In this document: piece after piece, positions 1 through 32,966 of the stretch | Layout of the letters: every line of letters begins with the position of its first letter | Numbering within the stretch: the stretch's first letter is position 1 | IMG/VR virus record: IMGVR_UViG_3300033995_000182 | Coordinates: 1 to 32,966 of that record | Direction: 5' to 3' (one strand) | DNA length: 32,966 bases | Origin: a virus | Taxonomy: Duplodnaviria > Caudoviricetes | Translations under genes and position numbers: made by a program | Notes under the pieces: model-generated | Told to the model about the DNA's origin: nothing | Database searches by the model: none | Seen by the model: the letters and a program-made list of their open reading frames with translations, nothing else

Positions 1-12
1 GGGAAAGAATAT

Positions 13-88
13 ACCAGGGTAGCTCAGCGGTAGAGCGGGAGGCTCATAACCTCAAGGTCGGTGGTTCAAATCCACCCCTCTGGTACCA
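13..88 (+). tRNA. tRNA-CAT (elongator Met or Ile2)
   Basis: Acceptor ACCAGGG/CTCTGGT-A-CCA, D arm GCTC/GAGC, anticodon loop CT-CAT-AA, T loop TTCAAAT. Lacks initiator hallmarks. Confidence 0.93.
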
Positions 89-93
89 AGTTC

Positions 94-126
94 GGGGGAT
101 TAGCTCATCTGGGAGAGCGCCTGCTT
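94..126 (+). pseudogene. 5' half of a disrupted tRNA-Ala
   Basis: GGGGGATTAGCTCATCTGGGAGAGCGCCTGCTT is a typical tRNA-Ala 5' half (acceptor strand, D arm, 5' anticodon stem). It stops right before the anticodon and runs into TATAAATA. Confidence 0.88.
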
Positions 127-133
127 ATAAATA
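126..133 (+). promoter_or_regulatory. T4-type late promoter for HNH gene 1
   Basis: Exact TATAAATA, followed by AAGGAG SD and ATG at 155. Confidence 0.75.
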
Positions 134-154
134 AACAAAAGGAGATTCATTCTG

Positions 155-712
155 ATGTTTATATGTAAGTTCTGCAAAAAAGAATATAATATGAATGCTG
201 GCGGCATGGTTCATCAAAATCAATGTAAGTTAAATCCTGATAGAGTATCATATCAATTGGGTAGGACTGCTTGGAATAAAGGTAAGACTTCTGATTCGGA
301 TCCAAGAATATCTGCACTTTCTGCTAAAGTTTCTATAGCAATGAGAGGAAAGAAACCAGGAAATTGGAATCCAAACAGAGATAAGTTAAGTCAATATAGA
401 ACAGATTGCACATTTAAATTTTCAGTATATAATTATCCTAAAGAATTTAATCTTTCTTTAATTGAAGAAAGCGGCTGGTATAAAGCCAAAAATCGAGGTG
501 ATAATTTATACGGTATATCTAGAGATCATATGATTTCAGTTAAATATGGTTGGGAAAATAATATAGATCCAAAGATCATCTCTCACCCTGCAAATTGCAA
601 ATTAATGATTCATGGAGATAATGTGAGAAAATATTCAAACAATTCTATTTCTTTAGAAGAACTTCTTTATAAAATAGAACAATGGAATTCTAAATACGGG
701 GACGTAAGCTAA
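155..712 (+). CDS. HNH-type homing endonuclease with N-terminal Zn-finger/NUMOD-like DNA-binding region
   Basis: CKFC..H...C N-terminus, AWNKG NUMOD-like motif, C-terminal RDH...HPANC...H..N HNH-like motif. AT-rich. Stop codon lies inside the downstream tRNA-Ala. Confidence 0.75.
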   Translation: MFICKFCKKEYNMNAGGMVHQNQCKLNPDRVSYQLGRTAWNKGKTSDSDPRISALSAKVSIAMRGKKPGNWNPNRDKLSQYRTDCTFKFSVYNYPKEFNLSLIEESGWYKAKNRGDNLYGISRDHMISVKYGWENNIDPKIISHPANCKLMIHGDNVRKYSNNSISLEELLYKIEQWNSKYGDVS

Positions 713-771
713 CGGGAAACTGGCGCCTTTGCAAGGCGCACTTGAGGGTTCGATTCCCTCCGTCTCCACCA
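698..771 (+). tRNA. tRNA-Ala(TGC), replacement copy
   Basis: Acceptor GGGGACG/CGTCTCC-A-CCA with G3:U70, anticodon stem GCGCC/GGCGC with loop TT-TGC-AA, T arm GAGGG-TTCGATT-CCCTC. D arm is weak. Confidence 0.9.
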
Positions 772-775
772 GTTC

Positions 776-809
776 GAGGTGGTCGGTTCGAGTCCGACAT
801 TCTCCACCA
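776..809 (+). pseudogene. 3' half of the disrupted tRNA-Ala
   Basis: G-AGGTG-GTCGG-TTCGAGT-CCGAC-ATTCTCC-ACCA. ATTCTCC pairs with GGGGGAT at 94-100, including G3:U70. Confidence 0.88.
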
Positions 810-811
810 AA

Positions 812-876
812 ATTCGACGTCGCTTGCGGGAGCCACTGCGCCGGATCATGGCCGGTTCGACACCGGGACGTCGAAT
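812..876 (+). ncRNA. tRNA-like element lacking a normal anticodon arm and CCA
   Basis: 10-bp closing stem ATTCGACGTC/GACGTCGAAT, D-like hairpin GCTT-GCGG-GAGC, T-like arm CCGG-TTCGACA-CCGG. Confidence 0.45.
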
Positions 877-884
877 ACTTAAAT

Positions 885-960
885 GCCTCGGTAGCTCAGT
901 TGGTAGAGCATCGGTTTGAAGAACCGAGTGTCGGCGGTTCGACCCCGTCCCGAGGCACCA
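885..960 (+). tRNA. tRNA-Phe(GAA)
   Basis: Acceptor GCCTCGG/CCGAGGC-A-CCA, anticodon stem TCGGT/ACCGA with loop TT-GAA-GA. Confidence 0.95.
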
Positions 961-975
961 TTTTAAGGGTTATTC

Positions 976-1680
976 ATGAAAGATAAACTGTCTATTGTTA
1001 TTCCTTGTAAAAACGAGGAAAATTATATCTCATGGCTTCTTGAAAATCTTAAAATTCAAGAAGGCATTGAAGATGTTAAGATATATATAGCAGATGCATC
1101 AACAGATTCAACTCGAAGTGTAATTAAGAAAAATAGTAAGGACTTAAATATAAGTATCATTGAAGGTGGTCCAGTATCGACTGCTAAAAATAATGGTGCA
1201 AAACTTGTAACAACGCCTTATATTCTTTTTATTGATTCTGATGTTAGGTTCTTTCAAAAGACAGTTATTAAAGATACTGTAAAACTTTTGGAAGAAAATA
1301 ATCTAGATCTTATCGGTCTAAAGATCAAATGTTATGATGATTCCATAAGAACATCTTTAGGATTTATGTTGTTTAATGTTATCAATAAGATCCTATCTTA
1401 TTGGTGTCCTTTTGCTGTTGGGGCGTATATGCTGACTAGAACAGATAAGTTTAATAAACTAGGCGGGTTTCCTGCTAAATATGCTACATCTGAAGATTTC
1501 TTCCTATCCAAGAAATACAAACCTAACAAGTTTATGATCGCTGATCATTACTTTGGTCAAGATAGTCGTAGATTTAAGAAAATGGGTTATCTAGGTATGA
1601 GTTGGTATTTGATTAAAAACTTCCTAAATAGAAACAACGAAAAACATTGGAAGAATATAGATGGCAAAAAATACTGGTAA
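976..1680 (+). CDS. Family 2 glycosyltransferase
   Basis: LSIVIPCKNEE start, DASTDST, A.NNGA, FIDSD (DxD) and SED motifs. Confidence 0.9.
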   Translation: MKDKLSIVIPCKNEENYISWLLENLKIQEGIEDVKIYIADASTDSTRSVIKKNSKDLNISIIEGGPVSTAKNNGAKLVTTPYILFIDSDVRFFQKTVIKDTVKLLEENNLDLIGLKIKCYDDSIRTSLGFMLFNVINKILSYWCPFAVGAYMLTRTDKFNKLGGFPAKYATSEDFFLSKKYKPNKFMIADHYFGQDSRRFKKMGYLGMSWYLIKNFLNRNNEKHWKNIDGKKYW

Positions 1681-2410
1681 ATATAAATCGGTTTTCATCT
1701 CTGATCTGCATCTTGGTTCTAAGCACTGCAACTCCGAAGAACTCTTGACATTCCTATCTAAAATCCAGACAGATAAATTATATCTGGTGGGAGACATTCT
1801 GGATATGTGGCGTTTAAAAAAGAAGTGGTATTGGCCTAAGGCACACAATCAGATCTTAAGAAAGATTCTCAAGATATCTGAGAAGACTGAAGTCGTATAT
1901 GTTACCGGCAATCATGATGAGATATTTAGAAGTTTTCCAAATATTAGGATCGGACGAATATCAGTTGAACATCGATGCGTATATATAGGATTAGATGGTA
2001 AACGGTATCTTGTGATTCATGGTGACCTATTTGATAACCTAATGAGAACAAAAACAGGTCGCATGATTATGCATCTCGGAGACTTTGCATACGACTCATT
2101 GATTTATATCAATAAAATCATCAATGCAGCCCGTAGAATGTTGAGAATGCAACCTTGGAGTTTGGCTAAATACTTAAAGCGTAGAGCTAAGTTGGCAGCA
2201 AACTATATCGGTGATTTTGAAAAAGAAATGACTCTCTACTGTCAGAAAAAAGGTTATGATGGTATTATATGTGGTCATATCCATCATGCAGAGATTACGT
2301 CGTATGACGGTATTGTCTATATGAATGATGGTGACTGGTGTGAAAGTTGTACTGCACTTGTAGAAACAGTGGACGGCATTTGGAAGATTATTAAAACATC
2401 AGATTTATAA
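1661..2410 (+). CDS. Calcineurin-like metallophosphoesterase, LpxH2/PlcP (UDP-2,3-diacylglucosamine hydrolase-like) family
   Basis: SDLHLG, GDILD, GNHD, HGD, CGHIH and NDGDWCESCTALVE motifs. Confidence 0.88.
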   Translation: MAKNTGKYKSVFISDLHLGSKHCNSEELLTFLSKIQTDKLYLVGDILDMWRLKKKWYWPKAHNQILRKILKISEKTEVVYVTGNHDEIFRSFPNIRIGRISVEHRCVYIGLDGKRYLVIHGDLFDNLMRTKTGRMIMHLGDFAYDSLIYINKIINAARRMLRMQPWSLAKYLKRRAKLAANYIGDFEKEMTLYCQKKGYDGIICGHIHHAEITSYDGIVYMNDGDWCESCTALVETVDGIWKIIKTSDL

Positions 2411-2411
2411 T

Positions 2412-2488
2412 GCCCGTGTAGTCCAATTGGTAGAGGCGCCTGGTTTAGGTCCAGGATGTTGGGGGTTCGAGTCCCTCCACGGGTACCA
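2412..2488 (+). tRNA. tRNA-Leu(TAG) with short variable loop
   Basis: Acceptor GCCCGTG/CACGGGT-A-CCA, anticodon stem CCTGG/CCAGG with loop TT-TAG-GT, variable region only ATGTT. Confidence 0.88.
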
Positions 2489-2496
2489 AGTTTAAT

Positions 2497-2521
2497 GCCC
2501 GATTAGCTCAGCGGTAGAGCA
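2497..2521 (+). pseudogene. 5' fragment of a disrupted tRNA (probably Val)
   Basis: GCCCGAT-TA-GCTC-AGCGGTA-GAGC-A is an acceptor strand plus complete D arm, followed abruptly by AT-rich TTATAAATTTATAAATA. Confidence 0.85.
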
Positions 2522-2530
2522 TTATAAATT

Positions 2531-2538
2531 TATAAATA
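2531..2538 (+). promoter_or_regulatory. T4-type late promoter for HNH gene 2
   Basis: Exact TATAAATA, followed by TAAGGAG SD and ATG at 2566. Confidence 0.75.
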
Positions 2539-2565
2539 ACTTAGTAATTGAGCTAAGGAGTTTAT

Positions 2566-3093
2566 ATGCATAAGTGTGAAACATGTGACAAAGAATTTGA
2601 TAGTCATCGCAAACTAAATGGGCATAAAAGCGTACATCGTGAAGGTGGAAGGTATTCTGTTTCACGTAGAACTAAAGAATCCATATCGTGTCCAAACTGT
2701 AAAACTTTGACATTTAATGCTAAATATTGTAGTAATAAATGTCAACATGAACATGAATGGAAAGAACGGTTTAATCAAATACAATCCGGTGAAGTTCTCG
2801 CTGAACAACATATGAAACGTTATTTGTTTGAAACGCGCGGTGAATGTTGTGCGGAGTGTGGTATAGGTTCTGAATGGAATAATAAACCTCTTACTTTGCA
2901 GATGGATCATATAGATGGAAATAGTGATAATAATTTACTAGACAATTTACAAATTCTGTGTCCTAATTGCCATACACAGACACATACATGGTGTGGTAGA
3001 AATAAGAAGAATACTAAACGCAATAAGTATAATAGAATTTATAGATCACGGGTCCTTAACTCAGTTGGTAGAGTGCATCCTTTACACGGATGA
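2566..3093 (+). CDS. HNH homing endonuclease with C2H2 zinc finger
   Basis: CETC...H...H zinc finger, CPNC/YCSNKC, CAECG...LQMDHIDGNSDNNLLDNLQILCPNCH canonical HNH. Stop TGA lies inside tRNA-Val. Confidence 0.9.
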   Translation: MHKCETCDKEFDSHRKLNGHKSVHREGGRYSVSRRTKESISCPNCKTLTFNAKYCSNKCQHEHEWKERFNQIQSGEVLAEQHMKRYLFETRGECCAECGIGSEWNNKPLTLQMDHIDGNSDNNLLDNLQILCPNCHTQTHTWCGRNKKNTKRNKYNRIYRSRVLNSVGRVHPLHG

Positions 3094-3125
3094 AGTCGGC
3101 GGTTCGAACCCGTCAGGACCTACCA
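3050..3125 (+). tRNA. tRNA-Val(TAC), replacement copy
   Basis: Acceptor GGGTCCT/AGGACCT-A-CCA, anticodon stem CATCC/GGATG with loop TT-TAC-AC, T arm GGCGG-TTCGAAC-CCGTC. Confidence 0.95.
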
Positions 3126-3132
3126 TATTTCC

Positions 3133-3164
3133 GGTCGGCGGTTCAATCCCGTCATCGGGTACCA
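3133..3164 (+). pseudogene. 3' fragment of the disrupted tRNA
   Basis: GGTC-GGCGG-TTCAATC-CCGTC-ATCGGGT-ACCA. ATCGGGT pairs over all 7 bp with GCCCGAT at 2497-2503. Confidence 0.87.
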
Positions 3165-3167
3165 GTT

Positions 3168-3305
3168 TTGAGGTAAGGAAAGCACGTTAGGGGGACGGAT
3201 CGGGCCGCAACCGACTTGCTCTATAGTGACCGACTGATCATCGGTAAAAGGAGAATGGGAGTCGTCGGTGGTTTTTCCGGACGGCGGATACCTCACCTGC
3301 CTCAA
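3168..3305 (+). ncRNA. Candidate structured ncRNA (~138 nt) in the tRNA array
   Basis: Closing stem TTGAGGTA-A-GG/CCTGCCTCAA; internal hairpins TCGG/CCGA, ACCGA/TCGGT, GTCGTC/GACGGC. GC-rich, no credible ORF. Confidence 0.55.
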
Positions 3306-3314
3306 TTTGATTAT

Positions 3315-3391
3315 ACTCTCGTAGCTCAACTGGATAGAGCGCTCGCCTACGAAGCGAAAGGTTACAGGTTCGAGTCCTGTTGAGAGTGCCA
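3315..3391 (+). tRNA. tRNA-Arg(ACG)
   Basis: Acceptor ACTCTCG/TGAGAGT-G-CCA, anticodon loop CT-ACG-AA. Confidence 0.93.
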
Positions 3392-3411
3392 TTTTATGAA
3401 GGAGAATAACT

Positions 3412-3606
3412 ATGCCACTTAAGACTGAAGTTCATATCGGTGAATATGTACGTGATGAAGATACCGGTCCTGGTGAGTCTTCATTGAATGGCAATATCCA
3501 TTTTGATTGCCAAGGTGTAACACCTAATGAAAAACAAAAGATTCGTGATATCTTGGATCGGTTCTATAAAGAAATTCGTACAGAGCTAAAAACTATTGTA
3601 CAATAA
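3412..3606 (+). CDS. Hypothetical protein (64 aa)
   Basis: AAGGAG SD; fills the gap between tRNA-Arg and tRNA-Asn. Confidence 0.7.
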   Translation: MPLKTEVHIGEYVRDEDTGPGESSLNGNIHFDCQGVTPNEKQKIRDILDRFYKEIRTELKTIVQ

Positions 3607-3642
3607 TTGATATATAGTATATACTAAGAATATAAGAGTTAT

Positions 3643-3717
3643 TTCCTCGTAGCTCAGTGGTAGAGCAGACGACTGTTAATCGTCCGGTCATTCGTTCGAA
3701 TCGAATCGAGGAAGCCA
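3643..3717 (+). tRNA. tRNA-Asn(GTT)
   Basis: Acceptor TTCCTCG/CGAGGAA-G-CCA, anticodon stem GACGA/TCGTC with loop CT-GTT-AA. Confidence 0.94.
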
Positions 3718-3719
3718 AT

Positions 3720-3840
3720 AGCGTGCGGTGCACGGGTCCTTAGCAAGACGTTAAACTGCTAGATAATCTCTGGAAGGGGCGCCGATGCATCGGGTCATGT
3801 TCCAAGGCGCAACATGTCGGGACTTATTCTCTCGCACGCT
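3720..3840 (+). ncRNA. Candidate structured ncRNA (~121 nt)
   Basis: Closing stem AGCGTGCG/CGCACGCT; inner GTCC/GGAC, TAGCA/TGCTA, CCGAT/ATCGG and CATGTT/AACATG helices. Confidence 0.6.
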
Positions 3841-3851
3841 GAACCAGAAAT

Positions 3852-4152
3852 ATCTCGTGTGGTATCCTACCATCACACGGTCTTATAAGGGGTAGGATAT
3901 GAATCTAGTTGTCCGTCGGCTAGAGACGAGATTAATGTGGAGACTCTTATGGGTAAAGCATAGGGCGGACCGTTTTCATAGATCTGGGTCGACGGACCTG
4001 GTAAGAAGTGTGACTGAACTATCCTCTGTCGATGGGGATAAGGTAGACTCGGTGGGCGGTCCCCTCCCTAACCAGGAACGAGTCGTGGGTTGAGAATTAC
4101 ATAGTAATTGACTGGACCTTGGAGGTATAACTGAATCCTCCCACTTCGCTTA
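3852..4152 (+). ncRNA. Candidate large ornate ncRNA (~300 nt) with pseudoknots
   Basis: At least nine complementary pairs, including crossing long-range ones (see findings). No ORF with an SD. Confidence 0.6.
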
Positions 4153-4169
4153 TTCAAGAGGATTATATC

Positions 4170-4319
4170 ATGTGGCGCATTTGGGCTAAAGCCTTAGGTG
4201 AGAAGGCAACTCCTTGTGATCGCGAATCTGACAGAGTCGCTTTGATCCGGACGTTGTTCATTGTACAGGCTGTTATAGCAAATGTGTTTCTTGTTGCAAA
4301 TGCAATTCATCATTGGTAG
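4170..4319 (+). CDS. Small membrane protein MWRIWAKALGEK...IHHW (49 aa)
   Basis: GAGGA SD, hydrophobic C-half. Resembles a small protein type I recall from T4-like aquatic phages. Below the ORF-track cutoff. Confidence 0.75.
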   Translation: MWRIWAKALGEKATPCDRESDRVALIRTLFIVQAVIANVFLVANAIHHW

Positions 4320-4330
4320 GAGATTTTATC

Positions 4331-4507
4331 ATGGCTAAAAAGCAACTAATCGCTGGAACAGTCGGCATTGCTGTGGTGGGTATCCTATCATACCTTGGGT
4401 ACCGGATGTTCAAGGAAATTAACGATCTAGACATGATAGATTTCATGGGAGAGAACGTTGATGATGTATACCACTATCGTACACCAAAAAGTGGCCATAG
4501 AGGCTAA
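4331..4507 (+). CDS. Hypothetical protein with N-terminal TM helix
   Basis: AGGAG SD before ATG 4331; LIAGTVGIAVVGILSYLGY helix. Confidence 0.7.
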   Translation: MAKKQLIAGTVGIAVVGILSYLGYRMFKEINDLDMIDFMGENVDDVYHYRTPKSGHRG

Positions 4508-4525
4508 CATATCGAGCGTTGAAAA

Positions 4526-4557
4526 AAAATGCGGCTGGGTGATCCTGGCCGCATTTT
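4526..4557 (+). terminator. Stem-loop/terminator immediately upstream of an early promoter
   Basis: AAAATGCGGC...GCCGCATTTT inverted repeat. Confidence 0.65.
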
Positions 4558-4561
4558 AGTA

Positions 4562-4590
4562 TGTACATATTATCAAAACTGTCGTAGTAT
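4562..4590 (+). promoter_or_regulatory. Early promoter
   Basis: TGTACA-N17-TAGTAT. Confidence 0.75.
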
Positions 4591-4614
4591 GAATAATAAC
4601 GAATGGAGATTGAC

Positions 4615-4935
4615 ATGATCAAGGTTTACCAAATCCAGCTTACCGATGCAGAATTTTGGATGATCAACAGCGGCGAAACCAGTCCGAAGATCAAGGCATA
4701 CTTTGATCGTTCGTTCGACTCGATGTTCAAGGCTGAGAACTTTCAGTACTACACCCGTGTTGCTGACGTTTATGCCAATGATATGGAAGATGCCTTCCGT
4801 CTGATGAACCTCTGGGAACAGCCTGAGTTGGTCGTTAAGCTTGGTCGTTGCTCTTCGATGTCGGTTGGTGATATCGTTGAGATGGATAACGGCGAACGCT
4901 ATCGTTGCGCTTCGTTTGGCTTTGAGGAGATTTGA
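4615..4935 (+). CDS. Hypothetical protein, YodL-like motif
   Basis: GGAG SD; KVYQI start and SMSVGDIV motif. Confidence 0.7.
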   Translation: MIKVYQIQLTDAEFWMINSGETSPKIKAYFDRSFDSMFKAENFQYYTRVADVYANDMEDAFRLMNLWEQPELVVKLGRCSSMSVGDIVEMDNGERYRCASFGFEEI

Positions 4936-4950
4936 TGCATAAATAACTGT

Positions 4951-5238
4951 ATGGGTTACGATACTATATTCAAACTTATTGGTGATGTCGGATTCCCCAT
5001 CGCAGCAGCATTGCTCGGTGGGGTTTTTGTTTATTTTGTCATCAATTACATTCTCGATAGCGTCGTTAAGGCAATCAAGGGAATGCAAGGTATTATTATG
5101 GGACTTGACAACAGAGTCAAGACAATGAACCATGATATAATCCGGGTGGATGCAGTTGTAAGTTCAGCTTTAGGTCTTAAACCAGACCTAGACCGAATCG
5201 CACGAGCAGACGGGAAGAACGATGCTCGGAGGGACTGA
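4951..5238 (+). CDS. Small membrane protein (GFPI motif, holin-like)
   Basis: IGDVGFPIAAA TM helix then amphipathic/coiled tail. Preceded by late-like CATAAATA at 4938-4945. Confidence 0.75.
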   Translation: MGYDTIFKLIGDVGFPIAAALLGGVFVYFVINYILDSVVKAIKGMQGIIMGLDNRVKTMNHDIIRVDAVVSSALGLKPDLDRIARADGKNDARRD

Positions 5239-5501
5239 TGGATTTGCAGTTAATTACGGGGTTCGTAAAGCTTTACGGATTCCCTATCGTTGCCGCTGTC
5301 GGCATGGGCTACTTCGTGTGGTTCATCTATAAATTTGTCACCGATAGACTGATGCCACTGATAGGCGAAACCAATGTCATTCTGATTGCATTGATCGATC
5401 GTGTCCGCATGCTGGACAACGATCTCATTCGGTTGAACCAGAAGGTTATCGTCGTGTTGCAGATCAAGGAGGATCACAGTGATTATAAGTCTAAAGATTG
5501 A
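5238..5501 (+). CDS. Small membrane protein, paralog of the upstream gene
   Basis: YGFPIVAAVGMGYFVWF helix; DRVRMLDNDLIRL aligns with DNRVKTMNHDIIRV. TGATG coupling. Confidence 0.75.
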   Translation: MDLQLITGFVKLYGFPIVAAVGMGYFVWFIYKFVTDRLMPLIGETNVILIALIDRVRMLDNDLIRLNQKVIVVLQIKEDHSDYKSKD

Positions 5502-5604
5502 AATTCTTAAGGTTTTCAAACTCGAGTTCGAGATGGGTGGTTTTGATAAGATTCTGAAGAAGAAGGAATCTACGGCCGATACCGACGGACCGAAGGCAAA
5601 ATAG
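5479..5604 (+). CDS. Small hypothetical protein (41 aa, GTG start)
   Basis: GGAGG SD; fills the gap to the next promoter. Confidence 0.4.
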   Translation: MIISLKIEILKVFKLEFEMGGFDKILKKKESTADTDGPKAK

Positions 5605-5627
5605 TTTCCATCACCGCAAATTAGTTG

Positions 5628-5656
5628 TGTACAATAATCCCAAAGCATGATAGGGT
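5628..5656 (+). promoter_or_regulatory. Early promoter
   Basis: TAGTTG-TGTACA-N17-TAGGGT. Confidence 0.65.
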
Positions 5657-5662
5657 TAACCT

Positions 5663-6148
5663 ATGATGATGAAGGATGACAACGTGGAAATCAGTATCAC
5701 CGGTATGGTCGGCAAGCGGAACGAAAAGGCCATGCTTGATGCGGCCGCCAGGTTCTTCGCTGAGCAGCTCATGGATCCTAGGATGGTTCGCAACCTCAAG
5801 ATCAACATCGAGGTCCGCAAAGGCATTGACATCGACGGTGAGTGCGTCAATGAGGACGGTATTCGCAACCCACGATGGTTCACCATCGGCCTCAAGTATC
5901 AAGACATCAACGAGATGATCAAGACTCTCGGTCACGAGATGGTGCATGTCAAGCAGCATGCCAAGAACGAACTTCAGACAGGTATTTTCGTTGCCTCACG
6001 TGGTGGCCACAATATGCACAACCGCTGGCAGGGTACGATCTGGAAGCCGAAGGCTAAGGAAGATGCCTACTTCGATTCTCCTTGGGAGATCGAGGCGTAT
6101 GGCCGTGAAGTCGGCCTCTTCTATAAGTGGAATGCTTACAACGTCTAA
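5663..6148 (+). CDS. Zincin-like metallopeptidase domain protein
   Basis: TLGHEMVHVKQ (HExxH) and SPWEIEAY motifs. Confidence 0.8.
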   Translation: MMMKDDNVEISITGMVGKRNEKAMLDAAARFFAEQLMDPRMVRNLKINIEVRKGIDIDGECVNEDGIRNPRWFTIGLKYQDINEMIKTLGHEMVHVKQHAKNELQTGIFVASRGGHNMHNRWQGTIWKPKAKEDAYFDSPWEIEAYGREVGLFYKWNAYNV

Positions 6149-6164
6149 TATGAAAGGTTATATT

Positions 6165-6272
6165 ATGAATCACCCTCATCAACGTGAACCGTTTGATGGC
6201 ATGCCTAAAGTGGGTTGTCTTGGTTTTGTAATTTTCTTTGCCCTACTGTTTTTTTTGTTATGGAGATTTTAG
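6165..6272 (+). CDS. Small membrane peptide (35 aa)
   Basis: AAGG SD; hydrophobic C-terminus. Confidence 0.5.
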   Translation: MNHPHQREPFDGMPKVGCLGFVIFFALLFFLLWRF

Positions 6273-6316
6273 TTCAACCGATCTTCGCGAACGTATCAAG
6301 AAAGCTAAGTAACTCG

Positions 6317-6324
6317 TATAAATA
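6317..6324 (+). promoter_or_regulatory. Late promoter
   Basis: TATAAATA upstream of a hairpin leader and the EF-hand/hsp20 genes. Confidence 0.7.
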
Positions 6325-6379
6325 CTACCGGTCACGCCTAATGGGTGGCCAAATCTAAACTCGCTTAATAGGAGCATAT

Positions 6380-6631
6380 ATGAAAAGTGTAATTCTCGGT
6401 CTCGTGGCCGCAACTCTCATGACAACGCCAGCAGCAGCTACCTCGTGGAAGGTAGATCTCTTCGACCGTCTCGATGCTGACAGCAATGCAACCCTCACAC
6501 TTGAAGAACTTCGTCTTGCCGAGTGCAAGACCGATACTAAGATGTTCAAGTATGCAGACAAGAATCATGACCTGGTTCTGACTCCATCTGAGTATTTCAC
6601 AAACCGTGATCTGCTTGGTCGCTGCAAGTAG
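6380..6631 (+). CDS. Secreted EF-hand protein
   Basis: Signal peptide ending PAAA; two EF-loop-like 12-mers DADSNATLTLEE and DKNHDLVLTPSE; two Cys. Confidence 0.7.
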   Translation: MKSVILGLVAATLMTTPAAATSWKVDLFDRLDADSNATLTLEELRLAECKTDTKMFKYADKNHDLVLTPSEYFTNRDLLGRCK

Positions 6632-6636
6632 GGAGA

Positions 6637-7155
6637 ATGAATATGTTTGATACAAAGCCTTTCGACCGTTTCTTTGTAGGATTTGATCCTATCATGAAGA
6701 GGTTCGCCGAAGCAACCGAGCAGTCACTAAAGATTGCTCAAAACTATCCTCCGTACAATATCAAGAAGATTGATGAGAACAAGTACGTTATCGAAATGGC
6801 TGTGGCTGGTTTTGGTAAGCAGGATCTTGAGATCGAACTGGTTGATGACAAGCTCATCATCAAGGGCAGCAATGTCCACCAGGGTGAGCCTGCTCAGCAG
6901 GATTCGGATGGCGAATGGACCTGGCCAGCTATGCTATATCAGGGCCTTGCAATGCGTCCATTCACGCGTACGTTCAATCTTGCTGATAACGTAGAGATCT
7001 GCGGCGCCTCGCTGCTCAATGGCATTCTCAAGATTGCTCTGGAATCAATTATCCCAGAACATAAGAAGCCAAAGAAGATCAAAATTGATGAGGTAGAAGA
7101 TGATGTGTCTACACCTTCGACTGCTGAATTTTTAGCAGAACGCAAGGACAAGTAA
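6637..7155 (+). CDS. hsp20: Small heat shock protein Hsp20/IbpA family
   Basis: NYPPYNI, IEMAVAGF, GLAMRPFTRTF and NGILKI motifs. Confidence 0.95.
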   Translation: MNMFDTKPFDRFFVGFDPIMKRFAEATEQSLKIAQNYPPYNIKKIDENKYVIEMAVAGFGKQDLEIELVDDKLIIKGSNVHQGEPAQQDSDGEWTWPAMLYQGLAMRPFTRTFNLADNVEICGASLLNGILKIALESIIPEHKKPKKIKIDEVEDDVSTPSTAEFLAERKDK

Positions 7156-7162
7156 CTAAAAA

Positions 7163-7188
7163 GAAGGGGGAGCCGAAACTCCCCCTTC
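7163..7188. terminator. Terminator between convergent genes
   Basis: GAAGGGGGAG-CCGAAA-CTCCCCCTTC; the upstream A-run gives a U-tail on the minus strand. Confidence 0.8.
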
Positions 7189-7191
7189 AAC

Positions 7192-8370
7192 TTATCCCCA
7201 AGCAAAAAACTGTTTGGTCTTCTTAAGTCGATCATCTAAGCCGTGCGTTCCACCATTCACACGTTTTGTAATCTGTGTGATGACAACGTCGGTAACTCCT
7301 TTGTCTGCAATCGCAAACAAATTATTCTTTTTAAAGAACCAGAGGGCCGACTCAAATGCCAATTCACCAAGAAGCAAATCAGGATTTGTTAAAACGTCAG
7401 GCCGTTGAACTGAGGCGGCAAAAGCTGTATAGTTGTCTTTCCCGGTCAGTTGGATCGGGCCTCGACCACGAAACTTCCAGCCATCTCCAGAGGCTTCTGC
7501 CCCGTTCCCCATCCGATTAGCATATACCTTATTGGCAATCTTCTCAGGCTTACGAGCATATGGCTGTGCTACAGCAACACTTGTAAAGTACTTCTTGAAG
7601 ATTGTCGATAGGCCTTCAGCTGAGTAGTTGAGGTTCTCCGAGAACACCTTGAAGTTGCCTGATTCATGAGCACACTGACCGAAGAAGTGTGCTGCCTGGC
7701 CGTTGGTTAGTTTGAAGTAGTTTCTAGCCGCCTTATAAGTACCAGGTCCCCACTTACCGTCAGCAGACACACCACACTTAGTTTGGAGAGAAGCCAATGG
7801 ACCAAGACCAGATGGAGTTGCCTTTTGAGCAGTCTGCACAACAGTTACTTGACCAGTTGTTGCAGGAGACGCTGCGCCAGTTCGACCTGGAAGCGTCGAG
7901 GGATCAAAATCCTTCACCTGAGTGTACGTAGTACCACCGGCCTTAGACTTACTGGCAATCATACGCATCTTGCGGTTTCCGCCGGCCTTCTTAATCGAGG
8001 CATGGACCCAACCAGAATTCTTATCACCACTCGTATAGAACTCTAAGATTACCTGGTCAAACTCTAGGTTATCGGCAACCCAGTCAGCAACCTTCTTATT
8101 GTCAACACCCTTGACTTCGAAGTCAATTGCCTGTCCATTGACATGCTGTGATGTCTTTGACCCACCAACCGCCTTGTTGACTAGTGGTGCACGGTACGAA
8201 GAGTTGATTGTTACTGCACCAAAGTGTGCACGAACTGGTTCCAGAATCTTTTCACAACAATATCTCATGTTCTCGACGTGTTCTGGTGTAGGTGTGTTGC
8301 TAAGACCTAGTCTCTTAGCTGTAGGAGAAACAATCATTTCTTCTAGAGAAAAATTATCAGTCAACTTCAT
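7192..8370 (-). CDS. Bifunctional lysin: peptidase M15 + PG-binding motif + GH19 glycosidase
   Basis: N-terminal SSYR, SQH..GQAID and GWVH (M15); ADGKWGPGT; C-terminal HESG, FRGRGPIQLTGKDNY and TKRVNGG (GH19). Confidence 0.9.
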   Translation of the reverse strand: MKLTDNFSLEEMIVSPTAKRLGLSNTPTPEHVENMRYCCEKILEPVRAHFGAVTINSSYRAPLVNKAVGGSKTSQHVNGQAIDFEVKGVDNKKVADWVADNLEFDQVILEFYTSGDKNSGWVHASIKKAGGNRKMRMIASKSKAGGTTYTQVKDFDPSTLPGRTGAASPATTGQVTVVQTAQKATPSGLGPLASLQTKCGVSADGKWGPGTYKAARNYFKLTNGQAAHFFGQCAHESGNFKVFSENLNYSAEGLSTIFKKYFTSVAVAQPYARKPEKIANKVYANRMGNGAEASGDGWKFRGRGPIQLTGKDNYTAFAASVQRPDVLTNPDLLLGELAFESALWFFKKNNLFAIADKGVTDVVITQITKRVNGGTHGLDDRLKKTKQFFAWG

Positions 8371-8388
8371 CTTTTATTCCTTTATGTA

Positions 8389-8417
8389 TGTACATATATT
8401 CATACCTGTGCTATACT
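8389..8417 (+). promoter_or_regulatory. Early promoter for DNA polymerase
   Basis: TGTACA-N17-TATACT with extended TG. Confidence 0.75.
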
Positions 8418-8439
8418 TAATATTGGTCAAGGAGACATC

Positions 8440-10935
8440 ATGAATTTTTACACCAATATCACACGGCACAAGGGTAATATTCTGGTCCGTGGAATCAAGG
8501 ACGGTACGCCGTACAAGTTTTCCACCAAGTATAAGCCGTATCTATTTATTCCTTCTAATAAATCTACCGACTATACCAACCTGAAGGGTGAGTATGTCGG
8601 GCGCGTAGACTTTGACTCTATGTATGAGGCGCGTGAGTTCCTCAACCAGTACGATAATGTGAGTGGCATGAAGATCTATGGTCTCAGCGACTTTGCATAC
8701 CTGTACATATATGATAACTATCGAGGGCAGATCAACTATGATCCGGCCCAGGTTTCTGTTTGTTCTATCGATATTGAGACGGCCATTGATGGTGGTTTCC
8801 CTGATATCTCTATAGCTCAGAATGAGATTACAGCTATTACCATCGGCCGCAATGGTAACAAGATTTCCTTTGGTTGCGGTGAATATAAGGAGCACAAATC
8901 TAATGTCACATACTTCAAATGCAAAGACGAGTCTGCACTCCTGGAGTCTTTCCTCGGTGTCTGGTCAGGACCAGAGTTTAATCCTGACGTTGTCACCGGC
9001 TGGAACATCGAGTTCTTCGACATCCCGTACATTATCAACCGTATCAAGCGTGTTCTCGGCGATGATGCAGCCAATCGTCTTAGCCCTTGGGGAATCCTCA
9101 GGGACTATAAAGTCGAGATCCGCGGCCGCACCAATGTAGCATACACACCAGTAGGTGTTGCTGTCCTCGACTACATGCAACTTTATAAGAAGTTCACATA
9201 CGTTACTCGTGAGTCGTACAAGCTCGATCATATCGGTTCCGTTGAACTTGATATGCCCAAGCTTGACTACTCCGAGTACGAAGGTCTCGATGACCTTCGG
9301 TTGAAGAACTTTCAAAAGTACATGGAGTACAACATCCACGACGTTGAGATTGTGGAGAAGCTAGAGGACAAACTGAAGCTGATCGAACTGGTCTATGCCA
9401 TGGCATACGATGCTAAGATCAACTACAATGACTGTCTGGCATCCGTGAAGCAGTGGGATGTTATCACCCACAACTATCTCATGGATCGTAAAATTGTTGT
9501 CAACCCATTCGGTAAGACAAATGATTCTATACTTGTCGGCGGCCATGTCAAGGAGCCAAAGACCGGTTTGAGTAAGTGGGTTGTGTCGTTCGATCTTAAT
9601 TCCCTTTATCCCCACCTTATTATGCAGTACAACATCTCTCCGGAGACGTTTGTTACTCGTTTGAACGATAAGGTGACGGTTGACGACCTACTTGTTGGCG
9701 GCGCAGAGAAGTTCGGTGACTATCTTGATAAGACGAACTGTGCTCTCGCCGCCAACCTTTGTTTGTATTCAAAGGACAAGCGTGGGTTCCTTCCATCTCT
9801 TATGGAACGTATGTACAACGATCGTGTCCGTTACAAGAAGGAGATGATCGAGGTCAAGAAGGAGTATGAAAAGACTAAGAACAAAGATCTACTCAAGGAG
9901 ATTGCACGTCTTGATAACATGCAGATGGCCAAGAAGATCCAGTTGAACTCAGCTTACGGTGCACTTGGTAACAAGTACTTCCGCTGGTTCGATATCAACC
10001 ACGCCGAGGCCATCACCATGTCCGGTCAGTTGTCCATCCGTTGGATTGAGAAGAAGATGAATGAGTACCTCAACCGTCTCTTCAAGACCGAGAACATGGA
10101 CTATGTGATCGCATCTGATACCGACTCAATCTACATTACACTAGACTATCTTGTCCATATGATGTATCCTAACGGTGCACCTGATGTAGAACTTGTGAAG
10201 TTCATCGATGAGGCATGTAAGCAGAAGATCGAGCCGTTCATCGACCGTGCCTATCAGGAACTTGCCGACAACATGCATGCCTATGCACAGAAGATGCAGA
10301 TGAAGCGTGAGAACATCGCCAACAAGGGTATCTGGAAGGCAAAGAAGATGTACATCCTCAATGTCTGGAACTCTGAGGGTGTTCAGTACGACAAGCCGAA
10401 GCTGAAGATGATGGGCATCGAGGCGGTTCGTTCATCGACTCCTCCATCTTGCCGTGATGCCATTAAGAAGTCCCTTGAGATCATCATGAACGAAAGTGAA
10501 CAGGTACTGCACAAGTATGTTGCTGACTTCCGCAACCTGTTCAATACGCTTCCTTTCGAGGAGATTGCATTCACCAGTTCGGTCAAGGACATGGACAAGT
10601 ACTTCATTGCCGGTCAATTCCAGTCTGGTTGTCCAATCCACGTCCGTGGTGCAGTGGTCTACAATAAAATTATCAAGGACCTCAAGCTTCAGAATAAATA
10701 TGAAACCATTGGTTCAGGTGAAAAGATCAAGTACGCCTACCTTAAGAAGCCAAATCCGTCCAAGGAGCATGTCATCTCTTGCCCATCAACACTTCCTAAG
10801 GAGTTCGGTATTGGTCCGTTCATCGACCGTGAACTGCAATTTGACAAGGCGTACATCAAGCCTATTGAGTCAATCATCAACACTATCGGCTGGCACGTAG
10901 AGAAACGTGCAACATTGGAGGACTGGTTTTCATGA
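8440..10935 (+). CDS. gp43: Family B DNA polymerase, T4 gp43-like
   Basis: DIET exonuclease motif, GWNIEFFD, SFDLNSLYP, KIQLNSAYG and ASDTDS motifs; C-terminal TLEDWF clamp-binding tail. Confidence 0.98.
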   Translation: MNFYTNITRHKGNILVRGIKDGTPYKFSTKYKPYLFIPSNKSTDYTNLKGEYVGRVDFDSMYEAREFLNQYDNVSGMKIYGLSDFAYLYIYDNYRGQINYDPAQVSVCSIDIETAIDGGFPDISIAQNEITAITIGRNGNKISFGCGEYKEHKSNVTYFKCKDESALLESFLGVWSGPEFNPDVVTGWNIEFFDIPYIINRIKRVLGDDAANRLSPWGILRDYKVEIRGRTNVAYTPVGVAVLDYMQLYKKFTYVTRESYKLDHIGSVELDMPKLDYSEYEGLDDLRLKNFQKYMEYNIHDVEIVEKLEDKLKLIELVYAMAYDAKINYNDCLASVKQWDVITHNYLMDRKIVVNPFGKTNDSILVGGHVKEPKTGLSKWVVSFDLNSLYPHLIMQYNISPETFVTRLNDKVTVDDLLVGGAEKFGDYLDKTNCALAANLCLYSKDKRGFLPSLMERMYNDRVRYKKEMIEVKKEYEKTKNKDLLKEIARLDNMQMAKKIQLNSAYGALGNKYFRWFDINHAEAITMSGQLSIRWIEKKMNEYLNRLFKTENMDYVIASDTDSIYITLDYLVHMMYPNGAPDVELVKFIDEACKQKIEPFIDRAYQELADNMHAYAQKMQMKRENIANKGIWKAKKMYILNVWNSEGVQYDKPKLKMMGIEAVRSSTPPSCRDAIKKSLEIIMNESEQVLHKYVADFRNLFNTLPFEEIAFTSSVKDMDKYFIAGQFQSGCPIHVRGAVVYNKIIKDLKLQNKYETIGSGEKIKYAYLKKPNPSKEHVISCPSTLPKEFGIGPFIDRELQFDKAYIKPIESIINTIGWHVEKRATLEDWFS

Positions 10936-11162
10936 GTGATATTACAGAACTAGATGACTTTGACTTTGGATTTACCACCTCCTCAGAGGAGGAGATCAAA
11001 CAAGAAGGTAATGATAAGGCAACGGCAATGTACAATGCAATTATGCCACTTCTTACTAATTTGAAGAAGGATGCAGACAAGAATCCTATCATCAATTGGC
11101 CAGATCGTGGCAAGAAGATTGACATGTTTATTGCAAAACTAAATAAGATTCTTGCATCATAA
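10932..11162 (+). CDS. Hypothetical protein (76 aa)
   Basis: ATGA coupling to gp43; DDFDFGF and INWPDR motifs. Confidence 0.8.
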   Translation: MSDITELDDFDFGFTTSSEEEIKQEGNDKATAMYNAIMPLLTNLKKDADKNPIINWPDRGKKIDMFIAKLNKILAS

Positions 11163-11174
11163 TAAGGAGAACAT

Positions 11175-12272
11175 ATGTCATATTTATTTACTAGTGAATC
11201 CGTGTCAGAAGGTCACCCGGATAAAGTTGCAGATCTTATTAGCGATAGCATATTAGATTTACTCATGAGTAATCAAGACACTTCATATAGGTGTGCATGT
11301 GAAACATTAGTTACTACTAACCAGGTGATTGTTGCTGGCGAGTATAAAGGAGAACTAAATTCTTTAGATGTAGATAATGTTGTACGCGAAGTTATCAAAA
11401 ATATTGGTTATGAACAAGAAGGATTTGATTGGCGAAATGTAAAAATTACTAACTTAATGCACGGTCAAAGTCCTGATATTGCACTAGGAACTGATAATTT
11501 TGGTGCTGGCGATCAAGGACTGATGTTTGGATATGCATGTAACGAAACTGACAACTATATGCCAGCTGCACTTTATTATAGTCATAAAATTGTTGATGCA
11601 TTATCAAATGCTCGAAAATTAGGAACAATTGATTGGCTTGAGCCTGACGCAAAAAGTCAAGTCACTATAGAATATAATAATGATGCTACAGTCAAAAGAA
11701 TTGACAAGATTGTTTGTTCTACTCAACATCACCGTGATGTACAACTTAACGAATTACGGTTCGCAATTGAAAATCTTATTAGAGAGTTGTTTCCAAAAGA
11801 TTTGATTGACGATAAAACTAAGTTTTTAATCAATCCAACCGGGCGGTTTGTAATTGGTGGACCAGATGGAGATACCGGACTGACAGGCCGTAAGATCATT
11901 GTTGATACATATGGCGGTTATGCACCTCATGGTGGAGGTGCGTTTAGCGGCAAGGATCCTACTAAAGTAGATAGATCGGCTGCGTATATGGCTCGGTATC
12001 TTGCTAAAAATATCGTAGCAAGTAATAAAGCAAATTGGGCAACAGTACAATTAAGTTATGCAATCGGGATTGCGCAACCTATGTCTGTATATGTCGAGAG
12101 CGATAGGCACAGCAGGGAATTAACAGAATGGATTATCAAAAATGTTGATCTAACTCCAAAGGGAATTATTAAACATTTTGACTTATTTAGACCAATCTAT
12201 ACATCTACTACTAATTACGGTCACTTTGGCAAATCCTATCTGCCTTGGGAAAAATGTGATCTTTTTAAATAA
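11175..12272 (+). CDS. metK: S-adenosylmethionine synthetase
   Basis: FTSESVSEGHPDK, GAGDQG, GLTGRKII and GGGAFSGKDPTKVDRS motifs. Confidence 0.97.
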   Translation: MSYLFTSESVSEGHPDKVADLISDSILDLLMSNQDTSYRCACETLVTTNQVIVAGEYKGELNSLDVDNVVREVIKNIGYEQEGFDWRNVKITNLMHGQSPDIALGTDNFGAGDQGLMFGYACNETDNYMPAALYYSHKIVDALSNARKLGTIDWLEPDAKSQVTIEYNNDATVKRIDKIVCSTQHHRDVQLNELRFAIENLIRELFPKDLIDDKTKFLINPTGRFVIGGPDGDTGLTGRKIIVDTYGGYAPHGGGAFSGKDPTKVDRSAAYMARYLAKNIVASNKANWATVQLSYAIGIAQPMSVYVESDRHSRELTEWIIKNVDLTPKGIIKHFDLFRPIYTSTTNYGHFGKSYLPWEKCDLFK

Positions 12273-12276
12273 CTGA

Positions 12277-12305
12277 TGTACATTATTCGTAATTCGTGTT
12301 ATACT
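12277..12305 (+). promoter_or_regulatory. Early promoter for uvsX-41
   Basis: TGTACA-N17-TATACT. Confidence 0.75.
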
Positions 12306-12324
12306 GAGAATATAAGGAGAACAT

Positions 12325-13395
12325 ATGTCGGATCTACTAAATAAACTTCGCAAGAATACAACTATCAAGGACTCAGATATCCTAGCGGACTCTAAGTTCT
12401 TCAATGCCAAGGATATGGTTGCAACTACGGTTCCTGCCATCAACATCGCTCTGAGTGGTAAGATCAATGGCGGTTTTGTGCCAGGTCTCACTATCTGGGC
12501 AGGTCCATCGAAGCACTTCAAGACCTCGTTCAGTCTGCTCATGGCCAAGGCATACATGGACAAGTATGCAGATGCAGTCATGCTCTTCTATGACTCTGAG
12601 TTCGGTACTCCACAGTCATACTTCGACTCGTTCGGTATCGATACCTCTCGTGTCCTTCACACGCCTATCACCGACGTTGAACAGCTTAAGTTTGACATCA
12701 TGCATCAGTTCGAGGAGATCAAGCGTGGTGATCATGTCATCATCGTGATCGATTCGGTTGGCAACCTTGCATCTAAGAAGGAAGTCGAGGATGCTCTGAA
12801 GCAGAACTCTGCTGCCGACATGACTCGTGCCAAGCAACTCAAGTCTCTGTTCCGTATGGTCACCCCACACCTCAACCTAAAGGACATTCCTTTGGTCGTG
12901 GTCAACCACACCTACCAGACTCAGGAGATGTACTCTAAGGCGGTCGTGAGCGGTGGTACTGGCATCTACTACTCAGCTGACAACATCTTTATCATCGGCC
13001 GTCAACAGGAGAAGGACGGTAAGGAAGTTACCGGATACAACTTCATCATCAACGTCGAGAAGAGCCGGTTCGTCAAGGAGAAGTCCAAGATTCCTATCGA
13101 GGTATCATGGGACAAGGGTATCAGTAAGTGGTCTGGTCTTATGGACATGGCTATCGAGTCTGGTCATGTGATCAAGCCAAAGGTTGGCTGGTTCCAGAAG
13201 GTCGATATGGAAACCGGTGAGATTGATGCTAAGAACTATCGTATGGCCGATACATATGCGTTCGGCTTCTGGCATCCTATCCTGCTGTGCCCAAAGTTCA
13301 ATGAGTTCATTGAGAAAAAGTATGCTGTAGCTGCTGGTTCTATCATGCAGAGTGAAGATGTTATTGAAGATCTGGAACTGGAGGAAGACGACTGA
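12325..13395 (+). CDS. uvsX: UvsX RecA-like recombinase
   Basis: AGPSKHFKT Walker A, YDSEFG, IDSVGNLAS and SGGTG motifs. Confidence 0.97.
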   Translation: MSDLLNKLRKNTTIKDSDILADSKFFNAKDMVATTVPAINIALSGKINGGFVPGLTIWAGPSKHFKTSFSLLMAKAYMDKYADAVMLFYDSEFGTPQSYFDSFGIDTSRVLHTPITDVEQLKFDIMHQFEEIKRGDHVIIVIDSVGNLASKKEVEDALKQNSAADMTRAKQLKSLFRMVTPHLNLKDIPLVVVNHTYQTQEMYSKAVVSGGTGIYYSADNIFIIGRQQEKDGKEVTGYNFIINVEKSRFVKEKSKIPIEVSWDKGISKWSGLMDMAIESGHVIKPKVGWFQKVDMETGEIDAKNYRMADTYAFGFWHPILLCPKFNEFIEKKYAVAAGSIMQSEDVIEDLELEEDD

Positions 13396-14807
13396 TGAAA
13401 ATCGAAAACGTTATCTTTGGAAATCTTGTAAACAATGAGGAGTATGCTCGCAAAGTAATTCCATTCTTGAAGTCTGACTATTTCACTGATAACGTTGATC
13501 GTACCATTTTCGAACTCGTCGAGTCTTATGTTGCCAAGTACAGTACCTTCCCCTCTAAGGAGGCGTTGAGTATTGATCTTGGCAACAAGACTGGACTAAC
13601 CGATGACCAGTTCAAGAGTGCCGAAGGCATTATCTCTGAACTGGCCAAGAGTGATGATCGTGATGTGGCATGGTTGATCGACTCCACTGAGAAGTTCTGT
13701 AAGGACAAGGCTCTTTATAATGCTCTCATGGAGTCGATCAAGCTAGTTGATGACAATCGCAGCAAGGATGGCATCTCGGTTGGTTCTATTCCTCAGATCC
13801 TTACAGATGCACTGGCTGTGTCATTCGATCAGAGTATCGGCCATGACTTTCTAGATGACTCTGATGATCGATACGAGTTCTACCATCGTACCGAGGTGAA
13901 GATCCCGTTCGATCTGGACTTCTTCAACAAGATCACGAAGGGTGGCCTTCCGCGTAAGACTCTGAACATTGCTCTTGCCGGTACTGGTGTAGGTAAGTCT
14001 CTGTTCATGTGTCACTGCGCTGCTGGCAACCTTATGGCTGGTCTCAACGTCCTATACATCACCATGGAAATGGCTGAGGAGAAGATTGCTGAACGTATTG
14101 ATACCAACCTCCTTGGTATGACCACAGACGATCTCCGTGAGCTTACTAAGCCATCGTATGACAAACACATGAGTCGTGTCAAACAACGCGCCAAAGGCAA
14201 GCTGATCGTCAAGGAGTATCCTACTGCATGTGCAGGTTCGGCTAACTTCCGTCACCTCATCAATGAGTTGAAGATCAAGAAGAACTTTGTACCTGACATG
14301 ATCTACATCGACTATCTGAACATCTGCACCTCGTCACGTATCAAGGCAGGTTCTAACGTCAACTCGTACACGATGATCAAGGCGATCGCTGAGGAGCTTC
14401 GTGGTTTGGCTGTAGAGTGTAACGTTCCTATCATGTCGGCTACTCAGACAACTCGTACGGGCTTCTCATCATCCGATGTTGGTCTAGAGGATACCTCTGA
14501 GTCGTTCGGTCTGCCAGCTACGGCCGACTTCATGTTTGCACTTATCTCGAGTGACGAACTGAAACAACTCGGCCAGATCATGGTCAAGCAGCTGAAGAAC
14601 CGTTACGGCGATCCTGAGATGCACAAACGGTTCGTTATCGGTGTTGACTACTCTAAGATGAAGTTGTACAACACTGAGGAGTCTGCACAGACCGATCTTA
14701 TGGATGATACACCTATCTTCGATAAGTCAACGACCGGCCAGCGGTATGAGAACGACTACAAGCCTGCAACCAAGTTTGATAAGATAAAATTTGCAGGATT
14801 CAAGTAG
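13395..14807 (+). CDS. gp41: Replicative helicase, T4 gp41-like
   Basis: AGTGVGKS Walker A, IDYLNI, SATQTTR, SESFGLPATAD and QLKNRY motifs. Confidence 0.97.
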   Translation: MKIENVIFGNLVNNEEYARKVIPFLKSDYFTDNVDRTIFELVESYVAKYSTFPSKEALSIDLGNKTGLTDDQFKSAEGIISELAKSDDRDVAWLIDSTEKFCKDKALYNALMESIKLVDDNRSKDGISVGSIPQILTDALAVSFDQSIGHDFLDDSDDRYEFYHRTEVKIPFDLDFFNKITKGGLPRKTLNIALAGTGVGKSLFMCHCAAGNLMAGLNVLYITMEMAEEKIAERIDTNLLGMTTDDLRELTKPSYDKHMSRVKQRAKGKLIVKEYPTACAGSANFRHLINELKIKKNFVPDMIYIDYLNICTSSRIKAGSNVNSYTMIKAIAEELRGLAVECNVPIMSATQTTRTGFSSSDVGLEDTSESFGLPATADFMFALISSDELKQLGQIMVKQLKNRYGDPEMHKRFVIGVDYSKMKLYNTEESAQTDLMDDTPIFDKSTTGQRYENDYKPATKFDKIKFAGFK

Positions 14808-14999
14808 ATGGATTGGGAGAAGATATCTGTCAAACCCGAGCCACAGTGGTCGGTCATAAAACAGCCGGTATACAAGTGGAGATGTCAACTCCATCCTGGT
14901 ACCTACTGGATGGTCGAGGATCACCGGGTTCCTAATCGGTTTCATCGTAAGATGCAAGAGCTTTGTTTTGGTATTGTATGGGAGAAGATCAATGGTTAA
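14808..14999 (+). CDS. Hypothetical protein (63 aa)
   Basis: Directly abuts the gp41 stop and overlaps the next start. Confidence 0.65.
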   Translation: MDWEKISVKPEPQWSVIKQPVYKWRCQLHPGTYWMVEDHRVPNRFHRKMQELCFGIVWEKING

Positions 15000-15228
15000 C
15001 TACAAAATCGTAAATGAACATATGGTAATGGCAGACACTCTTGTCGGCTACGTTGAGATCGGTGGTGATATCGTCGAGACCAAGACAAACCAGATTATCA
15101 AATGTGGTTTGGGGATGAAGGAAGCCAAGGAACTGGTTCGGCATCTCAACTTTGGTGGTGGATTCGATGGTGAAACCCCAACATTTTTTTTAGTTAATAC
15201 TGCAAAAATACTAACTTCCAGTTATTAA
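14992..15228 (+). CDS. Hypothetical protein
   Basis: GGAG SD before ATG 14992; LNFGGGFDGETP motif. Confidence 0.7.
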   Translation: MVNYKIVNEHMVMADTLVGYVEIGGDIVETKTNQIIKCGLGMKEAKELVRHLNFGGGFDGETPTFFLVNTAKILTSSY

Positions 15229-15232
15229 CTTG

Positions 15233-15240
15233 TATAAATA
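15233..15240 (+). promoter_or_regulatory. Late promoter with no downstream ORF
   Basis: TATAAATA. Confidence 0.65.
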
Positions 15241-15245
15241 ACTGT

Positions 15246-15387
15246 ACACTATGTGGTGCGTGGATATACAGTTTCAACTGTGTAAGTAGGCAAGAGTCTT
15301 AATTGACGAATGGAATAGACGGGATTACAGGTGGGGTTCCTCCTGTCACACGCATTTGGGGATGACTTTCGGGTCATCCCCTTTTTT
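15246..15387 (+). ncRNA. Candidate late small RNA
   Basis: Bounded by a late promoter and a terminator; closing stem GTGCGTG/CACGCAT with three inner helices. Confidence 0.55.
15358..15387 (+). terminator. Rho-independent terminator
   Basis: GGGGATGACT-TTCG-GGTCATCCCC-TTTTTT. Confidence 0.9.
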
Positions 15388-15388
15388 A

Positions 15389-15417
15389 TGTACAATATAT
15401 CGAAATAGGTGTACCTT
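15389..15417 (+). promoter_or_regulatory. Early promoter
   Basis: TGTACA-N17-TACCTT. Confidence 0.6.
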
Positions 15418-15443
15418 GGTATAGTTAGCCAAGGAGAAAAAAC

Positions 15444-15731
15444 ATGTACACCCTTCATTATTTCGATATCAATAACAACAATATCTCCACTATCTCACCA
15501 CAATTCCCCGACATTCAAACCCTGGTCAACTATATCAACCAACACCCCGAAATCGACGCGGTTGTTTTCCATCAAAACAACTACAACCACCGCGACACAC
15601 TCGTCGCCGCCCGAATTGCCGACGTTATCCTCAACGGAAAACCTCGCCGGAAATTCGTCAAACAAATGGCCGAATATATCGAATCTATCCCCGATCAAAT
15701 CCAATGGAAACCAAAATACCCTAAAAACTAA
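15444..15731 (+). CDS. Hypothetical protein (95 aa)
   Basis: AAGGAG SD, own promoter; G-poor, C/A-rich coding strand. Confidence 0.75.
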   Translation: MYTLHYFDINNNNISTISPQFPDIQTLVNYINQHPEIDAVVFHQNNYNHRDTLVAARIADVILNGKPRRKFVKQMAEYIESIPDQIQWKPKYPKN

Positions 15732-15754
15732 TTTCATTCTTTTGAAAATAGTTG

Positions 15755-15783
15755 TGTACATATTATGCGTTATGTGCTAATAT
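15755..15783 (+). promoter_or_regulatory. Early promoter (repeat module copy 1)
   Basis: AAAATAGTTG-TGTACA-N17-TAATAT. Confidence 0.8.
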
Positions 15784-15807
15784 GAATAATAAGCTAAGGA
15801 GATTGTC

Positions 15808-16119
15808 ATGACCAAGTTCACCAAGGAAACTCTCAGCTACCACGGCGGCTACCTCCACTATCAGCCGCACGCTGATAACTACTACGAAGGTCGTAAGTTC
15901 GTTGCTCGCTTCAAGCATCGTGGTCCGGTCACCAAAGCGAAGTTCGTCAAGGCCCTGATCAAGCACTACACGGTCGAAGAGTACTTTGCACGCCTCGGTG
16001 GTTCTGCAAATGCTCAGGGTGAAGCTCCTCTGCAGATCCTCATGAATGACGGTATCCTGGTGTTTCATGCTGATGAGAAGTTTGGCGGTTACTTCGTTCT
16101 GGACGGAAAGGTTATCTGA
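15808..16119 (+). CDS. Hypothetical early protein (103 aa)
   Basis: TAAGGAG SD; genome-typical codon usage. Confidence 0.8.
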   Translation: MTKFTKETLSYHGGYLHYQPHADNYYEGRKFVARFKHRGPVTKAKFVKALIKHYTVEEYFARLGGSANAQGEAPLQILMNDGILVFHADEKFGGYFVLDGKVI

Positions 16120-16252
16120 TGGAAGGTTGTCGAAACGTTAAGCTCCAAACTGAAAGGCCAGACGGTCCTAAGGTTATACCTCTCACAAATGCCACGAGTG
16201 GCATTCACCCTAACTACAGTGTGGTGACTCGTTCTGGACGGAAAGGTTATCT
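16094..16252 (+). repeat. 24-bp exact direct repeat (16094-16117 and 16229-16252)
   Basis: TCGTTCTGGACGGAAAGGTTATCT occurs twice, each followed by (G/A)ATG, 135 bp apart. Confidence 0.9.
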
Positions 16253-16430
16253 AATGCAACAGATTGCATACGCAGTCGTCGGTGACGGCAAGTTCGGATT
16301 CAAGATCTTCGGTCAAACCTTCGAGACAGAAGGTTTGACCGAGTACTGGGAGAATCGTGGATACCAGACTATTCCTGTCTACGTCGAGATGACCGACGAA
16401 CTCAAAGAATTTTACTCCTACTCAAAATAG
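16119..16430 (+). CDS. Hypothetical protein (alternative start at 16254)
   Basis: TGATG coupling; a second SD/ATG in the repeat copy. Confidence 0.65.
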   Translation: MEGCRNVKLQTERPDGPKVIPLTNATSGIHPNYSVVTRSGRKGYLMQQIAYAVVGDGKFGFKIFGQTFETEGLTEYWENRGYQTIPVYVEMTDELKEFYSYSK

Positions 16431-16433
16431 TTG

Positions 16434-16462
16434 TGTACATATTATCAAAAGTATGCTAATAT
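16434..16462 (+). promoter_or_regulatory. Early promoter (repeat module copy 2)
   Basis: AAAATAGTTG-TGTACA-N17-TAATAT. Confidence 0.8.
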
Positions 16463-16487
16463 GAATAATAAGCTAAGGAGATTGAAA

Positions 16488-16754
16488 ATGTTTAATGTTC
16501 GAATGAATAAGTTTGGTAACAAAGTAGCTAACGGTAACTTCTCTATGACGTTCGCTAATGGCTACAGTGTCTCTGTGGCTATGGGTGACGGCACTTATAG
16601 CGATGGTAATTCGGAAGACGGTTTTACCTCTGTTGAAGTCGCTGCATGGGATGCTGATGGCAACTGGGTTCAACTGGGTCATGGCGATACGGTTGTCGGT
16701 TGGCAGTCACCTGAAAAGGTTCTGGCTATAATGAATAAAGTGGCAGCAATGTAA
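16488..16754 (+). CDS. Hypothetical early protein
   Basis: TAAGGAG SD before ATG 16488; FANGYSVSV and VEVA motifs. Confidence 0.8.
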   Translation: MFNVRMNKFGNKVANGNFSMTFANGYSVSVAMGDGTYSDGNSEDGFTSVEVAAWDADGNWVQLGHGDTVVGWQSPEKVLAIMNKVAAM

Positions 16755-16782
16755 TTTAATGCGTGCATAGCTAAAATAGTTG

Positions 16783-16811
16783 TGTACATATTATGAAATA
16801 TATGGTACATT
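16783..16811 (+). promoter_or_regulatory. Early promoter
   Basis: AAAATAGTTG-TGTACA-N17-TACATT. Confidence 0.75.
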
Positions 16812-16816
16812 GGCTT

Positions 16817-16909
16817 ATACGATGGTGAAAGGCACGAATGGTCTTTCGTAAATTGGGTTGGGCTTCGGCTCTGTAAATTCCCTCAGTGGACCGCCTTCCA
16901 CCATCGTAT
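16817..16909 (+). ncRNA. Candidate early small RNA or structured leader
   Basis: Stem ATACGATGGTG-A-AAGGC/GCCTT-C-CACCATCGTAT starting at the predicted TSS; inner ACGAA/TTCGT and C-UUCG-G hairpins. Confidence 0.55.
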
Positions 16910-16925
16910 CTTTGTGGAGATTACT

Positions 16926-17330
16926 ATGACAATGCATCTTTTAGGTCCTGCTTACACCACCACTAATACGCGTGTACGAAAGACCAAGACTAGTGCCACG
17001 CAGTACCATAAGTACTATATTGATTGGCGTGATGACTGCAAGTTCAACAAGCGGCTTGGTACAGCGCCAAAGACTCTAGACGAGTACATTGCGTATTGTC
17101 AGGGAAAGTACAAGCCAAAGCTCCGTGGCACACCGTTGCCAGAGTATAATGTATCCAACCACCGTGAACGCTATCCATCACAGACCGACACTGGTGTCAC
17201 ATTTGCCAAGAAGCCAAACGTCTACACAGGCGATAAGTTGCTAGGTATTGCCACTATGCATAAGTCCAACATGGTTCCTGTCTTCAGTCAGGAGGATGCT
17301 GAAGAGATTGCTAAGATGCGCCGGGGCTAA
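16926..17330 (+). CDS. Hypothetical protein of T4-like phage type
   Basis: GGAG SD; C-terminal YTGDKLLGIATMHKSNMVPVF motif. Confidence 0.8.
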   Translation: MTMHLLGPAYTTTNTRVRKTKTSATQYHKYYIDWRDDCKFNKRLGTAPKTLDEYIAYCQGKYKPKLRGTPLPEYNVSNHRERYPSQTDTGVTFAKKPNVYTGDKLLGIATMHKSNMVPVFSQEDAEEIAKMRRG

Positions 17331-17338
17331 AATAGTTG

Positions 17339-17367
17339 TGTACAAATTATCCAAAATATCGTACTGT
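17339..17367 (+). promoter_or_regulatory. Early promoter
   Basis: AAAATAGTTG-TGTACA-N17-TACTGT. Confidence 0.7.
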
Positions 17368-17391
17368 GAATAATAACAAGTGGAGATTATT

Positions 17392-17616
17392 ATGAACCAA
17401 CGTCCTGGCAAGACTCATTCGGCTGCGCTCGGTGATAGTCAGAATGTACCTCTTCGCTCTCTTATCGATTATGTCAAGAATGCACGAGTTGCTCTCAACG
17501 AAACCGACCATGAGGATGCGGCGTATTATTTCGAAATGTTCGAAGACTTCCTTCGGACCGAGGTGGCAAACGGAACCAAACCGTTGTCGTTCACGTACAA
17601 GTCACTTGGTCTATAA
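17392..17616 (+). CDS. Hypothetical protein
   Basis: GGAG SD before ATG 17392. Confidence 0.75.
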   Translation: MNQRPGKTHSAALGDSQNVPLRSLIDYVKNARVALNETDHEDAAYYFEMFEDFLRTEVANGTKPLSFTYKSLGL

Positions 17617-17625
17617 GGAAACATT

Positions 17626-17919
17626 ATGATTATTGAAACACCTTATAAGGTCGGTGACATTGTCACTCTCAAGATTCTTGGCGGAGATGAAGTCGTTGGT
17701 CGACTCTCCGATGTGGACCGTTCACAGGGCGTGTACACGATCAGCAAGCCGCATGCGGTTATGATGGGTCAGCAAGGTTTTGGTCTTGCACCGTACGTCC
17801 TGACTGCTGGTCCGGACTATAAGATTGAGTTCGTCCATGCACATGTCATCTGTGTCGTCAAAACCTTCGATGCCGTTGCCAAGGAATACATCAAGCAAAC
17901 TACTGGGATTTTGGTATAA
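17626..17919 (+). CDS. Hypothetical protein, possible Sm/SH3-like beta fold
   Basis: AAGGA SD; GDIVTLK..GDEVVG pattern. Confidence 0.75.
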   Translation: MIIETPYKVGDIVTLKILGGDEVVGRLSDVDRSQGVYTISKPHAVMMGQQGFGLAPYVLTAGPDYKIEFVHAHVICVVKTFDAVAKEYIKQTTGILV

Positions 17920-18059
17920 TGGAAAACAAGCACGTGAACGTACAGGCAGGTATGGGATGGATCGGTTGGTTCTTCATTCTGTTCTGGAACTTTGGTGACA
18001 ACAAGATGGATCTGTACGATGCACTGTACAGCTTCCTGACCTCTGGAGTCGTGCAATGA
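17919..18059 (+). CDS. Small membrane protein (46 aa)
   Basis: TAATG and ATGA coupling on both sides; WIGWFFILFW helix. Confidence 0.65.
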   Translation: MENKHVNVQAGMGWIGWFFILFWNFGDNKMDLYDALYSFLTSGVVQ

Positions 18060-18463
18060 TTATCGAGAACCGTGTAGTATGCCACAAGTGTGGAGAAGAT
18101 ATCTTCTCGAAGAACCGTCATGACTTTGTGACTTGTACATGTGGTGCTATCTCGGTTGATGGTGGCCAGGAGTATCTACGTCGGGTAGGTGCTATCCATA
18201 ACTTTACTGAACTCAGCTGGGAGCTTCCTGACGAACTGTACAATGCTTGTGCAGCGGCTGTTGAAGATGCTATCAATACCAACCGCAATAAGTTTGGTAT
18301 CGCCAATGCTGTGATGCGTAAGCTTCGTGAAGCTGCTCGTGTGGTTGCTGAGCACGAGCAGTATATCCTCGCCAAGAACAAGCATCTCGATGAGATCATG
18401 GTTGGAGAAGCAGATGGAACTTTTAATCGTTATAGAAAGGTCGTAGAATGCGATACTCTTTAG
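18056..18463 (+). CDS. Zn-ribbon hypothetical protein
   Basis: CHKC...HDFVTCTCG..SVDGG motif. Confidence 0.8.
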   Translation: MIIENRVVCHKCGEDIFSKNRHDFVTCTCGAISVDGGQEYLRRVGAIHNFTELSWELPDELYNACAAAVEDAINTNRNKFGIANAVMRKLREAARVVAEHEQYILAKNKHLDEIMVGEADGTFNRYRKVVECDTL

Positions 18464-18750
18464 AACGCGAAGGCGATGGTGCTGGTGATCGAGGCGGCAT
18501 GAGTGATGCCATTACTCCTATTTGGGACGAAAACCATAAACTAATAGATAAAATTATCGAAAATAACGCTCGGCCAAAAGTAGGTGCGGCGATGAGAGTT
18601 GGCTCAATTTATGCTCGTAGCTACGATCATCACGACTGGTGGATGACTACGCCTATCACAGAGATCCTTGAAGAACACACCAGGGAAGATGGTGCAGAGT
18701 ATGTTCGGTTTAAGACGCGTAACTCGATCTATATATGGAGATGTCAGTGA
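18448..18750 (+). CDS. Hypothetical protein (100 aa)
   Basis: Overlapping tiling; WWMTTPITEI and FKTRNSIY motifs. Confidence 0.75.
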   Translation: MRYSLEREGDGAGDRGGMSDAITPIWDENHKLIDKIIENNARPKVGAAMRVGSIYARSYDHHDWWMTTPITEILEEHTREDGAEYVRFKTRNSIYIWRCQ

Positions 18751-18983
18751 ATCTTGAGACTGAGGCATATGAAGGAGAGTTGCGTAAACTGCGTCAAGTT
18801 TACGCAATGGTCAAGCACATCGGCCTTATAGAAAAACTTGGTGGCATCTACTTCATCTGTGGTGAAAGCGGCGCCAAAGACGACAATGACCTTCCCGATA
18901 ACATCTATATTTGTCCGGCATATGGATGTGATTGGTTTCAAGTATATGAAAAAACGGACAAATCTTTTGGACCTGAATGGTAG
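18741..18983 (+). CDS. Hypothetical protein
   Basis: Tiled in the operon; YFICG and ICPAYG motifs. Confidence 0.7.
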   Translation: MSVNLETEAYEGELRKLRQVYAMVKHIGLIEKLGGIYFICGESGAKDDNDLPDNIYICPAYGCDWFQVYEKTDKSFGPEW

Positions 18984-18987
18984 GAGA

Positions 18988-19236
18988 ATGAATATGAAGC
19001 ATACTATTGAACTTGACCACGAAACTGTCGACCAGATTGTAGTCGATACACTCTTTCAGACTCGCTCTGGTTTGCTTGAGGACTACATTAAGGGCACGAC
19101 TGCAGTGTTTGACTTTAACCCAACTGAAGATCGCAAGCAGATTGGCGAAATGATCAAGGCGATTGAAAAGGTCATCGATTGGCACTCGATTCCTGGTACC
19201 GTAGAATTCGATGAACTGCCCACCTTCGATGCCTAA
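18988..19236 (+). CDS. Hypothetical protein
   Basis: AGGAG SD; start at 18988 or 18994. Confidence 0.7.
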   Translation: MNMKHTIELDHETVDQIVVDTLFQTRSGLLEDYIKGTTAVFDFNPTEDRKQIGEMIKAIEKVIDWHSIPGTVEFDELPTFDA

Positions 19237-19609
19237 GTATCTTGTAGAAACCATTAGCGTATTCCGACTGCGCTATGTCGTTGAGGCAGAGTGTGCTGAA
19301 CACGCTAAGGATGAAGTTAGCATGAACTTTGATGGCAAATTTCATGAGTTTTCACAACTTCATATTGATGAGATGATTACATCTGCTCGTGAGATTGATA
19401 CCAAAGAGTATCTGTGTCTATACGATGAGGACAACCCACACTTCAAAGACTGGACTGATGAACAGAAACTTGGATGGGTCAATGTAATCGATTACAACAA
19501 ACCGAATCCGGAATTAAAGGAAATCGATCCTAGCCAACGTGACTGGGAATATGATGGAGCCGGTATCAAGGTCTGGAAAGGCACAAATGATCGTTATGTC
19601 AAGCCATAA
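19229..19609 (+). CDS. Hypothetical protein
   Basis: Overlaps the previous stop; YLVETIS.FRLRYVVEA and EFSQLH motifs. Confidence 0.75.
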   Translation: MPKYLVETISVFRLRYVVEAECAEHAKDEVSMNFDGKFHEFSQLHIDEMITSAREIDTKEYLCLYDEDNPHFKDWTDEQKLGWVNVIDYNKPNPELKEIDPSQRDWEYDGAGIKVWKGTNDRYVKP

Positions 19610-19724
19610 TTATCTTTTCATCTTCATCATTTTGTTGTGTACATTAACTAGCTATTTGATTATAACTAATAAGAGTACTGATGAAGAACGTGATGAAATG
19701 TTGAATGGTAAGGATTGGTTTTGA
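19596..19724 (+). CDS. Small membrane protein
   Basis: Hydrophobic N-half; tiles between neighbours. Confidence 0.45.
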   Translation: MSSHNYLFIFIILLCTLTSYLIITNKSTDEERDEMLNGKDWF

Positions 19725-20251
19725 ATATTTTCTATCTACATGAAGATCCCCGACAGTGTGCGGAGTGGATGGTAGACAAGCATGTTGTCAAGATGATTCT
19801 TGAGACTGCTCAACTACTATCCACTGCTCATCGCGTACTTGACGGTGTCATGTTTATCGATACATCTGGCGCACGCAAGAAAAAGGTATACAAACTAAAT
19901 GATGACCGTGATTTCATTCTCTATAGTGCTACTCATATCAATCATCCAAGTGCTATTTGGGCAAGACAGGCAGTGGAAAACTATAACTGGCTGGTCGATC
20001 ATCTCTTTGCTCTCGGCACTGAGTATACTTACCGTTATGGTAAGCAACACGCAACTATAACCAAGCTCGGTGTTCCCATTGCATCTCCTCCACTGAACCT
20101 TAAAGAGTGGGATATGACTCCTATGCCTTCGTGTATGGATGTGCAATACAAGATAGGCGATGAGCCTATTGCTAACTACCGTAATTACTATAGGTATGGT
20201 AAGGCCTCTATGCATAAGTGGAAGAACCGTGAAACTCCAGATTGGATTTAA
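19721..20251 (+). CDS. Pyrimidine-dimer DNA glycosylase/DenV-related protein (TTG start)
   Basis: MNIFYL...DKHVVKMILETAQLLST, THINHP and YRNYY motifs. Confidence 0.8.
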   Translation: MNIFYLHEDPRQCAEWMVDKHVVKMILETAQLLSTAHRVLDGVMFIDTSGARKKKVYKLNDDRDFILYSATHINHPSAIWARQAVENYNWLVDHLFALGTEYTYRYGKQHATITKLGVPIASPPLNLKEWDMTPMPSCMDVQYKIGDEPIANYRNYYRYGKASMHKWKNRETPDWI

Positions 20252-20259
20252 TATAAATA
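20252..20259 (+). promoter_or_regulatory. Late promoter
   Basis: TATAAATA. Confidence 0.7.
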
Positions 20260-20294
20260 AAACATATTAAAGCCTACCACTATGGAGATTACTA

Positions 20295-20642
20295 ATGTCA
20301 ACTGAGAACTACGCAAAATACATTTCTGAACAAATCAACAAAGAAAAAGTGCGCGGGTTTACTAATATTTCAATCAATGAGGGCCTAGAACTTTCTCTAG
20401 CTCTAAAAGAATCAAAATATGAATTTGACGTTTCTGGTGAACATGGCAATGCTGCGGTTGACAAGCTTGTAAAGCATGCTAATTCAAAAGGAATTAAAGC
20501 AAAGGTCCATACTTACGATGGCCCAGGCGGCGGCAATCCAGTAATTCATCTTAGCCACAAAGATCCAAAAGTTGTGCATGCCTATGCTAAAAAGCATATT
20601 AATCCAGATGTAGATCTTAGTAATCATAAAATTAATGAATAA
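20295..20642 (+). CDS. Hypothetical late protein, candidate internal head protein
   Basis: GGAG SD; N-terminal YAKYISE; His/Lys-rich. Confidence 0.75.
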   Translation: MSTENYAKYISEQINKEKVRGFTNISINEGLELSLALKESKYEFDVSGEHGNAAVDKLVKHANSKGIKAKVHTYDGPGGGNPVIHLSHKDPKVVHAYAKKHINPDVDLSNHKINE

Positions 20643-20664
20643 ATTTTTGTTATAGTTTTGATAC

Positions 20665-20703
20665 AAACCGGCCCGGTAGCAATACTTGGGCCGGTTTTCT
20701 TTT
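20665..20703 (+). terminator. Rho-independent terminator
   Basis: AAACCGGCCC...GGGCCGGTTT followed by TCTTTT. Confidence 0.85.
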
Positions 20704-20733
20704 GTCTAATAAATAGACGAAAGGAGTTATTTT

Positions 20734-21483
20734 ATGGCCGCTCAACAAGGTTTTCAATACGAGATAAATGCAAGTGATTTATTAAAAAAGTATAATATAG
20801 TCCCTAAAAATTTTGTGCCAGCGGGTGCAGGCCACGATCAACCAGATCTTATTATTTCTAAAAATGGAAAAACATCCGGTTGCGAGCTTAAAATATCTGC
20901 AGCATCTGCAGGTTCTCTTGTCATAAAATATGATTCTTCAGACAAACAAAATCCATGGAAATTTGGAGATATTAAATCCACTGATGATGAAAAATTATTC
21001 ATTAAAGATCTAGCATACGAAGTAGGTGTATTTGATATTATTAAAAAACAATGGTCTGAAAAACCAGCAAAACGTGATAAAGATGATGAATGGAAAGCTT
21101 TTTTTGGTAATATGTCTAATAGAGAAATGTATGAAAGAGATAAAGTTCTATTCAAAGACATTAAAGGATCTATACCTGCTACAAAGATTGAAGACTATTA
21201 TGTAAAGAAAGATACTTATTATGTAAACGTAGGAACCCATGGATTCTATCTTATGGGTAGAAGCAATCCGCTCAAGTTTAAAGATGTTCCAAGATTCGGT
21301 ACAGCAGCAAATGCAACTTACAGAGCCCGCGTTCAGTACAAAGGCGGTGGTAATTACCAGTTTACGTTTGAAATGCAATTTAGCATTCCATCTGCCAAAA
21401 AATCGCCGTTCAACATTGCTCCCGTGGATGGTAAGTCGGTTAAAATTATCGAAAAAAATTTGAACCTGGCATGCTTTTTATAG
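20734..21483 (+). CDS. Putative PD-(D/E)xK nuclease
   Basis: GFQYE helix, PDL...ELK catalytic-like spacing; AT-rich; AAGGAG SD. Confidence 0.55.
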   Translation: MAAQQGFQYEINASDLLKKYNIVPKNFVPAGAGHDQPDLIISKNGKTSGCELKISAASAGSLVIKYDSSDKQNPWKFGDIKSTDDEKLFIKDLAYEVGVFDIIKKQWSEKPAKRDKDDEWKAFFGNMSNREMYERDKVLFKDIKGSIPATKIEDYYVKKDTYYVNVGTHGFYLMGRSNPLKFKDVPRFGTAANATYRARVQYKGGGNYQFTFEMQFSIPSAKKSPFNIAPVDGKSVKIIEKNLNLACFL

Positions 21484-21512
21484 TGTACATTATTTCGAAA
21501 ACGTTGTAGGAT
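21484..21512 (+). promoter_or_regulatory. Early promoter
   Basis: TGTACA-N17-TAGGAT. Confidence 0.65.
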
Positions 21513-21517
21513 GAACC

Positions 21518-22123
21518 ATGATAAAGAAACGATTCAGAGAGTTCATTGGTGCAGGTACCCTTACGATATTCGATATCGATGAGACGCTGTTCCATACAAA
21601 GGCCAAGGTTGCTGTCATGAAGGATGGCAAGGTTGTCCGTATGCTAGATAACCAGGAGTTCAATACCTACAAGCGGCAGGATGGTGAAACGTACGACTAT
21701 GGCGAGTTTGCCAACGCTGAGGTGTTTCGTAAGACATCGACGCCGATTGCTCGCATGGTTGCCAAGGCTAAGATCATATTTGCCAACTCTAAGAAGAATC
21801 CACACAGTCGCGTGATCATCTGCACCGCTCGTGCCGATTTTGATAACAAGGATATCTTCCTACAGACGTTCCGTGACCATGGTCTTCCTATCGACCAGAT
21901 CCATGTTGAACGGGCTGGCAACCTCAAGATCGACTCATCGGCTGAGGCCAAGAAGATCATCTTTCGGAAATATATAAATACTAAAAACTACGTAAAGCTT
22001 AGGTTGTTTGACGATGCTCCTAGCAATCTTCATGCATTCCTTTCATTGAAGAATGAATATCCTGATATTACGTTTGAGGCGTATTTTGTAAATTCTGATG
22101 GATCGGTAAAAACAGTACGATGA
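21518..22123 (+). CDS. HAD-superfamily phosphatase (PNK 3'-phosphatase-like)
   Basis: FDIDETL, CTAR and FDD..SNL motifs. Confidence 0.85.
   Translation: MIKKRFREFIGAGTLTIFDIDETLFHTKAKVAVMKDGKVVRMLDNQEFNTYKRQDGETYDYGEFANAEVFRKTSTPIARMVAKAKIIFANSKKNPHSRVIICTARADFDNKDIFLQTFRDHGLPIDQIHVERAGNLKIDSSAEAKKIIFRKYINTKNYVKLRLFDDAPSNLHAFLSLKNEYPDITFEAYFVNSDGSVKTVR
21973..21980 (+). promoter_or_regulatory. Late promoter inside the HAD gene, upstream of the late cluster
   Basis: TATAAATA about 140 nt before ATG 22120. Confidence 0.5.
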
Positions 22124-22287
22124 AAACATTTAAACATTTTGTCTCTGAACAGCATGTAGACCACAAGGGCAATCCTATTACTATGCAAGACATCCGTCTT
22201 ATAGCTGGTGAAGGAAAACTTTTAAAAAGGACTATTAAACAAGCTATTGATGTAATTAAAAAGCATCGCATGAAGAGAAACCCATAA
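22120..22287 (+). CDS. Small basic protein MKTFKHFVSE... (55 aa)
   Basis: ATGA and TAATG coupling on both sides; below the ORF-track cutoff. Confidence 0.75.
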   Translation: MKTFKHFVSEQHVDHKGNPITMQDIRLIAGEGKLLKRTIKQAIDVIKKHRMKRNP

Positions 22288-23456
22288 TGACCACATTTAA
22301 AGATTTCCTAGCAGAAGAAGCCAGTGAAGAGAAGCTTAAGCATCTCGAACACGCCGAAGACCACGTGATTCATGGTGGTTCGGCTGGTTTCTCACATGCT
22401 TACCATAACCTGAAGGATGTGCATGACCGCCTAACCGGCAAGGAGAATGCAACCAAGGTGACCATGAAGTATGATGGTTCGCCTTCGGTTATCTTTGGTA
22501 CTAATCCTGAGAATGGTAAGTTCTTCGTTGCTACTAAGTCTGCATTCAACAAGAATCCCAAGATCAACTACACGCCTGAAGATATTGAGAAGAACCATGG
22601 ACACGCTCCTGGTCTTGTAGAGAAGCTGAAGGCTGCACTGGAACACCTGCCTAAGACGACTCCTAAGAAGGGTGTCTACCAAGGTGACATCATGCATACT
22701 AAGGGTGATGTTCAGGTCCATGGTAGCAAGGTAAAGTTTACGCCAAATACGATCACATATGGTGCAGATAAGAACTCGGAACATGGCAAGGCCGCATTAA
22801 ATTCTCACATTGGTGTTGCTGTTCATACTGCATACAAGGGTAAGACCATGCAGGATATGAAAGCGCAATATGCACCTGAATTAAAATCATTTAAAAAGCA
22901 CAAAGATGTCCATCTGATCTCTACTGAACACCCTCTTGATAAGATGGATTATGATCCAAAGGATCAGCAAAAGTTCGCTAAGCATATGAAAGCTGCAGCA
23001 ACGTTGCATAAGGCGACCAAGGAAGATGCATTTGGTGCAGTTGGTCAACATCAACTTCCATTGAAGACGTACATCAATAGCACGATTCGCAATGGCACCA
23101 ATCCTAGTATCAGTGGTTATAACCAACATTTGGCTGCATCTCATCAAAAGAAGATTGATACCGTAAAGTCTGATAAGGCTAAGGCGCAAAAGACTGCGTT
23201 GGCCCAAGCAGACTTAGATCACGTACAAAAGAATCGCCAAGGTTTCAATCGTATTCTTCAGATGCACCGTCATCTTCAGAAGGCTAAGAATGTATTAACC
23301 AATACGCTGTCATCTAATTCTGAATTTGAACACACAATTAATGGTAAGAAAACAAAGCCAGAGGGATTTGTTGCAGTAAGACACAATCGTCCTACTAAGT
23401 TTGTTGATCGTCGCGAGTTCTCGGCTGCGAACTTCAATAAGGATAAATCACTATGA
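22287..23456 (+). CDS. Ligase-like nucleotidyltransferase-fold protein (DUF6267-like)
   Basis: HLEHAED, TMKYDG (KxDG), YQGD, PEGFV and KFVDR motifs. Confidence 0.7.
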   Translation: MTTFKDFLAEEASEEKLKHLEHAEDHVIHGGSAGFSHAYHNLKDVHDRLTGKENATKVTMKYDGSPSVIFGTNPENGKFFVATKSAFNKNPKINYTPEDIEKNHGHAPGLVEKLKAALEHLPKTTPKKGVYQGDIMHTKGDVQVHGSKVKFTPNTITYGADKNSEHGKAALNSHIGVAVHTAYKGKTMQDMKAQYAPELKSFKKHKDVHLISTEHPLDKMDYDPKDQQKFAKHMKAAATLHKATKEDAFGAVGQHQLPLKTYINSTIRNGTNPSISGYNQHLAASHQKKIDTVKSDKAKAQKTALAQADLDHVQKNRQGFNRILQMHRHLQKAKNVLTNTLSSNSEFEHTINGKKTKPEGFVAVRHNRPTKFVDRREFSAANFNKDKSL

Positions 23457-24064
23457 AGTCAATCCATATAACCCAAGGCAGATTCAATCCTGTGCATGCT
23501 GGTCATGCCATGGTTGTCAAGCATGTGATGGATGCCGCCAAGAAGGAAGGTGCCGATCATAAGATCCTGACTACCGGTACACATGATGCTAAGAAGAATC
23601 CACTGACTCCTGAACAGAAGGTCAAGCATCTTAAACGTGCCGTGCCTGGTTCTCATGTAGAGGCTATGGGCAAGGATGCACCTACACTACTACATCATAT
23701 GTCTAAACTACATAAAGCTGGGTATACTCATGTAACGATGCATGTTGGATCTGATCGTGTCAAAGATTTCCACGATCTATTGCATAGATACAATGGTGCA
23801 GAAGGTAAGCACGGTCACTACAACTTCAATAGCATCAAGGTCAAGTCTGTAGGTGGTGAACGTAAGGAAGGTGGTGGCGGTATTGAGTCTGCTTCGGGTA
23901 CTACAATGCGTAAGCATGCTACTGCCGGTGATAAAGAATCTTTCCACAAGATGGCACCATCAGGTATGAGCAAAGCACACAAGGATGAGTTATACCATGA
24001 TGTCCGTAAAGGCATGGGTACAAACGAATCCTTTATCGTAAGATTTAAGAACTGGATTGGTTAA
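23453..24064 (+). CDS. Cytidylyltransferase-like (HxGH) nucleotidyltransferase
   Basis: GRFNPVHAGH, KNPL, VGSDR and SGT.MR motifs. Confidence 0.85.
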   Translation: MKSIHITQGRFNPVHAGHAMVVKHVMDAAKKEGADHKILTTGTHDAKKNPLTPEQKVKHLKRAVPGSHVEAMGKDAPTLLHHMSKLHKAGYTHVTMHVGSDRVKDFHDLLHRYNGAEGKHGHYNFNSIKVKSVGGERKEGGGGIESASGTTMRKHATAGDKESFHKMAPSGMSKAHKDELYHDVRKGMGTNESFIVRFKNWIG

Positions 24065-25704
24065 TGGCTCAATTTAATACTGGGAATAATGCATTTCAAG
24101 CACAGGCTAAGACACTATTTGAAGTCAACATGATTGCGAATGGCAATAATGGTCTTGTTGTATCAAGCACAAATCCATTCCCGGTTTCAATTGCTGGATC
24201 TGGTGGTACCAATGTTGTAACTGCCGATTTGGGTGCAGCTGCAAGAAGTGCATTTGGTGAGTTGTTGTCAGTAACTCCAACTCCTATCGTACAGTTGGAT
24301 GCCTTGTACGGCATCGATCCTTTAGATATGACGACATATGCCAGCGGCACCGGTGCAAGTGCAAATACAGATAATACTGCTACTGTGTTTAGAGTTCAGA
24401 GTGGTACTTCTTCTACCGGTTATGCACATATACTTTCTAAAAAATACATGAAATATCGGCCGGGCCAAGGATCGCTGTCAAGATTTACTGCCGGGTTTAC
24501 ATTAGGTGTAGCCAACTCAACACAACGTGCTGGTCTGACCGATTCAGAAGTAGCACTGTGTGTTGGATATGATGGTGTTGACTTTGGCGTTCTAAGATCT
24601 ACCGGTGGTAAAGTTCCTATCTATAAGCTCACAATCAATACAGCACCTACAGGAGCACAGACTGGTGTTGTTACCTTAAATGGTGTAGCGAAAAACGTTA
24701 CAATAACTGCAGGTACAACTACCGCATGTGCTGCACAAATAGCTATTGATGGCGTTGGCGGTTATCCGGGATGGTATACGGAACAGGTTGATAATGTCGT
24801 TATTTTTAGAGGTATAAACCCAAGCGTCATGACTGGTGCGTTCAGTTTTACTAGCACAGGAACAGGTACACCTGCAGCTGGAACGTTTGCCACAGTACAA
24901 GCTGGTGTTGCGCAAATAGATTATTGGACCAAGCAAGCCGATTTTAATATGGATACACTAGATGGATCTGGTGATGCAAATAACCCATCGGGAATGGATC
25001 TAGATACAACAAAACTAAATGTATTCCAGATAAGCTTTAGATGGCTTGGTGTTGGTGTTATCAACTATGCCATAGAAGATCAGGCAACAGGTGAAATTAT
25101 CATGTTTCACCGACAACACTACACCAATCAACACACAACTCCCCACCTTGATAACCCATCTTTTAGAATAGGGTATACTGTAACAAATAAGGGTAATACT
25201 ACAAACTTGACAGTCATCGGCGCATCGATGATGATGGCTATAGAAGGTGTATTAAATCTATCTAGATCGTCTCGGTCAAGAGCAGTAAATAAAACATCCC
25301 TAGCTAAAGACGATCTACACCACGTGTTAAGCTTAAGAAATTCATACACATATAATAATAAGATTAACACAAACAGTATTAATCTTAAAAAGTTATCGAT
25401 CGGTGTTCAGTCAACAGATCCTGTCACAATATATCTGTTTCAAGATACTACGACCCAGAACGTTCCATTAGTTTTTAGTGATGTACTAAATAGTATTACT
25501 ACGCAATCAAGCACCACTGCTACTTTGAATATTGCAACAGAAACTCCTATAGCAGTCTTTGTTGTAGGTGTGAACGGATATGATAACATCGACATTTCAA
25601 GTCTTTTGATTTCAGAACCTGCTGGTAGCATTATAACTTTTGCTGCAACAAGCCCAGCTGCGATCTCAAGAATTACAATAGGCACGATGTGGACTGAAGA
25701 CTAA
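24064..25704 (+). CDS. Probable virion structural/fibre-associated protein (546 aa)
   Basis: Thr/Gly/Ala-rich beta-type composition; AFGEL and YRPGQG motifs; late cluster. Confidence 0.65.
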   Translation: MAQFNTGNNAFQAQAKTLFEVNMIANGNNGLVVSSTNPFPVSIAGSGGTNVVTADLGAAARSAFGELLSVTPTPIVQLDALYGIDPLDMTTYASGTGASANTDNTATVFRVQSGTSSTGYAHILSKKYMKYRPGQGSLSRFTAGFTLGVANSTQRAGLTDSEVALCVGYDGVDFGVLRSTGGKVPIYKLTINTAPTGAQTGVVTLNGVAKNVTITAGTTTACAAQIAIDGVGGYPGWYTEQVDNVVIFRGINPSVMTGAFSFTSTGTGTPAAGTFATVQAGVAQIDYWTKQADFNMDTLDGSGDANNPSGMDLDTTKLNVFQISFRWLGVGVINYAIEDQATGEIIMFHRQHYTNQHTTPHLDNPSFRIGYTVTNKGNTTNLTVIGASMMMAIEGVLNLSRSSRSRAVNKTSLAKDDLHHVLSLRNSYTYNNKINTNSINLKKLSIGVQSTDPVTIYLFQDTTTQNVPLVFSDVLNSITTQSSTTATLNIATETPIAVFVVGVNGYDNIDISSLLISEPAGSIITFAATSPAAISRITIGTMWTED

Positions 25705-25715
25705 ATTACAACAAT

Positions 25716-25723
25716 TATAAATA
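25716..25723 (+). promoter_or_regulatory. Late promoter
   Basis: TATAAATA. Confidence 0.75.
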
Positions 25724-25784
25724 GATTTGCGGTTAGGCTACGGCAATCCCGTTTGTGTAACAGATAAGCCCAAGGGAAACTCTG

Positions 25785-27557
25785 ATGGAAGATAAAGAAG
25801 TAAACGACAAGACTGTACCGGATAAAGCACCTGAGAAAAACCTCAAGAAGCCTTCTGGGAAATCTGCAACTGGCAAGCCATTAGATGGTATCGACATCAA
25901 TCCTCAGCTAAATGACGTGAGTACCGATGGCAACCAGTTAAAAATACGCAAAGAGGATTCCGTAGATCTAACCGCACCTGTAATTCAAGAGCGTAAAGCC
26001 TTGACATTACCACAGCGTCAAAAACGTTCTCGTCAGCTTCGTGCTCGTGAAACCTCAATGGAGAGAGCACGCGAGATTGCTAAAACAAAGTTAGCACCGG
26101 CTGGTAAGATTGAACAAAGAGCTATGGCACATGCCCGTGCTATTGTCAAGAAGAGATTTGCAGCTCGCAAGGGAACACCTTACGCAGAGCTATCAACGAC
26201 GGAAAAGATTCAAGTAGATACCGCAGTGTCAAAGAAGACGAAGCTGATCCAAAAGATCGCTGCACGTCTAATTCCTCGTATCCGCAAGGCAGAGTTCGAG
26301 AGACTTAAGTCATTCCGTGACGGTGCACCACTCAAGGATCTATCGACACAGAATCCTAAGGCACAGGGCATCATGCCCAAGGTGACAGAGGAAATGTCAG
26401 AGTTATTCAATAGTTTAAACAGTCAAGATACTACATCATTGATTGCTATTATTGAGAATACAATAGAACAGTTTAAAAATAATAACGACCCTATGGGTGA
26501 ACAACTTAGAAAGATGTTGGCTGTAGTCCTGCCTGAGGATGCAATTACAGAAACACTACTTAAGAAGTCAGATAAAACTGGTATCATGTTCTCAACACTC
26601 AAGGAAGTATTTGAGCGTGGTGAATATGACTGGAACTCATCCAAAAAAATGAGTCAAGAACAATATGCATTTACACGAGTTAACTCCTACATTGCCAAGG
26701 GCAAGGCATGGCATATGGATGCAGACATTCGTGAAGATAAGAATATCGATGCTGTACTAGATGAGTCATTTGCATCATTCTTAGAGATCCAAGAAAAGCG
26801 TGGATTGTGGGATAATATCCATGCCAAGCGTAAAAGAATTAAAGCCGGTTCTGGTGAACGTATGCGTAAACCAGGATCTGAAGGTGCACCTACTACACAG
26901 AACTTCAAGAGTGCTCAAGAATCTGTAGCTACAGAAAAGCGTAAGAAGATCGAACTAGTAGATCGTCTACCTGCTGACCAGGCAGTTAAAGCTAAACAGG
27001 CTGAGATTCAAAAGAAGATCATTGATGAAGCACGTGCTCCTGGTAAGGCATATGTAGAGCCATATCATCACCCACATACTGGTGAACAAAAAGGCTTCAA
27101 GGCATCTACTAAGTGGGGCAAGATAAAGTATTTTGGCAAAGACTTTAAGAAGTCGGCAGAAAAGCATGCCTTCGGAGAAGATACAGCAGCCGATCGTGAG
27201 ATTGGTACTGATTCACTTGTCAAGAAGTACAAGAAGGATACACCAGGTCAAAAGTCTTCATTGGATGAATCATTCACCATGGCATGGACATCTGGCATCG
27301 GTGTGACCCTGTCAGCTGCAGACTGTGGTATCAAGATCAAGACCGGGTTTGAACTCCATCCTGATGTTATAAAACAGATGGAGGAGATTGAAGAGGATGT
27401 AGTTGCAGCCGATAAGAGACCAGTGTATCTCCCACCCCGTCGCCATAAAGATGGTTCGTACGGCAAAGCATCAACGATGATGAGAAAAACCGGCAAGAAG
27501 ATCATTGATGTCCCAGAATATCCAGATGCAGATACGGATGAGCACGATGGAAAATAG
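25785..27557 (+). CDS. Modular Lys/Arg-rich late protein (590 aa), candidate internal head protein
   Basis: Basic modules (LKEVFERG..YAFTRVNSY; GLWDNIHAKRKRIKAGSGE) separated by I/L-x-E linkers. Confidence 0.8.
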   Translation: MEDKEVNDKTVPDKAPEKNLKKPSGKSATGKPLDGIDINPQLNDVSTDGNQLKIRKEDSVDLTAPVIQERKALTLPQRQKRSRQLRARETSMERAREIAKTKLAPAGKIEQRAMAHARAIVKKRFAARKGTPYAELSTTEKIQVDTAVSKKTKLIQKIAARLIPRIRKAEFERLKSFRDGAPLKDLSTQNPKAQGIMPKVTEEMSELFNSLNSQDTTSLIAIIENTIEQFKNNNDPMGEQLRKMLAVVLPEDAITETLLKKSDKTGIMFSTLKEVFERGEYDWNSSKKMSQEQYAFTRVNSYIAKGKAWHMDADIREDKNIDAVLDESFASFLEIQEKRGLWDNIHAKRKRIKAGSGERMRKPGSEGAPTTQNFKSAQESVATEKRKKIELVDRLPADQAVKAKQAEIQKKIIDEARAPGKAYVEPYHHPHTGEQKGFKASTKWGKIKYFGKDFKKSAEKHAFGEDTAADREIGTDSLVKKYKKDTPGQKSSLDESFTMAWTSGIGVTLSAADCGIKIKTGFELHPDVIKQMEEIEEDVVAADKRPVYLPPRRHKDGSYGKASTMMRKTGKKIIDVPEYPDADTDEHDGK

Positions 27558-27852
27558 TATTGTAGGGTTCAAGAGATTCATCACTGAACGCGGTGAAGAT
27601 TCTAAGGGGCATTTCATTGCGACTGAAAAAGGCGCAGGGATGACTAGCAAAGGAGTCAAGGCATTCCGTGCTAAGAATCCAGGATCGAATCTACAGACTG
27701 CAGTTACAGGTAAAGTAGCGCCGGGATCTAAAGCTGCTGGAAGACGTAAGTCCTTCTGTGCACGTATGGGTGGTATGAAAGGTCCTATGAAGGATGAAAA
27801 AGGCAGACCAACTCGCAAAGCAATGTCATTAAGAAGATGGAAGTGCAACTAA
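27547..27852 (+). CDS. Small basic protein (DUF6321-like)
   Basis: GFKRFITE N-terminus; NPGSNLQTAVT and RRKSFCARM..RRWKC motifs. Confidence 0.8.
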   Translation: MENSIVGFKRFITERGEDSKGHFIATEKGAGMTSKGVKAFRAKNPGSNLQTAVTGKVAPGSKAAGRRKSFCARMGGMKGPMKDEKGRPTRKAMSLRRWKCN

Positions 27853-28286
27853 TGGAAGAGATTACAAACCCACTTAAGGTAGCATTTGCAGATACCTATG
27901 CCTTTTATGTGAAGGCACAGAACTATCACTGGAATGTAGAGGGGCCTATGTTCCCTATGTACCACGAGTTTTTCGGTAACATTTATGAAGAGGTCGGTGG
28001 TGCAATCGATCGGTTTGCTGAAGAGATTCGTGCGGCTGGTGCATATGCTCCTGGAGCATTTCGTAGATTTGCTGAACTATCTAACATTGAAGATGAAGTT
28101 CTTGTAATTGGTGCATCGCAGATGGTTGCTACACTTTATGCCGATAACATGAAGGTATATGCATCTCTTAAGATGGCACGTGACATGGCTGATACATATG
28201 AACAGAATGGCCTCGTCAACTTCTTAGAAGATCGTCTTGATGCACACAAGAAGCATGACTGGATGCTTAGGTCAACACTGAAATGA
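27852..28286 (+). CDS. dps: Dps/ferritin-like DNA protection protein
   Basis: HWNVEG..F...HEFF...YEE....D..AE ferroxidase signature; HKKHDWML. Confidence 0.9.
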   Translation: MEEITNPLKVAFADTYAFYVKAQNYHWNVEGPMFPMYHEFFGNIYEEVGGAIDRFAEEIRAAGAYAPGAFRRFAELSNIEDEVLVIGASQMVATLYADNMKVYASLKMARDMADTYEQNGLVNFLEDRLDAHKKHDWMLRSTLK

Positions 28287-28870
28287 ACTACAGATCGGTA
28301 GAATCTAAGATCAGAGACGTTCTGGAAGGACTCCAGCCTAAGCATCTGCTTGGCAAGGAATCCGACCAGAATGATCAGATTGCTGTCGGGTCTTATACAA
28401 CTAAGACCTTTGATATGTCACCTGATGCTCAGATTATATTCGCCGATCTACCAAAAGAAACAGATACAAACTCGGCCGAACAAACTGCTATTCATCTTGA
28501 TAAACTATTTGATCTGCATAAAGATATCATTGCCGCAGAATCTGCATCACAGGCTGATCTAGATAAAGCCGAGGAATTGGTTGGTAAACTTAAACCACTA
28601 GCCGCCAGTATGGACCAATCTGTTAAGATAGATAAGATTGTAAACGACCATTATAATGATCTGAAAAAGTATTTTAAGGATGAGACAAAGGAAGTTGGTC
28701 CTGACTACCATCCAGCAGATGATCCGCGATTCCGCAGTCCTCCATCTGGCAATAAACCAGATCCGATTGCAGGACCACAGGGCGATCGCGATGTAGATAA
28801 TGTAAAGAACTATTTGATCAAAAGATCAAAAGCAGCACAACGTAAACTTAAACTTATCGATAACGACTGA
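28283..28870 (+). CDS. Hypothetical late protein (195 aa)
   Basis: ATGA coupling; YRSVESKIRDVLE N-terminus. Confidence 0.8.
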   Translation: MNYRSVESKIRDVLEGLQPKHLLGKESDQNDQIAVGSYTTKTFDMSPDAQIIFADLPKETDTNSAEQTAIHLDKLFDLHKDIIAAESASQADLDKAEELVGKLKPLAASMDQSVKIDKIVNDHYNDLKKYFKDETKEVGPDYHPADDPRFRSPPSGNKPDPIAGPQGDRDVDNVKNYLIKRSKAAQRKLKLIDND

Positions 28871-28885
28871 AATAGGAGCAGAAGA

Positions 28886-30517
28886 ATGTTTACTAAGAAA
28901 CTATCAACACAATTTACAGCCAGTCTTCTGAATGCCGTTTCAGGTGTTCTTGGTGAGGCAACTGCATTAGGCGACACACTGAAGCGTGAGCGTGAAGCCA
29001 AGGAAAAGAAAGAACCTAACGGCGTTAAGGAATCTAGCCACAATGATGTTCCTTTTGAAGGTCCATACGATAAGCCAGGTGTTCGCAAAGACAAATATGG
29101 AAATATTATTAAAAATGTTGCCAAACATCTTGCGAAGAAGGCAATGAGTGATAAAGCCAATGAAGAAACTGAGCATAATAATTGCGGAACTCCTGAATGC
29201 TGCGGGCAGTGCGATACACCTGAACAGATCGATGAAACTGCAAAGATCGTTGCCCATCTTCAAAAGCGTTATGGTGATAACATTCGTAAGAGTCACGTTC
29301 GTTCGGCTGCCAATGATTTTGGTGTCGATGCATCAAAGTTGGCTAAAGCAGTACGTACTAAGTTGGGCAAGAATATGCTCGATGAAGAGGATGATGGTTG
29401 GTATACCCATTCTCAGATGCACGGTTCAAAGAAAAGTGAAAAGCACCCAAAGGGTATTTCGGCTGATGAATGGAAATCTGGCATTAGATGGCATCATGGT
29501 AAGAATAAAAGAATTAATATTAAAGAAGAAGCTGAAGATCTTGATGAAACATCTGCAAAGAAAGCAATGGATTACCTAAGTAAATCGTTTGCACCTAGAG
29601 AAACAGCTGTAGAACGTTCAGCTAGAGCTACTCGGTATAATCCTGGTGATCGAAAGGAAGCTGGTAGACTCCTAGGTAATAAAATGAAGGGAGCCGAAAG
29701 AGCTGGAAAGATCATCGGTAAGTCATTTACTGTTAAAGAAGAAGCTGATCAGATTGATGAGCTCTCAAAGAAGCCCGGGGGAATCTTAGACACATATCAA
29801 CAGCGTGGCACTTTTAAAGGTGACAAGAACCGGGATGCTGGTAGAAAGCTTGCAACTAAAAAATTGAATCCTGGCAAATATGGAATGGAAGCACCTAAGG
29901 TAGCAGCTACCAATGAAGAAGCCGAACAGATTGATGAACTTTCAAAGGGAACAATGGGTCGTTATATCAATAAGGCTGCCACAAAAATGGGCAGTCAAGG
30001 TGTTACTGCTGGTCTGAAGATTGCTGCTGACGAAAAGTCAAGCAAGAACTTCAAGGACATGGGCAAGCGCGAAAAGGGCATCTCGAGAGCAGTTAATAAG
30101 CTGACCAAGGAAGAACAAGACTTCGTTGATTCGCTGAATATTGATACTCTGGATGAAGCACGTGGCCGTCCTAAGAAGGCCGGTGGCAAGGATTTCACAA
30201 TCAACCCAAGAACAAAAGAAAAGTTGATGCATGATAATCCTGAGCATATGAAGAAGATTGAAGCACTTCAAAGAAATGGTGTCATCCCTGAACCAAAGAT
30301 TGAAGCCAATCAGCATGTCATGCAGCAGCTTCAACGTGCTAAGTTATCAATGCGTGGTGGTGAAACAGTCCACTTCACTCATGGTGATTCACATCATGTC
30401 CCTGGCGAACATGCAGCAAAGCTTTTGACTAAGTATGCCGGCATGAAGCCAGATGAAAAAGAAGCATTCCAAAAGAAGATTGGCCATTCACACGCTAATC
30501 TTAAAAGCGAACTCTAA
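28886..30517 (+). CDS. Modular late protein with repeated EE-x-EQIDE linkers (543 aa)
   Basis: AGGAG SD; basic modules separated by acidic linkers. Confidence 0.8.
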   Translation: MFTKKLSTQFTASLLNAVSGVLGEATALGDTLKREREAKEKKEPNGVKESSHNDVPFEGPYDKPGVRKDKYGNIIKNVAKHLAKKAMSDKANEETEHNNCGTPECCGQCDTPEQIDETAKIVAHLQKRYGDNIRKSHVRSAANDFGVDASKLAKAVRTKLGKNMLDEEDDGWYTHSQMHGSKKSEKHPKGISADEWKSGIRWHHGKNKRINIKEEAEDLDETSAKKAMDYLSKSFAPRETAVERSARATRYNPGDRKEAGRLLGNKMKGAERAGKIIGKSFTVKEEADQIDELSKKPGGILDTYQQRGTFKGDKNRDAGRKLATKKLNPGKYGMEAPKVAATNEEAEQIDELSKGTMGRYINKAATKMGSQGVTAGLKIAADEKSSKNFKDMGKREKGISRAVNKLTKEEQDFVDSLNIDTLDEARGRPKKAGGKDFTINPRTKEKLMHDNPEHMKKIEALQRNGVIPEPKIEANQHVMQQLQRAKLSMRGGETVHFTHGDSHHVPGEHAAKLLTKYAGMKPDEKEAFQKKIGHSHANLKSEL

Positions 30518-30522
30518 TCAAT

Positions 30523-30530
30523 TATAAATA
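30523..30530 (+). promoter_or_regulatory. Late promoter
   Basis: TATAAATA. Confidence 0.8.
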
Positions 30531-30555
30531 AAAGAAAGTTTACAGGAGAAGACTA

Positions 30556-31422
30556 ATGGCACAATGGGGTAATACAGATGATGCTGCGAATTCCGTCCTA
30601 TGGGCGACTACGCAGGTAAATCTACCATCAAACACAGTAAATCAAACAGCACTATTCGGCAATACAACAGTTGATGCATGGAACAACAACGGCGTTGCCA
30701 TGAACAAAGCAGTTGGTCAGTTCGGTCTAGATATCAATGAAATTTCAGTTCAGATTGGTAATACGGCTGTAGCACAGTATATTATTACAAATCCAGGTTC
30801 TGGTTACAATGCTAACGCAGCAGTTACAGTTGCTAATACAACAGGCGGTGCAAACACACTGGCCGCTAACTCAACTGCATCGGGCGGTCGCATTACTGCA
30901 CTAACAGCAAACGGCACATTAATCCGCGGTTATACATCAATTCCTGCGATTACAATTGCTGCACCTGCTGCACAGGCATTCAATGCTAACTCGGCTGTCA
31001 CAAACGCAACAGACGCTATTGCAATCACAACTGCAAATAGCTTCTTCCTTCCAGGTGATAAGGTAACTTACACTGTTGCTGCTGGTAATACTGCTCTGAC
31101 AAACCTGACATCGGGTACGACTTATGTCATCAAGACATCGAACACAATAGCCGTTACACTTGCAACTGGAATTAATGCTCCAACAATCGATCTTACCAAG
31201 GGTCTGACAGAAACCGGTCACTCACTTACGGGTGAAACTGCAACCGCAACTGCTGTTCTTACAGGCCGCGGTTATACAAAGGGTGCTGCTCATACCGGTT
31301 GGGTACTTCGTACAGTAGGTGAAGGTGGTCGTGCAGGTCGTGTTCAGTACGAGACATTGGTTGCATTCGGTGGCAACTTCTCGAATGACGGATCTGATGA
31401 CGCAATCCTTCATGACGCATAA
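30556..31422 (+). CDS. Virion structural protein (fibre/decoration-like)
   Basis: MAQWG start, ITNPGSGY module, AHTGWV..GRAGRVQYETLVA C-terminus; Ala/Thr/Asn-rich. Confidence 0.7.
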   Translation: MAQWGNTDDAANSVLWATTQVNLPSNTVNQTALFGNTTVDAWNNNGVAMNKAVGQFGLDINEISVQIGNTAVAQYIITNPGSGYNANAAVTVANTTGGANTLAANSTASGGRITALTANGTLIRGYTSIPAITIAAPAAQAFNANSAVTNATDAIAITTANSFFLPGDKVTYTVAAGNTALTNLTSGTTYVIKTSNTIAVTLATGINAPTIDLTKGLTETGHSLTGETATATAVLTGRGYTKGAAHTGWVLRTVGEGGRAGRVQYETLVAFGGNFSNDGSDDAILHDA

Positions 31423-31432
31423 GGAATAATTA

Positions 31433-31684
31433 ATGTCTGACCGTGCTAAAAAGATTACAGAATTAACATCCATTGGCACGGCCAACACGTCGATCGCTAG
31501 CGGGGACCTCTTCATTATCGAAGACGTCTCCGCTAACACAACCAAGTCCGGTACATTATCCACACTTCGTAAAGCTATTGTACAGGGACCGTATGCAGAT
31601 GATCCAGCAGCAAATACAGCTGGTGTTGCATTAGGACAACTATATTATACTGCTGCGGGGGTTGTCAAAGTAAGAATTGCATGA
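31433..31684 (+). CDS. Small probable structural protein
   Basis: AAGGA SD; KKITELT motif. Confidence 0.7.
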   Translation: MSDRAKKITELTSIGTANTSIASGDLFIIEDVSANTTKSGTLSTLRKAIVQGPYADDPAANTAGVALGQLYYTAAGVVKVRIA

Positions 31685-32070
31685 TTGATAAACTTGATGA
31701 GTCCAACTTCGTGTTGTACGCTGCGAAAAATTATGATAACCCACAATGTTTTGATACTTTAGAGTTTTACGAAGATCTATCACGGTTTAAGTATATCAAA
31801 AGACTATTTAATCGTTATGAGGAATCTGGTGAACTTAAAGAGAGATTGATTCTGAATCATCTCATTATCTTGTATAATGTATTTGGTGCAGCCACTACAA
31901 AAATGTTATTCTTTAAGTTGAACGGCCATCTTCATTTATTGAAGCCGTTCATTCTTTTGTTGGGATTCTTGCCTGATAAAGTATCTGGCGTCGGTGTCGA
32001 GAACAAAACAATAATTAGTTCTGATATCCCTATGGATGATAATATTGTACAGATTCTAAGGAAGATTTAA
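31681..32070 (+). CDS. Hypothetical protein of T4-like phage type (129 aa)
   Basis: YDNPQC..EFYEDL.RFKYIKRL..ERLILNHLIILYNVFG motif. Confidence 0.85.
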   Translation: MIDKLDESNFVLYAAKNYDNPQCFDTLEFYEDLSRFKYIKRLFNRYEESGELKERLILNHLIILYNVFGAATTKMLFFKLNGHLHLLKPFILLLGFLPDKVSGVGVENKTIISSDIPMDDNIVQILRKI

Positions 32071-32582
32071 TGGCTAAAGAAAAACAAGAGTATGACTATG
32101 AAGGTGACATGGCTATGTCACAACTCAAGTCTATTATTGCCAACGCGCAGCGTATCCATGATATGCTCGAGCGCGACACAAATATTCCTGAATGGGTACA
32201 GTCAAAGATCACGCTAGCCGAGGACTACATCTCAACTTCTGCTAACTATATGCAGGGTGAGATGAAGGAAGAAACAAAGTGGGTAAAAGATAAACACGGC
32301 TCTGGATATACAAGTAATGATGGTAAGCGGGAAATCGTTAAACATACTAAAGGTTGGATATCTCGCAGTACTACTGATAGACACGATTACTCTGACGTAT
32401 ATCCTACACAAAGAGAAGCTAAAGCTGGTAAATATGCTTGGGCTACCAAGAATGAAGATATGGCGATGGGAACCGGTCCAGTGAACGTCGCTGCTAATGT
32501 AGCAGATCCAAAGAACAAACCACTATTTGCTAAACCTGCAAAACGTAAGATGCCTTCATTCAAGACATTCGCCGGCAAATAA
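32070..32582 (+). CDS. Hypothetical late protein (170 aa)
   Basis: EGDMAMSQL..PEWVQSKIT.A.DY module; TAATG coupling. Confidence 0.8.
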   Translation: MAKEKQEYDYEGDMAMSQLKSIIANAQRIHDMLERDTNIPEWVQSKITLAEDYISTSANYMQGEMKEETKWVKDKHGSGYTSNDGKREIVKHTKGWISRSTTDRHDYSDVYPTQREAKAGKYAWATKNEDMAMGTGPVNVAANVADPKNKPLFAKPAKRKMPSFKTFAGK

Positions 32583-32583
32583 C

Positions 32584-32966
32584 ATGTTTAACATGATTCC
32601 TTTGCCATATAAGTTACTCGCATTAGTAGCACTAATTGCTGGAGTATTCTTCTATGGTTACATGAAGGGATCTGTACATGCTGAAGCTGAACTTGCTAAA
32701 TTCTCTGCAGAGAAGAGCAAACAGATTGCTGGGCTCGAGAAGAAGAATGCCGAGATAAGTAATAAAGTAATAACTGAATACGTTGACAGAACAAATACGA
32801 TTAGGGAAAAGGAATATGTATACCGTGACATTGCTGCAAAAAGCGTTCCTGCTCAGTCTGATCTTAGCAACGGTTGGGTGTACACGCACGACATTAGTGC
32901 CACATCCGGTGATGCCGACGCCTCCAGAGCTTCTGATGCGTCCTCCTCTGGAATTAAAGACAATAC
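32584..32966 (+). CDS. Rz-like inner-membrane spanin, partial (runs off the window)
   Basis: Open frame MFNMIPLPYKLLALVALIAGVFFYGYMKG with N-terminal TM helix, coiled-coil-like segment and VITEYVDR..IREK. Confidence 0.6.
   Translation, partial: MFNMIPLPYKLLALVALIAGVFFYGYMKGSVHAEAELAKFSAEKSKQIAGLEKKNAEISNKVITEYVDRTNTIREKEYVYRDIAAKSVPAQSDLSNGWVYTHDISATSGDADASRASDASSSGIKDN

Follow-up and report, generated by a model that had tools for sequence, protein, structure and literature searches.

We found that two tRNA genes of a lake-water phage are each interrupted by a cassette made of a nuclease-type gene and a complete tRNA gene, and that at both sites the complete (cargo) tRNA has the isotype of the broken one (Ala at site 1, Val at site 2). 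Each cassette is probably a free-standing homing endonuclease that brings along a rescue tRNA. The stretch analysed, referred to here as the window, comprises 32,966 nt, and all features described below lie on its + strand. The best gp43 matches of this phage, only at 50%, are to cyanophages.

Layout of the cassettes and the missing parts of the old tRNA genes

Both sites have the same order: the 5′ part of the old tRNA, the motif TATAAATA, an SD, an ORF, the complete tRNA, a spacer and the 3′ part of the old tRNA. In cassette 1, the 5′ remnant of an old tRNA-Ala(UGC) (94..126; tRNA positions 1–33) is identical at 33/33 positions to the syntenic intact allele L074. It is followed by the T4-type late promoter motif (126..133), a function suggested by its sequence, the SD (140–144) and ORF1 (155..712; 185 aa), a likely nuclease with an HNH-type motif that matches PHROG 23051 (E 1e-33). 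The cargo tRNA-Ala(UGC), complete with CCA and having an atypical D-arm, was identified by ARAGORN at 698..771 and overlaps the end of ORF1 by 15 nt. A 4-nt spacer (772..775), missing from the empty allele, precedes the old 3′ remnant (776..809; tRNA positions 43–76 with CCA), which was recognized by its T-loop and CCA and is identical to L010 at 34/34 and to L074 at 32/34 positions.

In cassette 2, allele comparison placed the 5′ remnant of an old tRNA-Val(UAC) at 2497..2521 (tRNA positions 1–26). The promoter motif (2531–2538), the SD (2555–2560) and ORF2 (2566..3093; 175 aa) come next, the last encoding an HNH endonuclease (Pfam PF01844, E 7e-6; PHROG 10822, E 9e-26). The complete cargo tRNA-Val(UAC) with CCA (3050..3125; ARAGORN; Rfam 64 bits) overlaps the end of ORF2 by 44 nt, and a 7-nt spacer (3126..3132), identical in L002, separates it from the old 3′ remnant (3133..3164; tRNA positions 45–76 with CCA), which is identical to intact alleles at 32/32 positions. 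Of 20 intact matches, 9 contain both old Val remnants exactly. Remnants of this kind escape tRNA finders.

The architecture and the coordinates (94–809 and 2497–3164) given in the initial annotation were therefore borne out, with late promoter, SD and complete tRNA in place, as was its view that all or part of the anticodon arm had been lost. Compared with intact natural alleles, site 1 lacks 9 nt (tRNA positions 34–42) and site 2 lacks 18 nt (positions 27–44), and both deletions include the anticodon.

These deletions bear directly on whether the cassettes could be introns, where the inner tRNA and the message would be excised and the outer halves ligated into a working tRNA. At both sites the old halves pair over 7 bp, precise tRNA-shaped inserts exist in other phages, and one tRNA-shaped intron has been published for Lak phages (PMC6784885). 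However, the anticodon is missing from both outer genes, so the two halves could not be joined into a complete tRNA; no intron family was found in Rfam at E up to 1 over 1–10000, nor a ribozyme core, and the junctions differ between relatives. Because of the 9- and 18-nt deletions, the intron reading is close to refuted, and we rate it as very improbable; both ORFs lie outside any intron or intein. A precise insert of the Lak type was likewise rejected, as the outer tRNA would be incomplete after removal of the insert at either site. In other phages we noted a separate class of precise, CCA-ended, tRNA-shaped inserts whose outer tRNA has nothing missing. Integration at an att site was also rejected: there is no integrase and no exact direct repeat, and the cargo is 65–74% identical to the intact allele.

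Empty alleles and transfer of the Val cassette

Intact-site relatives having exactly these flanks, the existence of which the initial annotation had left to be looked for, were found for both sites, both in related phages and in lake runs where the filled form occurs as well. The empty Ala joint, from 126 to 776 through the 9 missing nt, was present in 3 of 8 runs (X9, X21 and X6). In X9, the depths at cassette 1 were 12.7 (filled), 24.8 (empty) and 34.2 (flank), which are roughly additive, and in X21 the empty joint lies on a contig bearing the upstream flank of the source phage. Cassette 1 is not fixed, its contig depth being, as a rough figure, ∼0.26 to 1.0 of the flank depth across the 8 runs. 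The empty Val joint, from 2521 to 3133 through the 18 nt, was present in 5 of 8 runs, partly derived from other phages (X6: depth 123.9 against 26).

Mis-assembly of repeated tRNA sequences, which the initial annotation had named as fatal to its reading, has in its favour that repeats are abundant in tRNA arrays and that the unitigs of cassette 1 reach only 30 nt past each junction. Against this, both site 1 junctions are found again in the metagenome contig L379, which may come from the source phage's own population, and site 2 is seen again in L002 and L005. Moreover, the cassette 1 contigs showed 0 differences in 8/8 runs, and a 2277-nt contig spans cassette 2 in X9. We regard such an artefact as hardly conceivable.

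The locus L002 is informative for the movement of the Val cassette. Its cassette has 2 differences in 611 nt, both synonymous, and its flanks are unrelated to those of the window (172/325 and 155/321 aligned). The old Val allele in L002 has a G6–C67 pair, compared with A6–U67 in the window, and this L002-type allele occurs intact in 4 of 38 matches; the cassette junctions are identical in the two alleles. As the cassette is near-identical in unrelated flanks and in a different natural Val allele, this comparison of loci shows that it was transferred across unrelated backgrounds and that the crossovers fell within the old halves. The cassettes are thus mobile, and the suggestion that the old halves act as crossover arms holds at least once, where the arms available were only ∼19 and ∼22 nt. 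Ordinary mosaic shuffling would also be expected to produce crossovers within tRNA genes.

Nuclease-type genes, their predicted control and their tRNA partners

ORF1 has an N-terminal zinc-finger-like part and a C-terminal HNH-type domain; D124 H125, H144, N147, N156 and K159 are invariant in 25 sequences (DH...H..N...N..K pattern). No Pfam match was obtained below E 0.1, and the PHROG matches are all of unknown function. In fold searches, the top matches were HNH-type domains, all weak (best Foldseek E 0.25; best structural match Z 4.4, rmsd 3.2, 83 aligned), with nothing at E ≤0.001 or Z ≥5, and such a weak match does not imply a different fold. The Atlas neighbours of ORF1 include HNH clusters. 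Searching loci with the single protein gave 1 weak viral match, while a metagenome scan with its close relatives found 3 loci, of which 2 match ORF1 exactly; the relatives P0002–P0009 are 63–73% identical. From its conserved residues, ORF1 is likely a nuclease.

ORF2 has N-terminal C2H2 and further zinc-binding motifs and an HNH domain above the Pfam cut-off. D114 H115 N127 H136 are invariant in 41 sequences, indicating an endonuclease domain with intact catalytic residues. A PDB sequence search with the alignment as query returned mostly C2H2 zinc fingers, with the HNH domains of McrA and ZRANB3 at E 0.002–0.005; the structure model has a pLDDT of 82. The dN/dS of ORF2 against L003 is 0.04, which shows purifying selection; in its comparison with L006, and in 2 of 4 ORF1 pairs, dS was saturated. 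The assignment of two HNH genes in the initial annotation therefore stands for ORF2, which has the Pfam domain, whereas ORF1 is HNH-type by motif and weak fold matches only. That the two are not close relatives was confirmed, as they have no similarity (best BLASTP E 4.7). Cultured phages have only distant relatives of either protein. Each cassette has a single ORF, which is not an integrase.

The window has 8 copies of TATAAATA on the + strand and 0 on the − strand. In cassette 1, a predicted hairpin (123..170; −14.4 kcal/mol, z −4.9) buries the SD and ATG of ORF1 on read-through transcripts. None of 200 shuffles was as stable, and the value was −3.8 kcal/mol when folding began just after the promoter. 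In cassette 2, the promoter motif lies inside a predicted hairpin (2531..2566; −11.4 kcal/mol, z −3.5) that buries the SD of ORF2. The promoter-to-ATG stretch of this cassette is invariant in L002, L003 and L006, the L006 protein being 64% identical. Control by a late promoter and an RBS-burying hairpin has been described for I-TevI, segB and mobE (PMC2988022). Both ORFs are predicted to have this control, which is common but not obligatory among T4 homing endonucleases.

We observed that both nuclease families are tied to particular tRNAs. Among the tRNAs abutting ORF1 family members, 16/35 were Ala (background 34/305), and among those abutting the ORF2 family, 31/40 were Val or Thr (background Val 14/300, Thr 32/300). 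The commonest state in both families is a nuclease with an adjoining tRNA and no remnants; an orphan 3′ part follows the abutting tRNA in 2/35 and 3/40 cases, respectively, own copies included. Loci with two remnants stand at the rare extreme of a continuum. One-remnant hybrid tRNAs, such as L305, exist as well; the loose 5′-remnant pattern was unspecific, firing on non-tRNA sequence at 12/31 and 16/33 loci that have no abutting tRNA, so these loci are given as eye-read examples, with no count.

The scan of phage databases for nuclease genes between tRNA halves, proposed in the initial annotation, revealed that the layout recurs. An orphan 3′ part combined with an abutting ORF was seen at 27 further phage sites, 13 of which also have a pairing 5′ remnant. 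Permutation gave a mean of 0.86 and a maximum of 5 in 2000, and hence the layout is not due to chance. In a generic scan, nucleases of at least five types (HNH, endonuclease VII, PD-(D/E)XK, GIY-YIG and endonuclease I-like) had this layout. The remnant and cargo isotypes agreed at 15/17 sites (chance 1.1), as assigned by a classifier that was correct for 104/150 complete tRNAs; for L121 the script picked the 5′ remnant wrongly and the match held through the 3′ part.

The cassettes might instead be SegB-like or passive passengers, which cut elsewhere or broadly, or whose cutting no longer matters; nesting would then be by chance insertion followed by ordinary shuffling through recombination, and the layout would be kept only because a same-isotype tRNA came along. 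The predominance of the remnant-free state fits this, as does SegB, which cuts many tRNA genes through the T-loop and has no isotype preference in its neighbourhood; further, the cargo Val keeps the anticodon arm, and matching isotypes could come from survival bias alone. We nevertheless consider it unlikely. The insertions are inside the matching tRNA, and the deleted intervals in the window and L003 overlap at tRNA positions 31–37 in the anticodon loop. The tie to Ala or to Val/Thr is seen at family level even where there are no remnants. In addition, identical junctions occur in two different Val alleles, and purifying selection and a conserved control element also argue against passengers.

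The cargo tRNAs themselves gave a divided picture. The cargo Ala is 50/77 identical to the intact allele L074. At 74/74 positions it matches the tRNA that follows an ORF1 relative of 50% identity in L222, around which no remnants were found. The cargo Val, retained in L002 and L003, is 56/76 identical to the intact allele L086; the two share a 15-nt identical run across the anticodon arm, and therefore immunity would rest on neighbouring positions. Anticodon loops are equal between cargos and intact alleles. The canonical D-arm motif was present in 0/14 Ala cargos versus 20/51 (p 0.003), with no significant difference for Val (3/12 versus 10/29) or Thr (3/17 versus 18/53), and D-arm divergence failed as a general cargo mark when all isotypes were pooled (9/69 versus 125/605). 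Cleavage resistance of the cargo would thus have mixed support.

Selection could also act on RNA, the cargo evading a host tRNA-cutting defence or being the antidote to a tRNA-attacking protein, with the DNA layout a by-product. In favour of this, the cargo Ala has an atypical form that is kept without any change in distant cassettes, and phage tRNAs are reported, in the cited part of that work, to counter tRNA-targeting defences (PMC13096335). Against this, zinc fingers combined with HNH, and late expression repressed by a hairpin, are in keeping with DNA homing enzymes; the damage itself is to DNA, an insertion accompanied by a deletion at a fixed place, and cargo and intact alleles have the same anticodon loops. 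We find this explanation improbable, and it can coexist with homing. One further study (PMC11555353) reportedly deals with phage tRNAs against tRNA-targeting defences.

A proposed homing model and its relation to known systems

In the homing reading that we favour, the nuclease and its tRNA would have been a linked pair already before insertion, as judged from the remnant-free pair in L222 and the family bias to Ala or Val/Thr. The nuclease would be made late and at low level, because the hairpin blocks read-through translation and tRNA maturation would clip the stop codon off the message. In a co-infection it would nick or cut the intact gene for tRNA-Ala or tRNA-Val around positions 31–37, possibly at a recognition site spanning the D-arm and the anticodon arm; the overlap of the deletions points to a cut at the insertion site, which would be unlike the T4 cases of intronless homing, where the enzyme cuts at a distance from its gene (PMC2988022). 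The first insertion may have been an imprecise repair that left both remnants, and later copies would home via recombination through remnants and flanks. The carrier would be immune, its remnant having a divided site and its cargo a changed one.

SegB is established as a homing enzyme that cuts tRNA genes (PMC2330249). According to the portions of the reports cited here, the T4/T6 enzyme (GIY-YIG; PMC2330249; PMC13096335) resembles the cassettes in being a free-standing nuclease gene in a T4-like tRNA array, with a tRNA-gene target (here proposed), an RBS-burying hairpin, a gene end abutting a tRNA, whose maturation would clip the message, and absence from relatives. Unlike the cassettes, it reads a T-loop motif, cuts the 3′ end of many tRNA genes and moves a multi-gene region, with no isotype preference and no split remnants in those descriptions; the cassettes are HNH-type, sit inside one tRNA gene, remove its anticodon and bring one same-isotype copy. 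The closest logic in the excerpted literature is that of fungal mitochondrial elements (Allomyces atp6; Glomus atp6, atp9, cox2 and nad3; PMC3630166), where an endonuclease comes with a divergent replacement and leaves a native remnant. Those elements occupy mitochondrial protein genes and a partial copy restores a hybrid gene, whereas the cassettes carry a whole RNA gene, leave both native ends and live in a phage. Their direct counterpart here is the one-remnant hybrid tRNA; the cassettes work like these elements, shared ancestry not being claimed.

Group I introns that encode homing endonucleases (T4 td, nrdB and nrdD; bacterial tRNA introns) resemble the cassettes in being inserted into a conserved gene at or near the likely cut site, and in their late promoter and translational hairpin; the cassettes differ in having no ribozyme or splicing, and in destroying the gene they interrupt and replacing it. 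Integrase-driven elements target tRNA genes at att sites, and sequence borne by the element restores tRNA function. The cassettes differ from these in having no integrase and no exact direct repeat, and in the deletion of target bases. The same logic, a nuclease homing into a gene with a rescue copy on board, is used in an engineered home-and-rescue gene drive, as outlined in the cited section (PMC7968924); this is a synthetic CRISPR construct in Drosophila and an analogy of principle only. Our literature search did not find the architecture of a nuclease and a same-isotype tRNA between tRNA halves. The novelty claimed in the initial annotation thus stands for the exact layout; a wholly new system is too strong, as the logic is known from the part of PMC3630166 cited.

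The cassettes illustrate how a homing endonuclease can settle in a useful gene with no need of splicing, by destroying the gene and supplying a substitute. Large phages might carry widespread home-and-rescue elements of at least five unrelated nuclease types, each with a captured cognate, cleavage-resistant tRNA, that drive isotype-specific replacement of tRNA genes among phages infecting the same cell, a generalization we hold as quite possible if not yet probable. If true, this would account for why phage tRNAs turn over fast and have odd shapes, and the precise tRNA-shaped introns could derive from cassettes that have decayed. The window is unusually testable, as its two cassettes are independent, the natural empty alleles are exact, lake samples contain both forms and the L002 transfer crossovers are placeable to ∼20 nt; it also gives a candidate function and target to the unannotated protein family PHROG 23051. 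If the cleavage model holds, selfish nucleases would partly shape phage tRNA sequences, beyond host codon use or anti-tRNA defences, which is relevant to why the tRNA arrays of phages are such mosaics.

Structure and setting of the two cassettes

Direct reading of the sequence, ARAGORN and a T-loop-to-CCA pattern all agreed with the architecture proposed in the initial annotation, in which a nuclease-type gene and a complete (cargo) tRNA lie between the two remnants of an older tRNA gene. This arrangement was observed in both cassette 1 (94–809; ORF1 and a cargo tRNA-Ala(UGC)) and cassette 2 (2497–3164; ORF2 and a cargo tRNA-Val(UAC)). ARAGORN called seven tRNAs in the window, and the T-loop-to-CCA pattern gave eight matches, among them the orphan 3′ parts at 786–809 and 3141–3164.

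Both genes had been called HNH. This assignment held for ORF2, which matches Pfam HNH and has zinc fingers. ORF1 matched in profile searches solely PHROG 23051 and 5104, which carry no functional annotation. Six residues (D124, H125, H144, N147, N156 and K159) were invariant in 25 aligned ORF1 relatives, and the top-ranked fold matches of its confident structural model (pLDDT 86) were Cas9 HNH, BrxU, Gme HNH and similar domains, all of them weak (E ≥0.25, Z ≤4.4). ORF1 is thus likely to be HNH-type. The two proteins, previously read as not closely related, are unrelated by BLASTP.

Predicted hairpins bury the SD at the starts of ORF1 and ORF2 (z −4.9 and −3.5, respectively; 0/200 shuffles), and both lose most of their stability when folding begins downstream of the late promoter; the ORF2 element showed no variation across four loci. 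According to the available text of PMC2988022, a late promoter with an SD-burying hairpin is known for I-TevI, I-TevII, I-TevIII, segB and mobE. The cargo tRNA overlaps the end of the ORF, and therefore tRNA maturation would strip the stop codon from the message, as is proposed for segB in the accessible part of PMC2330249. We infer from these sequence features that the cassette genes may be subject to both hairpin repression and stop-codon clipping.

The record is a linear virus fragment of 32,966 nt, 17% complete. It has ORFs that, on reading their sequences, we take to be a T4-type polymerase, recombinase and helicase-like protein; gp43 was confirmed, its best matches being cyanophages (50%). 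A manA RNA scored above the Rfam gathering threshold at 3985–4151, and genes for a family 2 glycosyltransferase and a metallophosphoesterase lie within the tRNA array (976–2410). Between the Ala remnant and tRNA-Phe, the segment 811–878 forms a closed stem and a T-loop-like hairpin (fold z −2.2); neither ARAGORN nor Rfam made a call there, and it is possibly a small tRNA-like RNA. The GC-rich intergenic stretches 3165–3306 and 3719–3841 have paired ends (z −1.0 and −2.0, respectively) and no Rfam match, and are candidate structured RNAs; the latter has an 89% match in L002, a locus that also carries the Val cassette.

Intact alleles of the interrupted genes

The remnants had been read as parts of once intact genes. 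Pattern scans for tRNA genes with the remnant ends found such genes at 66 (Ala) and 20 (Val) viral loci. At one of them, L074, the Met-Ala order is that of the window and the Ala remnants were matched over 33/33 and 32/34 nt. Both Val remnants were matched exactly in 9 of the 20 loci, and all four exact matches checked (L079, L086, L093 and L094) had the Leu-Val-Arg order and the window's spacer. Because these intact alleles match the remnants, the old genes were Ala(UGC) and Val(UAC), the same isotypes as the cargos. The intact Ala allele (94–126 joined to 776–809) is of the canonical bacterial type, and for this reason host tRNA-Ala genes might be cut by ORF1 as well.

The 24 listed sequencing runs all come from lake or freshwater DNA, and we examined the empty and filled joints in 8 that bear no flag as a potential source of the record. 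At site 1, the exact empty joint with its 9 missing nt was present in 3 of the 8 runs. In run X9 this site had a depth of 12.7 in the filled form and 24.8 in the empty form, against 34.2 for the flank; in run X21 the empty joint lay on a contig with the window phage's own upstream flank. At site 2, the empty joint including its 18 nt was seen in 5 of the 8; in run X6 its depth exceeded that of the window phage, and thus this allele is common to other phages too. Cassette 1 contigs showed no differences in any of the 8 runs. Relative to the downstream flank, depth ranged over these runs from about 0.26 to 1.0 for cassette 1, and was about 0.7 to 1.1 for cassette 2, depths not being equivalent to shares of genomes.

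Flank variants at 887–1021 seem to be linked to cassette 1. Its depth was high where the window-type flank was dominant (X6 and X4) and about a third with the other flank type; X4 had the window-type flank at 887–954, not at 1020–1021. The linkage could reflect either a co-conversion tract or clonal linkage.

Transfer of the Val cassette and a possible mechanism

In L002, the Val cassette differs from that of the window by 2 in 611 nt, both synonymous, while the flanks align no better than about half. The remnants differ at one acceptor-stem pair, which is G6-C67 in place of A6-U67. The G6-C67 allele was found intact in 4 of 38 matches and dead halves are not selectable for pairing; the simplest reading of these sequences is that crossovers inside the remnants, with arms of ~19 and ~22 nt, brought the cassette into a different Val allele. 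Because tRNA genes in mosaic arrays offer natural sites for crossover, L002 shows transfer but does not identify the nuclease as its cause.

More distant relatives were also observed. L003 (89% protein identity to ORF2; dN/dS 0.04) occupies a Val allele different from both of these, and its deletion is shorter and overlaps that of the window at about tRNA positions 31–37. L006 (64% identity) combines a 5′ remnant with a hybrid tRNA, and its upstream gene end is shared by an empty relative, L082. In L006 and L007, the hybrid Val-like gene after the ORF2 relative (about 2985–3060) has unpaired acceptor strands and no ARAGORN call; this cassette may have lost its rescue copy.

We consider it quite probable that each cassette pairs a homing endonuclease of the free-standing type with a tRNA that rescues the lost gene, leaving its carrier immune. 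The nuclease would be made late and at a low level and would cut the intact gene near the anticodon in a co-infecting phage, the cut gene then being repaired from the carrier. Immunity would come from a site that is split in the remnant and altered in the cargo. The canonical D-arm motif was found in 0/14 Ala cargos versus 20/51 (p 0.003), and did not differ significantly in Val, Thr or pooled cargos, related sequences not being independent in either comparison. The Val cargo and the intact allele have 15 consecutive anticodon-arm nt in common, which counts against the reading; under this model, any bases conferring immunity would be expected elsewhere in the gene.

SegB is a phage homing enzyme shown to target tRNA genes; it recognizes the T-loop, cleaves genes of many isotypes and mobilizes a region (available portions of PMC2330249 and PMC13096335). 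In fungal mitochondria, endonuclease ORFs bringing along a foreign gene end follow the same rescue logic as the cassettes (PMC3630166, in part). For ICP1, HEG islands that hold cargo genes have been described, but without tRNA replacement in the accessible text of PMC10448857. A cassette of a nuclease and a whole tRNA between two remnants was not found in the portions covered of the full-text, mainly non-subscription literature.

Recurrence and nuclease–tRNA linkage across phages

Nuclease genes between paired tRNA halves, as the initial annotation had envisaged them, were recovered by a generic database scan for a tRNA end closely followed by a second T-arm and CCA. An estimated ~620 viral stretches fit this pattern in total, and 124 loci (119 distinct sites) were retrieved from 13 of 64 parts. 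An ORF of at least 90 aa abutted 27 of the 78 sites having enough upstream DNA, and a pairing 5′ remnant was present at 13 of these 27, against 0.86 expected by permutation. Eighteen of the abutting ORFs matched named nuclease families (HNH, endonuclease VII, PD-(D/E)XK, GIY-YIG and endonuclease I-like), one matched ORF1's PHROG and eight were unmatched at the thresholds used. The remnant's nearest isotype was that of the cargo at 15 of 17 sites (chance 1.1), these being the window's two and 15 selected by hand because they combined an ORF with a called cargo and a pairing remnant; the agreement could in part be survival bias.

The scan also returned a second class of tRNA genes, whose anticodon loop is precisely split by tRNA-shaped inserts that end in CCA and vary in length. 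By eye, the outer tRNA is complete with nothing missing (L096, L097, L103, L110, L115, L120, L125, L127, L142, L162–L163 and others); one genome holds three (L162–L164), and in L151 an HNH ORF lies within the insert. They may be introns that tRNA-processing enzymes and a ligase remove; one tRNA-like intron of this kind is reported from Lak phages (PMC6784885, in part). The window was rejected as a member, since precise inserts leave nothing missing.

We then surveyed the top 80 loci in each nuclease family, out of 202 for ORF1 and at least 555 for ORF2, plus L379, L002 and L008. Of the loci surveyed, 66 and 73 were distinct, a tRNA was present in 63 and 67, and it abutted the nuclease gene in 35/66 and 40/73, respectively. 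The abutting tRNA was Ala in 16 of the 35, and Val in 15 and Thr in 16 of the 40. An orphan 3′ part followed it in 2/35 ORF1-family loci, of which one is the phage's own and the other an unrelated duplication, and in 3/40 of the ORF2 family. A 5′ remnant alone was read by eye at, for example, L238, L305, L310 and L328. At L305 it is a better pairing partner for the tRNA 3′ strand than the 5′ strand of that tRNA itself, and therefore this tRNA is a hybrid. At L222, the window's atypical Ala cargo (74/74) follows a 50%-identical ORF1 relative, and no remnant was found around this Ala gene.

Nested nuclease–tRNA cassettes are thus real, mobile and recurrent. The family survey and L222 indicate that the nuclease and the tRNA form a linked pair, whose insertion rarely results in the two-remnant layout.

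Follow-up and report, generated by a model that had tools for sequence, protein, structure and literature searches.

A putative homing-endonuclease cassette carrying a replacement tRNA-Ala within a split phage tRNA-Ala(TGC) gene

What kind of element breaks a phage tRNA-Ala(TGC) gene at its anticodon and leaves a complete second tRNA-Ala between the two halves? This arrangement lies in the tRNA array of the stretch of DNA analysed here (32,966 nt, IMG/VR record IMGVR_UViG_3300033995_000182; hereafter, the window), which, judged from its sequence, is part of a T4-like phage from a lake. In the reading we favor, with a probability of roughly 0.72, positions 127–775 are a free-standing homing-endonuclease cassette that brings along a replacement tRNA-Ala for the gene broken by its insertion.

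The window encodes homologs of gp43, UvsX, and gp41, and the best matches of its gp43 are cyanophage polymerases, at ~50% identity at most. Its first ~3.7 kb form a tRNA array in which ARAGORN called seven genes. Positions 1–3400 are listed in 24 public sequencing runs, all of them lake or freshwater metagenomes, and we compared eight of these with the window (X4, X8, X12, X13, X17, X19, X20, and X24; samples of 2016–2024), none of which was marked as a possible source of it. The octamer TATAAATA, which we take to be a T4-type late promoter motif, occurs eight times in the window, always on the plus strand, compared with 1.6 expected copies; eight copies were reached in none of 100 shuffles. 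Outside the array, a manA RNA at 3985–4151 (58.1 bits) exceeds the Rfam cut-off, and a 67-nt intergenic motif whose 3′ end is a ribosome-binding site is repeated at 4552–4618, 15745–15811, 16424–16490, 16773–16839, and 17329–17395; it probably represents an early promoter.

Exact replacement of nine nucleotides in a tRNA-Ala gene

A first-pass annotation had proposed that the 5′ half of the tRNA ends at CCTGC-TT, that its last T doubles as the first T of TATAAATA, that the 3′ half resumes at the last anticodon-stem base, and that about 9 nt are lost in between. The sequence bears out each of these points (Table 1): T126 is shared with the promoter motif, and the 3′ half starts at G43 and continues through the variable loop, the T arm, and CCA. 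The loss can now be given exactly, as public contigs that join 126 to 776 and the intact allele of a related viral contig, L005, both place TGCAAGCAG at the gap. L005 has the tRNA order of the window, and its tRNA-Ala matches the two halves at 33/33 and 32/34 positions with TGCAAGCAG between them; in total, four viral contigs carry the window's 5′ half within an intact tRNA-Ala(TGC). In a profile scan, the old 3′ half was the best orphan 3′ half. The 4 bases in front of it resemble the spacers of the tRNA array (AGTTC at 89–93) and may well derive from one.

Table 1 Features of the split tRNA-Ala gene and its insert (positions in the window)
Feature	Position	Strand	Evidence
Old tRNA-Ala(TGC), 5′ half, tRNA positions 1–33; putative left homology arm	94–126	+	33/33 identity to intact tRNA-Ala of L002–L005; contigs branch at 126
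Insert, 649 nt, replacing the 9 nt TGCAAGCAG (tRNA positions 34–42)	127–775	+	126–776 joint in X8, X17, X24, X13; loose ends in X4, X19, X20
TATAAATA, presumed late promoter motif; starts with T33 of the old tRNA	126–133	+	8 copies in the window
AAGGAG, ribosome-binding-site-like, 10 nt 5′ of ATG	139–144	+	Sequence
185-aa ORF, predicted HNH (His-Me finger) nuclease	155–712	+	Conserved residues, models, weak fold matches
Cargo: complete 74-nt tRNA-Ala(TGC), G3:U70, encoded CCA	698–771	+	ARAGORN; cloverleaf; stem-pair covariation
GTTC, 4 bases separating the cargo CCA from the old 3′ half	772–775	+	Sequence
Old tRNA-Ala, 3′ half, tRNA positions 43–76; putative right homology arm	776–809	+	32/34 identity to L005 and L003 alleles

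G3:U70 marks alanine, and the annotation's statement that both old halves retain this pair was confirmed by reading the sequence. So was its assignment of the complete gene between them, which ARAGORN calls tRNA-Ala(TGC) and which folds as a cloverleaf with G3:U70 in place. Amino-acid identity is thus matched between the split tRNA and its replacement, as judged from the ARAGORN call, the fold, the L005 allele, and the contigs. In sum, 649 nt take the place of 9 nt with exact ends, on which the public-contig joints and the L005 allele agree. The observation is not a product of chance: the split of the tRNA-Ala gene and the exact replacement are real. An automatic search for a clean pair of halves retrieved only the window among 121 clusters of related loci; another locus, L161, is a looser second case.

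The same samples hold the gene in both states. Contigs with the cassette are present in all eight runs and differ from the window at no base (over 97–805 in five runs; over shorter stretches in X17, X24, and X20). The empty allele occurs at the same flanks in seven of the eight, the exception being X12, which has the cassette and no such joint. In X8, X17, X24, and X13, contigs run from 126 to 776 via TGCAAGCAG, and in X4, X19, and X20 the letters of TGCAAGCAG appear as loose contig ends on both sides. Three long contigs—one of 1725 nt in X24 (776–2461 plus 39 further bases), one of 666 nt in X17 (1–126 plus 39 further bases, 9 + 30), and one of 1279 nt in X20 that starts with 25 letters of the empty allele—argue that this allele belongs to the phage of the window and not only to other organisms. 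Occupied and empty alleles therefore coexist in runs of 2016–2024. The depth of the cassette relative to its flank ranged from 40.6/158 in X19 and 6/20 in X24 up to 10.7/15 in X4 and 7.7/8–11 in X20, values that are contig means and serve as a rough guide only. No sweep of the cassette was seen, its share of depth being intermediate, without fixation, across eight runs and eight years.

Other parts of the array deserve mention in their own right. Between 976 and 2410 lie low-GC genes for a glycosyltransferase (GT2) and a metallophosphoesterase (GC 0.31 and 0.36). Positions 812–877 adopt a tRNA-like fold (z −2.0) that combines a long closing stem with a T-arm-like hairpin, were called by neither ARAGORN nor Rfam, and possibly encode a small stable RNA or a degenerate tRNA. 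A second cassette, laid out like the first, occupies 2495–3164: the 5′ half of a tRNA-Val gene is followed by TATAAATA, a classical HNH ORF (2566–3093), a complete tRNA-Val(TAC) at 3050–3125, and the remaining 3′ half of the old gene. L324 has this cassette at 100% identity, with different tRNAs around it; in L325/L326, an 89% identical version is lodged in another tRNA-Val body; and in L328/L329 it terminates in a chimeric tRNA. Finally, 3165–3317 is skipped, with 4 bases in its place, in contigs of all four runs from one comparison set, and is absent from L324; it is a third presence/absence polymorphism of the tRNA array.

A predicted nuclease family beside tRNA-Ala(TGC) and tRNA-Cys(GCA) genes

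The ORF between promoter motif and cargo has a GC content of 0.31 (window, 0.43), an N-terminal part with a C2H2-like finger and a WNKG segment, and a conserved C-terminal domain; its last four codons and stop fall inside the cargo tRNA. A Pfam scan assigned it to no named family and gave no match to PF01844, and neither Pfam nor PHROGs scans returned a GIY-YIG family. A SegB-type N-terminal GIY-YIG domain is absent, and the C-terminal domain shows a DH..N..N pattern. Among 120 family sequences, R123, D124, H125, N147, N156, and K159 are invariant. In structural models, D124-H125 lies in strand E121–125, N147 precedes strand 148–152, and N156 sits in a helix. This places a His with a preceding Asp at the end of strand 1, an Asn in the loop, and another in the core helix, which is the catalytic pattern described for His-Me fingers (PMC5714182). 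Among 25 weak fold matches of the domain, 22 were assigned to His-Me nucleases, and an Atlas feature match (0.92) points to a PF01844 cluster. The ORF is hence predicted to encode an HNH (His-Me finger) nuclease of an unnamed phage family. Family members vary at their N-termini, where zinc-finger, HTH, and NUMOD3 modules are attached to the conserved catalytic domain. Distant homologs reside in cultured T4-like phages of Serratia, Erwinia, E. coli, and Acinetobacter; the annotated ones adjoin the tail tube gene (L167, MF036690.1, between gp18 and gp19), which suggests a different target in a culturable system.

The family is tied to particular tRNA genes. We pooled 259 loci from four scans and six annotated records into 163 clusters at 80% identity, of which 142 were usable and 21 were left out because their flanks were too short. 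In 70 of these 142 loci, the tRNA gene directly next to the ORF, on one side or the other, is tRNA-Ala(TGC). Counted by gene, it makes up 71 of 144 adjacent tRNAs and 10 of 542 others (p 1e-44), and, with Ala set aside, tRNA-Cys(GCA) makes up 18 of 73 adjacent and 21 of 532 other tRNAs (p 3e-8); as the loci are related, both p values are too small. Nine other anticodons tested in the 142 loci were not enriched beside the family. In a first set of 104 loci, the Ala gene lay upstream in 42 and downstream in 20, and a pattern search added eight loci with Ala genes missed by ARAGORN (no match in 677 control windows). Among the 37 more distant clusters by themselves, Ala is adjacent in only nine and Cys in 11. 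Where the Ala gene follows the ORF, the stop codon lies inside that tRNA in 21 of 24 loci, ten of them at the window's offset.

Both tRNA genes share a sequence: TGCA is found within the loop of 88/90 Ala and 42/42 Cys genes, and the deletion in the window starts at the first base of TGCA. We infer from this coincidence that the conserved domain cuts at TGCA and that the variable modules select the gene.

Relatives of the cassette also carry tRNA-like sequence in front of the ORF. In 47 of 113 clusters (L010–L162; tRNAs masked), the 120 nt before the ATG contain GTTCRA-N11-TCCA, a motif found in 3/410 controls and at most twice in shuffles. It corresponds to the T loop and acceptor end of tRNA-Ala and keeps the tRNA's own spacing in 45 of the 47; its distance from the ATG is 2–65 nt, and it often coincides with the late promoter. 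Pairing in the T stem does not exceed chance, and the inner bases do not track those of the neighboring tRNA. A protein-binding site—a candidate operator, comparable to that of I-TevI (PMC2988022)—fits this pattern of kept sequence and lost pairing better than a scar. The window's cassette has no such motif; its promoter directly adjoins the old 5′ half and takes its first T from it. Relics of a 5′ half precede the ORF in L027, L134, and L161, and worn ones that end at position 33 in L007 and L019; those of L027, L007, and L019 stop at position 33 like the window, and all three belong to one clade.

The cargo tRNA, homing, and the competing readings

In its fold (z −2.6), the cargo forms three of the four D-stem pairs; in Rfam, it scores better against the tmRNA model (35.7 bits, below the cut-off of 47) than against the tRNA model. 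In three related alleles, despite 5, 5, and 7 two-sided changes, all 17 pairs of the acceptor, anticodon, and T stems are kept, which argues that the cargo is maintained as a tRNA. Its first 30 bases retrieved ten viral loci (L172–L181, two of which look like one phage); the allele is identical in nine and matches at 72/74 positions in the tenth. Most of these loci lack a nuclease gene beside the allele, and only one (L180, the same as L009) has a full family member upstream, just 50% identical to the window's. Two loci have other nuclease ORFs in front of the allele: a classical HNH one in L178, where a short acceptor-end relic comes next after the allele, and a GIY-YIG-like one in L173. The genome collection that we searched did not contain it.

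The cargo had been described as an immune allele with a rewritten anticodon stem. This holds for the outer stem and not for the core, since the nine nucleotides at positions 31–39 are identical in the old and cargo alleles. Nor is divergence as telling as it may seem: the cargo and the intact old-type allele of L005 are 66% identical, within the spread of same-isotype tRNAs at these loci (mean identity 0.57–0.63; nuclease-adjacent Ala, 0.596), and two family members with other N-terminal modules adjoin old-type alleles (L060, and L107, whose adjacent allele is 93% identical to that of L005). Both observations weaken the argument for immunity from divergence, as does a third: the same allele occurs in unrelated phages, mostly without a family nuclease, so that it is more likely a widespread allele that was acquired ready-made than one recoded for the window's nuclease. 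An immune allele is a plausible hypothesis; the cargo may be spared through its flanks.

How, then, would a homing cassette work here? The predicted HNH nuclease would cut the unbroken tRNA-Ala gene of co-infecting sister phages, and the cargo would stand in for the broken gene. The enzyme would be expressed late from the predicted TATAAATA promoter, and its catalytic domain would cut the anticodon loop at TGCA or immediately beside it. These four bases, which Ala(TGC) and Cys(GCA) genes have in common, are the first of those lost at this locus. The initial insertion may have been a non-homologous repair of such a break by a promoter–ORF–tRNA unit from another phage, leaving two halves; from then on, halves and flanks would serve as homology arms, and a cut empty allele would be repaired from an occupied one. 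Insertion would destroy the old site. What spares the cargo may be the differences in its D arm and in the outer part of its anticodon stem, or else a low level of enzyme, which tRNA processing could keep down, since a cut at 698 would sever the message before the ORF's stop codon. In line with Seg/Mob-type enzymes, the gene is missing from the homologous locus (the empty allele of seven runs, and L005), lies in neither an intron nor an intein (no Rfam intron match; anticodon deleted), and joins a catalytic domain to variable DNA-binding modules. Further support comes from the exact replacement with both alleles in the same runs, the tie of the family to Ala and Cys genes, the leader motif and 5′-half relics of its relatives, and the second cassette of this array, whose kind resides in two different tRNA-Val bodies. 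The homing reading is tempered by the lack of a sweep in eight years, the weak fold scores, and an immunity that is not evident.

A one-off illegitimate recombination between tRNA arrays, with a real nuclease that does not recognize the old allele and a block that drifts neutrally, would account for the intermediate depth share without fixation, the widespread cargo allele mostly found without the window's ORF, the uniqueness of the clean split (1/121 clusters), and a left end with just 1 nt of microhomology. However, such a block would have landed in the one tRNA gene to which its family is tied and started exactly at TGCA, relics before the ORF end at the same position 33 in three relatives (of a single clade), and the ORF is unbroken, with all catalytic residues present and no differences in eight runs. 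We therefore regard drift as unlikely. Still less probable is selection on the cargo itself, as a tRNA-Ala that escapes a host anti-tRNA defense or suits the host, with the nuclease a mere vehicle. The 74-nt allele does occur unchanged in unrelated phages, next to other nuclease types (HNH in L178, GIY-YIG-like in L173), and phage tRNAs have been published as counter-defense (PMC11555353, PMC13096335). The empty allele, however, is still common, and the family's tie to Ala and Cys genes would be left unexplained. Moreover, anticodon nucleases usually attack the anticodon loop, which is the same in the cargo and the old allele.

It is very improbable that the ORF encodes an RNase directed against tRNA-Ala of the host or a rival phage, with the cargo as a resistant antidote. 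The tight pairing of the family with tRNA-Ala(TGC) would suit such a pair, as would the fact that some His-Me proteins are toxins (PMC5714182). Against it speak the N-terminal DNA-binding modules, the insertion into the tRNA gene at the DNA level, a leader motif that keeps sequence and not pairing, and the unchanged loop of the cargo. We give almost no credence to an intron or a trans-spliced split tRNA from which the old tRNA is still made. The insert does lie in the anticodon loop, as do bacterial tRNA group I introns, but positions 34–42 including the anticodon are gone, removing 127–775 yields no tRNA, Rfam finds no intron in 60–900 up to E 5, and a full spare tRNA is present.

Beyond the homing cassette itself, we tentatively put forward a wider scheme, at slightly less than even odds: the family homes on the anticodon-loop TGCA, has been switched between Ala(TGC) and Cys(GCA) via module swaps, is autorepressed by means of a pared-down target copy in the leader, and acts in the window as a home-and-rescue drive that segregates with its empty target in a single lake phage population and spreads a ready-made tRNA-Ala between unrelated phages. 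A cassette of this kind would show that a homing endonuclease can settle in a small RNA gene with no self-splicing intron to help it, by bringing a complete substitute, and would offer a reason for mosaic phage tRNA arrays and for identical tRNA alleles across unrelated phages. Because the samples yield the empty as well as the occupied allele to the base, the locus is unusually testable, and the Ala/Cys pattern amounts to a specific cut-site prediction for a nuclease family without a Pfam name.

Relation to known systems

In a literature search, we came across no report of a nuclease that interrupts a phage tRNA gene and supplies a complete substitute; within the scope of this search, the cassette is probably a variant of free-standing homing endonucleases not found in print. 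What the locus contributes is an empty allele known to the base from the population that also holds the cassette, the pattern of Ala and Cys targets, and the family's leader motif.

SegB of phage T4 is a free-standing GIY-YIG homing endonuclease in a tRNA cluster that cuts tRNA genes of relatives without segB (PMC2330249, PMC2988022). The window's ORF resembles it as a free-standing nuclease gene in a T4-type tRNA array and in having its stop codon at the next tRNA, where processing has been proposed to limit SegB expression (PMC2330249). In contrast to the cassette, SegB reads a TpsiC motif common to many tRNAs, cuts at their 3′ ends, and sits between intact tRNA genes, whereas the cassette lies inside its target gene and carries a whole spare. 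The enzymes differ as well: the window's is a predicted HNH nuclease from a family tied to Ala(TGC) and Cys(GCA). HNH endonucleases are also known from phage tRNA arrays, namely F-TflI, II, and IV in that of T5 and further HNH genes among the clustered tRNAs of mycobacteriophages (PMC2330249, PMC5714182, PMC6409571), for which a role in spreading tRNA genes has been proposed. The portions available of these papers describe no split tRNA with a complete replacement for them, and the window's ORF has no PF01844 match.

I-TevI represses itself via an operator (PMC2988022), and, in a similar vein, 47/113 relatives hold a copy of the target's fixed bases before the ATG as a candidate operator; I-TevI, however, is an intron-encoded GIY-YIG enzyme, and the window's cassette lacks the leader motif. 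A parallel to the rescue of a broken gene comes from fungal mitochondrial mORFs, which bring a replacement gene end in Allomyces macrogynus atp6 and in Glomus atp6, atp9, cox2, and nad3 (PMC3630166). There, too, an endonuclease gene inserts in a host gene, foreign sequence restores function, and the native part is displaced downstream, as is part of the old tRNA in the window. The mORFs, however, are LAGLIDADG or GIY-YIG enzymes that target protein genes and supply the 3′ part only, fused to the native 5′ part, whereas the window combines a phage tRNA target with a complete spare downstream of the nuclease and two old halves that are both dead.

Follow-up and report, generated by a model that had tools for sequence, protein, structure and literature searches.

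A compact manA RNA and an RNA family absent from Rfam 15 lie side by side in the tRNA array of a T4-like phage

Introduction

What kind of RNA follows a phage tRNA array when the bases after its last tRNA encode no protein? The question is raised by the window analysed here, a viral DNA stretch of 32,966 nucleotides that spans positions 1 to 32,966 of IMG/VR record IMGVR_UViG_3300033995_000182 (Duplodnaviria; Caudoviricetes). The original prediction, made from the letters alone, read positions 3852-4152 as a single ornate, pseudoknotted non-coding RNA closing the array, and as a possible domain of a larger RNA of the GOLLD/ROOL type. GOLLD and ROOL, as described in 10.1101/2024.12.08.627333, are likewise phage RNAs that lie near tRNA islands, are rich in pseudoknots and have no known function. 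Smaller products have a longer history: the tRNA region of phage T4 gives rise to two small RNAs of unknown role, RNAC and RNAD (PMC3014915), for which Northern validation has been reported (PMC9697503).

A third kind of element turns out to be relevant. The manA motif was defined as a candidate cis-regulatory element and riboswitch candidate, described before sugar, nucleotide, chaperone or photosynthesis genes (PMC2864571), and a copy is reported near wcaG and abiF in a cyanophage (PMC9964418); the available part of PMC9602691 does not mention it. A preprint describes manA RNAs that form decamers, octamers and a 60-mer cage, with kissing loops L5-L7', L8-L9' and L3-L8' building pentamer-based assemblies, and keeps for them the label of putative cis-regulatory element (10.64898/2026.07.01.735769).

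We find that 3852-4152 is very probably a composite of two neighbouring RNAs, each with its own fold. One half is known, a manA RNA; the other belongs to an RNA family lacking in Rfam 15, with strong comparative support for its fold. With 34 distinct natural variants, and a size small enough for it to be made, probed and solved directly, this second RNA adds a defined member to the old question of what the RNAs of phage tRNA regions, such as RNAC and RNAD, are for.

Results

Setting of the locus

PHROG matches for DNA polymerase, UvsX, helicase and Hsp20 mark the window as a fragment of a T4-like phage; the best cultured matches to its DNA polymerase are cyanophages, at about 50% identity. Permuted tmRNAs of alphaproteobacterial type, found beside related cassettes (L002, L161, L192), hint at a possibly alphaproteobacterial host. 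ARAGORN finds seven tRNAs within 13-3717 and no tmRNA in the window. The last of these, the CCA-ended tRNA-Asn(GTT) at 3643-3717 on the plus strand, is the 5' anchor of the slot studied here and serves as the same anchor in relatives. From 3718 up to the next ORF at 4170 the region is non-coding; that ORF (4170-4319, plus strand) encodes 49 amino acids, lies directly 3' of manA and matches phrog_1679 (E 1.3e-19). A 64-codon ORF at 3899-4093 matches no PHROG. Among 29 homologs, its manA part stays in frame and uninterrupted in a single one, the window itself; as had been assumed, this ORF is not a gene.

A consensus scan places a promoter-like site, TGTACA-N17-TATACT, before tRNA-Asn (3597-3625, plus strand), which is the likely start of a transcript carrying the modules X and B described below, the new RNA and manA. 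The scan is weak on its own, returning seven sites against 3.7 by chance; a TGTACA-led motif also occurs elsewhere in the window, at eight plus-strand places and one minus-strand place, several of them just 5' of genes. Consensus scanning of 3000-4700 gave no terminator-like site.

Single-sequence pairing is at chance level

All ten helices listed in the original prediction can indeed form at the positions given for them. The region 3852-4152 contains 13 perfect helices of at least 6 bp, three of at least 7 and two of at least 8, counts that are reached by 56, 205 and 67 of 500 shuffles, respectively, and one or more 8-bp complements turn up in 44% of shuffles. By themselves, the listed helices are not above chance level. 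Single-sequence folding is uninformative as well, with z-scores of -0.59 for 3845-4160 and -1.16 for 3715-4160. Only homologs can tell which helices are real.

A compact manA RNA at 3985-4151

The 3' part of the region (3985-4151, plus strand) is a manA RNA (RF01745). The cmscan match is full length (model positions 1-192) and scores 58.1 bits against a cut-off of 55.2 (E 1.7e-12); the copy is a compact form of 167 nt, from which one 17-nt model hairpin is missing. We aligned 29 distinct copies, drawn from the clade of the window and from three loci further away; the nine manA helices have 97.1% of cells paired, with double changes at 23 of 43 pairs. This covariation is reached by none of 500 shuffles, and slid registers leave 35-53% of cells paired.

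Several of the helices first listed find their place in this fold: GAAGTG/CACTTC, ATCCTC/GGGGAT, GACTCG/CGAGTC and GGAGG/CCTCC are 94-100% paired in the 29 sequences. AATTAC/GTAATT corresponds to a hairpin of the Rfam manA consensus, which is its support, the pairing count being void at this point where MAFFT misplaced the window row. CCTGGT/ACCAGG drops out, with 59% of cells paired against 60% in shuffled data. The pairing GTCCGTCG/CGACGGAC joined the wrong partners: 3990-3997 belongs to the first manA hairpin (3985-4000, loop GACG), which covaries, and the loop on the other side pairs instead with GGCGGAC at 3964-3970. Two loop-loop pairings had been missed, 4028-4032/4108-4112 and 4057-4060/4071-4074, the latter with its first pair mismatched in the window. 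Both are 98-99% kept among homologs, and we infer that they are the L3-L8' and L5-L7' contacts of the preprint. A likeness of the inner manA module to abiF (RF03085), seen by eye, gave no model match in any of five records at E<=10.

The placement of manA was followed in 73 related loci retrieved with the ORF at 4331 as anchor, 46 of which carry a 5'-complete copy. In L120, L121 and L158, manA begins 11-12 nt 3' of tRNA-Asn and the gap is empty. Directly 3' of manA lies tRNA-Gly in five loci (L091, L092, L100, L117, L139) and unrelated ORFs elsewhere, and such varied downstream neighbours make a poor fit to a fixed 5'-UTR role. Placement in a 5' UTR is a described tendency (PMC2864571) and not part of the family definition; the window copy departs from it, the gene that follows being the 49-aa ORF, which has no assigned function. 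The copy at 3985-4151 keeps the helices and two loop-loop pairings of its family in a T4-like phage; it differs from described manA RNAs in being compact, in sitting in a tRNA array and in not preceding a metabolic gene. That manA is flanked by tRNAs in relatives argues against the cis-regulatory label. In this array manA is an independent unit.

A two-pseudoknot RNA at 3855-3972

The manA family does not include the sequence immediately upstream. Homologs (see below) reveal there a second RNA, on the plus strand at 3855-3972, built of two pseudoknots in tandem and separated from manA by a U/A-rich spacer at 3973-3984. Similar short spacers precede manA in relatives, and this one is likely, from its sequence, to be a processing site.

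The 5' domain (3855-3898) is an H-type pseudoknot in which helix S1 pairs 3855-3863 with 3872-3880 and helix S2 pairs 3864-3871 with 3891-3898. The pairing TATCCTACC/GGTAGGATA of the original prediction is supported by homologs as one arm of this knot. In an exhaustive pseudoknot search upstream of the core, the window pseudoknot beats 150 of 150 shuffles. Among 30 family members, the best such pseudoknot ends at most 16 nt from the core loop in 26; it is reached by at most three of 60 shuffles in 17 and is indistinguishable from chance in the other 13. Its shape is conserved and its sequence is free, and some members insert a hairpin between its two helices. ATCTCGT/ACGAGAT overlaps the conserved helix 3855-3863/3872-3880 and has a significant upstream partner in one of the 30 members, the window type; at best it is an alternative fold particular to the window.

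The core begins with hairpin S4 (3904-3910/3918-3924), listed from the start as TCTAGTT/GGCTAGA and upheld by the homologs, which closes the 7-nt loop GUCCGUC (3911-3917; family consensus G-N-N-N-G-Y-C). A conserved (R)GAU linker (3929-3932) and an inserted hairpin S6 (3935-3961) follow, and then the 3' tail A-G-GGCGGAC-C-G (3962-3972), whose bases 3964-3970 pair with the loop at 3911-3917 to form the second pseudoknot. The alignment built with the model has 27 distinct rows, of which two are chance hits; in it the core hairpin has 99.5% of cells paired with double changes at five of seven pairs, and the loop-tail helix has 98.9%, its three variable pairs (columns 13-15) showing 11, 13 and 13 double changes. 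S6 was read by eye in each homolog and served as a folding filter; its register is not counted, as MAFFT shifts it by one base. Its sequence and its loop vary among members in length and letters. A search for one more helix, joining the GAU linker to the 5' domain, found none, and the RNA has no equivalent of a T-loop or of an anticodon, the S6 loop being variable.

The tail ends in C-C-A or C-C-G, directly 3' of its helix. The first C is complementary to the invariant first loop G in 26 of 26 rows; were it paired there, the unpaired end would shrink to perhaps two bases. The final C of the loop is an equally good partner for that G, and the present data cannot separate the two arrangements.

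A family of phage RNAs with a fixed end

The first homolog, in L113, was found through a neighbouring gene and without any RNA pattern; it sits in the same slot as 3855-3972, from which it has diverged. A pattern scan then gave more copies, in unrelated tRNA arrays, among 33 loci from which those without the hairpin were discarded as chance. The L051 copy came from a covariance model that held the core hairpin only and not the pseudoknot, and its loop GGAUGUC and tail GGCAUCC differ from GUCCGUC and GGCGGAC of the window by three compensated pairs.

Two scans that left the pairing bases free bear directly on the loop-tail helix. The first returned 57 loci with 44 distinct hits, and the pairing is present in 26 of 26 hits with the hairpin and in none of 18 without it. 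In the second, with the last bases free as well, 115 loci gave 88 distinct hits, and the pairing is present in 30 of 33 with the hairpin and in none of 55 without. Although this pattern left the tail free, all 30 members end in CCA (20) or CCG (10, the window among them). Altogether the family comprises 34 distinct copies in phage contigs (30 distinct members from 67 loci, three further variants and the L160 type, which the motif expression missed), a count that overstates independent events because many of them are close relatives.

Comparison with Rfam 15 at E<=5 gave for 3855-3972 a single subthreshold hit, an L31 leader at 3856-3893 (16.7 bits against 33.2, E 3.4). Eight homolog loci had no match on the new RNA at E<=0.5, and a search of 20 homolog loci at E<=1 gave a single score, that of PhrS on L487 (19.2 bits against 37). 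This is an RNA family absent from Rfam 15. The same search disposes of other expected candidates: the window has no GOLLD or ROOL match at gathering score or E<=5 and no model or ARAGORN match for RNase P, tmRNA or group I/II introns, a partial tmRNA score (E 0.71) lying elsewhere, at 744-870. The full Rfam match of manA removes the novelty of the 3' 167 nt, whereas that of the 5' 120 nt or so is stronger than the original prediction could see.

With blastn, 3640-4200 matched cultured phage records at tRNA-Asn only, 3720-4160 matched none of 50,697 phage records at E<=1, and homolog elements from L166, L182, L165, L445 and L472 gave nothing or short matches at chance level; among these searches of the window and five homolog elements no cultured phage carrying the new RNA appeared. 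A GTDB scan limited to the window-type loop pattern and covering about 50 of 64 parts gave 120 loci, none of which passed the structure filter, and a relaxed viral scan produced no new sequence type among the matches listed, L282 repeating L160. Our literature searches found no description of the motif. A catalogue of 8,495 candidate RNAs from IMG/VR (PMC10690425) could hold part of the family; six motif strings are absent from the three supplement files searched.

The genomic neighbours of the family vary. A tRNA or tmRNA lies on the same strand within 900 nt in 18 of the 30 members, as against one tRNA in 18 chance loci, and in four members a tRNA starts 6-14 nt after the end of the new RNA. 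In the other 12 the stored flank contains no tRNA within 900 nt, and in several members an ORF follows within about 10-30 nt. In the window, L133 and L051 manA is the next element 3', and in L113 and L464 a single module intervenes. Most members have no adjoining manA and most manA copies lack the new RNA; of 99 manA-bearing or clade sources searched with a model, four contain the new RNA.

Two freshwater metatranscriptomes hold 6-7% of sequence words, as assembled contigs that give neither ends nor strand. One 155-nt contig from an RNA library (depth 2.9) spans 3795-3949, crossing the boundary between module B and the new RNA; it may represent a precursor or DNA.

Upstream modules and a swappable slot

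Between tRNA-Asn and the new RNA lie two further elements on the plus strand, which are separate upstream neighbours and no part of the new RNA or of manA. Module X (3736-3763) is a small coremin-like pseudoknot in which a GUC/GAC stem carries an 8-nt loop, CUUAGCAA, that pairs with 3757-3762. Its 26 bases at 3736-3761 are identical in the RNA-virus-like contig L086, and compensated versions occur in L096/L152 and in L126. Module B (3772-3846), here a diverged copy, consists of GGAAG, a hairpin, CAAGGCRCA, a second hairpin and the end GCTGAACCA. It has no Rfam match; eight of its 19 predicted pairs are compensated among ten sequences, and homologs occur in L105, L113, L115, L147, L161, L192 and L464, with and without the new RNA.

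In relatives the slot between tRNA-Asn and manA ranges from 11 nt to several hundred and contains an ORF or small structured modules in many combinations; no fewer than eight such other modules recur. The module table is a lower bound, as strict motif expressions missed some copies. B, the new RNA and manA follow one another in this order in L113 and L464 as well, with other modules inserted between them. In the array of L095, the same cmscan detects GOLLD at 178 bits, and so the method finds this RNA where it is present. Because each RNA occurs without the other and the slot is refilled in relatives, we read the tRNA array as a swappable cassette array and not as a GOLLD/ROOL-like RNA. What the original prediction saw is thus real, pseudoknotted, non-coding and tied to the tRNA array; it is not a single ornate RNA, nor one domain of a molecule of about 430 nt, as the modules assort independently and no helix between them is conserved.

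Discussion

Our best explanation as a whole, which could well be right but which we hold tentatively, is that two independent RNAs are cut from one tRNA-operon transcript and that the new one is a tRNA-end mimic. Its parts differ in strength. That the new RNA and manA are released as discrete, stable RNAs is probable, and the position of manA in this clade, between tRNAs and swappable cassettes, is the placement expected of a released RNA. Transcription would start near 3597-3625 and run through tRNA-Asn, modules X and B, the new RNA and manA, and host tRNA-maturation nucleases would cut within the short U/A-rich spacers. The sequence-free 5' pseudoknot would shield the 5' end of the new RNA and the core would capture its own 3' tail, so that both ends would resist exonucleases. 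manA would probably self-assemble by way of its kissing loops, as has been seen in vitro for other members of its family. Against the explanation as a whole count the 12 of 30 members without a nearby tRNA, the several that precede an ORF, the 13 whose 5' pseudoknot is no better than chance, and the contig that crosses the boundary between module B and the new RNA.

The step from a released RNA to a mimic or decoy of tRNA ends is more doubtful. The short C-C-A/G end would be displayed on a helix stack, like a tRNA acceptor arm, and the RNA would act in trans; a host protein that examines tRNA ends would be its most likely target, with the RNA serving as decoy or ligand. We favour such a trans role because the end and the loop are fixed amid changing neighbours, and because the turnover of cassettes among close relatives is fast; a decoy or ligand would in turn explain why such cassettes are gained, lost and swapped there. 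This step, which draws on cassette turnover, is at present only tentative. The fixed C-C-A/G end directly 3' of the tail helix may count for mimicry; the third of members ending in CCG (the window included), the lack of a T-loop and of an anticodon equivalent, and a first C that is perhaps paired count against it. We found nothing relevant in the literature on CCA-ended decoys in phage anti-defence.

Tymovirus-type tRNA-like structures (RF00233) have a 3'-terminal pseudoknot helix that ends in C-C-A and another pseudoknot upstream. The new RNA shares with them the terminal pseudoknot helix and the second pseudoknot upstream, and its end, C-C-A in 20 of 30 members with a first C that is perhaps paired, may correspond to theirs; it differs in having no match to the model, no conserved anticodon-like loop, a CCG end in a third of members and DNA phages as carriers.

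Among the alternatives, a cis-acting processing or stability element fares best, although we consider it unlikely. The pseudoknots would then stall exonucleases and so protect the adjacent tRNA, manA or message, and the RNA would have no separate existence in trans. Conservation of the 5' pseudoknot in shape only would suit such a roadblock, as would downstream neighbours that vary (tRNA, manA, other modules, ORFs), the 12 of 30 members without a nearby tRNA, and the presence in the same slot of a knot resembling coremin, the core of an RNA known to block exonucleases. A roadblock, however, needs neither an invariant C-C-A/G end nor a fixed G-N-N-N-G-Y-C loop, and manA and tRNAs mostly do without the new RNA in relatives (4 of 99 sources).

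HDV-like ribozymes share a characteristic helix order, in which two pseudoknots are nested. Their minimal form, the theta ribozymes, lies beside phage tRNA genes (PMC10879173), and this precedent suggests that the core might be a new small self-cleaving ribozyme that frees tRNAs and their neighbours. We consider this improbable. The new RNA is also a small double-pseudoknot RNA by phage tRNA genes, with a compact core of about 65 nt and invariant unpaired or wobble positions, and a tRNA begins 6-14 nt downstream in four members. Its pseudoknots, however, stand in tandem and not nested, it matches no ribozyme model, and its position is not fixed at the 3' end of a tRNA, the window copy lying 138 nt past tRNA-Asn as compared with at most 5 nt in the theta class (PMC10879173).

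Self-assembly, in which the tail would pair with the loop of a neighbouring copy and the RNA would form oligomers alone or with manA, is similarly improbable. Intra- and intermolecular pairs are not separable by covariation, the new RNA stands directly before manA in three loci (the window, L133, L051) and is separated from it by one module in two others (L113, L464), and the preprint describes EGFOA and manA oligomers built by 3'-strand exchange and kissing loops (10.64898/2026.07.01.735769). Against this, most copies of either RNA lack the other as a neighbour, and the sole apparent cross-pairing with manA is not conserved.

The layout of a hairpin, an inserted hairpin and a 3'-tail pseudoknot is that of preQ1-II aptamers, which makes a riboswitch-like aptamer controlling a downstream element conceivable. 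Several marine members lie just 5' of a ribosome-binding site and an ORF, and manA was itself once proposed as a riboswitch candidate (PMC2864571). Still, such a role is very improbable: tRNAs and other non-coding RNAs are among the downstream neighbours with no recurring gene family seen, no riboswitch model matches, and the scan for terminators in 3000-4700 was negative.

Least likely of the rivals is the single large GOLLD/ROOL-type RNA spanning 3720-4152, whose domains long-range pairs would connect: an uninterrupted non-coding run of about 430 bases after the tRNA, the recurrent order B, new RNA, manA and the one contig across the B/new-RNA boundary are set against parts of 120 and 167 nt that each occur alone and have other modules inserted between them in L113 and L464, the lack of any conserved long-range or inter-module pairing, and the lack of a GOLLD or ROOL match.

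To return to two released RNAs, the tRNA-end-decoy reading, if true, would amount to a new, RNA-only route of phage counter-defence; without it, the new RNA is one more well-supported orphan motif. A bolder generalization, which we regard as unlikely, would have the tRNA operons of large phages act as an interchangeable library of small knotted RNAs matured like tRNAs, in which the new RNA, mimicking an acceptor end without an anticodon, soaks up host defence enzymes that attack tRNA 3' ends and manA, released from the same transcript, is cage-forming rather than a riboswitch.

Two further likenesses concern neighbouring systems. The likeness of RNAC and RNAD, the nearest precedent, to the new RNA is one of place, the tRNA region of a T4-like phage, and of size class. 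Coremin, an exonuclease-resistant RNA, follows the loop rule YGAD/YGNNAD in the available text of PMC10520033, which also describes candidates with loops of up to eight bases. Module X, carried by a DNA phage, has an 8-nt loop that falls outside YGAD/YGNNAD and pairs downstream, and it shares with coremin the GUC/GAC stem followed by GUUAAAC.

RNA modules around manA in related arrays

The composition of the tRNA arrays varies widely around manA. In loci L091-L159, fetched for comparison, the slot between tRNA-Asn (3643-3717 in the window) and manA (3985-4151) is filled by other small RNA modules that recur in many combinations; there are at least seven of them, and in the loci scanned none matches an Rfam model at the gathering score. 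In one of the related contigs, L095, manA shares its array with a GOLLD RNA (454-926, scoring 178 bits) that encloses a tRNA. Where manA is missing (L080, 3300-3362, and related loci), the slot holds a lone hairpin bearing what resembles manA's inner loop-loop module (GGGAGUGGU...AACCAG). A likeness to abiF was rejected, as the hairpin does not score with that model.

Module B, the separate structured RNA at 3772-3846, follows in the window the order GGAAG ... CAAGGCACACU ... GCUGAACC. Two loci present the GCUGAACC part first: in L027 (minus strand, about 2470-2335) the reordered module stands after tRNA-Ala, whereas in L076 it comes after manA. Judged from sequence order, it is as if these were circularly permuted forms of module B. 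Permutation is common among small ribozymes.

A phage-borne permuted tmRNA, of the alphaproteobacterial type, is present in four loci (L002, L161, L162 and L192), where it adjoins either manA or module B together with the new RNA, the double-pseudoknot family found at 3855-3972 in the window. The type of this tmRNA provides a hint as to the host group of these phages. In L160, a type repeated in L282, a long stretch of non-coding DNA in which no tRNA was called ends with the new RNA; reading by eye, we found complementarity between a sequence just upstream of the RNA and another shortly after its 3' end, and these flanks could pair into a further helix enclosing the RNA.

Upstream of module B, the window carries a coremin-like pseudoknot in a DNA phage context (module X, 3736-3763), with counterparts in four contigs. 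In the RNA-virus-like contig L086, 26 bases are identical and sit, as read by eye, shortly past the point where a long polymerase-like frame stops; in the relatives L096, L126 and L152, compensated versions form the end of another module.

Split tRNA genes and other structured elements

Within the window array, a tRNA-Val lies in two pieces between 2497 and 3163: the initial 25 bases of the gene (2497-2521) and the final ~31, running to 3163, both match the intact tRNA-Val(TAC) of L027, and an insert stands in place of the anticodon arm. The insert contains an HNH endonuclease ORF (2566-3093) and a complete tRNA-Val(TAC) (3050-3125) that differs from the split one, and so resembles a homing cassette carrying its own replacement tRNA. 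The layout is repeated at 94-809 with tRNA-Ala: a tRNA-Ala-like gene is present as its 5' half at 94-126, followed by a 185-aa ORF (155-712) assigned to PHROG families of unknown function and not named HNH, a complete tRNA-Ala(TGC) (698-771) and a tRNA 3' half (772-809).

Two other structured elements accompany these genes. The tRNA-like element at 812-875, which has a closing stem of 9 bp and a hairpin resembling a T-arm, received no ARAGORN call and a weak YrlA score. The other, about 140 nt long and closed by a terminal helix, lies between the split tRNA-Val and tRNA-Arg (3168-3305) and has no match among Rfam models. Its homologs were found only in near-identical phage contigs; the element is 93-95% identical in these, while its flanks are unchanged in L036.
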